From: Vitrella brassicaformis CCMP3155
Taxonomy: Eukaryota > Protista > Chromerida
Assembly (NCBI GenBank): GCA_001179505.1
Contig: CDMY01000424.1
Span: forward strand, 1 to 64,000
Length of the DNA stretch: 64,000 bases
Reading direction: 5' to 3'
The notes beneath the pieces were generated by a model, which ran no database searches, was not told where the DNA came from, and was given only the letters and a program-made list of their open reading frames with translations. Of this stretch, positions 1 through 64,000 are shown one piece after another. Every line of letters starts with the position of its first letter. The first letter of the stretch is position 1. The translations under genes were made by a program, and so were the position numbers.

Positions 1-1752
1 AGAGTTTCACCGATTCCACGGCGAGGGAACCACACCTGTCTAGGTGGGTAGTACACGATGTTCCTATGTACCTTGGCGCCACGTCGTGGCGACACCGAAC
101 GGGAACGACCACTTCCCCCACCGCCGTCACGGCGATGCTCCTGCCGTCCGCGACGGTCAGAGAGCGACCCACGAGTGTCTCGAGCTGATGAAGTAACGAG
201 AAGAGGGAAAGACATGCCAACTGCAGCTTGAATCAACCAGTGCTCTGGATTTCACAGATAACACAGCAGACGTGAAGCATGCAATGTGTGTTGTGCACTG
301 GACAACTGAGGGAACCCCCTCCTCAGCTGCGAGTCGATGGGAAGTGGAGACCGGCAGAAGTTGATCAGGCTTCACCCGATCTCCCTCCCCTACGCACGGC
401 TCTCTCCCGGACAAGCATGTCCGTGTGTCGTGAGTCGTCTCAGCGCGTCGATCGTTCCCGACCGGTGGCATCACCACGTCACGCGAGGATTCTGAGACCT
501 TGCAGCCATCCAACCGTGTGTGCACCTCGCTATGCTGCCTCTCTTTAAGAGCATGCACGTCTGTGTGCTCCTCCTCTCTCCCCTGTACCGGTGTGAGTGA
601 GCGATTGCGTCTGTGTCGGTTAGCATTCCACTGGTCGTCTCGTGGCGTCTCGCGCCGACGATGTCAATCACAACGCACACCACCACCATGTCCCTTGTTG
701 TACTTATTGTTCTTGCCCTTGTTGTTGTCCTTGATGACGCGCTCCTTCTCCCTGCGCTCGACCTCTTCGAGGTGGCTGTTGAGCAGCTCTGCAGTGCGCT
801 TCATGCGGTGGCTGCTCGGGAAGAGGGTGATGCCGTACATCTTTTTGTCGTGCGTCAGCCGCTTGCAGTCCTAATGGTGGTGGCCGTCGTTGAGGCAGTA
901 CTTGCAGTTGACGGATTCACCATCACTAGCCGCCCTTGCGCCCTCGTCGACGTCCATTGACGTCGTGGCCGCACCGACGCCCATGCTCGCGTCTTGCCCA
1001 GGCGATGCCCCGATCATCGCTGCAGCCGTCTCAAGCTTGCGCACCCTCTCCATGGCGTCGTCGAGGGTGACGTCGCTCTTGATGATCTTCTCGCTGATTG
1101 GCAGCTTGTAGGCCGTCGGCACCACCTTGATGTAGGCGTGCTTGAGCGCTGTGGCCGTGAGCACCTCCTTCTGCGCGTTGACCTTGCCAGCCAGCCGCTT
1201 GAACTCGGCGTTGTTGTCCAGGGCCGACTTCTTGAGGTCCCAGGCGAACGCGTCGAATTCACGTTGCGCTGAGAACTCTGCGAAGGCGGGGTTCGACTCC
1301 ATCTTTGCCTTGAGCCTCTTGAAGGCCAGCACACCGTCGAACTCGTCGTAGGTGTCCTTGACGCCCTCCTTGTATTGCTCGAGGACGTACTTGGCGGAGC
1401 TGTCCTTGCAGGCGAAGGCGAGCAGCGTGTGGAGCCGCTTGGCCGCTTGAGTGGATGCCCTCAGCTTCTCCTGCTGCTTGTGCATCTGCTTCAGCTCTCC
1501 CTCCTTGACCTCCTTGGTGTACTCGGCGGTGATGACCTTGTCCTCGATCTCCTGCTCACGCGTCAGAAGCTCCTCGAGCTTCGTCTGCTGCACCGAGATA
1601 GGCACTTGCTCATCGAGCGCCTTGTCCCGCAGCAGGGCCGATTCCTCGAACCCCAGCATGGTGCGGAAGCACCGTACCCAATCAGGGTAATCCTTCTCAT
1701 CTCCGGAGAAGGTTGGTACATCGCTGGTGCTGAGCTTGATGTAGTCGCTCAT
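1..1752 (-). pseudogene. Copia gag-pol pseudogene
   Basis: Single gag-pol frame broken by TAG (871-873) and TGA (664-666), then a frameshift near 165. Confidence 0.75.
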
Positions 1753-1930
1753 CTTGGTCGTAGATCTCGTGGCGGAGCTTGGTCAGGAGGCGAGGGGAGT
1801 CGACGGGAGTCGAGCGGCGAGTGTGGGGGTCTGAGGGAAGACCGAGGGAGGTCGAATGGACGACGGGGTGACGAAGATCTGGGCAGATCTTTGGCTCAGC
1901 AGCGACAGCCAGAACGACTTGCTGCGCCCA

Positions 1931-2100
1931 TGTCGGTAGATGAGAGTGGCTGTGGAGGATCGCTGTCGTTGCCCGTTAAGGCAACAAATGAGCCAGAGGG
2001 ACGGTTCACGAGAAGGAGGGACAGTTCGGAGTGCTCAGGGTTCTCAGCATGCAGTGGCATTACACGGCGGGATCTACCCCAACACACGCAGCCTCTGACA
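1931..2100 (-). repeat. Putative 5' LTR (170 bp) with adjacent primer-binding-site candidate
   Basis: Bounded by TGTC...GACA, upstream of gag, and followed immediately on the minus strand by TGGGCGCAGCAAG. The partner LTR is outside the window. Confidence 0.5.
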
Positions 2101-2693
2101 ATATCCCTTGCCAAAAAGCCTCCAGAATCCCTTCTTTGTGCGAGCTTGCAAGCTCACTGAGCCTTTTCCCTCCACCTTTCCTCCACCGCAGAGAGAGGGG
2201 TTTGCGCCTCATGAGCATCGCATGGCTCCGATCTGCTTAGCTGATTCATGGATCCGTCCACTGCAAGAGGCGCAAACCAATGAAGCGGTGCCGGGGGCAG
2301 TGCCCTGTCTGTGTGACACTCATCGGCAAGACACAAGCACTGCAGGCAGGTCAGCCAGTCATGTCAGCCAAAGGGGCGTCGTCAGCCATGAGTCAATCGG
2401 CAGCCACTCAAGTAGTCAATCCCCGCCAGCCACTCACACACACACACAGGCGATTCACTGACTGCACAGACCATCCAAGTGGATGGATGGAAGCCCTCTT
2501 CCCCTACTCGTGTCTGTATGTCTGTAGTGCTAAGTCCCCCCTCCCGTCTGTCTGTCTGTCTGTCTCTTCGCTCACACACAAACGAAGGTCCCGAAGATGC
2601 TCTCTGTCTGTCGTCGCCCACTCCCCTTCCCTCCCTCTCCATCCCTCCCATCGCTGCTATGTCCGCCATCCATTCGCCATTGCCCCTGGTGCC

Positions 2694-3948
2694 TCACTGG
2701 CCCGGCCCTCCGCCTCCCTGGTGGTTGCCATGCGGCTGGCCTGCCGCTGGGAACGGCGACGCACTCATCGCCAGATTCACCATTGGGTGCTCGTGAAGCC
2801 GTCGGGGCGGCGGTGTCATCATCGGCACCATGGCCACCTGGTGTGGGTGGGGCGGTGAGGCCGACGCGCTGCGATGGGCGGCAAACAACGGATAGGCCAG
2901 TGCTGCAGGCGGCGAGAAGGGGGGCGGGTAGGTTGGCCGCTGGGGTGGGAAGGGTCCAGGGGCGATGTGTGGCGGTGGGTGCACCATCTGGTGCGACGGA
3001 GGGGGAGATGGGTACTGCTGGGGTGCGACGGGAGCCGGGGGGACGTGTGGCGATGGGTGGCTCATGTGGTGCGACTGAGGGGGAGGGCTGGTGGTGCGTG
3101 GCGGGGCATGTGGTGCCGCGGGTGGTGGTGAGCTGCTCGTATCTTCGGTGCGGGCGCCGCGGGGGTGCGGGCGGGTGGCGGCAGGTGCAGTGGTCGGGTG
3201 GCAGCGCCTTTCGAAGAAGGCCACCTGCCGCTCTTCCCTGACCTTGAGGAAGGCCACCTGCCCCTTGAGCCCCTCCACCTCGGCCTCCAAATACGTCTCG
3301 GCGCTCTGTAAGACAACCATATGGACCGTATGTGCGAGAGGTCTCTGTGTGCAATGCTGCGAGTCGTGCGGCGCTTGTCGTATGCGTACCAGGTCCGCCC
3401 GCTCCTTAATGGCCGCCATTTCGGCCTTGAGGGCTTCGGCCTCAGCTTTCAGGGCCGCCTCACGCTCCTGAGGAAACAAAAGATAACACATCAGAAGAAA
3501 AGGAACAGTGTGCTGTGCTGTGGACGACATAGGATACATTGCATGCATTGGCCGCTTGCATACCTTCTGCTGGAGCTCCGCCCACTTGTTGCAGGCCTCG
3601 AACACCTCGTCGCACACCTCCCCTCCCAGAGCGTCGAGCCGCCGCTCTAGTTCCTGCCACACAGACACATCACGGGCATCATCTAGCCACGGAACTCCCT
3701 CCCATGTGCAATTGCCCATGACATTGTGCTGTGAATGTGAGCGTGCCAAGGAGCGTGCTTACCCCCGGGAACTTGATGGCCAGCACAGCGGCGTTGACCA
3801 CGAATGAGTCCAAGTCCCGGGGGTCGAGGATGATGTCCGCGGCGTTCTGCGGCGCCCTGGCGAGGACAGAGGGGGGGATGGCGTGGCGTGGGACGGGCAG
3901 CCTCAGCTTGAGGTCCTCGAGTCGCAGCTTCCGGCGCGAACTTGCCAT
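2694..3948 (-). CDS. Lineage-specific hypothetical protein (N-terminal PPSxxARAP...LAxKFPG motif, coiled coil, Pro-rich tail); paralog A1
   Basis: Spliced exons MASSRRKL...LAIKFPG | ELERRL...QQK | EREAALKAEAE...DL | SAETYLEAEV..., with canonical GT-AG introns at the same positions as the paralog at 8381-9434. Confidence 0.6.
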
Positions 3949-4439
3949 GCTTGCCTTCTCTGGAAAAGCGATCGACGAAAGGCTCGCTTGCCGATTTGGA
4001 CCGTGTTATGATCCATCCATTGCAAGAGACGCAAACCGATGAAGCTGGGCACTCAGAGCTCAGTTTTTCGGATCTTCGCCACTCAAGTTGAGAGCGTCGA
4101 GACGTCAACGCTGTCCATCGTGTTTCATCCATCTGTCAGCAGGCCCACATGAGTCACTGTTCAAATAGCCGGCGAGGTGTGCAGTGTCTTCTAGAGCAGC
4201 ATCAAGACACCTGGGCGGACGGGCCACGTCCAAACACCTGGCCATGCACTCAAGACAGTATGCTACGAGGAAAGATGGCCGAGTTCGGTCCGCGTGGTCG
4301 ACTGGATTTTGTGACACCTGGCTTGATATACGTTCATTCTCGGCCATCGGTAGAGAAGGAAGAGACGCACAGACAAACGGAAACACACACGGCCAAGAAG
4401 AGACGAGTCAGGATATAAAATGTAGGCAGTGATGTTCAG

Positions 4440-5940
4440 GAGGCAGCTCGCTGTCTGACAAATCAGTGTGGGTGGCAGTTGCTCGTCTGTCTGACACCAT
4501 CAGTCGGTCGTGCCGCCTCCCCCAGATCGTGCACCACTGACGGCTGTCTACCATGCACTGCACGGCAACATCCATGTATATGAGTCAGTATTGAGGGCTC
4601 TTGCTGTCAAGAGTGTGCACACAATGAACACAGACCCTCACCCACCCTCCTTCCCTCCCTCTCGATGGTGGCAGGGCCGCTCCAGCACTGCAGCCAGCGA
4701 CAGAATCAGCCCCCAAGCGCCCGTTAAGGCCACTGGGGCGTCATCACGCGTCGCCGCCCGCCTTGTGCTGCGGCGGACACCTGGGACTACTCTTCCTTTC
4801 AATGCGCCAGCCAGCCAGCCACTACGCATACACACACACTACCCATACACGCACATACGGCCGCCCTCTCGGCCCTCTCCTCCCCTCCCCACCACGAGAC
4901 AAATAGCGAGTACATGAACGAATGACATGAATGAGCCGACTCCGATGGTGACGGGCGGGAACTTGAAGAGCGGCGGCGCCGCCGCCGCCGGCAGGGCGTG
5001 GCGTCACTCGAGGCTCCAGCCGGGCCGGGACACACCCTGCACCACAGCACTCGGCCACAGACGGGGGGTGCCGTAGACACCGAGGCCTGCAATCAACACA
5101 CAACACACACACAACACACACACACACACACGTCAGTCAAGGCTGCCATGCCATCAACCTGTGCTTTTGTCATGTCAACTGCAGCACAGCATACATAGCA
5201 TACCTACTGGGGCGTGCACACTCCAGTGAAGACAGTGAAGCCCCAGTAGGTAGGTCCAGGTCTCATGTCCATACTGGGCGTCGCTCCACTTTTCGCCCAG
5301 CATATATCTTGGCCCGGCCCGCACCACCGACCAGATGCCATGCCGTCTGCACCCACCAGCACGCCGCCGCGACCGCCCGCCTTCTCGTGAGCACATACCC
5401 ACACACACGCACATATGTACACACACATGCAGAGGATGATAATGCCATCCACCTACCTGTCGCTGTTCTGTCTCCCCTCGAGCTGGTCCTGGCTGCGATC
5501 GGCTTGTGCCTCGTCCAAACAATCCCTGAGCGTCGGTCGGCGTAGACATCCGGGCAAAGAAGACCGAGATCTTCCGAAATGTTCTGCTTTCTTACTGCGG
5601 GGGGCGGCAGTGCATTGGCAGCTGCACGAGGTGCTTAACGGGCTCGACTCACGGGTTTCGTCAAAGTCCTGCTTTTCGACACGCTCACTTCGTGTGTGTA
5701 GTGACGGCGAGTAAGGAACTTTGCACACAACCACGGATGGCTGTCCGTTATGCCCCTGACGCACACACACACACACACACCCCGACAGAGTGACCCATGT
5801 TGGTTGTTGGTTCCGTTCACCCTGTCCCCACCTGACGAGTTGGGGTATGGTGCTGTCTTCACCAGTGGGAACAAGAAGGAACAAGTAGACGTGTCGGGTG
5901 CGGCGCCCCTCCACCAGCCGGTGTGCTAATCTCAGCTGCA
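4440..5940 (-). CDS. Possible multi-exon hypothetical gene, or 3' continuation of the gene to its right
   Basis: GC-rich exon-like blocks separated by (GT)n introns. No recognisable domain, and the reading frame is not resolved. Confidence 0.2.
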
Positions 5941-5977
5941 GGGGAAGAGACACCATGATATAAAATGCAGTCAGCGA

Positions 5978-8117
5978 TCACTGAGAGGTCTCTAGCGCCC
6001 TCGTCTTTCCGGAATGGCCTCTGCACGGCGGCTCGAACGTCTCGTCTCCACCCCCACTCGTCAGCATCGAGACGAGCTGATAGACGCTCGGCTGGACGAG
6101 GGCATACAGGGCGACCTGAAGAGAAGGGACACACACAGACGCATGAGAAACCTCCCTCCTCCCGCACACACGCAGCGGAATAGGCTGACCTGGAGGGAAT
6201 CTGCCATCTCCTCCAGAGTGCCGCGGTCCTCCGGCCACAGCTGCAAGTCCTTCAGCACGCGACAGGACGGACTCGACGTACTTGACTATGGTCTCGAGGA
6301 AAAGCATGCGGGACGAGCTGGCGCCCTCCAGCTTCCACACCTCGCTGCTGCCCTTGGCCTTGCGAGGACGGCCCTGCTCAAGGACAAAGATCTCCGCAAG
6401 AGTCCGCTGCAGAATGTAGGCATCACAGCCACCAGAGACACACGCAATCAGTACAGGGGGACTGCCGCGCTCGTGCTCTGTCTGACTTACCTCCCACTGA
6501 AAGAGCTTTCACCTGCCGAAGATCAAGTCCTTGGTGAAGTCGCTCGCGCCCTCCCATCGATACAGGACATCCACGAGAGGGTCCTTGATCATCGACTCGA
6601 GCAGCGCCATGCCCTCGCCGAAGACGCACATGACCTCGCCATCCACAATGATGCCCTTGTGATCACCCATCGCCCATCCACGCCTCCTGCACTCCTCCAG
6701 GTAGCTATCCATCACACAGTAGAGCCGGCGGCGAGACTCCCCTAGCTGCTGCCCCTGCCTGGCCCTGGCGTCTGCGACTTCCATGGTCAGCGCCGACTCG
6801 GGCGCCTCTGCGAGCACCTTGCCGCCCACTGGCTGCCCGATCCTCTTCTGCTCCTGCGTGTCGAAGGGCAGGTAGGCCACGGGGCGTTTTTTGTCCCGGC
6901 AGAAGTCTGGGGGCCGCTGGGGCTGGCTCAGGGCGTCGGCGTCGTCCACGGCGTCGTCCACGCGGATCGTGTTGGCGATGTCGATGAACTTGGCCACCGA
7001 TGGAATGCCGGGGAGCAGCGGATCCAGCGGATCGGCGTCGAACATGGGTCGGGTCATGCGATCGACGGTGTCCTGCACTCACACAAACAAACAAACAAAC
7101 AAACCAGCTGCAAAGATCAGTACCGATGCAGACATAAAGCATACCCGATGGATCAGGTAGTCGCTCCCCACGTGGTCGGTGCCAGCCAGGCCCAGCTTCA
7201 GCGCCCGCATGCGGGCCCAAATACTGAGAATGTGGCCGGCTAGCAGCTTGCGCAAGCCCCCGACGACGAAGTTTGCCGCGTCCCTCCGGCGGCGAGGCTT
7301 CGCGTCAGCAGGCCCACCCTCGAGCTCCTCGCGCAGTGCGGGTATGTTGCACTCCCACTGGAAGTCCATGATGATCGTCCAGTCATCACCTGACCGACCG
7401 ACACACAGACACACAAGCCATACACACACGGATGGATGCATGCTGTGATGCTCTGTGCCCGCCCCTGCTTACCAAGGTACTCCATGGCCATGACATACTT
7501 GACCTTCTTGCTGTCGCCCACCGTCAGCACGCCACGTTTGGCGCCGTCGTAGTAGGGCCGCACGAAGGGCGTGTCCAGCCACCTGCGCTGGCCCTATTGC
7601 AAGGTCGAGCTGGCCCTATGGGAGAACGGGTTGAGCAAAGGACATAGAGAACTGATTGGGAGACGGCTCTATTTTGATGCTTCACTATGCACAGCCGGCT
7701 ACCTCTGTCGCACTGTTGCGGCCGCCCACGTTGCTGCCGTCGACCTGCTGGTAGACCGTCATTTCGACGGTCTCCCTGCACACAGACATTCAACACATAT
7801 TCAACAGACACATACCTGGTCCACATGGGTGGGTCTCTGTGTGCATCGGATCTTCCTCACCGCAGGTTGCCGGGCCTGCTCATGAGCCCCACCATCTTGG
7901 ACGTCCATCCCTGGTCGTCGTCGATGGCGGGCTGGGGAGGCAGCGGCATCACCTGCTGGGGCTCGCAGGGCGGCAGGAGGGCTCGGTGGGCGGCCAGAAA
8001 GTGGCCGAAGCCTGGGCACACAGACACACACACACACACGCACACACGCACACACATGCTAGCACATGGGCGCGGGGTGATGAAATACCCAACGTTAGGG
8101 AGGGATCTCTACTTGTC
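5978..8117 (-). CDS. Hypothetical protein with possible atypical/pseudo protein-kinase fold; paralog B1
   Basis: Exons RWLDTPF...KYVMAMEYLG | ...LAGHILSIWARMRALKLGLAGTDHVGSDYLIHR | ...VAKFIDIANTI resemble kinase hinge, catalytic loop and DFG region in the right order. Start not resolved. Confidence 0.4.
7638..8117. repeat. ~480-bp direct repeat, copy 1 (copy 2 at 9643-10113)
   Basis: Near-identical sequence from AAGGACA.AGAGAACTGATTGGG to GGGATCT.TACTTGTC, including introns. Confidence 0.9.
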
Positions 8118-8380
8118 GAATGGGACAACGGACAAGGGTGAGGAGATTCATTTATGTCCGCCTGGGAAGAACCAGCCGTCTTGTCTCATTCGGGCCCCTT
8201 ACGCCTCTCGATGACCAACGACTGAGACTGTCGACACAAGAAGAACAGGGGAGACATCATGCACACCAAAGTGCTCTGCAATTCCCTTTTGTTCCTCTCC
8301 AGGCGGTACGACATGAGAGGGAGGAGAGACATAGAGATATAAAAAGTAGGCAGTGATACTCAGGGCCGCTGCCCTTCTTC

Positions 8381-9434
8381 TTAGCCCCCCACAAGGCCGC
8401 CGAGGCAGCACCTGAGGCTGCTGGTCGGGGGAGGTTGACGGCCACCATTGCTCGAGGCGGTCCCGACACCACTTCTTCCACCGCATTGTGGCATCTTGTG
8501 ACTCGCTCCTGGCCTCCCACACGCCCCTCCGTGTGTACTCACACTTCCCCCCGCACCCCATTCCACAGCCACCCCTCCATCCAGCCGGCCTGCATGGCCT
8601 CGGCGCTGTCGGGCGCCGGGCCGATGACCTGCGGCCATGCCGGGCTGGAAGGGCAGGTAGACCGGTGGCGGGGCTGATAGGGATGGGAGGGGGTTGCCAG
8701 GCGGCGTGTGTGGGGGCTCAGCAAGCCCAGAGGTGGCAGCCGGGGCGGCAGCGGGGGTGGAGGAGGCCGGAGGAGGGGCGGTAGGGCTGGTGGCCGCCCT
8801 GTGGCGCTCTGCCTTGCTGGCAGCCGCCACCTCCTCCGTGTCCTTCAGAGAGGCCTTCTTGGCCTTCAAGCCCGCCACTTCGGCCTGCAGGCGCGACTCG
8901 ACGTTCTGAAAGAGACAGCATACTGGCCATTTGTGTCAAAAGACCTCTGAGTGGTGCGGCGCATGTCGAATGCGTACCAGGCGCTCTTTCATGGCCTTTA
9001 TCTCGGCCTCCAGCGCCTCTATGTGCGCCTTTAGGGGCACCTTCTGAGGAACGACACAACACATCAAAAGAGAAGGAATCGGTGTGCTCCACTGCACCAG
9101 ACAGAGAGAGAATGCATTGGCTTTTGCATTGGCTTGCATACCTCTCTCTGCTTCTCGAGGCCCTGCGCCAGCTGGCCGCGGAGCTCTTCGTCAGTCATGG
9201 CAGCCACGCGCTTCTTGAGCTCCTCCTGCCACATAAACGGACACGTCACGGAAGCCATGTATTGTCAATCCAACGGAACTCCCTCTCAAGTGTGAGGCTG
9301 CTTACGCCTGGGAACTTGAGGGCCAGCAGCTTGGCGCTCCTCTTGGCCGCGTTGAAGTCCCGGGTGTGGAGGTCAATGTCCTTGGCATCTGCCGGCGCCC
9401 TGGCGACGGCAGACGGCGGCACGTACAGCGCCAT
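8381..9434 (-). CDS. Lineage-specific coiled-coil/Pro-rich protein; paralog A2
   Basis: MALYVPPSAVARAP...LALKFPG | EELKKR...QRE | KVPLKAHIEALEAEIKAMKERL | NVESRLQAEV...; introns match A1. Confidence 0.6.
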
Positions 9435-9642
9435 GGGCGGGCGCTCACACAAAGGGGATGATACGGGGGTGCTCTGCGCTCACAGGTCATCGCGTCATGA
9501 TTCTTCAACTCGTTGTGTGTGTGTGTCTGTGTGGGTGTGGAGAGAAGAGCGTACCGACGGCGTGTTTGAGTCGGACGCGCTAGACCGACACTATGGAGGT
9601 GTCGTCAGGCAACACGCCCTTCTCAGGCGCGTGGTGGTCCTT

Positions 9643-10113
9643 AAGGACAGAGAGAACTGATTGGGAGACTGCTCTATTTTGATGCTTCACTATGCACAGC
9701 CGGCTACCTCTGTCGCACTGTTGCGGCCGCCCACGTTGCTGCCGTCGACCTGCTGGTAGACCGTCATTTCGACGGTCTCCCTGCACACAGACATTCAACA
9801 CGCATCCAACAGACACATACCTGGTCCACATGGATGGGTCTCTGTGTGCATCGGATTTTCCTCACCGCAGGTTGCCGGGCCTGCTCATGAGCCCCACCAT
9901 CTTGGACGTCCATCCCTGGTCGTCGTCTATGGCGGGCTGGCCACCGGCAGCGGCATCATCTGCTGGGGCTCGCAGGGCGGCAGGAGGGCTCGGTGGGCGG
10001 CCAGAAAGTGGCCGAAGCCTGGGCACACACACACACACACACACACGCACACACATCCTAGCACATGGGCGCGAGGTGGAATACCCAACGTTAGGGAGGG
10101 ATCTTTACTTGTC
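9643..10113. repeat. ~470-bp direct repeat, copy 2 (duplicated 5' exons of B1)
   Basis: Direct comparison with 7638-8117. Confidence 0.9.
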
Positions 10114-10119
10114 CTCTGT

Positions 10120-10700
10120 TCAACGACGTTCCACGCCATGCAGACCCCTTCCTGTCGACTCGGAGGCGTTGGCAGCGTGGGCGTACCTGGACTGGTTGTG
10201 GAAGTACGTGTCGGTGGACACGTTGTCGCAGCACACGAGCGACAGCTTCACAAGGGCAGTCTTGTGGGCCTTCAGGTCCATCAGCAGGGCCGTGAGCAGC
10301 TCCTTCACATAGTCCTTAATCTGCCATCGGTGGTGCCTCTCTCCGCTGTCGGTGTTGATAGTCTCGATAGACGGGTATTTACTACCATCTGACAGACCAC
10401 ACAGCACAGCACAGCACAGCACACACACACAGGCAGTGTCTGTCATGAATGAGTGATCCCTTGCCCTGTTTGTCCGTCTGCTCACCCAGGTAGTCCATCC
10501 GCACAACCAGACAGGCCTGCTCCCCGCCGTTATCCATCAGCAGGCGCCCAGACAGCCCCCTGTCCGCCAGGACCTTGGGGAAGGGCGTGTCACACCACCG
10601 CATCCCCTGGTCCTTGACGGTCTCCACGTAGCCGACGACAGCCTCGAAGCCAGGCACCTGGAATGGCCAGCAACCAAGAAGGGTCCCTGTAGTTGAGATT
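10120..10700 (-). pseudogene. Truncated paralog of B1 (B2)
   Basis: GMRWCDTPF...ACLVVRMDYLG aligns with GQRRWLDTPF...KYVMAMEYLG, and LVCCDNVSTDTYFH aligns with LAGTDHVGSDYLIH. It abuts repeat copy 2 and lacks the downstream B1 exons. Confidence 0.45.
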
Positions 10701-11103
10701 CAATGACATGTATTCCGTTCCTCTGTTCAACCTATTTTTGCCATCTTTCACCCGCCGTCTCCTTGATGTAGTTGAGCAACAGTGCCTCCTGATGGGCGCC
10801 GATGGTGATCTTGTGCGTGTCCGGCACTCCACCGTCGGGCACAAGGAACAGGCCCCTCTTTCGTTGCCATGGCCCTCGGACCACCCTGCCAGATGTGCCT
10901 GTGCTCACCATGCCGGTCTCGTGGGGGGAAGGGTGGGGTGGCCCGGGGGACTGACGAATCCGAAGGAGAAGGATTCAGAGCGTGTTCGCTCCTTTTGTTC
11001 CTCCCAACATCTCTTTTTCACTTTGCCGTCTCCTTCGTCGCGTCGAGAATAATTTTTCTCGCCGCGATCGGTAGCGAAACTGGCCGCGTGCGTATCTCCC
11101 GCA

Positions 11104-22603: not shown

Positions 22604-24580
22604 ATGTTCCCCAGATCCAGCCTCTTTCACTATTCCCCGTTTGCAACACCACAGATATCGATGCCCACCAGTATTCCCGTGCCGGTCGGCCGCGAGTGGC
22701 ATGACATCAAGCAGGTGCTCTCAAAGATCACAGGCGGCGTGAGAGACCCCCTGCAGCTCATGGTCGTGCTCAAGGAGGTCCAGCTGTGCAAGCGAGCGGT
22801 GTCGGGATCCCCTCATTCATTCAGTGGCGTTCCGCTGCTCTTCAAAGGCATTCCACCCGACGTCACAGCGCACTTCCTCAACCACACCCTGCCCATTATG
22901 GCCAGCGAGCTGATCCGCAGCAACCTCTCGGCAGGAGATTTGCCACACTACATCAGCCCCGCGTCGCAGCACAGGGCTGTGGCGCTCACGGCCCATCAGG
23001 TCTTCCTGCTGCTGTCGGCGGCCTTCTTTGGCATGTATGGGCCCACCCCCTTCGACACATGCAGCCGCGACATCAGCGGAGCGTCCATCAACTTCGGGCC
23101 GCTGTTCGACTCGGTGCACAAGTCCACGGCAGCGGCCAAGCTCCACTGCTTCATCCTCTACTTCATCGCCATGGCCGCCGCCGTCGAGAGATCAGATGAG
23201 CGACAGCTGCGGCGCAACATCATCTTCAAGAGGCTGGACGGCGGGCGGCATGCCACAGCCGATCAGTGGGCACAGTCGACAGCCCGTCTGCTGCCCGTGA
23301 GGGTGATGGGATGTGCCGACCGCATAGAGTGTTCGCCGGGCCTGCAGGCCGACTTCGCCAACAGAGTGCTCGGCGGGGGAGTACTCGCATCAGGTGCACA
23401 ACAGACACACACACAGAGGGAGGGAGGAAGGTCGTGCAGGCAATGGCCATCTCTGTGTGTGTGTGTGTGTGTGTGTGCAGGGAGTGTTCAGGAGGAGATT
23501 CGCTTTGCCATATCGCCCGAGCTGCTCGTCGCACGGCTTATCATCCCGCCACTCAACGACACCGACGCCGCCGTCATCACTGGGACCAAACAATTCGCTT
23601 TTTATTCCGGGTAAGGATACCACACAGACACTCCTCCCTGTCCACCTGTTGATTTAATTCAGGTACGGTCGGTCATTCTGTTGTGTGGGTGCGTGTGGGA
23701 GCGAGCGGCAGAGTGCTGTGGTGGCACTCGATGCCATCGACTTCAGAGGCCGCTCCCCGTGGACACAATACTCGGTGGCCTCGCTGCTCCGAGAGACCAA
23801 CAAGGCCTTCTCGGCTGTGAGCGAGCTCGAATTGAAGAGCCTGCCATTCGCGACAGGTGAGTGGCATGGCCATGCCTCTCCTTTGGGTGATTGGTTTGTT
23901 GCTCGGCTGATTTGTGTCAGGGAATTGGGGCTGCGGTGTCTTTGGCGGCGATCCGCAGCTGAAGGCCCTCATCCAGTGGATGGCATCCAGCCAGGCAGGG
24001 GTGCTCATGCACTACTACCCCTTCGATGACAAGCGCATCAACGGCCTGGCCGTCGTGTGCCGTCTCATAGTGGCGGCGGGGTGGAGTGTGGGCGACCTCT
24101 GGCGGTTCATCAGCCGCGATGAGGACAACCTCCACCGATACGGCGTCTTCAAGTGCATCATGTACCACCTCCAGCACCATATGCAGGTGACTCTCTCTGT
24201 CTGCCTGTCTGGCAAGCACCGACCCAAGCTTTGGCGTGTGAATGTGTCCTTTCAGAGTTTGAGTCATGGTGTCGGTGTGCATGATCGTCGTCGCGTGGGG
24301 GCTGCATCGCACTATGGTGCTCTGCCATCATCCCTGGCACCCAATGACAGCTCCGTCACCAAGTGTAGTACCGCGACGGCCTTCGACAGAGACATGGAGA
24401 GGACGGTGGACCAGTGCAAACAAGAGGTGAGTCGGCAGGACACCGAGACACGTGGATGTCATCGATTCGATGCCGTGAAATGTGTGAGTCATTCAGATGA
24501 GCGGTGCGGGTGCTGAGACACGTGAGCAGCCAGAGGATCATGACGATGAGGAGGAGGAACTGATCTCTGGCTTCGACTGA
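22604..24580 (+). CDS. PARG: Poly(ADP-ribose) glycohydrolase, copy 2
   Basis: ADFANRVLGGGVLASG|SVQEEIRF, FYSG|YGRSF, ALDAIDF, RETNKAF, FATG|NWGCGVFGGDPQLK; acidic C-terminal exon. Confidence 0.93.
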
Positions 24581-24781
24581 GTGAGCTTGCTGCCTTTTTG
24601 ACATATATAGATCGACCCATTAGACTTTTTTGCATCCATAGTTTATCGTTTGGGCCCAAACAAACTTCGTCTCAAAGCCCAATGCCGTAGACACTCACTA
24701 TCGTCGGCACAGCACACAGCACAGCACAGCACAGCATAGCACACATCCGCACAATGGAAACGTCTTCAGAAGCGAATCTAC

Positions 24782-27700
24782 TTAGGCCGACAACTCGGCA
24801 CCATCCTGTTCGGCCGTGCCGAAAGTGAATCCGTTGGCTGCGGTGGATGGCAGCAGTACATCCTTGACGAACATGGCCTCGACCATGGACCTGCTCATGG
24901 GTGGGGAAGGTAGGCTGACGGGCGAGGCAGCCATGGAGCTGTTGTTGTTGGTATCCAAATTGTCGCTCCTGCCCGTCTCGTCCTCTTCGCTCTTGCCGGC
25001 CTGCGACGGGGTTGCCGAGGGAGGCGTGGGCGGGATGAGGCTGTCCCGCACGATGCCAGTGGTGATGCGGTCACCCAGGGAAGGCACGGACAGCAGGTCC
25101 TTGGCCTCACTGATTGACCCCCTCGGATCCCGCATGACCTCTCCCTGGGGCTCTTCTATTTGTCCATCGGCCGCGTCTCGCAGCAGAGGTGGCTCGGGGC
25201 TTTCGTGTCTCGGTGCGGCATCGATTATCACAGTGGGGGTGACCTCCTTGTCTTCGGGGCCACCGTCATCGTCTGCTGAAGGTTCCTCCTCGTGGATTGT
25301 CTGCGGGAGACGGAAGCCTTCAGTGCCTGACACCGGTGACACCGCAGTGGAGTGCCACAGATGTCGGTGTGCTGTCCGTCCATGATTTGCTCACCGCCGT
25401 CATCCTGTGGCGAGCCATCAGCCGAGCCATCGATGTTGTTTTCAAACGTCACTGATCTGCCTCGTCTTGATGCAAACTGCTGCCGCAGTGACTGTATGTA
25501 TGGATGCATACATACATACATACATACACAGATGACACAGGAACATGCACCAGACAATCGCCTCACACCCCCCCGGCCGTCTGTGCCGTGTCTCACTCAC
25601 CCCTGCAGGTGCAGTAGTGGCCAGTTGCTGCCGTGTGTCGGCCGCCTTCTCAGCACCGCCACCCTCCATCTCCATCTGAATAAAACCATACATGGGTGGC
25701 ACAAGCAGAATAGACATACCTGTACATCCATGGCGACCGAGTTGCCGTCTCACCCACCCACCTCAGCGCCGTGCCGCTGCTCGTCACGGTGTTGTTCCGA
25801 TGGCATCATGGTGATGGGGTGGTCCATGGGCTGCGTCAGCCGCGAGAAGCTGCGTGTCCCTGCGAGGTTCTTCAAGACCCCAGGCCGCCGACCCGCCAGC
25901 TGATTGAGCATGGATGAATTCCTCCTGTCATATTCGACGATGGAGAACGGGCTGAGGGAGCCCGGCTCATGGCGGGGCAGGTCGCGGCTCCGCGTGCTGC
26001 TGCTGGCCGTGCGAAGCTTGGGGCTGCGGCCAATGGCCTTGGCCTCCTTCAGAAACGAGAAGTTCTCAAACAGTGCGAACTCTTTGATGATCGAGCCGAG
26101 GGACGTGACGAGCACATTCGGGAAGCGGCTGCTAAGGAACTTGTTGAGCTGCACGATGTCTGCTGTTGGCGTCGTGCAGAGCAGGATGGGCACCCGCACC
26201 CCGATGGACGTCAGCCACTGGACGATCTGGATGCCGGGGAACTGCTGCGCCCCTCCCATGGCGTCTGCGTCCGCAGACTGCTCGGCCGACTGCATGAAGA
26301 AGTGGGACGTCGACACCTCTGACGGCCGGCCGCCGGTGGATGTGAGTTGGGTGCTCTTGCGGCTGATGATTTGGGATGGCCGCTCCGGAACCTTTAGGAC
26401 TCGGCGCTTGTCGTCTGTAGTGTGGCTGCTGGGAGTGCCCGTGTGTGCCGGGGCTGGGGGCGGTGCACCGGCTGTTGCAGCGGGTGGAGCGCCCGTAAGA
26501 TCAGTGATGATGCGGAATGTCTGTGAGGCCTTGCTGGAGAAGAGGGCCGGTCTCAAGCGGTAGACATGCTGGATAAACACCTGGCCCTCGGCTATGGAGT
26601 CTATCGTCACAATCTGCATGGACGGACAAAGGGAGACACGCAGGCAGGCATGGACCAGTGACGGTGTAAGTGTGTCTCAGTGAGTCACAGCCACAAACAA
26701 ACCTGTGTGCCGTCGGCCCTGGCCTCGTCATGTATGTCTGCGTAGCGCTTGTTGTGGCAGCACCACCATAGCAGCATTCGCTGCATCACACAAACACTGC
26801 CCCGCCTTTCCAGGCTATGACTGACTGACTCACTCACTTTTGTGTGTGCGGCCTCCTCGGGCGCCTTGTCGATGCTGACTTCAAAGCTCTTGACCAGGCC
26901 GTCGATCTTGTTATGCAGAGAGAACACCAAGCCCCACAGCTGAATCTCGAACGGGCTCTTGACGTTGGACTCCAGGCTCACACCGCGCGAGAACAGATAG
27001 GTCGTCATGGCTATCATGAAGGCACCCACCAGTAACGCGCCCAAACTTATCAGCAGAAACAGCACAAATCCTGCAGCAAACATACAACCCATTCAACCGG
27101 AGAGAGACACCTCACTGTCGCCGAAAGTGCGTGGGCTGACCTCCGAAAAGGTTCTCGTTGAGCAGGGGCCCAGTGGGGAAAATGGATATGCTGAGTTTGA
27201 GCATCGCCAGGATGCTGACACCCAGGCCCCTGAACTCCTCCACTCTGCTGCCATACAGCTGCACACACAAGACACAGTACGTACGTGTGTGTGTGTGTGT
27301 GTGTGTAGTGCGAGGAGTGGCAGCCAGCATCCGTGTGGACGAACCGCGTTGATTGCGAATGCCCACGGTATCAGCATGCACATGAGGAGCAGGAAGAACA
27401 GCAGCACCCCAGGCAACATGCGGAAGAATACCTTGACTGCGTATTGGTCGGCAGGTGCATTCATGGAGACAGACGTGGGAAGATGGAAAAGCCTTACGGG
27501 GATGCCTCTCTTACCGAGCGACCTCATGTGTTCGGTGGCCTTAAGGCAAATTAGGTTCAGGCCAAAGATGATCTTGAAGGGCAGCAACAGGCACGCAAAC
27601 GAATAAGCCTGCCGGCATCCATCCAAGAGCAATCAGACCCACAAGCAACCATCGACTGATTGATGTTGACCAGCTTTCCCGTTTCATGTAATGGCTGACA

Positions 27701-29555
27701 CATACATACGTACATTTCTCTCGAGTCTTGCGGCGTCGCTGAGAGCTGAGAGGGAGACGAAGGACTGCGTGTCGTCTAAGTCGGCCTTGAGGAAGACATG
27801 AATGCTGCAATCGACCAGCAGACAACCATGGCACGAAACACGGTATTAATGGCTGAGTTGCATGTGGAAGCCCCCGTTGCGTACGCAATGAATCTGCATG
27901 TGATGGCATAGACGATGGTTCCGAGGAGGAGCAGCTCGCACAGATGGACATGCAGCCTCGCACGGAGATTCATCTCGAGAAGCAACTGCAATACGACGCG
28001 AAACGTCAACAGCAGAGGTAACACGAGAGACGCACACACCATCGGTTGCTCGATTGCCTCCTCACCTTGAGGAACATGAGTAGGACCACAACGAAAAAGA
28101 AACTGTCGATGCAGATGAACAGCCAGGCGAACTCCGTCTGCAGAGCATACGACTCGAGGGCGAACAGCGCCACGGCCTCAACATGAAAGGCCGTCTGCAC
28201 TGACTGATCCGCAAACTTCTCTATCGCAAACCTGCAAGATCCATATACAATAGTCGACAAAACACAACAGCGAGCATACGCCGGTCGTTGCCACCTCGTG
28301 CACGTCTTGTCTTGTCTTGCCTGCCGATGACAAGTCTTCTTGTATGTTCGTCGACGAACGACATGTCGATGAGCACCAGCCTGGTGAAATCATCCAGCCA
28401 CTGCTCCATTCTCAGCTGCTGCACCTTCTTCATCAGCTCAGAATATGGCTCCGCCAGCTCTATCACATAGGCGTGGTAAGGGTATCTTGTGCCCTTCCGG
28501 CCGACATAGGAAGTCGACGACAAGTCGCGAATCGATACAATCCGGTACTCCTCACACTTGGGTTCCGCGCAGTAGGGGCTAGGTGGCTCGGGGGGGGTCT
28601 CGGTAACGGTGCTCGGCGTGGACGCCCAGCCCCAACCAACGCCCGTTTTAGCCACCGCTGAAAAATCTCTGTCGTCGAAATTCTTATAATCGATGCACTT
28701 GTTTGGGGGTCGAGGGAAGCTGCCTACACCGCACACATAACACACCCGAGGCCACCGAGTAAGTGACGTCTCTTATGCAGCTGGCTGGTCGGCGGTGTGG
28801 CTCGACACACACACAACCCTCACCATTGGAGACGCCGCCCCTCTCTCGTCGATGCGTGTCGATGGATTCATCGAAATCAGGGCAGTCGCCCCGTCGAGGT
28901 GCGCGTGACCTCAATTGGGCGAGCCGAATGCCTCCCAGCGGCCGCAGCGATGTGGGGTATTTGCTGAAGTAACGATACAGCAGCGTCTCCTCCACCCAGC
29001 GCCAGAAGGGCGTCGTCGCTTGAGACACGATCTTCACGAAATCGTCGGTTTCCGCCTCAATCATTGCTGGTTGAGGCAGAGGAGGAACAACACAAATCCT
29101 GACCACATGCTGCCTCGTCTCACGCACCTTCCCGCGTCTGCATTGTGCTGAACGTGTCGGCATCATATAGCTGCAAGCGAAAAGGGAGAAGAATTCTGGA
29201 CGTGTGAATGGGTGGGCAGATATGGCTGCGTGCATACGGACCTTGCGGATGGCTACGGTCGTCTGGTAGTCAAGCCCCGAATGCAGGTCTCGTGAGAAAC
29301 CAAACATCCACTGAGGCAAGCAGGGGCGTCTCCTCCGTTCAGGTAGACTGGTGATTCTTTGCTTACGATGAAGAGTGCGACGTATGCGAAAACCAAAATC
29401 TTCTCCATGCGGCCATGCAGCAACCTGAACGCAGAGAAGCGAGAGTCTGTGGGAAACAACGGAGAGGGCCGCTCAATCTCGTACCCATAACGAAACCATA
29501 CTGACAGGCGCCCAACAGAGGACAGGTTGACCCAATCGGCTGCGGACACCGCCAT
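24782..29555 (-). CDS. Polycystin-like (PKD2/TRPP-type) cation channel with long cytoplasmic tail
   Basis: TM1 followed by a large loop with LGGIRLAQLR and QLRMEQWLDDFTRLVLIDMSF (polycystin-domain signature), then several TM exons and a pore-like segment (FRGLGVSILAMLKLSI). Confidence 0.7.
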
Positions 29556-29676
29556 TTGCTTCGTGAACAGGCGTTGTGGCCCTGATGTTGGCTTCTTCGT
29601 GGCCGGAACGCCTTCGACCCTCCGATTTACATCTGCGAGCTTAGAGGTGAAGGGGCCGGAGAGGGATGAGAGCGTC

Positions 29677-30589
29677 ATGAACACCACTCGTGTGAAGATC
29701 ACGTGCGTCGGGCCTCCGCGGAGCGGCAAGTCGTTTATCTCCAATGTGTTGGCAGAGATCTGCGAGGCGCCTTCCTCACGCTACCGACCCACCGTAGGCG
29801 TTCGAATTGTCGAGGTGGAGAGAGAGAAAGTGACCTGTGAGCTCTGGGACGTGTCAGGAGATCAGAGGTCAGCACACATCTGCCTGGGTCATTCATCGCA
29901 ATTGTCCTCATTCTCACTCTGCGTTGTGTTGCGGTGCGTTTTACATGTTCAGATACTCATCGTGTTGGCCAGCGATTCAGCAGGGCGTGTCTGGAGCACT
30001 TTTTGTGTACGACGCAGAGGTGCAGACAGCTGACCTCGAGACCTGGTAAAGGAACACACGGCACACCGCACACAGCATGACATGGAGCTGCTGCGTTGTC
30101 TGTCTGTCTGTCTGTCTGTCTGCAGGTACCATTCGTTCGCGACCTCTCTCGGCCTGACGCCCACCCAATGCATGGTGCGAAAGAGCCAGCCAAAGGAAGG
30201 GATCCATGTGACTTTCCTCTTGTCGCTCCGTTCAGCTGGTGTGCAACGTCAAGCGACCCGACATGGAGAGAACACCGCAGCCCCGTAAGTGGCAGAGCCG
30301 TGAGAAGCGATTAGAGTGAGAAGCGTCTGACTCCCCATGGGTGTCCCTCCATGCATCAGCGGGGAGATTTCACGCGCTGAAGGAGTGCGGCAACTTCTGT
30401 GTGGTGTCGGGCAGCACTCTCGCCGCCTTCCGAGAGGCATTCGGTGCCTTTCTCGACAAGGTAAGACCGGCGCTCACTACAAGTGGATTGATCAACACAG
30501 GTGATGGGTCTCCTTGGTGCCCGTGTTGTCAGGCGGTGGCCAGCCAGGAGGCCAAGGTGCGGTCTGAAGAGGAGGCACTGTTGAAGTGA
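29677..30589 (+). CDS. IFT22: Intraflagellar transport protein 22 (Rab-like 5)
   Basis: VKITCVGPPRSGKS, YRPTVGVRIVE, ELWDVSGDQR|YSSCWPAI, W|YHSF, matching the RABL5/IFT22 pattern. Confidence 0.85.
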
Positions 30590-31112
30590 ATAGCCAGGGG
30601 AGAAGGCCTGTCTGCTTACTTGATGGCCTGACACTCTCTCTCTTGGTGCGACTGGTAGATAGCCCCAGGATTGATGTGAATAGTCTTCTTAGTTCAATGG
30701 ATGGGGCTACTGATGGGTATACTGACTGACTGATGCATTGCCGTGCATGACGCATCATACATTGACATGTACATGGATATCAACATCATGTTAGACGAGG
30801 GCACGCCGCCTGCGGCCTGTCGTGATCGGTGTGTGTGCACAAACACCCATCACGATAGGCTGCAGGTGCGTGCCTGTCGTCTAACTTGGTCAACTTTATG
30901 TTAGTGTAAGCTGTTACCAAACCACGCAACCACTGACTGTAGAGAGCAGGCAGAGAGAGCGTCAGCTGGCTCTGCTGAATCACTGCACGCCATGTCGACA
31001 ATCAACAGGCCGCCATCCATCCCCCCATCCATCCATCCATCCATCAATGCACCTCATGCGATGCATCCGTCTATCAGTCAGTTACTGAGTGCAGTGCAGT
31101 CAGTCACTGAGC

Positions 31113-31376
31113 TCATCTGATCCTGATGAGCGTCTCGCCTCGCCTGATGAACTTCTTCCTGCCGCTTCTGTGGGTCTTGCGCTTCATGTTGGTGCCCCAC
31201 GAACGACGAATGGCGAACTGGCGCACACAGATAGCCGCCGGATGAGGACCCCACACCGGACCGCTGACACTCATTGTGGACCACCCGATAGATCTTGTCG
31301 ATGAAGTTGCACTTGCTTGCATGGTTCTGACGGCTGTTTGTCGGCAGAAAGGTGGCATTGCCCGGCACGCAGCCAT
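31113..31376 (-). CDS. Small basic protein, probable mitochondrial ribosomal bL35-like with targeting presequence
   Basis: 87 aa with an acid-free Arg/Ser/Ala leader and C-terminal MKRKTHRSGRKKFIRRG, similar to bL35 MPKMKTHRGxAKRFKxTG. Confidence 0.45.
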   Translation of the reverse strand: MAACRAMPPFCRQTAVRTMQASATSSTRSIGWSTMSVSGPVWGPHPAAICVRQFAIRRSWGTNMKRKTHRSGRKKFIRRGETLIRIR

Positions 31377-31411
31377 TGCGCTTGCGCCCCGCAGCAGTCC
31401 CGAGGACAGGG

Positions 31412-31430
31412 TTAGGGTTTTTGAAACCCT
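31412..31430. promoter_or_regulatory. Inverted telo-box-like pair AGGGTTT-TTG-AAACCCT in a bidirectional spacer
   Basis: Perfect 7-bp inverted repeat between divergent ATGs at 31376 and 31544. Confidence 0.35.
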
Positions 31431-31543
31431 TGCGCCTTTGCGTTCCCGCGCCCTAGCTGCCCCTTCCGTCCAGCCGTCCCTCCTTCCATCAGTCGTTTCC
31501 CCCTCCTCCAGAACGTGTGCCTGGCTCCTGATCTCCCCTGACG

Positions 31544-32008
31544 ATGCCGAAGAAATCTAATTTGCAGATCAGCAGCTGGAACTTCAACCCGCACCGAGTG
31601 TTGGCGAATGCGGACATGCGGCCGGGGACCCACCTCATTTGGCAGCGGTCAGTGGGGGGGTCCGAGGAACAGCTCAATGAGCACATCAATCAAGCCCTGA
31701 TGCGAAGCCAACCACCACAACAGCCGGTGAGTGTGACGCACACGAATGCGTGATGCATCGACAGAATGAACGAAGAGCAGCACCGGCTGGCATCTGGCTG
31801 TCTGGCTGTCTGTGTGTGTACCGTCGCTCAGACTCGATGGCAGAGGTACTTCGCGAGGAACAAGGCATTGCTGGCGGCCCTGACGGTGATATTTGGGGGT
31901 GCGTCCGTGGTGATCTACCTGGGTAATACCTGGAAGCCGCCCGGCTTCACCGACAAGAGCAGGAAGCTCCGCAAGGAGATTCTCGAGCAGCACTTCCACG
32001 AGGTCTGA
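31544..32008 (+). CDS. Small single-pass membrane protein (~120 aa)
   Basis: Two exons (intron 31727-31831, phase 0) giving MPKKSNLQ...QQP|TRWQRYF...LLAALTVIFGGASVVIYLG...HFHEV*. Confidence 0.7.
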
Positions 32009-32908
32009 CGGCTGCCTGCCTGCCTGCCTGGCGTGTCTGTCCACCCTCCTTGTTTTGCGGAGGGCTGGGCTGCGAGGGAGGGAAGGAGGGCTGGGGTGGG
32101 GTGGGCGGCTGTCCATGGAAGGCGGGGCGTGTGTATTGACTGTTTGCTGACAGACCTTTCATGTCTGGTGGGCTGTCTTGCAGTTTGAGTGTGTACAATC
32201 AGTCAGTGAGTGTGTTCCGTGTACCCTTGCTTTGCTGTTGCCACTTGTGCCTGCTGTGGGAGGGAGACGAGGCACACAGACACACCACAGCACCACGGGT
32301 GCAGTTGCTGCGAAGAGAGAGAAAGGCGAGATGTATCAGTTTTTGTGGGTGTGGTTGTAGTTGATCGACAGTATGTTGCAAGACCCTGCAACGACCACCC
32401 AAGTTTGTCAACTGTGGATTCACTCTGTAACCACAGCCGAATCAACGGTCCCATCCATAGTCACGCCATCACATGTCGGCTGACCCACACATCACTGACT
32501 GTTAATTCGCTCCTTTCCGCGTTGTATGTAAAACTCTTTTTGACGCTTGTGACAAGGATACACAGGTACGCCAGGCCACAGTCATCATATATGGGCGAAA
32601 AATACTCTCGACCAGCACCACAGAGGCACACTGAATGACTGTACACACGCAAATCAGTGTCGCATTAGGTCCATCGGGCCCCCCCGAGCCCCCACTGCTG
32701 CACGCCACACCTCTCTGCACACCAACATGCACTGCACAGACCCCGGTGAAGGCGTACTCACGATACAGCTGCATTGGCCAGAGGGAGAAAACCGCACCGA
32801 AAAGAGCGGGCCTACCACTGGTGGTGATACAGATGCCGACTCGGATCGAGCAGGAGGCACAATCACGCCACGAAGGATTGCGATAAGGCCGGCCGTCTGT
32901 CTGTCTTG

Positions 32909-35129
32909 TCATCGTCTGGCCGGCAGCACAGGCGGTGGGTTGTCGTGCTCCAGACGCTCGATGCCAAGCAGCTTGAGTGCCCACTTTTCATAGTAGGGGT
33001 CCGTGTCGCCCGTGTAGACCTTAAACAGGAAGTACTGCACGGCACGGCGGTGGGACACGCAAAGGAAAAAGATGAGGGCACGGCACCGACATAGATAGAC
33101 ACTACATTGTGTCTGTGTGCCTGTGTGTACCTTCTCGAAGGCGATCTTGGCGAGTTGCGCCCACTTGCCCCGGCTGTGCCACGCCACGTTCCTTGGTGGA
33201 AGCTGGGGAAGAGCCAGGAAGACAGCCCCTTCGTCGCCGAAGTCAGTGATACACAACGCATTGAGCGACGGGATCTCCTTGGCCTCCTCGCCGCACATCA
33301 GAGAACCTATGTTGTGTGCCGTTGCCGTACCCATCGTCTCTATCATGTAACTGACAGGCAGAGGAAGCAACACATGGAATGAATGAATGAATGAACGCGC
33401 TTTGGGTCTTTCCTTTCTCACCCACCCGGTCTTGGGTGCTCCCGTGGCGACCGGCGTGGTCTCGACGGGCGGGATGGCGGTAGCCACACCAACGACGAAG
33501 ACATTCTTGAATGCGGGGTTCTGCTGCATGGCGTTGCACAGCACGCACCCCTTGGCGTTGGTCAGCCCCAACTCGGCAAGCTTGGGGTTTTTGAGGAACC
33601 CCACGCCCTCAAAGGGAGGAATGAAAACGCCATAATCGAAGGGGAGATCGTGCTTCATGGGCGGGTCGGAGGACGCCTGGCGCTCGGGCAGCTGCGTGAG
33701 ATGGACTGTGTCGGGTGAAACCTCATCGATGTGGGCGTTGGTAATCCACTTGATGTCGCGCTCCCGGAACAGACTCTCAATCAGACCTGATGGATGACAC
33801 AAACAACGAAACAACGATCTCTGTGCCCTCAGCTGGTCCCGGGCGTCTTACATGCGTACGTACCTTTGCTGTCGCCAACACCTCCCAATCCCAGGTGGCC
33901 CACATATGGTTCAGAGCTCACTGACACGCACGGAAGCGCACCAACGCGAGCATCGGATGGAAGGGATGTGCACATCATGGTGGTGCCTACCGTAAGTAAT
34001 AGGGACGTATTTTCTCAGCTTCTTTTTTCGCAGCTCGTTGTCCATTATCATTGCGTGCTCGTATGCCGGCCCAAAGCACGACGCCCCCGGCGCTGCGCCA
34101 ACCACTATAGCGCCCTTCTTCTCCCGGGCCACTTTGTCACAAAAGGCATCCCACTTCTCAGCGGCCTTTTCAGCGTGCTCGCCGTTGCAGATCGACTCCG
34201 TGTAGAAGGCCGGTCCGAGACCTTTCACCTGGTCAAAGGCCAAGCGAGGGCCTGTTGCAACCACCTGACACCAAGGCAGCGAATGCGAAAGCGTTTGAAG
34301 GCTGCCTGCACTGCCTTTGAGAGCGTGTGTGTGGCAGAGCCACGGCCGTAGCGATGCACCAGGTAGTCGTAGTCAATCTGCTGCAGGTCCTCGGGTGCCC
34401 CCTCGCCCATGTCCCTGACGTAGAGGCGGTTGTCGGACGGCTCGAGCCGCTCAACGCTCGCGTGGCGGAAGTTGATGCCCTTCCTGTTCAACACACTGCC
34501 CAAGTCGAGCCTGATCTCATCTTTGGTCCTCGTACGCACCGCTACCCTGGCACACAGGCATATCGATTGGCGGCAGCGAAACCATGAGTGTGTGGGTCAC
34601 GTCACTTGGTGTGCTTACCATGGGCACGAGGGCGTGAATTCAAAGTACGGGCGGCTTGACAGGAGCGTGAGGGACACAGGGCGGCCATTGAGGGCCGCCT
34701 GGCGTTCCTTGACCACACCCATTATGTCGAATGCAGTGGACACGCCACCAATCCCCCCACCCACGACGACTATTTTGATGGGCTCCATGCCGCCAGCAAC
34801 GTCGACAGGAGCATCAGGCGTCGCCACTGACGTCGACGCGCTGCTCGACAGGCGATGACGGACAGAGGGCCTCGGCACAATAGACGACTGCACACACACA
34901 ACAGGGAGAGCGTGAAGGTTGCAAATGCAAGCATGCACGCACGCGTGACCCTCGCAGCACCCACCAGCAGCAAACCCAGCCTCACCTTAGCTGCGGGTGG
35001 TTCGCCCTGCGCACCACCGTCTCTGCCACGGAATCTCCAGGGCTGGTGATGCGATGAGAAGGATGGATGAGCAGTGAAAGCTGCCGTCGAGTGCCACAGT
35101 GTCATCACTGCCAAGCAGAATAGCACCAT
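32909..35129 (-). CDS. sqr: Type I sulfide:quinone oxidoreductase with N-terminal signal peptide plus transit-like peptide
   Basis: IVVVGGGIGG, FTPSCPW, ESICNGEHA, GASCFGPAYE, SSEPYVGHLGLGGVGDSK, APKTG|YMIE, LNALCITDFGD, PQLPPRNV, GKWAQLAKIAFEK|YF; all three type I cysteines are present. In-frame upstream ATGs also exist at 35177 and 35330. Confidence 0.92.
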
Positions 35130-35382
35130 GCCGCCAGCAGAGTGGCGGGGCCGGTCAGTCTTGCGCTTTCTCGCCATCAGCAGGCTCTCTGGGAAGCCGA
35201 ATGGAGTAAGCTGCTGGTCCAGAGAAGCCTGTTGGACTTGTTGGACCCGGGAAGAGATCTGCTGCTCTAAGCTCGCAAACGTTGGGACAACGCCCAGAGA
35301 ATCGTTTCCGGGCTGGGCGTCGCTTTTCATCACTTCCGACAGCCCAAGTGAAGAACATCATCGCCTGATTCATCAAAACAAG

Positions 35383-38300
35383 ATGGCGAGAGGAAGCCCT
35401 CATGTCACTCCCAGATCTGGGACGAAGATAGTAGGCATGCATTGCTGTTCGTGTGTTGTTGACAAGCCAGAGCTGGCCAATGGGGCCGACAATTCATCGG
35501 GTCGTGCCACACGTGTGTCGGTGTGTGGTGCAGGTTATTATTGGAGGCGTGGCTGGAGGGGCCACTGCGGCTGCTCGACTCCGACGCCTCGATGAGAACT
35601 GTCAAATCGTTATGTTTGAGCGCGGTGAGGAAAAAAAAGAGGCGGGCCGCATGCAGACGAGGGCCACTGACCGATCGGTGTTCGCGTTGCTTTTAGGGCC
35701 GTACGTGAGCTTCGCCAACTGTGGACTCCCGTAGGCACCAAGGGGCGGACACACGCACATACACAGAGGGTGTGGTGTGCTGTTTGTCTTACCACAGTTA
35801 CTACGTGGGTGGCATCATCGAGAAGGCCGATGACCTGCTGGTGACCACACCCATGCGGCTGGTCCATCGATACAACGTAGGCATGACACCAGAGAGAGAG
35901 AGAGAGAGAGAACGTGGGTCGTGTTGACATTCAAACCGGTTTGTCTGTCTGTGTGTGTGTGTGTGGTCAGGTCGATGTCCGCATCCAGACGGAGGTGATT
36001 GGCATCGACGCCACAAACAAGACCGTCAAGGCTAAACACATCTCTTCAGGTACAGTAGGAGGAGCACCATCGGGACCAATCTCTCTCCATATCCATCCAT
36101 CGTGCACTCACGTGTGTGTGGTCACCGTCAACCAGGCGAGATGTACGAGGAGACGTACGACTATGTGCTCCTGTCCCCCGGTGCCGAGCCGATCCGTCCG
36201 CCGCTTCCCGGCATCGACCTGGGTGGCGTCTTCTCTGTGCGGTCGATCCCCGACGTGCAGCGCATCGTCAGCTGGTGCAAGGACCCGTCGCGCGCTGAGC
36301 GCCTCAAGAAGGGCACTGCCGTCGTGGTTGGCGGCGGCTTCATCGGACTCGAGGTACACACACCGTGACCACCCTGCCGTGTGCATCAGTTTGTATACGG
36401 ATGGGTTTGTTTCTGTGAGTGTGCAGATGGCGGAGAATTTGGACCATCTGGGCATGAAAGTCGTGGTGGTAGAAATGCTCCCACAGGTGGGCGGGTGGGC
36501 GGACACAGGAGAGGGCACGTGTGGCTGTCTTCCTGTGATGTGTTTCCCACCGTCTGTGTGGATCAGTTGATGCCCCCACTCGATTATGAGGTGCATGATA
36601 CACACACCGACGGCACAGCCACTGTGGATCGGCGAAAGGAGGCATTTGTGCGTCGTGTGCTTGTGTTGTGTGTGCAGATGGCAGTGACGGTTCAGGAGCA
36701 TGTCATTCGTCGCGGCGTGGAGTTGTGTCTCGGAGATGGTGTGGCTGGTTTTGAGCAGATCGACAACACTGACAGGTCAGACCATCTGCAGCCCACCTAA
36801 AGTGGCGCACTTGCGGATTCAGTGTGGCTATGTGTCCTTGGCAGGCTGACCGTCAAGACCAGCAGTGGGCGCGCAATTCCCTGTGATTTGGCCATCCTGT
36901 CTATCGGCGTCAAGCCTGAGAGCAAACTCGCGCAGATGGCCGGACTCAAACTGGTACGAACACGACACACCTTCGTGCAGCCAGCCTGTCTCTCCGTCTG
37001 TGCGTGTGTGGCTCCACCAGGGTTTCCGGGGCTCCATCATCACTGACGAGCGGATGCGCACGTCAGACCCTTCAATCTATGCGGTTGGCGATGCCGTGCA
37101 GATCAAGGATTTCGTCCTGAAGGTCGACACCCTGGTGCCGCTGGCTGGTCCCGCCAATCGGCAAGCCCGCGTGGCGGCCGACAACATGATGGGCCGAACG
37201 GAGAGCACCTACCGTGGGTGCCAGGGCACGGCCGTGTGTGGTGTGTTTGGGTGGACGCTGGCCATGACGGGCGCCACGCAAAAGACACTCGACAGGCACA
37301 ACTACGGGTCAGTGAGGGTAGCACAATGGATGGATGGATGCGGCACAGCAACACGGACAGATGGATGGACGCAAGTGCGTGTGGATGGATGGTGCGGGCA
37401 GGTCCTACGGCTGTGTTTATGCCCACCCACTCAATCACGTCGGGTAGGAACAGACACACGATCCATTCATTCACTGACTGCTGGTGAGGGGGGCGCTGCT
37501 TGATGACTTACTGACACGTCAGCTACTACCCGGGTGCCAAGAGCGTCCACATCAAACTGGTCTTCGACACCAAGACACGCAAAGTGCTCGGCGCACAGGT
37601 GAGGGAGGGGGGGAGGGAGGGAGGGAGGGAGGGAGCGAGGCATGCAGATGGGTAGAGAGGTGCGGGATCTGCATATGGCCGGACGTCTGTGGGATTGCTG
37701 GTTGGCTGCTGCAGGCGTGTGGTGTGAGTGGAGTGGAGAAGCGCATCGACGTGCTGTCGACGTACATCCAGATGGGCGCCACAGTGGACGACCTGGCTGA
37801 GGCCGAACTGTGCTATGCCCCACAATATGGCGCTGCCCGCGACCCCATCAACCACATAGGGATGATTGCACAGAACTTCCTCGAGGGCGACTACGCGCCT
37901 CAGTCAACGCCAGGTGGGGTGGGGCGCCTGATGTGAGTGACCCCAAACCACTCCCTCACACACCATCAGCCATCTGGGCTCTGACGATGTTGTGTCTTCA
38001 GAGACGCTCAAGGAGGGTATCATCCTCGACGTTAGAAGGTGTGAAGACATCCACAAGGCAGCAAGCAAGAAAGAATGAATCATTGTCGGTGTGCGCGTGC
38101 GTGTATCGGTTGGTTGGCGGTATGTCCGTGTATGCAGCGACAAGGAGATCGACAAGACGCACGAGAAGATTGAGCACTCCATAAGGGTGCCACTCGACTT
38201 CCTCAGAGCCAAAATCGATGAGCTGCCCAAGGGCACACCCATACACGTACACAACACACCCACACACACACACACACAGGGGGCGAGACAGCCCTCGCTC

Positions 38301-40263
38301 AACTCATTCGTTCCTCTCTGTCGGCTGTGTTTGTCGTCCATCCATGCACGATTCAGACTGTGTGTCGGGCGGGCCAGCGTGCCTACGTGGCTTGCAGGAT
38401 CCTCCGACAGCTGGGATACAACGCATCGTAAGCNNNNNNNNNNNNNNNNNNNNNNNNNNNNNNNNNNNNNNNNNNNNNNNNNNNNNNNNNNNNNNNNNNN
38501 NNNNNNNNNNNNNNNNNNNNNNNNNNNNNNNNNNNNNNNNNNNNNNNNNNNNNNNNNNNNNNNNNNNNNNNNNNNNNNNNNNNNNNNNNNNNNNNNNNNN
38601 NNNNNNNNNNNNNNNNNNNNNNNNNNNNNNNNNNNNNNNNNNNNNNNNNNNNNNNNNNNNNNNNNNNNNNNNNNNNNNNNNNNNNNNNNNNNNNNNNNNN
38701 NNNNNNNNNNNNNNNNNNNNNNNNNNNNNNNNNGGATGGATGGTGCGGGCAGGTCCTACGGCTGTGTTTATGCCCACCCACTCAATCACGTCGGGTAGGA
38801 ACAGACACACGATCCATTCATTCACTGACTGCTGGTGAGGGGGGCGCTGCTTGATGACTTACTGACACGTCAGCTACTACCCGGGTGCCAAGAGCGTCCA
38901 CATCAAACTGGTCTTCGACACCAAGACACGCAAAGTGCTCGGCGCACAGGTGAGGGAGGGGGGGAGGGAGGGAGGGAGGGAGGGAGCGAGGCATGCAGAT
39001 GGGTAGAGAGGTGCGGGATCTGCATATGGCCGGACGTCTGTGGGATTGCTGGTTGGCTGCTGCAGGCGTGTGGTGTGAGTGGAGTGGAGAAGCGCATCGA
39101 CGTGCTGTCGACGTACATCCAGATGGGCGCCACAGTGGACGACCTGGCTGAGGCCGAACTGTGCTATGCCCCACAATATGGCGCTGCCCGCGACCCCATC
39201 AACCACATAGGGATGATTGCACAGAACTTCCTCGAGGGCGACTACGCGCCTCAGTCAACGCCAGGTGGGGTGGGGCGCCTGATGTGAGTGACCCCAAACC
39301 ACTCCCTCACACACCATCAGCCATCTGGGCTCTGACGATGTTGTGTCTTCAGAGACGCTCAAGGAGGGTATCATCCTCGACGTTAGAAGGTGTGAAGACA
39401 TCCACAAGGCAGCAAGCAAGAAAGAATGAATCATTGTCGGTGTGCGCGTGCGTGTATCGGTTGGTTGGCGGTATGTCCGTGTATGCAGCGACAAGGAGAT
39501 CGACAAGACGCACGAGAAGATTGAGCACTCCATAAGGGTGCCACTCGACTTCCTCAGAGCCAAAATCGATGAGCTGCCCAAGGGCACACCCATACACGTA
39601 CACAACACACCCACACACACACACACACAGGGGGCGAGACAGCCCTCGCTCAACTCATTCGTTCCTCTCTGTCGGCTGTGTTTGTCGTCCATCCATGCAC
39701 GATTCAGACTGTGTGTCGGGCGGGCCAGCGTGCCTACGTGGCTTGCAGGATCCTCCGACAGCTGGGATACAACGCATCGTAAGCAGACAGACAGACCCAC
39801 CGCACTGACTCACCCTAAGTAGTTTCGATCCGTGCAACCTTCCTTCCCTCTCTGGTTGATGTTGGAATGGATGGATGCCTGCAGGTACGTGAATGGCGGG
39901 TGGCACACGTGGAAGGTAAGTAAGACGCCCAGGCTGGCAGGCAGGCAGGCAGGGACGACAGGAGATGCTAATGCGTTCTCACCCACCGACTTGCTGTGTC
40001 CATGTGTCTTTGCATAGGTACTCAACCTCCCGCTCGACAAGCTGTGCGAACGCCCAGAGGCACCTGACGATGACGAGTCCTTCCCAAAAAGCTGGGGTGC
40101 CGACATTGAGCTGAGTGGTAAGACAAACAGCACACCACACCCTCTGTGTATGTGCGTGTGTCCGCCCCTTGGTGCTGCCTACGTGTACGTCTGTCTGTTT
40201 GTGTGCGTCTTGTTGATTGCAGGCAAGGATTGCCATGACATGGTCTACCGACGCATTTGGTGA
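35383..40263 (+). CDS. CoA-disulfide reductase-rhodanese fusion (Npsr/CoADR-RHD type persulfide reductase); 3' part duplicated around an assembly gap
   Basis: KI|VIIGGVAGGATAAARLRR, SFANCGLP|YY, VVGGGFIGLE, YAVGDA, LAGPANRQAR, YYPGA, LCYAPQYG; rhodanese ILDVR...CRAGQRAYVACRIL...NGGWHTW. The last exon is uncertain. Confidence 0.92.
37383..39784. repeat. Apparently exact 1.05-kb duplication (37383-38433 = 38734-39784) flanking a 300-N gap
   Basis: Identical ORF translations at a constant 1351-bp offset; most likely a contig-overlap artefact. Confidence 0.85.
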
Positions 40264-41223
40264 TGAATGGGGAGGCAGGCATGATTTTTGGCTGACTGCT
40301 CTCCAGGGACAGTTGGGTGGGTGGGTGGATGAGTGGGCGCCACTCACTGGGTGGCTCAGGACTTTGAGCTGTGGGCGCATGGCTGCCTTGGGTGGGTGCT
40401 GTGGGTGCGTGATGGGATGCTGTGCATGCCCCTGCATGCAGGCAGCAGGCTAAGCGGAGAGTGCGTGGGAGGGGGTGGGTGGGTGGGTGACGGTCTTCTT
40501 TCTCTGCACTATTTTTCGTTAGCTTCATTGGGTGACATACATACGTAAAACATACAACCAACAACAGCGTGATGCTCTTGATGATGTTCGCAGAGTCACT
40601 CATTCAGTAACGTACGTATTCAGTAGGTACGTACGTACCGAAGCCATCAAGACATACATACCCAAGCCGGCAAACACCATCCACTCAGTCAGTTCGACTC
40701 AACCACGGTGGACGACACATCCATCGATGGCGCACAGTGAAACCTGCTAGAAAGGGTCAGGGAGTGGCGTATGTGAACGAGCCACTGAGCTGCTTCTGAG
40801 CTATGCACACTCTCGCTCATGATTCATGCATAGGGCGACCACCCATGGACATGTTCTTTTCGGCGGATATGCGATGCCGCTGCTAGGCGTACAGTGCCCA
40901 CAGCTACCCCACCCGCCACTCGCCCTCCCTGTTCTCGAGCTTTCTCTTCTTCCCCCGCGTCGTCTCTCTCTCTGCAAGCAGAGCCGCCGGCTGCCGCATC
41001 ATCTGCCGAAGATGACAACGCCGCCCTGATTGCCAAGCGGGAAGCCGAGGAGGCCGACTATCGGTATGCCGTGATGTTCCAAGAAAAGGCTGATGATGGA
41101 TGAGTTGGCAGCCGAGCTTCACAGTGAGGGTCGAACAGAACCGGGCGTAACGACCGTTGTACCGTACAGCCACATGTAAATCTGGTGTGATTTCTGGCGT
41201 ATATATTTCCCAGTTCAGTGACG

Positions 41224-42933
41224 ATGCCGCGGCTGTGTGTGGCCCTCTTCCTCCTTGCATCGGCTGCCTTCGCCGCAATCGACTTCCTCCCCACTGCCGA
41301 TCAGAACGGTAAGCCACGCGGTGTTCTCTCTTGACAACATCCTTGTTGAGCCTTGTGCTTTCTCAGGTGTCAGTGACCATGAGGTCTGTATTATCGGCGC
41401 CGGCCCCTCAGGCGTGGGCGCGGCTCACCACCTCGTGCAAAAGGGCTACTCCAACATCCTGATGCTGGAAAAGCTCGACAGAATCGGCGGCAAATGCAGG
41501 GACATCGAGCGAGTGGACAACGCGAACGGAAAGCCCGTCAACCGCACCTACCCCCTCGGTCAAATTGTCATCATACGGGACTACGAAGAGATCCGCGAGC
41601 TCGCCGACATCTACGGTCAGAAATTCGAACTGTTCGCGTTGGGTGTGCCGCAAGACTTCTACGTCGACTTCAACGCCAAACCGCTGTTCACCCCTGCTCC
41701 ACCCTCATGGCCCACCATCGCCAGCTTCAGCCCCCTCGAACTCAACAGCATCGAGGACATCGAGGAGATCACGGTGGCCCTCACCGCCGCTACGGCGTAT
41801 ACGGCCATATGGAAGTCTTACGTCGCCATTGACGAGAAGACCGGCGAGCCGGATCCAAAGCGACCTCTCGGCGATGAGCCGACTCTTTCATCCATCGACT
41901 TCGACCGCTACCCAGAGCTTGCCGACCCGGCCAACAAGTTCATTGCAGACCGCTTCACAGAGTACGGCCTCGGTCCGAAGCACATCGAGTTCATGCAGAG
42001 AGCCCAATTCCCGCTGGAAGCGTCCGGCTACCTTTCTGCCGATTTCACTCCGATGGCGTATTTCTTCAAGGCCTTCACGCCACCTCTGCTGGTGGAGGGT
42101 GTATTGGGCACCATTCAAAGAATAGTCGGAGGCTGTACAGCGCTTCTGGAGGCCATGGTGGACACGCTGTCTGCCAAGGGAAAGCTAGAGGTCTTGCTCA
42201 GTGCGGAGATCGTCAACACTGTGCGAGAGCCCGATCAGCCGTCACTGGTCCAGCTGTCGGACGGCACTGAAAGAACCTGCGATCGGATCATCGTAGCGTT
42301 TCCTCAGATCACGGCGGACATGCAGTTTTTGGACTTGGACGAGGAGGAGAGCGATGTGTTCGGGAGAGTTTTCATCGCGCCATACGCCTCCACGCTTCTG
42401 GACTTCTCGTACGAGAAAATGCCCAATACCAAGAGCTCCAGGCTATATGGCAATCTCGATACGTCGGTCGAGCCTCACGCTTATCGATCAGTCGTCGGTA
42501 AAGGCCAGCCGGCGGTGATAGCCGCACCTTACGGTTCGCAGGCAGGAGCCGGCCTTCTGATCTACCAGAGTTATGATCGACAGCAGGGACTTTGGAACGA
42601 GACGCTTAAGCAGGACAGCGTGCAGATCGTGACGGACATGTTCTTCGACGGCGATGCGAGTGAGTACAAGGCCAACTTGACCGAAGTCGACTTTTGGACC
42701 TACGTGAGTATTCATTCAAAGGGAGAGGGACCCCATCATCTGTTCACACTTTGTATCCTTCCTGCATGCAGTTTCCCCACGTGAGTGGCGAAGAGATGCG
42801 GGCGGGCTTCTACCAACGGCTGGAGGCGCTGCAGGGCAACAGGAAGACCTACTTCACAGGCGGGCTGTGCAACTTCGACACCCTCGAGCTTTCCATGCTC
42901 TACAGCCGACACCTGGTTAAGACATACTTCTGA
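41224..42933 (+). CDS. Secreted FAD-dependent oxidoreductase, polyenoic/linoleic fatty acid isomerase-like (PAI/PFI family)
   Basis: Signal peptide MPRLCVALFLLASAAFA; VCIIGAGPSG, LEKLDRIGGKC; C-terminus WTY|FPHVSGEEMRAGFYQRLEALQGNRKTYFTGGLCNFDTLELSMLYSRHLVKTYF resembles P. acnes PAI. Two introns. Confidence 0.75.
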
Positions 42934-45230
42934 GTTTGCATGACAGCGCCCACTCGCTACCAGAGAAAAGGTACGCATGCTCACACACACACACACACAC
43001 ACACTCATATAGATCCGTGTCTCACATACTTGTCATCTGTCTCTCTCTCTCTGCGCCTGTGTGTATGGGGTAGATTTGGAGTTTTATGACATCATTCTTG
43101 ATCCAGATGAGACAGAGGGCGTTTTGCTCCGGCCAGATGTGTGTGTGTGTGTGTGTGTGTGTGTGAGCAGCCCCCCGATAGGGGACGCTCGATTTAGTTG
43201 CGCACCGACACAGGATTGGGAGCCTCTTTTGAGGCCCCGCAACTCCTGTGCCGGGGACCAGGGCGGTCATGCCGGCAGTTCCCTGGATTTGTTCGGGAGG
43301 GGGGGGCCCCCCTGGATGGAGGGCGATGGTTTGCATGCATAGCATGCTGCCGGTGCCCAACCACCCTTGTTCTGCTTTGTTTTCTTGGTTGTGTCTCTTT
43401 CGTTCTCATGTCTCTTGTTTGTCTGCCTCGTGTCTCATGTTTGCCTGTCTTTTCGGGGTGTTTTTCCGTGCATGTGTCTGTGATCGTCCTTCCTGCCTTC
43501 TGTTTGTTTTCTTTACCTCAGTCCTTGTTTGTTTGTTTGTTTGTTTGTTTGTTCACAAGACATTCTCACTTCAACCGTTCTCATGCGGCCCCCTCATGGC
43601 TTGCCTGTCCATTATGGTGTGGGTTTGGTTGGTGCTGAAGGCCTACCTGTTTGATAGAGGTGCTGACCGGGCTGGACCGCGGATGTGTGTGTGATACCCC
43701 GCCACCGTTCGTGTGGCTGCAGACACACAGGGATGGCTCTGGTCGGTCTTTCTTTAAAGCTTTCGTGCACCCCTTTTTTACCTCTCTGCGTACGTACACC
43801 TGTGTGTGGGTGTGTGCGGGTGTGTGTGGGTGTGTGCGTGTATACATGTGGTCAACATGTGTGCACGCACTTCTCTCTCTGTTTCTGGCCCATGTGTCTC
43901 TCTCGGTGCCACTTCGTGTGTGTCAGTATGTATGATGCATGTGCATAGCTCTTGATGTGATGGTGGACGATGCCTAGCAGCAGGTACTGGTCGCTGGCCT
44001 TCTCTGTGGGCCCGGGCTGCTGATGGTCTGCGGTTGGTTGGTTGGTTCAGGTTCATGTGCCTGGCTGCTGAGAGAGGCCCCGTCCGTTGTCTCCCTGCAT
44101 GTGTGCATGTTTGCATGTGTGTGTCTCTGTGTGTGTGTGATGCCTCCCTCGGACAAGACAGTTGTCGAAAGGATGCATGCATGCATGAGTGGATGTGTGT
44201 CTGATAGCTGGGGAGGTGAGTGAGGTCAGGCGGGGCCTCGTATGTATTGATTGTGTCTTTTGTGGGCGGTGTGGTGATGCAATTCATACATAATGATAGC
44301 CAATCCGTTGCGACTGACTTGAGACGCCTAATATATCTTTTGAGGTGCTCGCCCACACATACATACATACATACACCGCACCCGCTCGCCCGCCCGCCCG
44401 CCTCGTCCACTAAAAAGTGACGACCGGCCGGCTGGCTGGCTGCCGTGATTGATTGATGGGTGGATGCGTACATATATACATACAGACATAAATACCCCCA
44501 CCCTTTTGTCCGTGTGTTGCATGTGTGTACGTGTCATGTGTGTGTACTTTCTCTCTCTCCGTGCCGTGCTACTTTTGCAAGCTTGTAGCGATCTTGCCTG
44601 TCTCTCTGCCTGCCAGGAAGGAGGGCCCGACCTACATACATACATACATGTCTGTCCGTCTCTCTGTCTGTCTGTCTGTCTGGCTGGCTGTTTTCAGGCT
44701 GAATTATACAAGGGGGCAGAGGGCCGGACGGGAAGGAAAGGCAGAGCACAGCCACCCCACCAGAGAGACCCCCGCACACAATACACACACCGCACGAAAT
44801 AGCGTACGTACATACTGGCAGACAGGCACTACCCATCCCTCCCCCATACCCACACAAACACGGCTCTCATTAGAGCAGCCGCATAGCAGCACCGAAATCG
44901 ATTGGGGTAGTTGTGGGTGGGGATGGGTCGTGAACTTCTCCATCGACCTGTGTGCATGTTTTGTGGGTGTGTTGGTGCGTCGTACGGTGGTGCATGTTGT
45001 GTGTGTGTGTGCCTGCCTTTAAGCCGACTTCGTCGCTCGCTTCTCTTGGCTGGGGGAGTGGAGGAGAGGAGGCCCCAATCGATGGCCATCTCGTTCACTC
45101 AACCGCCCGCAGCCGACTGACCTCACCTCATCTCACCTATCTGTCTGTCATGTCAGCGGCCCTCCTGGCTGTCTCTTTCCCTGCCTTTCCCTACATGTGT
45201 TGATGGATGTTCGTATGTGTGGGGGGTCTT

Positions 45231-46697
45231 GGTGGACTTTCACTCTGTCTACGATGGAGGGAAGTTGACCGAGTCGGCCTGTTGGTTGGGAGCGCTGTGC
45301 TCTTGTGCTGCTGTGGTGTCTTGTCTGTGGCCTTTTCTGAGAGAGAGAGAGAGAGAGAGGGAGAGAGGAAGGAGTGTCTGTCTGCTTGCCTGTTCACCTG
45401 TTTGTCCGTTGTCATGCCATTGGTTATCTCATGCTCATACGAGGGTCGCAAGTGGCCCAGCCACCGAAAGCACCATCAAAACATGCTGCTGCGATTGACT
45501 GGGGCCCTCTCTCCCTCACCCCATCCATTCACCACCAACACCTTTTGTAAGATAGCTCACGTACTCTCTCACGTGCTTTCCCCACACACAGGACACATCA
45601 CACCACACCAGAGAGGCGTATGCATGTGCGTGCCGTGCTAAATTGACTGACCGGCTGGCCGTGCGTGGCGTGGCGTGGCGTGGCGTGGCGTGGATGGATG
45701 GATGGATAGGACGTATATGCGATCGAATGATGGATGGCCCAGCTGTCGGTGCCCTCCACCTGTGGCAGGGTGGCGTCACGCGCTGCCACACACCGTGCTG
45801 AGAGGCGTCGTTTGTCTGTTGGTATTTGGTGTGGCGGCACGGAGCTTTCTTTCTCGGAGACCGTCGCCAGGGAGGGCGGTTTGGCTGCTGAGTGGTGGGT
45901 CGGTGCATGCAGGGATGAACATACATACATACATGCATACATGCATACTTACACACCACACAGGGGTGGGTGAGAGGATGGGTGGGTGGACGCCAGAACA
46001 TGACACGAGACGCGCAGGCAGGGGCAATGTGGGCGTGTGTGCCGGGGGGTGACACAGCAAACTGAGCGGTTCTGTCTGGATGAACCGCCAACTTTTTGAG
46101 CATGTCGCAACACACGGGTAGATTTGACTGCCATGGACTACAGCCGATAGATACCTGGTTGAGACATACTTCTGAGTTCGCATGACATATACATACATAT
46201 GCAAATGTGTTGTACATACAAAGCTGCGTACATCCACGTGTGTGTGAGACTCGATCTACTATGCTCTTCCTGACCGGATGGCTGGCTGGCTGGCTGACTT
46301 ACACACTCGATTGGAGTGTGTGAGATGAGTCGAGTAACACGTGTTTGTGGGGTGGTGGACTTTCACTCTGTCTACGATGGAGGGAAGTTGACCGAGTCGG
46401 CCTGTTGGTTGGGAGCGCTGTGCTCTTGTGCTGCTGTGGTGTCTTGTCTGTGGCCTTTTCTGAGAGAGAGAGAGAGAGAGAGGGAGAGAGGAGGGAGTGT
46501 CTGTCTGGTTGCCTGTTCACCTGTTTGTCCGTTGTCATGCCATTGGTTATCTCATGCTCATACGAGGGTCGCAAGTGGCCCAGCCACCGAAAGCACCATC
46601 AAAACATGCTGCTGCGATTGACTGGGGCCCTCTCTCCCTCACCCCATCCATTCACCAGCCACACCTTTTGTAAGATAGCTCACGTACTATCTCACGT
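45231..46697. repeat. ~345-bp direct repeat pair (45231-45576 and 46354-46697)
   Basis: Near-identical from GGTGGACTTTCACTCTGTC to TAGCTCACGTACT.TCTCACGTG. Confidence 0.9.
46125..46190 (+). pseudogene. Remnant of the 3' end of the isomerase gene
   Basis: CCATGGACTACAGCCGATAGATACCTGGTTGAGACATACTTCTGAGTTCGCATGACA versus CCATGCTCTACAGCCGACACCTGGTTAAGACATACTTCTGAGTTTGCATGACA at ~42893-42945; frameshifted with a stop. Confidence 0.75.
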
Positions 46698-49605
46698 GTT
46701 TGTAATTGGCGTGGCGTGGATGGATGGATAGGAGCTCACTCACCTAGGGATGCCCAGTGGGGAGTGAGTGAAGAGAGGGTCCTGATTGATGGTGGGTGAG
46801 TGAGGGACACAGAATATGCCTGGTGAGGGCCATGGCCATCTCGTTCACTCAACCCCCCATTTCAGTTGCTGATGGTTAAAATTCGTCATCGATGGTGGTG
46901 CGCGTGTTGCGACTACTGACAGATGGGATACATGGTGTTGACGGCAGACTTGTGTCCATATACGTGTGTGTCTGAAGGCCATGATGATTGGTCCTTGCAT
47001 GGATCCATGCACCGTGTGTGATCATGCACACAACACCCATACGGACACACACAGGCCGACGTGCCAGGCTTGGCAACCCTGGCTGGCCACACGAGCCCAT
47101 GCGATCCTCAGCCGAGCCCGCGGCTGGGGCTCGAACACACCCAAATTCTACCACTAGACACCCTGACTGGCTACAGATGCTCGGATGGACACATCGATGT
47201 ATCTAGAGACACCCAGATCGGATCAGACAGACACGCACTGTATGTGGTGTGCTGTTGGCTTATCACGGGGTCTCAGGCCATCACAGCCGCACCGCTACAA
47301 GTAGTGTGTGAGAAGAATGTAGTTGATACAGTCTGTCTGTCTGCCTGCCTCGCCTCGGCGCACACCGACATGCACCGAAATGACCGACAAAAACGACTTA
47401 GGGTGTAGGGTTTGGGCAGCCACTCATCCATACACTCGAGTAACCAATATCGATACACTCCACTCCATCCATCCATCCATCCAAACAAACAAATTAACAA
47501 ACAAACAAAAAACAAACAGGACGCACACAGACAGCGAGATAGAGAGAGAGACAGACAGACACGGACGAACAAAGACAAGAGACCCACTCCCCCCCTCCCA
47601 CACCCTCATGTAATGGCACGAACGGGTGCACAGGCGAAAGAGGCCGGCAACAGCGAATGGAGCGATCAATAGACTCGTACGCACAGCCGGGCAGACAGAC
47701 AGGGAGACAGACAGACAGATTAGATACACTATCACTCTTTGTCTGCCCGGCCTACGTGCAATACATGCNNNNNNNNNNNNNNNNNNNNNNNNNNNNNNNN
47801 NNNNNNNNNNNNNNNNNNNNNNNNNNNNNNNNNNNNNNNNNNNNNNNNNNNNNNNNNNNNNNNNNNNNNNNNNNNNNNNNNNNNNNNNNNNNNNNNNNNN
47901 NNNNNNNNNNNNNNNNNNNNNNNNNNNNNNNNNNNNNNNNNNNNNNNNNNNNNNNNNNNNNNNNNNNNNNNNNNNNNNNNNNNNNNNNNNNNNNNNNNNN
48001 NNNNNNNNNNNNNNNNNNNNNNNNNNNNNNNNNNNNNNNNNNNNNNNNNNNNNNNNNNNNNNNNNNNNCAGCCCAGCCCAGTATGCACACCACGAACAGG
48101 CCAGGCAGAGAGAGCAATCCATCCATCCATCCATTCTCGTGTCAGTCAAGCACCCCCCCTCCCTCCCTCCCTCCCTCCCTTTGTTCCCATGACTGACTAG
48201 TGTCCATCCAGTACACATAGACAGATAGCGGTCAGTCGGTGGTGCATTCGATCAACAGCAGCAGCAGCAGCCGCCGCCTGTCTTTCGATTATCGACCCAG
48301 AGCTCGGTCGCCGGCAGGCAGCACTCGATCCATACGGCATGCAGGCATGCATGGCCACACCGTGGCACCGTATCGCCAAGCAAAAGACCCACCCTGCAGC
48401 ACCACACAGCACACTCATCGGCTAACTAGACAAACTCCCTCCTCTCTCTCTCCCTCCTTCCCTCCCCCCCGAATTCATCTCAATCAGAACACAAAAGCGG
48501 TCATCCACACAGACGCACTCACGCATTCACTCGAAGCAAAAACGGCATAGGGGTCCAGTCAAGTCAACAGCCTGCCAGCCCGCCAGCGTGAGCGATTCCC
48601 CACCTCTCCGTCCCTCACGCACAGACATCCATACATCCATCCATCCATGGGGGTGCCTCATGAGTGCAGGCAGGCAGCAGCAGCAGCAGCAGCAGCCCAC
48701 GAGACAGGTCGGTCCATCCATCCATCCATGTAGCACCACACCACACCACAGCACCACGGTAAATGAACCATCGTCCGTCGGTCGGCCGGTCAGGCGCAAT
48801 GGATGCACAACGAGCTGAGCTAGTCATCCATCCATCCATCCCAGCTATGCGTCATGTGTGTCCATTCGATCATTCAGACATGCGAAATCACCCATGTGGT
48901 TTGTGTACGCGTGAGTGGGTAGGGGGGGGAGAGTGCAGCAGTTGGGGGCCATCGGAGAAAGCGAGACAGCCGCCAACCATTGACGGTAGACGTGTGCAAT
49001 CAAGCCATTTCATTCAAAGTGGGAAAATACAAAAAAATCATAGTGCGTGCATCCATTCGCCATCCATCCATCCATCCGTCGACCGACCGACCAGCCATCC
49101 ATCCATCCATCCACAACAAGAGGCCAAAACTCACGACAAGATAGCTTGATTGGTCCCAACCTTATGTGGGTGAGGAGCTATCCAAAGAGACAAAAAGAGG
49201 CTCCATGCAATCAACGCTTTGCTGCCGTGCTGTCTGTCTGTTGTGGTGTGTACATATGTGTGGGCAATAAGGGCATTCTTTCATGCATATCATGTCATGT
49301 CAGGTATCAAAGGAGGGGAGGGGTAAAGGCACAGCACACTATCACCTGTAAGTATACTTACGGGTACCCGCCGGTACATGTAAGTAGTGCATGCATGGGG
49401 AGCAAGTGGGCAAGTCAGTGAGTCAGTCGAGTGCACAACCAACGAAGGAGTGCTATTCCTCTAACACGTACGTGCGTACGCTTAATTACACCATCAGCAG
49501 CGACACACACACAACCAACCAACCAATCAACCCAGCGCGACAACACGACACGACACGGCACACCATGGGCAGCAGAGAGAGAGGGAGCGACGAGCGAAAA
49601 AGTTA

Positions 49606-49844
49606 GGTGGGCGGTGGGTGTGGGTGTACGTACCCAATGCACCATCCCATCTGCTGTGAGTAACGAATGGCCAACAAACCGGTGGGCGGTGGGTGTGGGT
49701 GAAAAAGTTGCGTACCCAATGCACCATGCCATCTGCTGTGAGTAACGAATGGCCAACAAACCGGTGGGCGGTGGGTGTGGGTGAAAAAGTTACGTACCCA
49801 ATGCACCATCCCATCTGCTGTGAGTAACGAATGGCCAACAAACC
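49606..49844. repeat. Minisatellite, three tandem units of ~75-82 bp
   Basis: Unit GGTGGGCGGTGGGTGTGGGTG(AAAAAGTT)...CGTACCCAATGCACCAT.CCATCTGCTGTGAGTAACGAATGGCCAACAAACC; no unique spacers. Confidence 0.9.
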
Positions 49845-50673
49845 AACAAAGTTACGACGAATGCACGGATCCATGGAACAAACCAACAACCATCAACCGG
49901 AGAGAGAGCGAGAGAGAGCGATGCACTTACAAGTCACCCAGCTGTCTGGCCGCCTGTGTAAGGCGGAAAAAGAGTGTGCGGTGAGGCGAGACACAACAAA
50001 CATGTCTCGCTCGCTCGCTCGCTCGTCACGGCTCTTGTGCGGTGGATATGTGTACACATTATACATAGCCACGAATAGCAATGATACAGATGTGTGTGTG
50101 TGTGTGTGTGTGTGTATGATGGTGTGATATATATGCGATCATATGTGGCCTCATGACCCAAAAAATATACACCCCACACACACATTCCACTCACTCACCT
50201 GCTGACTTCCTCCCCGCCCCGCCCCCCCGCTGCACGAGAAATCAATGAATGAATCAAATGAAAAGTATGCATGCATGCATACAACTGCGGACCCACGCAC
50301 GCGCACACTCATGCAAATGTCATGTAGTATAGTGTAGCACTAGGGGCATGTACGTATGTACGTACACATACATGTACTCATGCATGTAAACCATCCACGT
50401 CACTCACTCACTCACTCACACACCACTACCCACCACCCACACACCCACGAAAGTCAGCCAGTCAGTCAGTCAGTCGCCAAGTGCCTGTTACAAAACGATG
50501 ACACCACAGCACAGCAGGCAGACAGGCAGCCAGATATACAGGTTCGCAGGTCCGCAGGTCGACAGGTATACTGACATACAACATATGGCTATCCATCCAC
50601 GCTATCACATCCACTTGCGATCGATCCATCGGCCCCGCATGCATGCGATCGATCATATCATCACCATCACTCA

Positions 50674-53600
50674 TCACTCCTCGTCGCCCTCGTCCACCCG
50701 TGTCAGGATCGACAGCTGCCTGCTCGCAGCAATAGCCCGCTTCAGTGCTCGGGGGGACACCCTTGCTCGCCCCCGCTCGCCGGCCAGCGCCACACATGAG
50801 GTGAAGACGTCGTGTGCACTGGGCCACTCCGCGCGCCTCAGATCCTCCTGCAGATGGGCCGTGGAGATCATCAGGTGCTCGCGGGGCTCGTGTGTGGGGC
50901 ACCAGTGAGAGGTAAAGCGCTGCAGACAGACAGAAAGAGGGATGTGTGTGGAGAGCATTTCGTGGTATGTGTGTGTGCTCGGGTCGGTGGCGTGCGTACT
51001 GTACGTACCTGTACAAGTGGCATGAGTGGGTAGAGAGGTGATGCCGCGCCCCTCTTCTTGATGGTGGCGAGGAATTGGTCCATCGACACCGGCTTCATCG
51101 GCACACCCAAGTCGCCGAGCCAACGCTCGCGCTCAGAACTGATCGGTCGTCAAAACACAAACAGGTACGTACACACAAACAATTAGTGCACTCACTCTGC
51201 CGTCCGTGTTGTGTTGCCTGCCTCTATCTAGTGTGTGCTGTAAATAATGTGTCCGTACTTGGTGATGAGCTGTGGGTTGGCGAGATGGTAGACCCAATGG
51301 CGACGGTTCTCGGTCAAACACAGCCGGGCCTGCACAGACAAGACATGGAAGAAGAACAACGAATGCATCCATCCACTCACTCACTCGTGTAGGCACACTC
51401 TCTCCTCTCACCATCATGGCAGCGACGACATCGACGGGCGTCCCACCCAGAGGCGCTGTCACGACGGGCGGCATCTCCCCCTCCTGGAGCATGGCCATCA
51501 TCATTGCCCCGCCCACGTCCCTCTCGTCCACGTAGCCCGTCATCAGGCTCGTCATGCCGCTCGGCACGCGGTAGATGGTGCAGGGCAGGCCCCTCGCCCG
51601 CGCCTTCTTGAGCACCTGCTCCGTCGACCAGTTGGTCCACGGGAGGCCGAATTGCTCGGGCGGGCTGACCTCGCGCAGGCGCTTGGTGTCGAGGGTGCTG
51701 GCCTCGCGGAGCTCCTTGCCGTGGCCAAGGACGAACTCGGGGAAGAGGGTGAGGGACGACACAAAGTGGAGGGGCTTGAGCTTGCTTGTGGTGCAGAGCC
51801 GCACGATCTCCTTCATCGCGAACGTGTTCTCGCGCAGGCGGTCGTAGCTCTGCATGAACGACTGGCCGTTGGTGAAGCCCGTGTGGAAGACCAGGTCGAT
51901 CCGCTCGCACAGCTCGGCAAAGAAGTGCTCGGCCAGGTGGTTGGGCTTGAGGCCGAGATGCCGCCGCGTCACGTGGCCGGGCACGATCATCAGGCGGCTC
52001 TGGTACTCGTCGTTCCAGATGCCCGCTTCCTGGCACGCCTCACGCACCTGCCGCAGACCCTCCTCGTCGCTGTTGGTCTGCACCAGGCAATGCACCGTCA
52101 GCTGCTCCTTGGCCTGCAGCAGCGCCACGGTGAGGAACCGGCCCACTGCTGACGTCGCATCCGTCACGAGCACGTNNNNNNNNNNNNNNNNNNNNNNNNN
52201 NNNNNNNNNNNNNNNNNNNNNNNNNNNNNNNNNNNNNNNNNNNNNNNNNNNNNNNNNNNNNNNNNNNNNNNNNNNNNNNNNNNNNNNNNNNNNNNNNNNN
52301 NNNNNNNNNNNNNNNNNNNNNNNNNNNNNNNNNNNNNNNNNNNNNNNNNNNNNNNNNNNNNNNNNNNNNNNNNNNNNNNNNNNNNNNNNNNNNNNNNNNN
52401 NNNNNNNNNNNNNNNNNNNNNNNNNNNNNNNNNNNNNNNNNNNNNNNNNNNNNNNNNNNNNNNNNNNNNNNNNNNATTGCCATCATCAGCGCCCCGCCCA
52501 CGTGCCTCTCGTCCACGTAGCCCGTCATCAGGCTCGTCATGCCGCTCGGCACTCGGTAGATGGTGCACGGCAGGCCCCTCGCCCGCGCCTTCTTGAGCAC
52601 CTGCTCCGTCGACCAGTTGGTCCACGGGAGGCCGAATTGCTCGGGTGGGCAGACCTCGCGCAGGCGCTTGGTGTCGAGGGTGGTGGCCTCGCGGAGCTCC
52701 TTGCCCTGGCCAAGGACGTACTCGGGGAAGAGGGTGAGGGACGACACAAAGTGGAGGGGCTTGAGCTTGCTGGTGGTGCACAGCCGCACGATCTCCTTCA
52801 TCGCGAAGGTGTTCTCGCGCAGGCGGTCGTAGCTCTGCATGAACGACTGGCCGTTGGCGAAGCCCGTGTGGAAGACCAGGTCGATCCGCTCGCACAGCTC
52901 GGCAAAGAAGTGCTCGGCCAGGTGGTTGGGCTTGAGGCCGAGATGCCGCCGCGTCACGTGGCCGGGCACGATCATCAGCCGGCTCTGGTACTCGTCCTTC
53001 CAGATGCCCGCTTCCTGGCACGCCTCACGCACCTGCCGCAGACCCTCCTCGTCGCTGTTGGTCTGCACCAGGCAATGCACCGTCAGCTGCTCCTTGGCCT
53101 GCAGCAGCGCCACGGTGAGGAACCGGCCCACTGCTGACGTCGCATCCGTCACGAGCACGTGTCTGCTCTTGCGTGGTGGGTGGGGGGGGAGGGCGGGGAG
53201 GGAGGCGACGTCGAACTTGAAGCTCTTGGCGACCTTGTTGACGTCCGTCTCGGGGTCCCTCTTCCTGGTGCCGTCGTCCGTCGCGCTCACCCCGCTGCTG
53301 TCGGGGTTGGTGGCTGCTGTTGAGAAGGGGGCGATGGGGTCCATCACGCCCTCCTGCTCACGTTTGCCCACCAGCTGCCCAGCCAAAGCGTCCAGCGAGG
53401 GGTTGTCGAACATACACGAGGGCGGCAGGTCGATGCCCGTCATCCGCCGCACGTGCTCGCGGAACTCGGTCATGCCGATCGAGTCGAGGCCCAGATCGAG
53501 CAGTCTGCCGACGGGTGACGGCCGCTCCTCCCCACCCACCACCGAGTGGGCGACGGACGCCAGGGCGTCGGCCAGGGCGGTCCTGCCCGTGTCGTTGGTG

Positions 53601-56600
53601 GATGAGGGTCGGAATGAGTCGGTGGGCGATGTGGGCTGCACGGAGGAGGGACTTTTTGTGTCGGTGGAGGAGAGGAAGCTGGAGGGGGTGGCGGTGGAGA
53701 GGGATCGTGTCGAGGCGTCGGTGGACGGGGACGGCGCGTTGCGGGGCGTGTACTTGATCTTGACGGTGTCTGCTGGTGCTGCTGCCGTGCAGAGGTCTTC
53801 GCACCACATGACGCCGCCCTTGCCATTGGCCCGACTTCTTTGGAGCATCTGCTTGGCCTTGCTCCGCTGCATCTTGCCCGAGGTGGTCTTGGGCAGCACG
53901 CGCGGCTTGAGCAGCCAGATCTGCTGCACGGGCAGACCCACCTTCATGCTCGCCGCACGGACCACCTCCTGTGCGATCGTCCGCAGCACCGCGTCCTTGT
54001 CGCCGCACCGATCCGTCGTGCACGCCAGCATCGACACGAACCGATCAAAGCCGCCCTGCCGCCTGGCGCCCCTCTTGCTGAGCAGCGTGTCGTCGTCCAT
54101 GTCGCTCTTGCCCGCCGCCATGGTCAGCGCCTTGACCTTCTCCGGCCGCAGCTCACATGCGATGCCCATGCCCTCTCCCTGCTCGCTGTCGACAGGGAAA
54201 GCCGCGCAGCAGCCGGGTCGCACGACGTCACACTTGGCCTCGATGGCCTCCTCAATGTCCTGCGGGATGTACCTGTGTGAATGAAAAGGAAAGCACACAC
54301 ATCAGATCAGCAGGAGGAAGGATTATGCCCCCATATCTCTGTCTGTCTGTCTGATCCGCTCACTCACTTGCGCCCCCTGACGATGATCATGTCCTTGGCG
54401 CGGCCGGCGATGAAGAGCTCGCCCTTGTAGAGGAACCCCGTGTCGCCGGTGCGCAGGAAGGGCCCTTCGTGCTTGGGTGCGTTGGTGGTGCCCGAAAGGG
54501 TGGCCTGGAACGTCTGGCGTGTCTGCTCCGCTAGACCGAGGTAGCCCTGGGCCATGGAAGGGGATGACAGCCACACCTCTCCCACGTGGCCCTCGGGCAG
54601 CGGCTGGTGGGTGGACGAATCCACAATCGCAACTGATGGATGGATGGATAAGGGAAAAAGGAGAGCACATGAATGAGGGCAGCTCGGTGGTTCTGAGTAG
54701 CTATCGTGTGTGTGTGTGTGTGTGTGTTGTGTGTATGCCGACTTATGTGAGTCGGCATACCTGTTGTGTCGTTGACAGGGAGTCTGTTGCCGATGATGAT
54801 CTTGCGCTCCGACCCCTCCGTCCAGCTGGGGCCGAATCCATACCACTCCTCCTCGATCCGAACATTGCCCTGACGTATACGATCGATACAAGCACACACA
54901 CGGCAAGGCAAACGATCAGACACGTGTCCATCCCATCGATGCCTGGCCTGGGTGCATCGCATCGCATCGCATCCTACGTTGATCTCTATCTCTAGAGCGT
55001 TGATCGACAGCACCAGCGGCTCTGTGTCGAGGGTTGGCCGTCTGCCGGTGGCCACCAGGGTGTTCTCAGCCAACCCAAACGCAGGCAAGAATGTGCTGGG
55101 GCGCACACCAACCTCTCGGAACGTCTGCGCACACACATACACATCACACATGAGAGAGTGGCGTGGTGAGAGGGAAGTCAGCTGAGGGTTCCCTCACATC
55201 GATGAAGTTCTTGATGGACGAGTATCTGAGCGGCTCTGCCCCGCACAGGAAGCCGGCCACCTTGCTGAGGTCGAGTGACTTCCTAATGTCCTCAGGCGTC
55301 TTGCGGCTGACCAGGTCGTAGGCGAAGTTCTGATGATGATTGACACAAGTTTGCAGATACCGATCATCCTGTCAGAGCTCTAACGATGTCGCAAGGGCTT
55401 ACGGGAGCTGCCGTGGCGTGGCACTGCCACTTGGTCATGCCCTGCAGCCACAACCAGGGCCGACGCACGAAGTCCAGCGGGGACATCATGATCAGCTCGC
55501 TGCCGAAGAAGAGAGTGCCACCCACCAGACCAATCAGACCTGATAAGAAGAGAAGAAAAGACAAAGTAAGTGGGTCTCAGTGCGGTGCGTGCATCTCATT
55601 CCTCATCTATGCGATGCGATGACCGTACCCATGTCATGATAGACGGGCAGCCAGCTGAACGAGCGTATGTTCTGCCCCAGCACACTCCGACACTGAATCT
55701 GCCTCTTGTACCACCATCTCACGAAGTCGCGCATTGGCCGATCATACAGCGGGACGAAGGGCTCCTCGCTGCCGTCGGCCTCCCCTCCGCTGTCCTTCCT
55801 GAGGTCGTGCTTGGTGCGGTAATCGTCTCGTGGGTCGAACGCGTAATTAGCCACACAGAGATGGGTGTTGCTGAAGTCCACAAGCACATAGACAGTGCAC
55901 AGTGAATAACGCATCCGTCACGGCACGCATCGTGTCGTGTGCACAGCTGGCCCAGCCTCTTACTGCAGGAGATTGCCGTGTGAGACCATGACGCCCTTGG
56001 GGTGGTTGGTGGACCCCGAGGTGAACTGCAGGAAGGCCACCTGGGTGTGGGGGATGTGGGAGGGGAGAGGGGGGAGGGACGGGCCGTGGCCGTTCTTGGA
56101 GGCCCTGTCGATGAGCTCCTGCGAGCTGAACCACCGCAAGTTGCGCCACTCCTTGCGCACCTCGTCGGTCAGCTCGTTCTCCTTGGCGGCCGGCGGCGGT
56201 GTGTGGCCGCTGTGGGCGGATGCGGGGGGCGTGTGGAGGTGGGCGGCCATGGACGAGGGGCAGTGGCTGTGGAGGGTGAGCTTGCAGTTGAGGCCGTGAA
56301 GAATGCGCTGATAGAAATTGTTGGTCAGGCACGCCTGGGCCTTGACCGTCGAAGCGATCCGCGTGAAACGGGGAAGGTCCGTGCTCAACTGAATGAACGA
56401 ATGACAGACAGACAGACAGACATGAATACACACATGTGCGAGCAACCGATGCAATGCTGGTCTTCCGTGGAGATTTATTCACTTTCCTACCTTGGATGGA
56501 TCAGGTGGGTAGACGGGGACGGCGACAACCCCACTGTACAGGCACGCGAAGAACGCCACGATAAAGTCGATGCCCGGCGGATAGCACAGCAGCACCGTCG

Positions 56601-57096
56601 CAGGCTTGCCATCCTGACCCCGATCCACCAGCAGCAGCAGCTGCCGCCCCAGCGCCTCGGCCCGCCGATGCAGCTCCTGATAGCTGATAGCCGACTCGAC
56701 CGATCCGTCCACCTTGAGGAAGCGGACGGCATTGACGGATGGCTGCACACGGGCCCAGTAGGAGATCAGCCGCCGGATTGCGGGACCGTCCTCGGGCACC
56801 TCCGTCGGCGCGCCGTCGCCACATGGCCACCAGCACCCCTCGGCGTAGAAGTCATACAGCCCGGCCGGCTCGCTGGGCTCCGCTGGCCGCTGGTGTGCTG
56901 GGGGGTGGGGGGATGATTCTCGGCGGATGGAGGACGACGAGTCGCTGCTGGGTTGGGCGAGGGGGGGCAGGAGGGAGCTGGATGGGGAGGGGCAGGGCGG
57001 GCTGCCGGCCGCGGTAGTCGTGGTCTTGGATGTGGCCTTGGGCATGTCAGGCAGGGCGCTCTCGGCCTTGGCGGCCACAGCAACGCCGAGAGGCAT
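50674..57096 (-). CDS. NRPS-like fatty acyl-AMP ligase - acyl carrier - terminal reductase-like (FAAL-ACP-R) protein
   Basis: FLQFTSGSTNHPKGVMVSHGNL, SWLPVYHDM, P|NFAYDL, CGAEP, FGLAENTL, LRTGDTGF, GRAKDMII; ACP motif LGLDSI; SDR-like domain with VPGHVT, VFHTG, LHFVSS, IYRVP, VYHLANP. The reductase segment is duplicated around an N gap. Confidence 0.9.
51490..53160. repeat. ~0.69-kb imperfect duplication of the reductase exon around a 300-N gap
   Basis: The two translations differ at about 8 residues (N/K, T/A, F/Y, H/Q, S/T, S/C, D/H, M/L). Confidence 0.85.
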
Positions 57097-57811
57097 ATGC
57101 CTCGACGACCTCACAGAGATCGCCAAAAACGACACAGAGAGTGAGTCAAAACGCAAAAACGTACACGCAGTCTCACTCGAGCAGTCAGCGCAGTCAGTTA
57201 CCAGGCAAGCACTGAGTCAGAGGAGAAAAAGGATCACTCTCTCTGTCGTGAATCAATCAAGTGGCCAGGCAGTCAGTCAGACAGTCAGTGAGTAAGTGCG
57301 TCAGTCAGTCACAGCTGATGATGCGACACGCTGAAGCCGACAGACGGCGTGTAGACAGATAGAGAGAGATAGAGAGAGATAGATAGCGAAAAAAGAGTCG
57401 TCGGGTGTGGAGGGACTCTCCACTCCCAGGTCAGCCAGTGCGTCACCGGACTCGTCTGTCGCTAGACAACGGGACGTGAAATCAGCGCGACCTGAGGGAG
57501 CAGCCGTCTGAGGGAGATCGCGAGACCGAAAGCTCGCAAGCTCGCATCTATTCTATTGGCTCGCGTGAAAGAAGTCCGCGCATCACCCGCAAACTGATGT
57601 GTTAAGAGAGAAGTGAGCAGCAGCAGCAGCGCCTGGATCAGCCGGTTTTTCTTTTCCCTCTCCGGTGTCCTCTCTTTTCTCTCGGCAGACAGCGCGCCTC
57701 TCCTCTCGCCTCACAACCCCCAGCTGTCTCGGACCGGCTGCCACATCAAATATATCTCCTTCATGATGGCACGCGCAGTGTGTGGCATCCATTGCTCTTC
57801 GAAAGCTTGAG

Positions 57812-58006
57812 ATGGAGATCCTGCCTGTTAAGTTGTGTGCGCAAGGGAGCATCTCTCTCGCTGGGCCGCCAGCCTCAACAGGCGAGGCGACGCTGACTGA
57901 CCTCGCCGTAGATCTGGCTTGCATGGTAAGCCACAAAGCACGACAACGAGTTGGTGTCCATGAGTTCCATGCGTTCTCTCTTCTGTTACGGTCCCGTGCG
58001 TTCTCT

Positions 58007-58045
<39 letters not shown>

Positions 58046-59288
58046 ATCGCCTGTGTGACGAATGGGGCTACAATGAAGGCGATAGCAGCAACTTCACGAT
58101 TGCTGTCAAAACAGATGATGGGTCCATGCTCTTCTTCCTGATCAAGTGAGCACACGGGTGCACAGCGTCTGTCAACACGTCTTTCTCTGCATGTGTGCAT
58201 TTGGTTGCCTTCCCTTCATTCAGGCATGGTGTGCAGTGGCAAGATGTGACAGTGAGGGATATAATCCTGGTCAATGCAGCGGGCGATGTAGTGCACGGTA
58301 GGCAGGGCAACACAATCTCACCGATGGTTTGTGTTGGTCATGGCGGTCATTCGGCAGGCAGACTGGGGATGCGGGAGCAATGAGGCGTGCCCTTCCTCGG
58401 CCCACTTTGACGTCATTGGCTTCCACATCCGCCGGGCCATCCACGAGCGCCTGGGTGCGAATGGTGCTTCCCGAACACATAGAAAGCACACACATGATGC
58501 ACCCATACAATCATGTGTGTGAATGGGGCACATGCACGCACCTGAATGGCAGGCAGCGTGGTGCTTCACACGCACATGCCCACTGCCACCACTATGAGCG
58601 TCATGCGCACGGAGAACGGTTCGCGAATTACCTGCTCGCCTGCGTCCACTGTCTCACGTGTGGGTCGGTGTGAGTATGTGTGTTTGCAGGAGGCTTGGTA
58701 TTCCCCATCCATCAGGCCTCCTGCCGCTTCCACGACAATGTCGTGTATGATGAGAAGTTCAGCGGGTTGGCTTGTGGGCCGGAGGAGGGCTATGCAGAGG
58801 GCAACAGAGTGGCCGACGTCCTCACTGGCGGCGGGGCCACAAGCAGAGTGCGTGCTGTGTTCTTACGAAATCACGGCCCAATGATTGTGGGACGCAACGG
58901 TCGGTCAGCAGACGCAAAGACACACACAATGGAGCCCGCCCGGATGTCGTGCCTGGTGTGTTTCGATTTGTCAGTGTGGGAGGCGTTGGATGATCTGTAC
59001 TATCTCCATCGAGCATGCCTCTTCCAAGCAGAGGCTCTCAAGACAGCTGGGGGAGACATGTCAAGGCTGGCGCCACTCAAAGACGACATTGCACTCGCCA
59101 CATCCAGACAGGTGACACACATGCTCACATTCAGTCTCTGTCTTGGCCGTGGGCCATGTGTGATGTGTCTTGCTGTGTTCTGACTGATGCAGTCTGACCA
59201 TGTTCGCTCCTTGAAGGGCTGGAAACACATCTCCTCACACAGGACGCGGCTGCTCAAGGCCATCCCATCCATTGCAGATGTGTGTTGA
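57812..59288 (+). CDS. Class II aldolase/adducin-head family protein
   Basis: DLAVDLACM|YRLCDEWGYNEG, VLHTHMP, PIHQASCRF, VFLRNHGPMIVG, EALDDLYYL; metal-binding HxH and NHG present. Start uncertain. Confidence 0.85.
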
Positions 59289-59572
59289 CAGACAGATAGC
59301 TGTGCTGAGGACTGACAGGCTTGCGTGTTGACGCATTAGATAGACGTAGCCATAGACGTCATGGGCCGCAGGCTTGCGAAGACGAAGGCGAGAGACCGAT
59401 GAGTCATTCTTGTATGTCCAACCACATGCACGTCCGCAATACACCACGATACATGCTGACGAGCCAGCAATAATACCACCACACGCCTCGCCGTCCAGGA
59501 CGAATCCTGGCCATTTAACGGCTGTGGGACACCCCTTTTCTCTCCTCCACGCAGCGTTCGTTCGTTCTCCAG

Positions 59573-62203
<2,631 letters not shown>

Positions 62204-63082
62204 ACTGAGAGGCCACGTCGGCGTATAGGAGCGGACGGTGCAGATATATCGATGAGAGGGGCGGCATCGTCTGCCTGTCTGAAAGCTGTTTCTTGTGCTA
62301 TGCGCTGCCAAGTTTGCATGCACAATTTAGTCTGTCTCACTCACTCACTCACTCTCTCTCTCTCTCATCTGTCAGTGCATTCACGTGTGGGCGATGCATG
62401 CCATTGTATGTATGGGGTGGGTTGTGCTAGTGCATGCAATTTTGAAAGCCAGCCGCAGATGAATGCTAGTTGTGCGAGCTTCGAAGCAATCAGAGGGAGC
62501 CGTCCCACTGATAGAGCCGTGCTACCCTACCTATCTGACGACATCCTACAGTATGTCTATCAATCATCCCCCCACCCATCTGTCCGTATGGATTTTGCCA
62601 GCTGTTTATCATGGGCCATGATAGTCCCAATGGGATGTGACGGAGACAATGGGAGACAGAGAGACGCCACTTGCATTTGCGTCCCCTGCCTGCCCAGAGA
62701 TCATCGCACATATTGTGCTGTCACAGTGCTATGTTACGTCTACGCGAGAGAGACATACAGAGATGCAAACTTCAGTGGCGGAAAGATCAGTCACGTGCCT
62801 TCATCAGGGGCTTCGGTGCATGGCCATGGTGAATGAATGAGTTGACGGACACAGGTGAATGGCAATGTTGAATGATCATCATGAACGGGCTGCACACAGT
62901 GAATGATCATGAATGGCCAAGTCACACGCGTACACCGAAACTCCTTATACGCTCCTTATACGCTCTACGCGATACAGAACACATAAGCGGGCCTCTGTCT
63001 GTCTGTCTGTCTGTCTAACTGGCTGTTTTGTGGAGCACGTCCGTTCACCCCAACGGCAGCTGTACGTAAATACAGCGCACCC

Positions 63083-64000
63083 GTGATGATTCGCCTCAGC
63101 TGCCTGTGGGGCGGCCTCATTGTGGTCCTCTGTGTCACCCGATGTGCCACAGAGCCCGTCTTCATCCCTGTCGAAGACTCCGCTGAACGGTGCGAAGGGG
63201 GTGATAAGGCCGACTTGCCTGATGGCTTTGGGTGCGTGCGGTTTGATCCTGGCGAGAGCACAGCAACTGTCGGACGAGATGAGGGCGAAGCCGTTGAGTT
63301 CTTCCTCGGTGAGTCAGAAAAAGTCGCTTGCACTTGTCAAGGAAGGATCCATGACATTTGTTTGTCTCTCCATGTGCTGTCGGGTGTCGGCAGGCATCCA
63401 ATATGCCACTGCTGAACGCTTCGAGCCAGCCACAGAGGTACGTTGGGACAAGAAAACGGGAGGAGACGGGGGAATGCTCAGTTTTGGTGTGTATTGTCGG
63501 TGTGCAGAGGGTGTATGGAGAGGATGACGCGGGGACGACAATCAATGGCGAAGAGAATCAAGGCGACGCGTGCGTATCTGGCTGCAAGTTGACGATCGAT
63601 ACACCTGGTAACACAACCACACACATACACACGCAACTGCTCGCCCCTCCTCTCCCTCATGCCCCAGACATATGCGAAGCCCCCAATGGCGTGGAAAGCG
63701 AGGAGTGTCTCTTCCTCTCCATTTGGCGCCCTCAAGACGAGTCCCTCAGAACGACACAGATCATCGTAGGTTCAGACCTGTAGGCGGAGAGGCCCCAAGC
63801 ACACACAGGACTCATCTAGCTCTCCTTTCTCGCTGTCTGCGTGTCTAGATCATTCTGCATGGGGGCGGCTTTCTCGCAGGTGAGTGAAGAAAGGCAGGGG
63901 GAGATGGGTCATCAATACGTGCTCTTTTCCATGGATGACAGGCACTGGGATGGCGGACTTCGTGTATGCCGAAGAGGTCGCACGACGAACGGGTCAGCAA
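63083..64000 (+). CDS. Secreted type-B carboxylesterase/lipase family protein (partial, runs off the right edge)
   Basis: Signal peptide; FL|GIQYA, ESEECLFLSIWRP, ILHGGGFLAG. Confidence 0.8.

Follow-up and report, generated by a model that had tools for sequence, protein, structure and literature searches.

Vitrella brassicaformis CCMP3155 carries a nuclear gene whose product has, in its mature domain (approximately residues 85-530), the fold and all the catalytic residues of a type I sulfide:quinone oxidoreductase (SQR). We put at roughly 0.6 the probability that this protein is a functional SQR imported into the four-membrane plastid; its localisation and its activity are both inferred. Eukaryotic SQRs are generally treated as mitochondrial type II enzymes, a view that published chromerid metabolic maps follow, and we found no description of sulfide oxidation inside algal chloroplasts in the literature searched.

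The gene was located on the minus strand of the window, that is, the whole 64,000-nucleotide stretch of contig CDMY01000424.1 that was analysed (Table 1). Its coding sequence consists of eight exons (35129-34986, 34887-34619, 34546-34360, 34264-33991, 33920-33864, 33786-33426, 33350-33131 and 33034-32909), for a total of 1638 nt and 545 amino acids. All seven introns are of the GT..AG type and measure 70-98 nt; each of the junctions is covered by spliced RNA contigs, which come from three or more runs and indicate good expression in culture. Independent support for the gene model comes from a database protein, P0410, which was retrieved with a stop-free 291-residue reading through introns 6 and 7 as query and matches model residues 82-545 at 100%. 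The P0410 cluster includes the 545-residue V. brassicaformis protein CEM11750.1 (also A0A0G4FEX4), publicly labelled "unnamed protein product" or, generically, 'FAD/NAD(P)-binding domain-containing protein'. The intron-containing SQR proposed at this locus in the original prediction, which was made from sequence alone, therefore held, with eight exons and seven RNA-confirmed introns. Bacterial contamination as the source of the gene was ruled out because of the introns, the spliced RNA and the eukaryotic neighbours (Ras, polycystin, PARG). Vitrella is a coral-reef alga.

Table 1. Coordinates, in the window, of the SQR gene, its functional elements and its divergent neighbour
Feature	Positions	Strand	Basis or remark
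SQR gene, coding sequence with 7 introns, protein CEM11750.1/A0A0G4FEX4	32909..35129	-	stop TGA at 32911-32909
5' ends of four transcript contigs (X1, X8, two JGI transcriptome assemblies)	35251..35254	-	approximate transcript start, no mapped TSS
Upstream in-frame ATG, context ctgctgATGg	35175..35177	-	first AUG in assembled transcripts; adds MARKRKTDRPRHSAGG before Met1
Predicted ER signal peptide, residues 1-17 (h-region VLFCLAVMTLW, c-region HSTAA, predicted cut after Ala17)	35079..35129	-	hydropathy, model helix 2-13, cleavage-site score
Transit-peptide-like region, part 1, residues 18-48 from Phe18, exon 1	34986..35078	-	transit score 2.30, disorder
Transit-peptide-like region, part 2, residues 49-81 (SSIVPRPSVRHRLSSSASTS...), exon 2	34789..34887	-	composition, pLDDT
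FAD-binding GGGIGG, residues 91-96, start of mature domain	34744..34761	-	sequence, alignment
Cys226 codon, equivalent of A. ferrooxidans Cys128/Aquifex Cys124	34187..34189	-	alignment
Cys263 codon, equivalent of Cys160/Cys156, in GASCFGPAYE	34076..34078	-	alignment
Cys464 codon, equivalent of Cys356/Cys347	33251..33253	-	alignment
First C-terminal helix, residues 493-504 (of helix 493-512, continues in exon 8)	33131..33166	-	model; aligned to A. ferrooxidans C-terminus
Exon 8 part of C-terminal helices, residues 505-526	32969..33034	-	structure model
Pyridine-nucleotide-disulfide reductase and rhodanese domain fusion (CoADR-RHD architecture)	35480..40263	+	head-to-head with SQR

Assignment to type I rests on sequence, structure and active-site comparisons. 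The full-length protein matches the Pfam family PF07992 (Pyr_redox_2) at 35.9 bits for a cut-off of 26.1; separate exon pieces gave almost no matches to Pfam or NCBIfam, and the full protein alone passed the Pfam cut-off. The FAD-binding Rossmann motif GxGxxG is present as GGGIGG at residues 91-96. Searching PDB sequences returned the type I enzymes of Acidithiobacillus ferrooxidans (E 1.9e-105) and Aquifex (E 3.4e-96), against E 3e-21 for the type V enzyme of Acidianus and E 3e-5 for human type II. The structure model, with pLDDT above 90 over the domain, superposes on 3hyv (Aquifex) with a TMt of 0.94 and on 3sz0 (A. ferrooxidans) with 0.93, versus 0.78-0.83 for non-type-I structures (type II about 0.82, type V 0.78). 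The NCBIfam model for type III SQR gave only 61 bits for a cut-off of 525. This comparison covered types I, II, III and V and was made without labelled type IV or type VI sequences; within that scope type I is the sole strong structure match, which supports the type originally proposed. Grouping with type II SQOR, named beforehand as an outcome that would refute the proposal, finds no support: the type II match is weak, at about 17% identity. In the trees the protein falls with a type I-like clade of diatoms.

The three cysteine motifs of the original prediction also held (..ESIC226NGEH, GASC263FGPAYE and LC464ITDFG), and their cysteines align to Cys128, Cys160 and Cys356 of the A. ferrooxidans SQR structure. 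His230, Glu269 and His300 correspond to His132, Glu166 and His198 of that enzyme and are conserved, as is the quinone-site Phe of ..AFEKYF, present as Phe502. Every position targeted by mutation in the structural work on the A. ferrooxidans enzyme (Cys128, His132, Cys160, His198 and Cys356), together with Glu166, is thus kept in the Vitrella protein, and equivalents of the catalytic residues are kept in 28-29 of the 29 clade members. At the carboxyl end, the model has helices 493-512 and 518-526, which line up with the corresponding ends of 3hyv and 3sz0; helix 493-512 is presumably the membrane-binding amphipathic helix of type I SQRs, an inference for which there are no membrane-binding data.

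Residues 1 to about 85 form an unstructured leader, MVLFCLAVMTLWHSTAA followed by FTAHPSF..., in which a predicted hydrophobic signal peptide ends at HSTAA|F and gives way to a Ser/Pro/Arg/His-rich stretch; intron 1 falls between ..PAAK and SSIVPRPS... The h-region has a mean Kyte-Doolittle hydropathy of 2.99 over 9 residues, residues 2-13 are helical in the structure model, and Thr at -3 with Ala at -1 yields a T-x-A|F site (no SignalP run was made). Scored by hand over 25 residues with the Vitrella matrix, the best cleavage site lies at 17|18 (5.40, versus 4.68 at 16|17), which puts Phe18 at +1. For the 20 residues that follow, the ASAFind transit score, hand-scored with the published Vitrella VBRA matrix, is 2.30; PMC6668581 sets the V. 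brassicaformis threshold at 1, and the original ASAFind cut-off is 2. With a threshold of 1, ASAFind has a published sensitivity of 0.90 and a precision of 0.92 in Vitrella (PMC6668581). Our score was judged against the published threshold alone, without a null distribution, and ASAFind thresholds assume a prior SignalP-positive call; the SQR leader has no SignalP, TargetP or HECTAR prediction. The model is disordered over residues 1-73 (pLDDT stays under 50 as far as residue 73), and residues 18-84 are net positive, with 7 Arg/Lys and 4 His versus 5 Asp/Glu, and moderately enriched in Ser and Thr (21% versus 9% in the mature part). In the literature, Phe at +1 is less conserved, and less diagnostic, in plastid proteins of Vitrella than in those of Chromera or diatoms. 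The leader sequence that had been read at first, a hydrophobic segment with Phe at +1 of the predicted cleavage site, held, letters exactly as quoted, and its interpretation as a bipartite complex-plastid signal is supported in silico by the h-region, the T-x-A|F site, the transit score, the disorder and the likeness to diatom proteins. The leader is thus predicted to be a chloroplast import signal by resemblance; localisation has not been demonstrated.

This reading depends on where translation starts. Two further in-frame ATGs, at 35177 and 35330, had been flagged upstream of the one at 35129, and both exist. The start at 35330 was rejected, as it lies outside all transcript contigs and at most 45 nt from the transcript of the divergent gene; 35177 lies inside the assembled transcripts, and the proposed RNA check of the true start put it, and not 35129, first among the AUGs of the assembled mRNA. 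Initiation there would add 16 strongly basic residues (a 561-residue form) and recess the signal peptide. One transcript contig terminates at 35121, within the signal-peptide codons. We predict translation from AUG 35129, AUG 35177 or both; the start codon in use has not been mapped.

Two trees unite the Vitrella SQR with a diatom clade (support 97/91 and 100/91). Among the complete members of this clade, 53 of 54 have an N-terminal hydrophobic region or signal peptide and 49 of 54 a small residue followed by F, W, Y or L, mostly Phe, a pattern that after a signal peptide constitutes the 'ASAFAP' plastid signal of diatoms (PMC4329603). In databases the diatom proteins have only generic names. 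A common origin of the Vitrella and diatom SQRs is not proven, for a topology with Vitrella outside the diatom clade is not rejected by the AU test (p 0.43). The nearest named non-algal relatives in the trees are Proteobacteria and Aquificae. A search with an alignment that combined a bacterial SQR and Vitrella exons brought back only close relatives of its bacterial scaffold, and a scan of the genome collection likewise matched only Alphaproteobacteria, two Thiobacillus genomes and one genome of Bdellovibrionota. Next to the SQR gene, the head-to-head CoADR-RHD gene is annotated from 35612, although the GGVAGG motif sits at 35543-35560 and the first in-frame ATG at 35480. No targeting leader is evident in this neighbour, and the products of both genes may therefore occupy different compartments.

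In the reading we favour, the hydrophobic segment would take the preprotein into the ER, with cleavage directly behind HSTAA; Phe18, now exposed, and the unstructured Ser/Pro/Arg/His-rich stretch of about 65 residues would then guide the protein through the inner plastid membranes into the stroma. By analogy with type I SQRs, the C-terminal amphipathic helices would seat the enzyme monotopically on a plastid membrane, H2S would be converted to sulfane sulfur at the Cys263/Cys464 pair, and electrons would pass via FAD to the plastoquinone pool. The most likely role, inferred without activity data, is sulfide removal. Its source could lie outside the cell, in sulfidic micro-habitats, or inside it, in plastid sulfate assimilation: chromerid plastids are predicted in the literature to hold enzymes of Cys synthesis, and sulfide would therefore be handled there. 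As a by-product, the enzyme may also contribute to PSI-driven or chlororespiratory electron flow. Plastid sulfide oxidation, as first suggested, is thus supported in silico; the accompanying roles, electron donation to PSI or protection of PSII, remain inference only.

A different destination has to be weighed against this. Fussy et al. 2019 listed Vbra_5597.t1 as the Vitrella mitochondrial enzyme (KO K22470, eukaryotic SQOR, ASAFind 'No') and, for Chromera, only a bacterial-type gene fragment (Cvel_17813.t1-$, K17218). The initial caveat that SQR had been assigned to chromerid mitochondria is largely resolved by the eukaryotic type of Vbra_5597, which is likely a different gene from the one described here, though no sequence comparison was made. 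It is still possible that our SQR goes to the mitochondrion, alone or in addition to the plastid, and feeds ubiquinone like other eukaryotic SQRs, its destination being set by the choice of AUG (35177, 35129 or Met9) or by an ambiguous leader. Dual apicoplast/mitochondrion targeting via ambiguous leaders occurs in Toxoplasma. In favour of this explanation, the literature places chromerid SQR in the mitochondrial chain, the gene listed for Chromera is of bacterial type, the N-terminus from AUG 35177 is basic, and a transcript beginning at the contig end at 35121 would encode a protein starting at Met9, with an Arg/Ser/His-rich N-terminus that lacks a hydrophobic core. Against it, the end of a contig does not mark where transcription begins, and the Chromera entry is a flagged gene fragment, so that its mitochondrial placement rests on function, not on a signal; moreover, a eukaryotic-type SQOR is already listed for Vitrella mitochondria, the hydrophobic core and A|F site match the Vitrella plastid matrix, and the diatom relatives bear canonical plastid signals. 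The plastid reading has weaknesses of its own: the recessed signal peptide of the longer form and the contig ending within signal-peptide codons, a leader that is just moderately Ser/Thr-rich (21%) with 5 acidic residues, a Phe at +1 that is less diagnostic in Vitrella, a head-to-head partner without leader, and an AU test that leaves Vitrella free to branch apart from the diatoms.

Two other explanations fare worse. That the protein enters the secretory pathway and ends in the ER, the periplastidial compartment, the vacuole or the cell surface is improbable. In its favour, the hydrophobic N-terminus is the sole hard feature of the leader, Phe at +1 is less conserved among Vitrella plastid proteins, and bacterial type I SQRs work on the periplasmic face; on the other side stand the Phe at +1 itself, a transit score over threshold, a disordered spacer of about 65 residues before the domain, about 50 diatom relatives of the same layout that are read as plastid proteins in diatoms, and the need of a quinone-dependent enzyme for a quinone-containing membrane. 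That the protein is no SQR in vivo, being either a diverged flavoprotein disulfide reductase that acts on some other substrate or a relic of bacterial transfer without activity, is very improbable. Its generic public annotation and four short lineage-specific insertions would suit such a view; they are outweighed by catalytic residues conserved both in Vitrella and in nearly all clade members, by 38-40% identity to solved type I enzymes over the full length, and by good expression in culture.

If Vitrella and a broad set of diatoms indeed have a plastid type I SQR in common, sulfide oxidation would take place beside the photosynthetic chain of eukaryotic algae. Sulfide poisons PSII, and the enzyme would be a candidate for the sulfide tolerance of benthic and mat-dwelling algae, as well as a candidate route for plastid disposal of surplus sulfide from sulfate assimilation; it would also offer a concrete case for asking whether sulfide reduces plastoquinone in eukaryotes. 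A bolder reading, which we regard as unlikely, is that a plastid type I SQR feeding sulfide electrons to plastoquinone is common to chromerids and to numerous diatoms, most of them benthic. Were it true, these algae could run PSII-independent, sulfide-supported PSI electron flow in sulfidic mats, sediments and microbialites; to our knowledge, no such flow has been recognized in oxygenic phototrophs other than cyanobacteria. These questions are directly testable, since Chromera velia is now transfectable (PMC12407925) and diatoms are routinely transformed. Database naming can also be corrected, as the unnamed Vitrella product and the generically named diatom proteins are type I SQR-like.

Among known systems, bacterial type I SQRs (A. 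ferrooxidans 3T2Z/3SZ0, Aquifex aeolicus 3HYV; Rhodobacter-type) share with the Vitrella protein the fold (TMt 0.93-0.94), the FAD motif, the three cysteines, the active-site His/Glu/His and the C-terminal helices. Whole-domain identity is 38-40% in structural alignments to the solved enzymes, and reaches up to 55% with proteobacterial sequences over aligned tree columns. Unlike them, the Vitrella SQR is encoded by a eukaryotic nuclear gene with seven spliceosomal introns, begins with a leader of about 85 residues and has short insertions at residues 110-117, 184-192, 244-248 and 380-383. Mitochondrial type II SQOR (human 6OI5; Vbra_5597.t1) is a member of the flavoprotein superfamily that also includes the Vitrella protein (TMt about 0.82 for the human enzyme) and catalyses the same overall reaction, if the inferred activity in Vitrella is right, but differs in sequence (human, about 17% identity, E 3e-5), in its cysteine set and in having a mitochondrial presequence where Vitrella has a predicted hydrophobic signal peptide. 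Cyanobacterial type I SQR (Geitlerinema/Oscillatoria, Aphanothece) feeds plastoquinone for sulfide-driven anoxygenic photosynthesis (PMC8651085). Cyanobacterial ancestry is not shown for the Vitrella enzyme: no cyanobacterial sequence was identified among its nearest relatives, in trees that held no cyanobacterial-labelled sequence. There is no evidence in Vitrella of the sulfide induction or PSI-dependent use that mark the cyanobacterial enzyme; the two are alike in type and, should the plastid prediction be right, in their acceptor pool, plastoquinone next to PSI. The diatom proteins (Nitzschia, Cyclotella, Amphora, Bacillariaceae; e.g. P0048, P0189 and P0194) are only 41-46% identical to the Vitrella SQR, and the one diatom contig examined has no CoADR-rhodanese neighbour, unlike Vitrella; they too are nuclear type I-like SQRs, with a signal peptide, Phe, Trp, Tyr or Leu at +1, a transit-like spacer and conserved catalytic residues.

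The original observation is confirmed: the assignment of the Vitrella sulfide:quinone reductase (SQR) to type I is well supported, and plastid targeting is the best-supported reading but a predicted one only. The claim of an intron-containing gene holds. Its eight exons give a single reading frame, all seven introns (GT..AG, 70-98 nt) are skipped by RNA contigs from public runs mapped to the region with zero mismatched letters, and residues 82-545 of the model are 100% identical to P0410, a protein from two transcriptome assemblies in a large protein collection. The P0410 cluster includes the 545-aa protein of Vitrella brassicaformis CCMP3155 (CEM11750.1 / A0A0G4FEX4), which its records name only as "unnamed protein product" or "FAD/NAD(P)-binding domain-containing protein". 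Bacterial contamination is ruled out because the flanking genes, encoding a Ras-like GTPase, a polycystin-domain protein and PARG, are eukaryotic. In the public assembly GCA_001179505.1 the window corresponds to contig CDMY01000424.1, with unchanged numbering. The SQR transcript contig extends into a downstream convergent gene of 119 aa, and the 3' ends of both therefore overlap or abut.

Features of the divergent gene pair and of related contigs (window coordinates unless a contig handle is given)
Feature	Position	Strand	Detail
SQR gene	32909-35129	-	1638-nt reading frame, 545 codons
Insertions RQAALNGR, MGE/APEDL, KVARE, LAEL	34264-33426	-	residues 110-117, 184-192, 244-248, 380-383
SQR transcript contig, 3' extension	about 31540-32909		L081:1760-3129
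Annotated SQR start ATG	35129	-	G at -3, G at +4
Upstream in-frame ATG	35177	-	C at -3, G at +4
SQR-side transcript contig ends	35251-35254; 35180; 35121		four; one; one
Far upstream ATG	35330		42 nt from 35288
Neighbour transcript contig, first base	35288
Out-of-frame ATGs, neighbour 5' region	35383, 35402, 35437
GT donor, neighbour 5' region	35431
Neighbour gene	35480-40263	+	head to head with SQR; disulfide reductase-rhodanese fusion of CoADR-RHD architecture; first in-frame ATG 35480
FAD-binding GGVAGG	35543-35560	+
Start of public neighbour model	35612	+	lacks GGVAGG
Skipped interval, neighbour gene	38427-39885	+	1457 nt
P0127 gene	L086:579-2096		metagenome contig, 62-68% GC
1041-aa gene	L084:7521-10646		~5 kb from SQR homologue P0048

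The type I claim rests on solved structures and on Rhodobacter-type relatives, no labelled type IV or VI enzyme having been compared. In sequence matches against solved structures, the mature part scores E 1.9e-105 with the type I SQR of Acidithiobacillus ferrooxidans and 3.4e-96 with that of Aquifex aeolicus, as against 3.2e-21 for the type V enzyme of Acidianus ambivalens and 3e-5 for human mitochondrial SQOR (type II). Exons queried singly match the two type I enzymes only, with an E threshold as loose as 1, and the NCBIfam type III model gives 61 bits for a cut-off of 525. An AlphaFold model built on an alignment of 42 sequences (pLDDT >90 over residues 85-530) has TM-scores of 0.94 with 3hyv and 0.93 with 3sz0, compared with ~0.82 for human SQOR and 0.78 for the Acidianus enzyme. 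Cys226, Cys263 and Cys464 align with A. ferrooxidans Cys128, Cys160 and Cys356; His230, Glu269, His300 and the Phe in AFEKYF are also kept, and C-terminal helices 493-512 and 518-526 are counterparts of the type I membrane-binding helices. Both sequence and fold are closer to type I than to types II or V; activity is inferred from sequence and model. The protein differs from Aquificaceae, alphaproteobacterial and diatom-like references by four short insertions of its own, although for LAEL, unlike the other three, absence from the Aquificaceae sequence is not reported.

The leader had been described as a signal peptide followed by Phe at +1 after an AxA-type cleavage and a Ser/Arg-rich stretch, and this is supported in silico. 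Residues 1-73 have pLDDT <50, with a helix at 2-13 as the sole predicted element; residues 1-17 comprise a hydrophobic core and then HSTAA, and residue 18 is Phe. Ser and Thr make up 21% of residues 18-84 versus 9% of the mature part, and the same stretch holds 7 Arg/Lys, 4 His and 5 acidic residues. For plastid signals, each chromerid has its own published position-weighted matrix (Fussy et al. 2019, PMC6668581), and the ASAFind transit-peptide score is computed over the 20 residues past the cleavage site (PMC4329603). Calculated manually from the Vitrella matrix, the score of the 20-residue stretch starting at Phe18 is 2.30, for a published threshold of 1 (sensitivity 0.90, precision 0.92; PMC6668581); over 25 residues, the cleavage-site score comes to 5.40 at 17/18 and 4.68 at 16/17. 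These thresholds presuppose a SignalP-positive protein, and our score was obtained without a SignalP call; Phe at +1 is, moreover, kept less strictly in Vitrella than in Chromera (PMC6668581). We put the probability of plastid targeting at roughly 0.6-0.7.

Two alternatives bear on this reading. Transcripts starting upstream could have given a non-signal N-terminus, which would have counted against the prediction. The interval 35254-35129 contains two ATGs, each of them in frame. Initiation at 35177 would add MARKRKTDRPRHSAGG and leave the signal peptide retained, though set back by a basic stretch; ATG 35330 falls beyond all transcript contigs. A non-signal N-terminus from an upstream ATG is thus not indicated, with the 5' end unmapped. 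The other alternative, raised as a caveat at the outset, is that this is the SQR already assigned to chromerid mitochondria. Supplementary Table S1 of PMC6668581, drawn partly from Flegontov et al. 2015, places Vbra_5597.t1 in the Vitrella mitochondrial chain under K22470 (eukaryotic SQOR), without a signal-peptide flag and with ASAFind "No"; its Chromera entry reads "K17218 sulfide:ubiquinone oxidoreductase: Cvel_17813.t1-$", where "$" denotes a gene fragment. As the present gene would be expected under K17218, and as Vbra_5597.t1 lacks a plastid signal call, ours is very probably an additional Vitrella SQR missing from that table, though no sequence comparison was made. The Cvel_17813.t1 fragment may be its Chromera orthologue, the mitochondrial placement there being based on function, not signal; our protein searches found no Chromera orthologue.

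The closest full-length relatives of the Vitrella SQR are bacterial (~44% identity by BLAST, up to 55% over aligned tree columns), and many eukaryotic proteins are 41-46% identical, the named ones from Nitzschia, Cyclotella, Amphora and other Bacillariaceae. One diatom-like homologue adjoins genes for NPL4 and a methyltransferase on a 23-kb contig, which indicates a nuclear location. Among 54 diatom-clade members whose N-terminus is complete and whose leader spans 35 residues or more, 53 carry a hydrophobic region at the N-terminus and 49 show a small-residue site with Phe, Trp, Tyr or Leu next to it (mostly Phe), which is the layout of the diatom plastid signal. Two maximum-likelihood trees of differing sampling place the Vitrella SQR as sister to P0127 plus the diatom clade (support 97/91 and 100/91). 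By AU test, a position of Vitrella on the proteobacterial side is not rejected (best such tree: delta lnL 5.3, p 0.43). A single origin of algal type I SQRs is therefore favoured, not demonstrated, and the donor lineage cannot be named.

Some observations concern these relatives individually. P0127 is an unassigned high-GC sequence whose gene call omits a 29-residue hydrophobic N-terminus added by an upstream in-frame ATG. On the diatom-like contig that bears P0048, the 1041-aa gene unites PFL-like, glycyl-radical and radical-SAM domains, that is, a pyruvate formate-lyase fused to its activase, another anaerobiosis-related gene. The leader of P0231, labelled Alexandrium tamarense in EukProt, differs at 4 of ~61 positions from that of P0188, an MMETSP protein inside the diatom clade, and P0231 is likely a diatom contaminant in a dinoflagellate data set.

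No description of a plastid or diatom SQR was found in the full-text literature searched (subscription journals were outside coverage), and neither the chromerid genome paper nor the ochrophyte plastid-proteome paper mentions sulfide. A clade of type I SQRs with predicted plastid signals in chromerid and diatom nuclei is apparently undescribed, and readily testable.

The neighbouring gene encodes 770 aa with Pyr_redox_2, Pyr_redox, Pyr_redox_dim and Rhodanese domains, and no targeting leader is evident from its first in-frame ATG. RNA contigs of two runs skip an interval inside this gene, contigs of another run fall within that interval, and one junction links 37306 to 38873; alternative splicing or a repeated segment in the rhodanese part may be involved. 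The divergent contig ends are about 33 nt apart, so that the two genes likely have a very short bidirectional promoter region in common. A CoADR-rhodanese neighbour was not seen on the 23-kb diatom contig. Sulfide oxidation in the plastid, as a donor to PSI or as protection of PSII, had been proposed; with targeting only predicted, we infer that detoxification is a likelier role than true sulfide-driven photosynthesis. The pairing of SQR with CoADR-RHD resembles the gene sets for sulfide/persulfide detoxification in bacteria.

Follow-up and report, generated by a model that had tools for sequence, protein, structure and literature searches.

Organization of the gene pair

Analysis of the window, a 64,000-nucleotide stretch of contig CDMY01000424.1 from Vitrella brassicaformis CCMP3155, confirmed a back-to-back pair consisting of a type I SQR gene (minus strand, 8 exons, 35177-32909) and a gene for a CoADR/rhodanese fusion (plus strand, 20 exons, 35383-40263), hereafter the reductase. 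Both genes are intact, nuclear, expressed and of bacterial type. Counted from the first cDNA ATG of SQR (35177, in frame), the two start codons are 205 bp apart, and 131 bp separate the reductase ATG from the 5′ end of the SQR cDNA (35251). The first-pass annotation had given a spacer of at most ~250 bp; measured from the SQR ATG chosen there (35129), the distance is 253 bp. The spacer is a candidate promoter region for both genes:

35178..35382, no strand: putative shared divergent promoter region, 205 bp between the start codons, of which 35252-35382 (131 bp) lie outside the SQR cDNA

Single DNA contigs of runs X2 and X3 span 32900-35764, so the adjacency of the two genes is not a scaffolding join. 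Transcripts of both were found in only one RNA run, X12, with a ~six-fold unequal word depth (roughly 30 vs 2-11), contig-derived depth being a poor measure. The downstream neighbour (41237-42784), which was checked for a role in sulfur metabolism, is an amine-oxidase-like flavoprotein and appears unrelated.

The SQR gene and its N-terminal leader

The features of the SQR gene are as follows:

32909..35177, minus strand: SQR coding region, 8 exons, all GT-AG, stop codon 32911-32909, 562 residues from the first cDNA ATG
35177(or 35129)-34986, 34887-34619, 34546-34360, 34264-33991, 33920-33864, 33786-33426, 33350-33131, 33034-32909, minus strand: SQR exons
31435..35251, minus strand: SQR transcript, from blastn of cDNA contigs L001/L002, with the 5′ end at 35251, where the X12 contig stops as well
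34789..35177, minus strand: predicted N-terminal leader of 97 residues, from sequence and hydropathy, split by intron 34985-34888
34189-34187, 34078-34076, 33253-33251, minus strand: codons of the predicted catalytic cysteines, equivalent to Cys128, Cys160 and Cys356 of A. ferrooxidans SQR in the 3SZ0 alignment
34177-34175, 34060-34058, 33897-33895, minus strand: codons of the equivalents of His132, Glu166 and His198 in the same alignment

When aligned to the window by blastn, L001 and L002 are spliced exactly like the SQR model, which is also supported by RNA joints of run X12, and residues 82-545 of the model match the database protein P0001 with 100% identity. The long 3′ UTR of the cDNA contigs holds a further intron (31830-31727).

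Similarity search revealed that the SQR matches A. ferrooxidans SQR (PDB 3SZ0, aligned with phmmer) at an E value of 1.9e-105 and Aquifex SQR (PDB 3HYV) at 3.4e-96, compared to 3e-21 for Acidianus SQR (PDB 3H8I) and 3e-5 for the human type II enzyme. Against the NCBIfam type III model it scores 61.6 bits, the cut-off being 525, and its nearest Atlas clusters, 'Sulfide-quinone reductase' and 'Type I family', belong to Pseudomonadota. By sequence comparison the SQR is assigned to type I, to which it is closer than to the other SQR types. The N-terminal FAD-binding Rossmann motif KIVVVGGGIGG lies within a Pyr_redox_2 fold; P0001 matches Pfam PF07992 (Pyr_redox_2) at 4.2e-09, and the alignment with 3SZ0 runs from residue 6. 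The segments ESIC, GASCFGPAYE and NALCITDFGD pair with SIC, GASCFGPAYE and NAVCFADMGD of 3SZ0, and all the catalytic residues examined are present in both the SQR and the reductase. The closest relatives of the SQR are Pseudomonadota-type proteins with up to 52% identity, and none of its best 120 matches is eukaryotic. Eukaryotes normally carry a mitochondrial type II SQR, which is distant from type I.

The leader consists of a basic start MARKRKTDRPRHSAGG, a hydrophobic core MVLFCLAVMTLW, the stretch ..STAA/F and then 62 Ser/Arg/Pro/Ala-rich residues that precede the Rossmann fold (MEPIKIVVVGGG). This order resembles a signal peptide followed by a transit-peptide-like segment, and would direct the enzyme to a targeted compartment. 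A bipartite plastid signal has been described in chromerids (PMC6668581). A type I SQR with such a plastid-type leader would be unusual in a eukaryote. Our literature search found nothing relevant on eukaryotic type I SQR, on eukaryotic CoADR-rhodanese enzymes or on SQR in chromerids.

The reductase gene and an assembly artefact

The reductase gene and the features within it are as follows:

35383..40263, plus strand: reductase gene (predicted CoADR/NPSR-rhodanese), 20 exons, all GT-AG, ATG at 35383, stop codon 40261-40263, 610 residues
35383-35430, 35534-35624, 35697-35730, 35798-35876, 35971-36049, 36136-36353, 36427-36486, 36567-36590, plus strand: exons 1-8, genomic model
36678-36775, 36845-36953, 37021-37307, 37402-37443, 37523-37598, 37715-37913, 38002-38038, 38138-38246, 38357-38427, plus strand: exons 9-17
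39885-39915, 40018-40117, 40223-40263, plus strand: exons 18-20, with the 17/18 junction seen in RNA and exons 19-20 predicted by GT-AG sites and open frame only
38434..39784, no strand: assembly artefact, comprising a 300-N gap (38434-38733) and a false second copy (38734-39784) of 37383-38433
35735..35795 (arm 1, nearly all of intron 3) and 40115-40175 (arm 2, at the exon 19/intron 19 donor), no strand: 61-bp perfect inverted repeat with twofold DNA word depth

In the RNA of run X12, introns 9-12 appear as joints, and introns 14 and 17 as loose ends. The alignment of the model with its homologues covers residues 15 to about 565. The last part of the rhodanese domain comes from exon 18, and exons 19-20 encode a predicted tail of 46 residues without homologues. 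As only 15 residues precede the fold in the genomic model, whose 5′ exons lie outside the RNA coverage, the reductase has no evident leader at this modelled start. Its own protein or cDNA was not found by a representative search with exon 11, a metagenome scan or two profile searches seeded with exons of the window, which returned relatives of at most 55% identity.

Two segments on either side of the gap, 37383-38433 and 38734-39784, are identical, with 0 mismatches over 1051 bp. An RNA contig of X12 runs from exon 17 (end 38427) directly into the letters of exon 18, which occur only at 39888. The DNA contigs of X1, X2 and X3 pass unbroken over 37383 and 38433 with no branch, and their word depth is equal on both sides and not doubled. 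Moreover, the raw intron 17 is 1457 nt long, and collapsing the duplicate reduces it to 106 nt with the frame open, the other introns being 67-116 nt. Given the RNA join, the unbroken DNA contigs and the normal collapsed intron, the sequence either side of the gap is continuous and in frame. Together with the equal depths, the same evidence rules out a true tandem duplication of exons 12-17, although such a duplication would be in frame. The assembly should thus be corrected at 38434-39784, which is spurious. Separately, loose contig ends in DNA runs (35520, 37340 and 38335) and in RNA (33290 and 36989), which looked like possible paralogues, fall at low-complexity stretches or in single contigs.

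Identity and relatives of the reductase

Among solved structures, exon 11 is most similar to the B. anthracis CoADR-RHD (PDB 3ICR, 2e-26), the NPSR of Shewanella (PDB 3NTD, 4e-25) and the CoA-persulfide reductase of E. faecalis (PDB 8A56, 5e-17). The best NCBIfam match of the exons is TIGR03385 (CoA-disulfide reductase), and the best Pfam match is Pyr_redox_2. Two cysteines define the predicted active sites:

35720..35722, plus strand: redox Cys55 (SFANCGLPYY), equivalent to Cys43 of Shewanella NPSR by alignment
38363..38365, plus strand: rhodanese active-site Cys533 (TVCRAGQRAY), aligned with the rhodanese cysteine of B. anthracis CoADR-RHD

The segment PYVSFANCGLPYY aligns to NPSR residues 35-46, which include Cys43, the single redox cysteine in SFxNCGLPY. 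In the rhodanese domain, TVCRAGQRAYVACRIL aligns to TCQLGMRGYVAARML of 3ICR with a weak E value, the query being 23 residues long, and among 18 full-length homologues with Pfam PF00581 its cysteine falls in the CxxGxR column. Judged by these alignments, the reductase is classed as a CoADR/NPSR-rhodanese fusion, and Glu199, which follows the second Rossmann strand (VVVVEM), suggests that it prefers NADH.

The closest relatives, with 53-55% identity, come from Guillardia, cyanobacteria and Verrucomicrobiota, and the family is also present in green algae, a cryptophyte, Corallochytrium, Trimastix and Stygiella. Hence, the reductase is not peculiar to the Vitrella lineage, and its family is widespread in algae. 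Three trees put it on a long, poorly supported branch and point to no specific donor. A grouping with Corallochytrium and a EukProt protein appeared in one tree and was lost in a later one.

Linkage and origin of the two genes

Linkage was examined within +/-10 kb around reductase homologues at 80 prokaryotic genome loci (1.33 Mb), 10 metagenome loci and the loci of two green algae (Chlamydomonas and Tetradesmus), and an SQR was found at none of them (0/80, 0/10 and 0/2, respectively). Neither of the two loci examined around bacterial SQR relatives has a reductase (0/2); they carry rhodanese, YgaP, ArsR-type regulator and lactamase_B genes beside the SQR. The bacterial loci of both families are sulfur-stress neighbourhoods with shared rhodanese/YgaP genes. 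Per kb of coding sequence, the intron density is 4.2 in the SQR and 10.4 in the reductase, a 2.5-fold difference.

Much of the first-pass annotation is corroborated here. Structure and family matches agree with its type I SQR and CoADR-rhodanese fusion, the alignments to NPSR Cys43 and B. anthracis CoADR-RHD with its retained SFANC redox and CRAGQR rhodanese cysteines, and the 7 SQR coding introns and 19 reductase introns with its description of prokaryote-type enzymes rich in introns. Its reductase start at ATG 35383 with no obvious leader is likewise matched by the 15 residues before the fold in the genomic model. The two-gene module proposed there survives in part: the divergent genes, short spacer, identities and cysteines stand, but conserved linkage and a common donor, by which the proposal was itself to be judged, do not, as the locus counts above are all zero and the two genes do not share their closest relatives.

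A putative sulfide stress pair and alternative explanations

From these features we infer the substrates, the compartments and the co-regulation of the pair. Our tentative preference, which we hold at somewhat less than an even chance, is that the two genes form a co-regulated sulfide/sulfane-sulfur stress pair, whose pairing arose in this lineage rather than by inheritance of an operon. Their divergent transcription would start from a single short promoter region. The SQR would be membrane-bound and most likely sit in the complex plastid, or at any rate in some compartment entered via the ER, where it would oxidize H2S to sulfane sulfur and pass the electrons to quinone. By analogy with characterized enzymes, the reductase would use NAD(P)H, bound CoA, the redox cysteine and the rhodanese cysteine to convert CoA persulfide, other small persulfides or polysulfide to the thiol and H2S. 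Sulfide induces E. faecalis CoAPR, an enzyme that converts CoASSH to CoA and H2S and safeguards the CoA pool (PMC9405070), and NPSR acts on per- and polysulfides in preference to disulfides (PMC7969121). Family members are also known to bind CoA tightly, to reduce persulfide/polysulfide with NAD(P)H and to lack CoA-disulfide reductase activity. The pair could thus be two arms of one stress response under common control, in which the SQR brings sulfide down and the reductase guards the CoA/thiol pool outside the SQR compartment against persulfide.

A somewhat unlikely alternative is that the genes are chance neighbours, both acting in sulfur metabolism, independently and in separate compartments, so that their adjacency has no regulatory meaning. 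The absence of linkage from the other genomes examined and the ~six-fold unequal RNA depth, which both count against a co-regulated pair, fit this explanation, as do the different closest relatives of the two genes and the intron densities, which suggest unlike residence times in the genome. By reasoning rather than computation, however, a random draw from a genome of many thousand genes would seldom yield a second sulfane-sulfur enzyme as neighbour, and an SQR has only a small chance of lying directly beside one of a genome's few persulfide-handling enzymes; this counts for a co-regulated pair. Besides, the 131-205 bp between the genes make independent promoters physically hard to separate.

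It is improbable that the two enzymes run a closed cycle, in which the reductase would make H2S from persulfide with NADH, and the H2S would diffuse to the SQR and be re-oxidized as quinone is reduced, giving an NADH-to-quinone shuttle or redox valve with sulfur as carrier, possibly across compartments. Membranes are freely permeable to H2S, the two reactions are opposite and overall energetically downhill by the established chemistry of both families, and the promoter region is common to both genes. Nevertheless, the sulfane product would need a way back from the SQR compartment to a leaderless reductase, and no carrier for it is evident; the compartment predicted by the SQR leader, being other than that of the reductase, argues against a simple closed cycle. 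The pairing is also without precedent in the 90 prokaryotic loci, and the characterized bacterial reductases serve detoxification or sulfur respiration, not shuttling (PMC9405070, PMC7969121). Slightly less probable again is the specific version with a plastid-directed SQR and a cytosolic persulfide reductase on one bidirectional promoter, in which H2S would carry cytosolic NAD(P)H reducing power into the plastid quinone pool as a sulfur-based redox valve in darkness, anoxia or sulfidic surroundings. Finally, a remnant of one transferred bacterial operon that acquired its introns later is very improbable: both enzymes are adjacent and of bacterial type, but none of the 80 genome and 10 metagenome reductase loci holds an SQR and neither of the two bacterial SQR loci has such a reductase, the reductase family is common to green algae, a cryptophyte and cyanobacteria while the SQR has no eukaryotic relative in its best 120 matches, and the genes are divergent with intron densities 2.5-fold apart.

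We therefore favour the co-regulated stress pair over the closed NADH-to-quinone cycle. If co-regulated, the pair would match, in a eukaryote, the sulfide-response operons of bacteria, with two enzymes of separate origin newly brought together, and it would offer a way into the question of how an alga of coral reefs or sediments deals with sulfide. In some cyanobacteria, sulfide feeds electrons into the quinone pool, and the SQR leader bears on whether it can do so in the plastid.

Comparison with known systems

In bacterial sulfide-response clusters, sulfide-oxidizing or persulfide-clearing enzymes stand under one control region, as in the CstR-regulated cst-like operon of E. faecalis with coaP and rhodaneses, and in sqr-rhodanese-PDO clusters (PMC9405070; PMC9163753; locus L093). 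Unlike these, the window has a eukaryotic divergent gene pair instead of an operon, and its combination of SQR and CoADR-rhodanese reductase is absent from the 90 prokaryotic loci examined.

The SQRs of A. ferrooxidans (PDB 3SZ0/3T31) and Aquifex aeolicus (PDB 3HYV) resemble the window SQR over its full length, with the three cysteines and the His/Glu/His residues kept and the C-terminal membrane-binding helices aligned; its identity to proteobacterial SQRs is ~50%. It differs from the A. ferrooxidans and Aquifex enzymes in being nuclear, with 7 coding-region introns, the 97-residue leader and ~25 extra loop residues.

The reductase shares its domain order with Shewanella loihica NPSR (PDB 3NTD/3NTA), B. 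anthracis CoADR-RHD (PDB 3ICR) and E. faecalis CoAPR (PDB 8A56): an FAD/NAD(P)H disulfide-reductase fold, a dimerisation domain and a C-terminal rhodanese. They also have in common one redox cysteine, within SFANCGLPYY, and a CxxGxR loop that carries the rhodanese cysteine. By contrast, the window reductase has 19 introns, a predicted 46-residue C-terminal tail and at most 55% identity to any relative.

The same fusion architecture, with 47-55% identity, is found in algal 'rhodanese domain-containing proteins' of Chlamydomonas reinhardtii (CHLRE_06g271200v5), Volvox, Gonium, Tetradesmus, Monoraphidium and Guillardia theta. Most green-algal members have an N-terminal extension of 30-40 residues, compared to 15 in the window reductase, which branches outside the green-algal clade. 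The CoADR-rhodanese fusions of Chlamydomonas and many other algae represent an uncharacterized family that could be studied in these organisms.

Organization of the divergent SQR and reductase genes

The genes for sulfide:quinone oxidoreductase (SQR) and a CoADR/NPSR-rhodanese fusion (hereafter the reductase) diverge from a short spacer:

31435-32908, minus strand: 3' UTR of the SQR mRNA, 1.4 kb, with one intron spliced in the cDNA (31830-31727)
35177-32909, minus strand: SQR gene model, eight exons, all GT-AG
35383-40263, plus strand: reductase gene model, 20 exons, all GT-AG, 610 aa

The two ATGs lie 205 bp apart, and 131 bp separate the SQR cDNA end from the reductase ATG. Single DNA contigs from two runs contain both starts, so the adjacency is real, in agreement with the head-to-head arrangement described in the first-pass annotation. 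Residues 82-545 of the SQR model are 100% identical to the database protein P0001 (464 aa), whose source contigs L001 and L002 are cDNAs that match the window at 100% identity, share a start at 35251 and are spliced at every modelled junction. The first ATG in the cDNA is that at 35177, in frame and 16 codons upstream of the previously assigned start (35129). The RNA run X12 displays the same seven SQR joints but, possibly being the same data, is not independent of the cDNAs; it contains both transcripts, at word depths of roughly 30 (SQR) versus 2-11 (reductase), although such depths gauge expression poorly. Upstream of the SQR 3' end, a small GTPase-like exon with weak Arf/Roc matches (29700-30000, plus strand) is unrelated to sulfur.

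For the reductase, RNA joints confirm introns 9-12 and loose RNA ends confirm introns 14 and 17; the remaining junctions are backed by an alignment with 18 full-length homologues that runs without gaps between residues 15 and about 565. No homologue was found for the predicted 46-residue C-terminal tail (exons 19-20). Downstream, an intron-less 515-aa ORF in intron-rich surroundings (41237-42784, plus strand) matches Pfam Amino_oxidase/NAD_binding_8, its best solved relative being the "putative aminooxidase" 2B9W (2e-10), with no evident sulfur link.

A false duplication in the reductase gene

The reductase gene is interrupted by a 300-N gap (38434-38733) flanked by two copies of 1051 bases (37383-38433 and 38734-39784) with 0 mismatches. 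Contigs from X12 and three DNA runs (X1, X2 and X3) were placed on 32900-38433. The X12 contig passes from the end of exon 17 (38427) directly into CGTGAATGGCGGGTGGCACACGTGGAAGGT, found only at 39888 inside exon 18, and the mRNA therefore lacks a second copy of exons 12-17. In all three DNA runs, contigs cross 37383 without a break (35972 to about 37590), and the next ones pass 38433 and continue for exactly 360 letters, each terminating in the reverse complement of 35766-35795, located at 40115-40144, which is the contig end required if 39785 directly succeeds 38433. Go-back joints were not reported. DNA word depths are equal on either side (21.9/22.3, 11.7/12.3 and 5.84/6.42), a true duplication being expected to give about 1.5-fold. 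Collapsing the duplicate shortens the "intron" from 1457 to 106 nt, the other 18 introns being 67-116 nt, and keeps the reading frame open. A real second copy of exons 12-17 is thus ruled out by the RNA junction, the unbroken DNA contigs, the equal depths and the 106-nt intron; 38434-39784 is an assembly artefact. Three further 300-N gaps lie at 18478-18777, 47769-48068 and 52176-52475.

A perfect 61-bp inverted repeat (35735-35795 and 40115-40175), at twofold DNA depth, has only these two copies in the window. Reverse-complementing almost all of intron 3 gives the donor region at exon 19/intron 19, and the acceptor end of intron 3 (..CTTACCACAG), inverted, equals the donor CTGTG|GTAAG. One of the two introns may have originated by inverted copying of its counterpart, and the arms, about 3 kb apart, could pair within the pre-mRNA.

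Identity of the two enzymes

The SQR protein matches the type I structures of A. ferrooxidans (E 1.9e-105) and Aquifex (3.4e-96), versus merely 3e-5 for human type II, and alignment to A. ferrooxidans SQR reveals that the equivalents of Cys128/160/356, His132, Glu166 and His198 are all kept, which upholds the type I assignment. Its closest relatives are bacterial (48-52% identity; Pseudomonadota wherever named), with no eukaryotic relative among the best 120 matches or in the nearest Atlas clusters. Ahead of the Rossmann fold lie 97 residues, in which a basic start is followed by a 12-residue hydrophobic core, AA|F and a Ser/Arg/Pro/Ala-rich stretch; from this layout we infer targeting by an ER-signal and transit-peptide-like leader.

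Reductase exon 11 alone ranks B. anthracis CoADR-RHD (2e-26), Shewanella NPSR (4e-25) and the E. faecalis CoA-persulfide reductase (5e-17) above plain CoADRs and NADH oxidases; the top NCBIfam model for the exons is CoA-disulfide reductase TIGR03385. Its redox cysteine aligns with NPSR Cys43 and its rhodanese cysteine with that of the B. anthracis structure 3ICR, both being retained as previously noted. The fold is preceded by just 15 residues, basic in character and free of acidic ones, with an in-frame stop upstream; as first annotated, the genomic model has no evident leader, though a short presequence or upstream exon may exist, since exons 1-8 lie outside RNA coverage.

Origin of the pairing

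The conserved linkage that the first-pass annotation named as a check is absent from the loci examined: SQR was found near reductase homologues in 0 of 80 prokaryotic loci (10-kb flanks, 1.33 Mb in total) and 0 of 10 metagenome loci, and the neighbours in Chlamydomonas and Tetradesmus are unrelated genes. The genes most often found beside reductase homologues are sigma-54 activators (14 loci), SulP sulfate permeases (7) and rhodanese/YgaP (6+3). Two bacterial loci of SQR relatives carry an ArsR-type regulator, rhodanese, YgaP, RND pumps, thioredoxin and a lactamase_B protein, and the CoADR-rhodanese reductase is absent from both. Given the shared rhodanese/YgaP neighbours, both families occur in sulfur-stress neighbourhoods, never together in the loci examined.

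The reductase family is widespread in eukaryotes (Chlamydomonas reinhardtii, other green algae, Guillardia, Corallochytrium, Trimastix and Stygiella) and occurs in cyanobacteria and Verrucomicrobiota. Trees place the window's protein on a long branch without resolution. Intron density is 10.4 per kb in the reductase versus 4.2 in SQR, which fits an older resident beside a later arrival. These observations lead us to conclude that the pairing is lineage-specific and not inherited as a unit.

The fusion proteins collected (P0410-P0425, P0418, P0191, P0121, P0241; loci L095 and L096) include Chlamydomonas CHLRE_06g271200v5 and those of Volvox, Gonium, Tetradesmus, Monoraphidium, Guillardia, Corallochytrium, Trimastix and Stygiella; most green-algal ones have transit-peptide-like N-termini, and the literature searched contained no published characterisation of these eukaryotic fusions. 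In addition, marine-sediment metagenome runs (X7, X13, X15-X17) contain up to 64% of sampled 31-mers of 35971-37382, so sediments, where sulfide is plausible, harbour the organism itself or else a very close relative.

Proposed function

Type I SQRs oxidize H2S to sulfane sulfur on membrane quinone. We tentatively propose that the two genes form a jointly controlled stress pair, in which an ER-routed SQR would carry out this oxidation, whereas the reductase, apparently not ER-routed, would convert persulfides or polysulfide to thiol and H2S. This difference in routing is why we prefer co-regulation to a closed cycle. That the two genes are adjacent by chance is somewhat unlikely. The NADH-to-quinone shuttle first suggested, a closed cycle through both enzymes, appears improbable, as ER routing is apparent for SQR and apparently not for the reductase. 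An operon remnant is very improbable.

The characterized CoADR-rhodanese enzymes turn CoA persulfide, further persulfides or polysulfide into thiol and H2S (PMC9405070; PMC7969121); that of E. faecalis is sulfide-induced, with protection of the CoA pool as its presumed role (PMC9405070). The layout of the SQR leader resembles the bipartite signal of chromerids, which consists of an ER signal and a transit peptide (PMC6668581).
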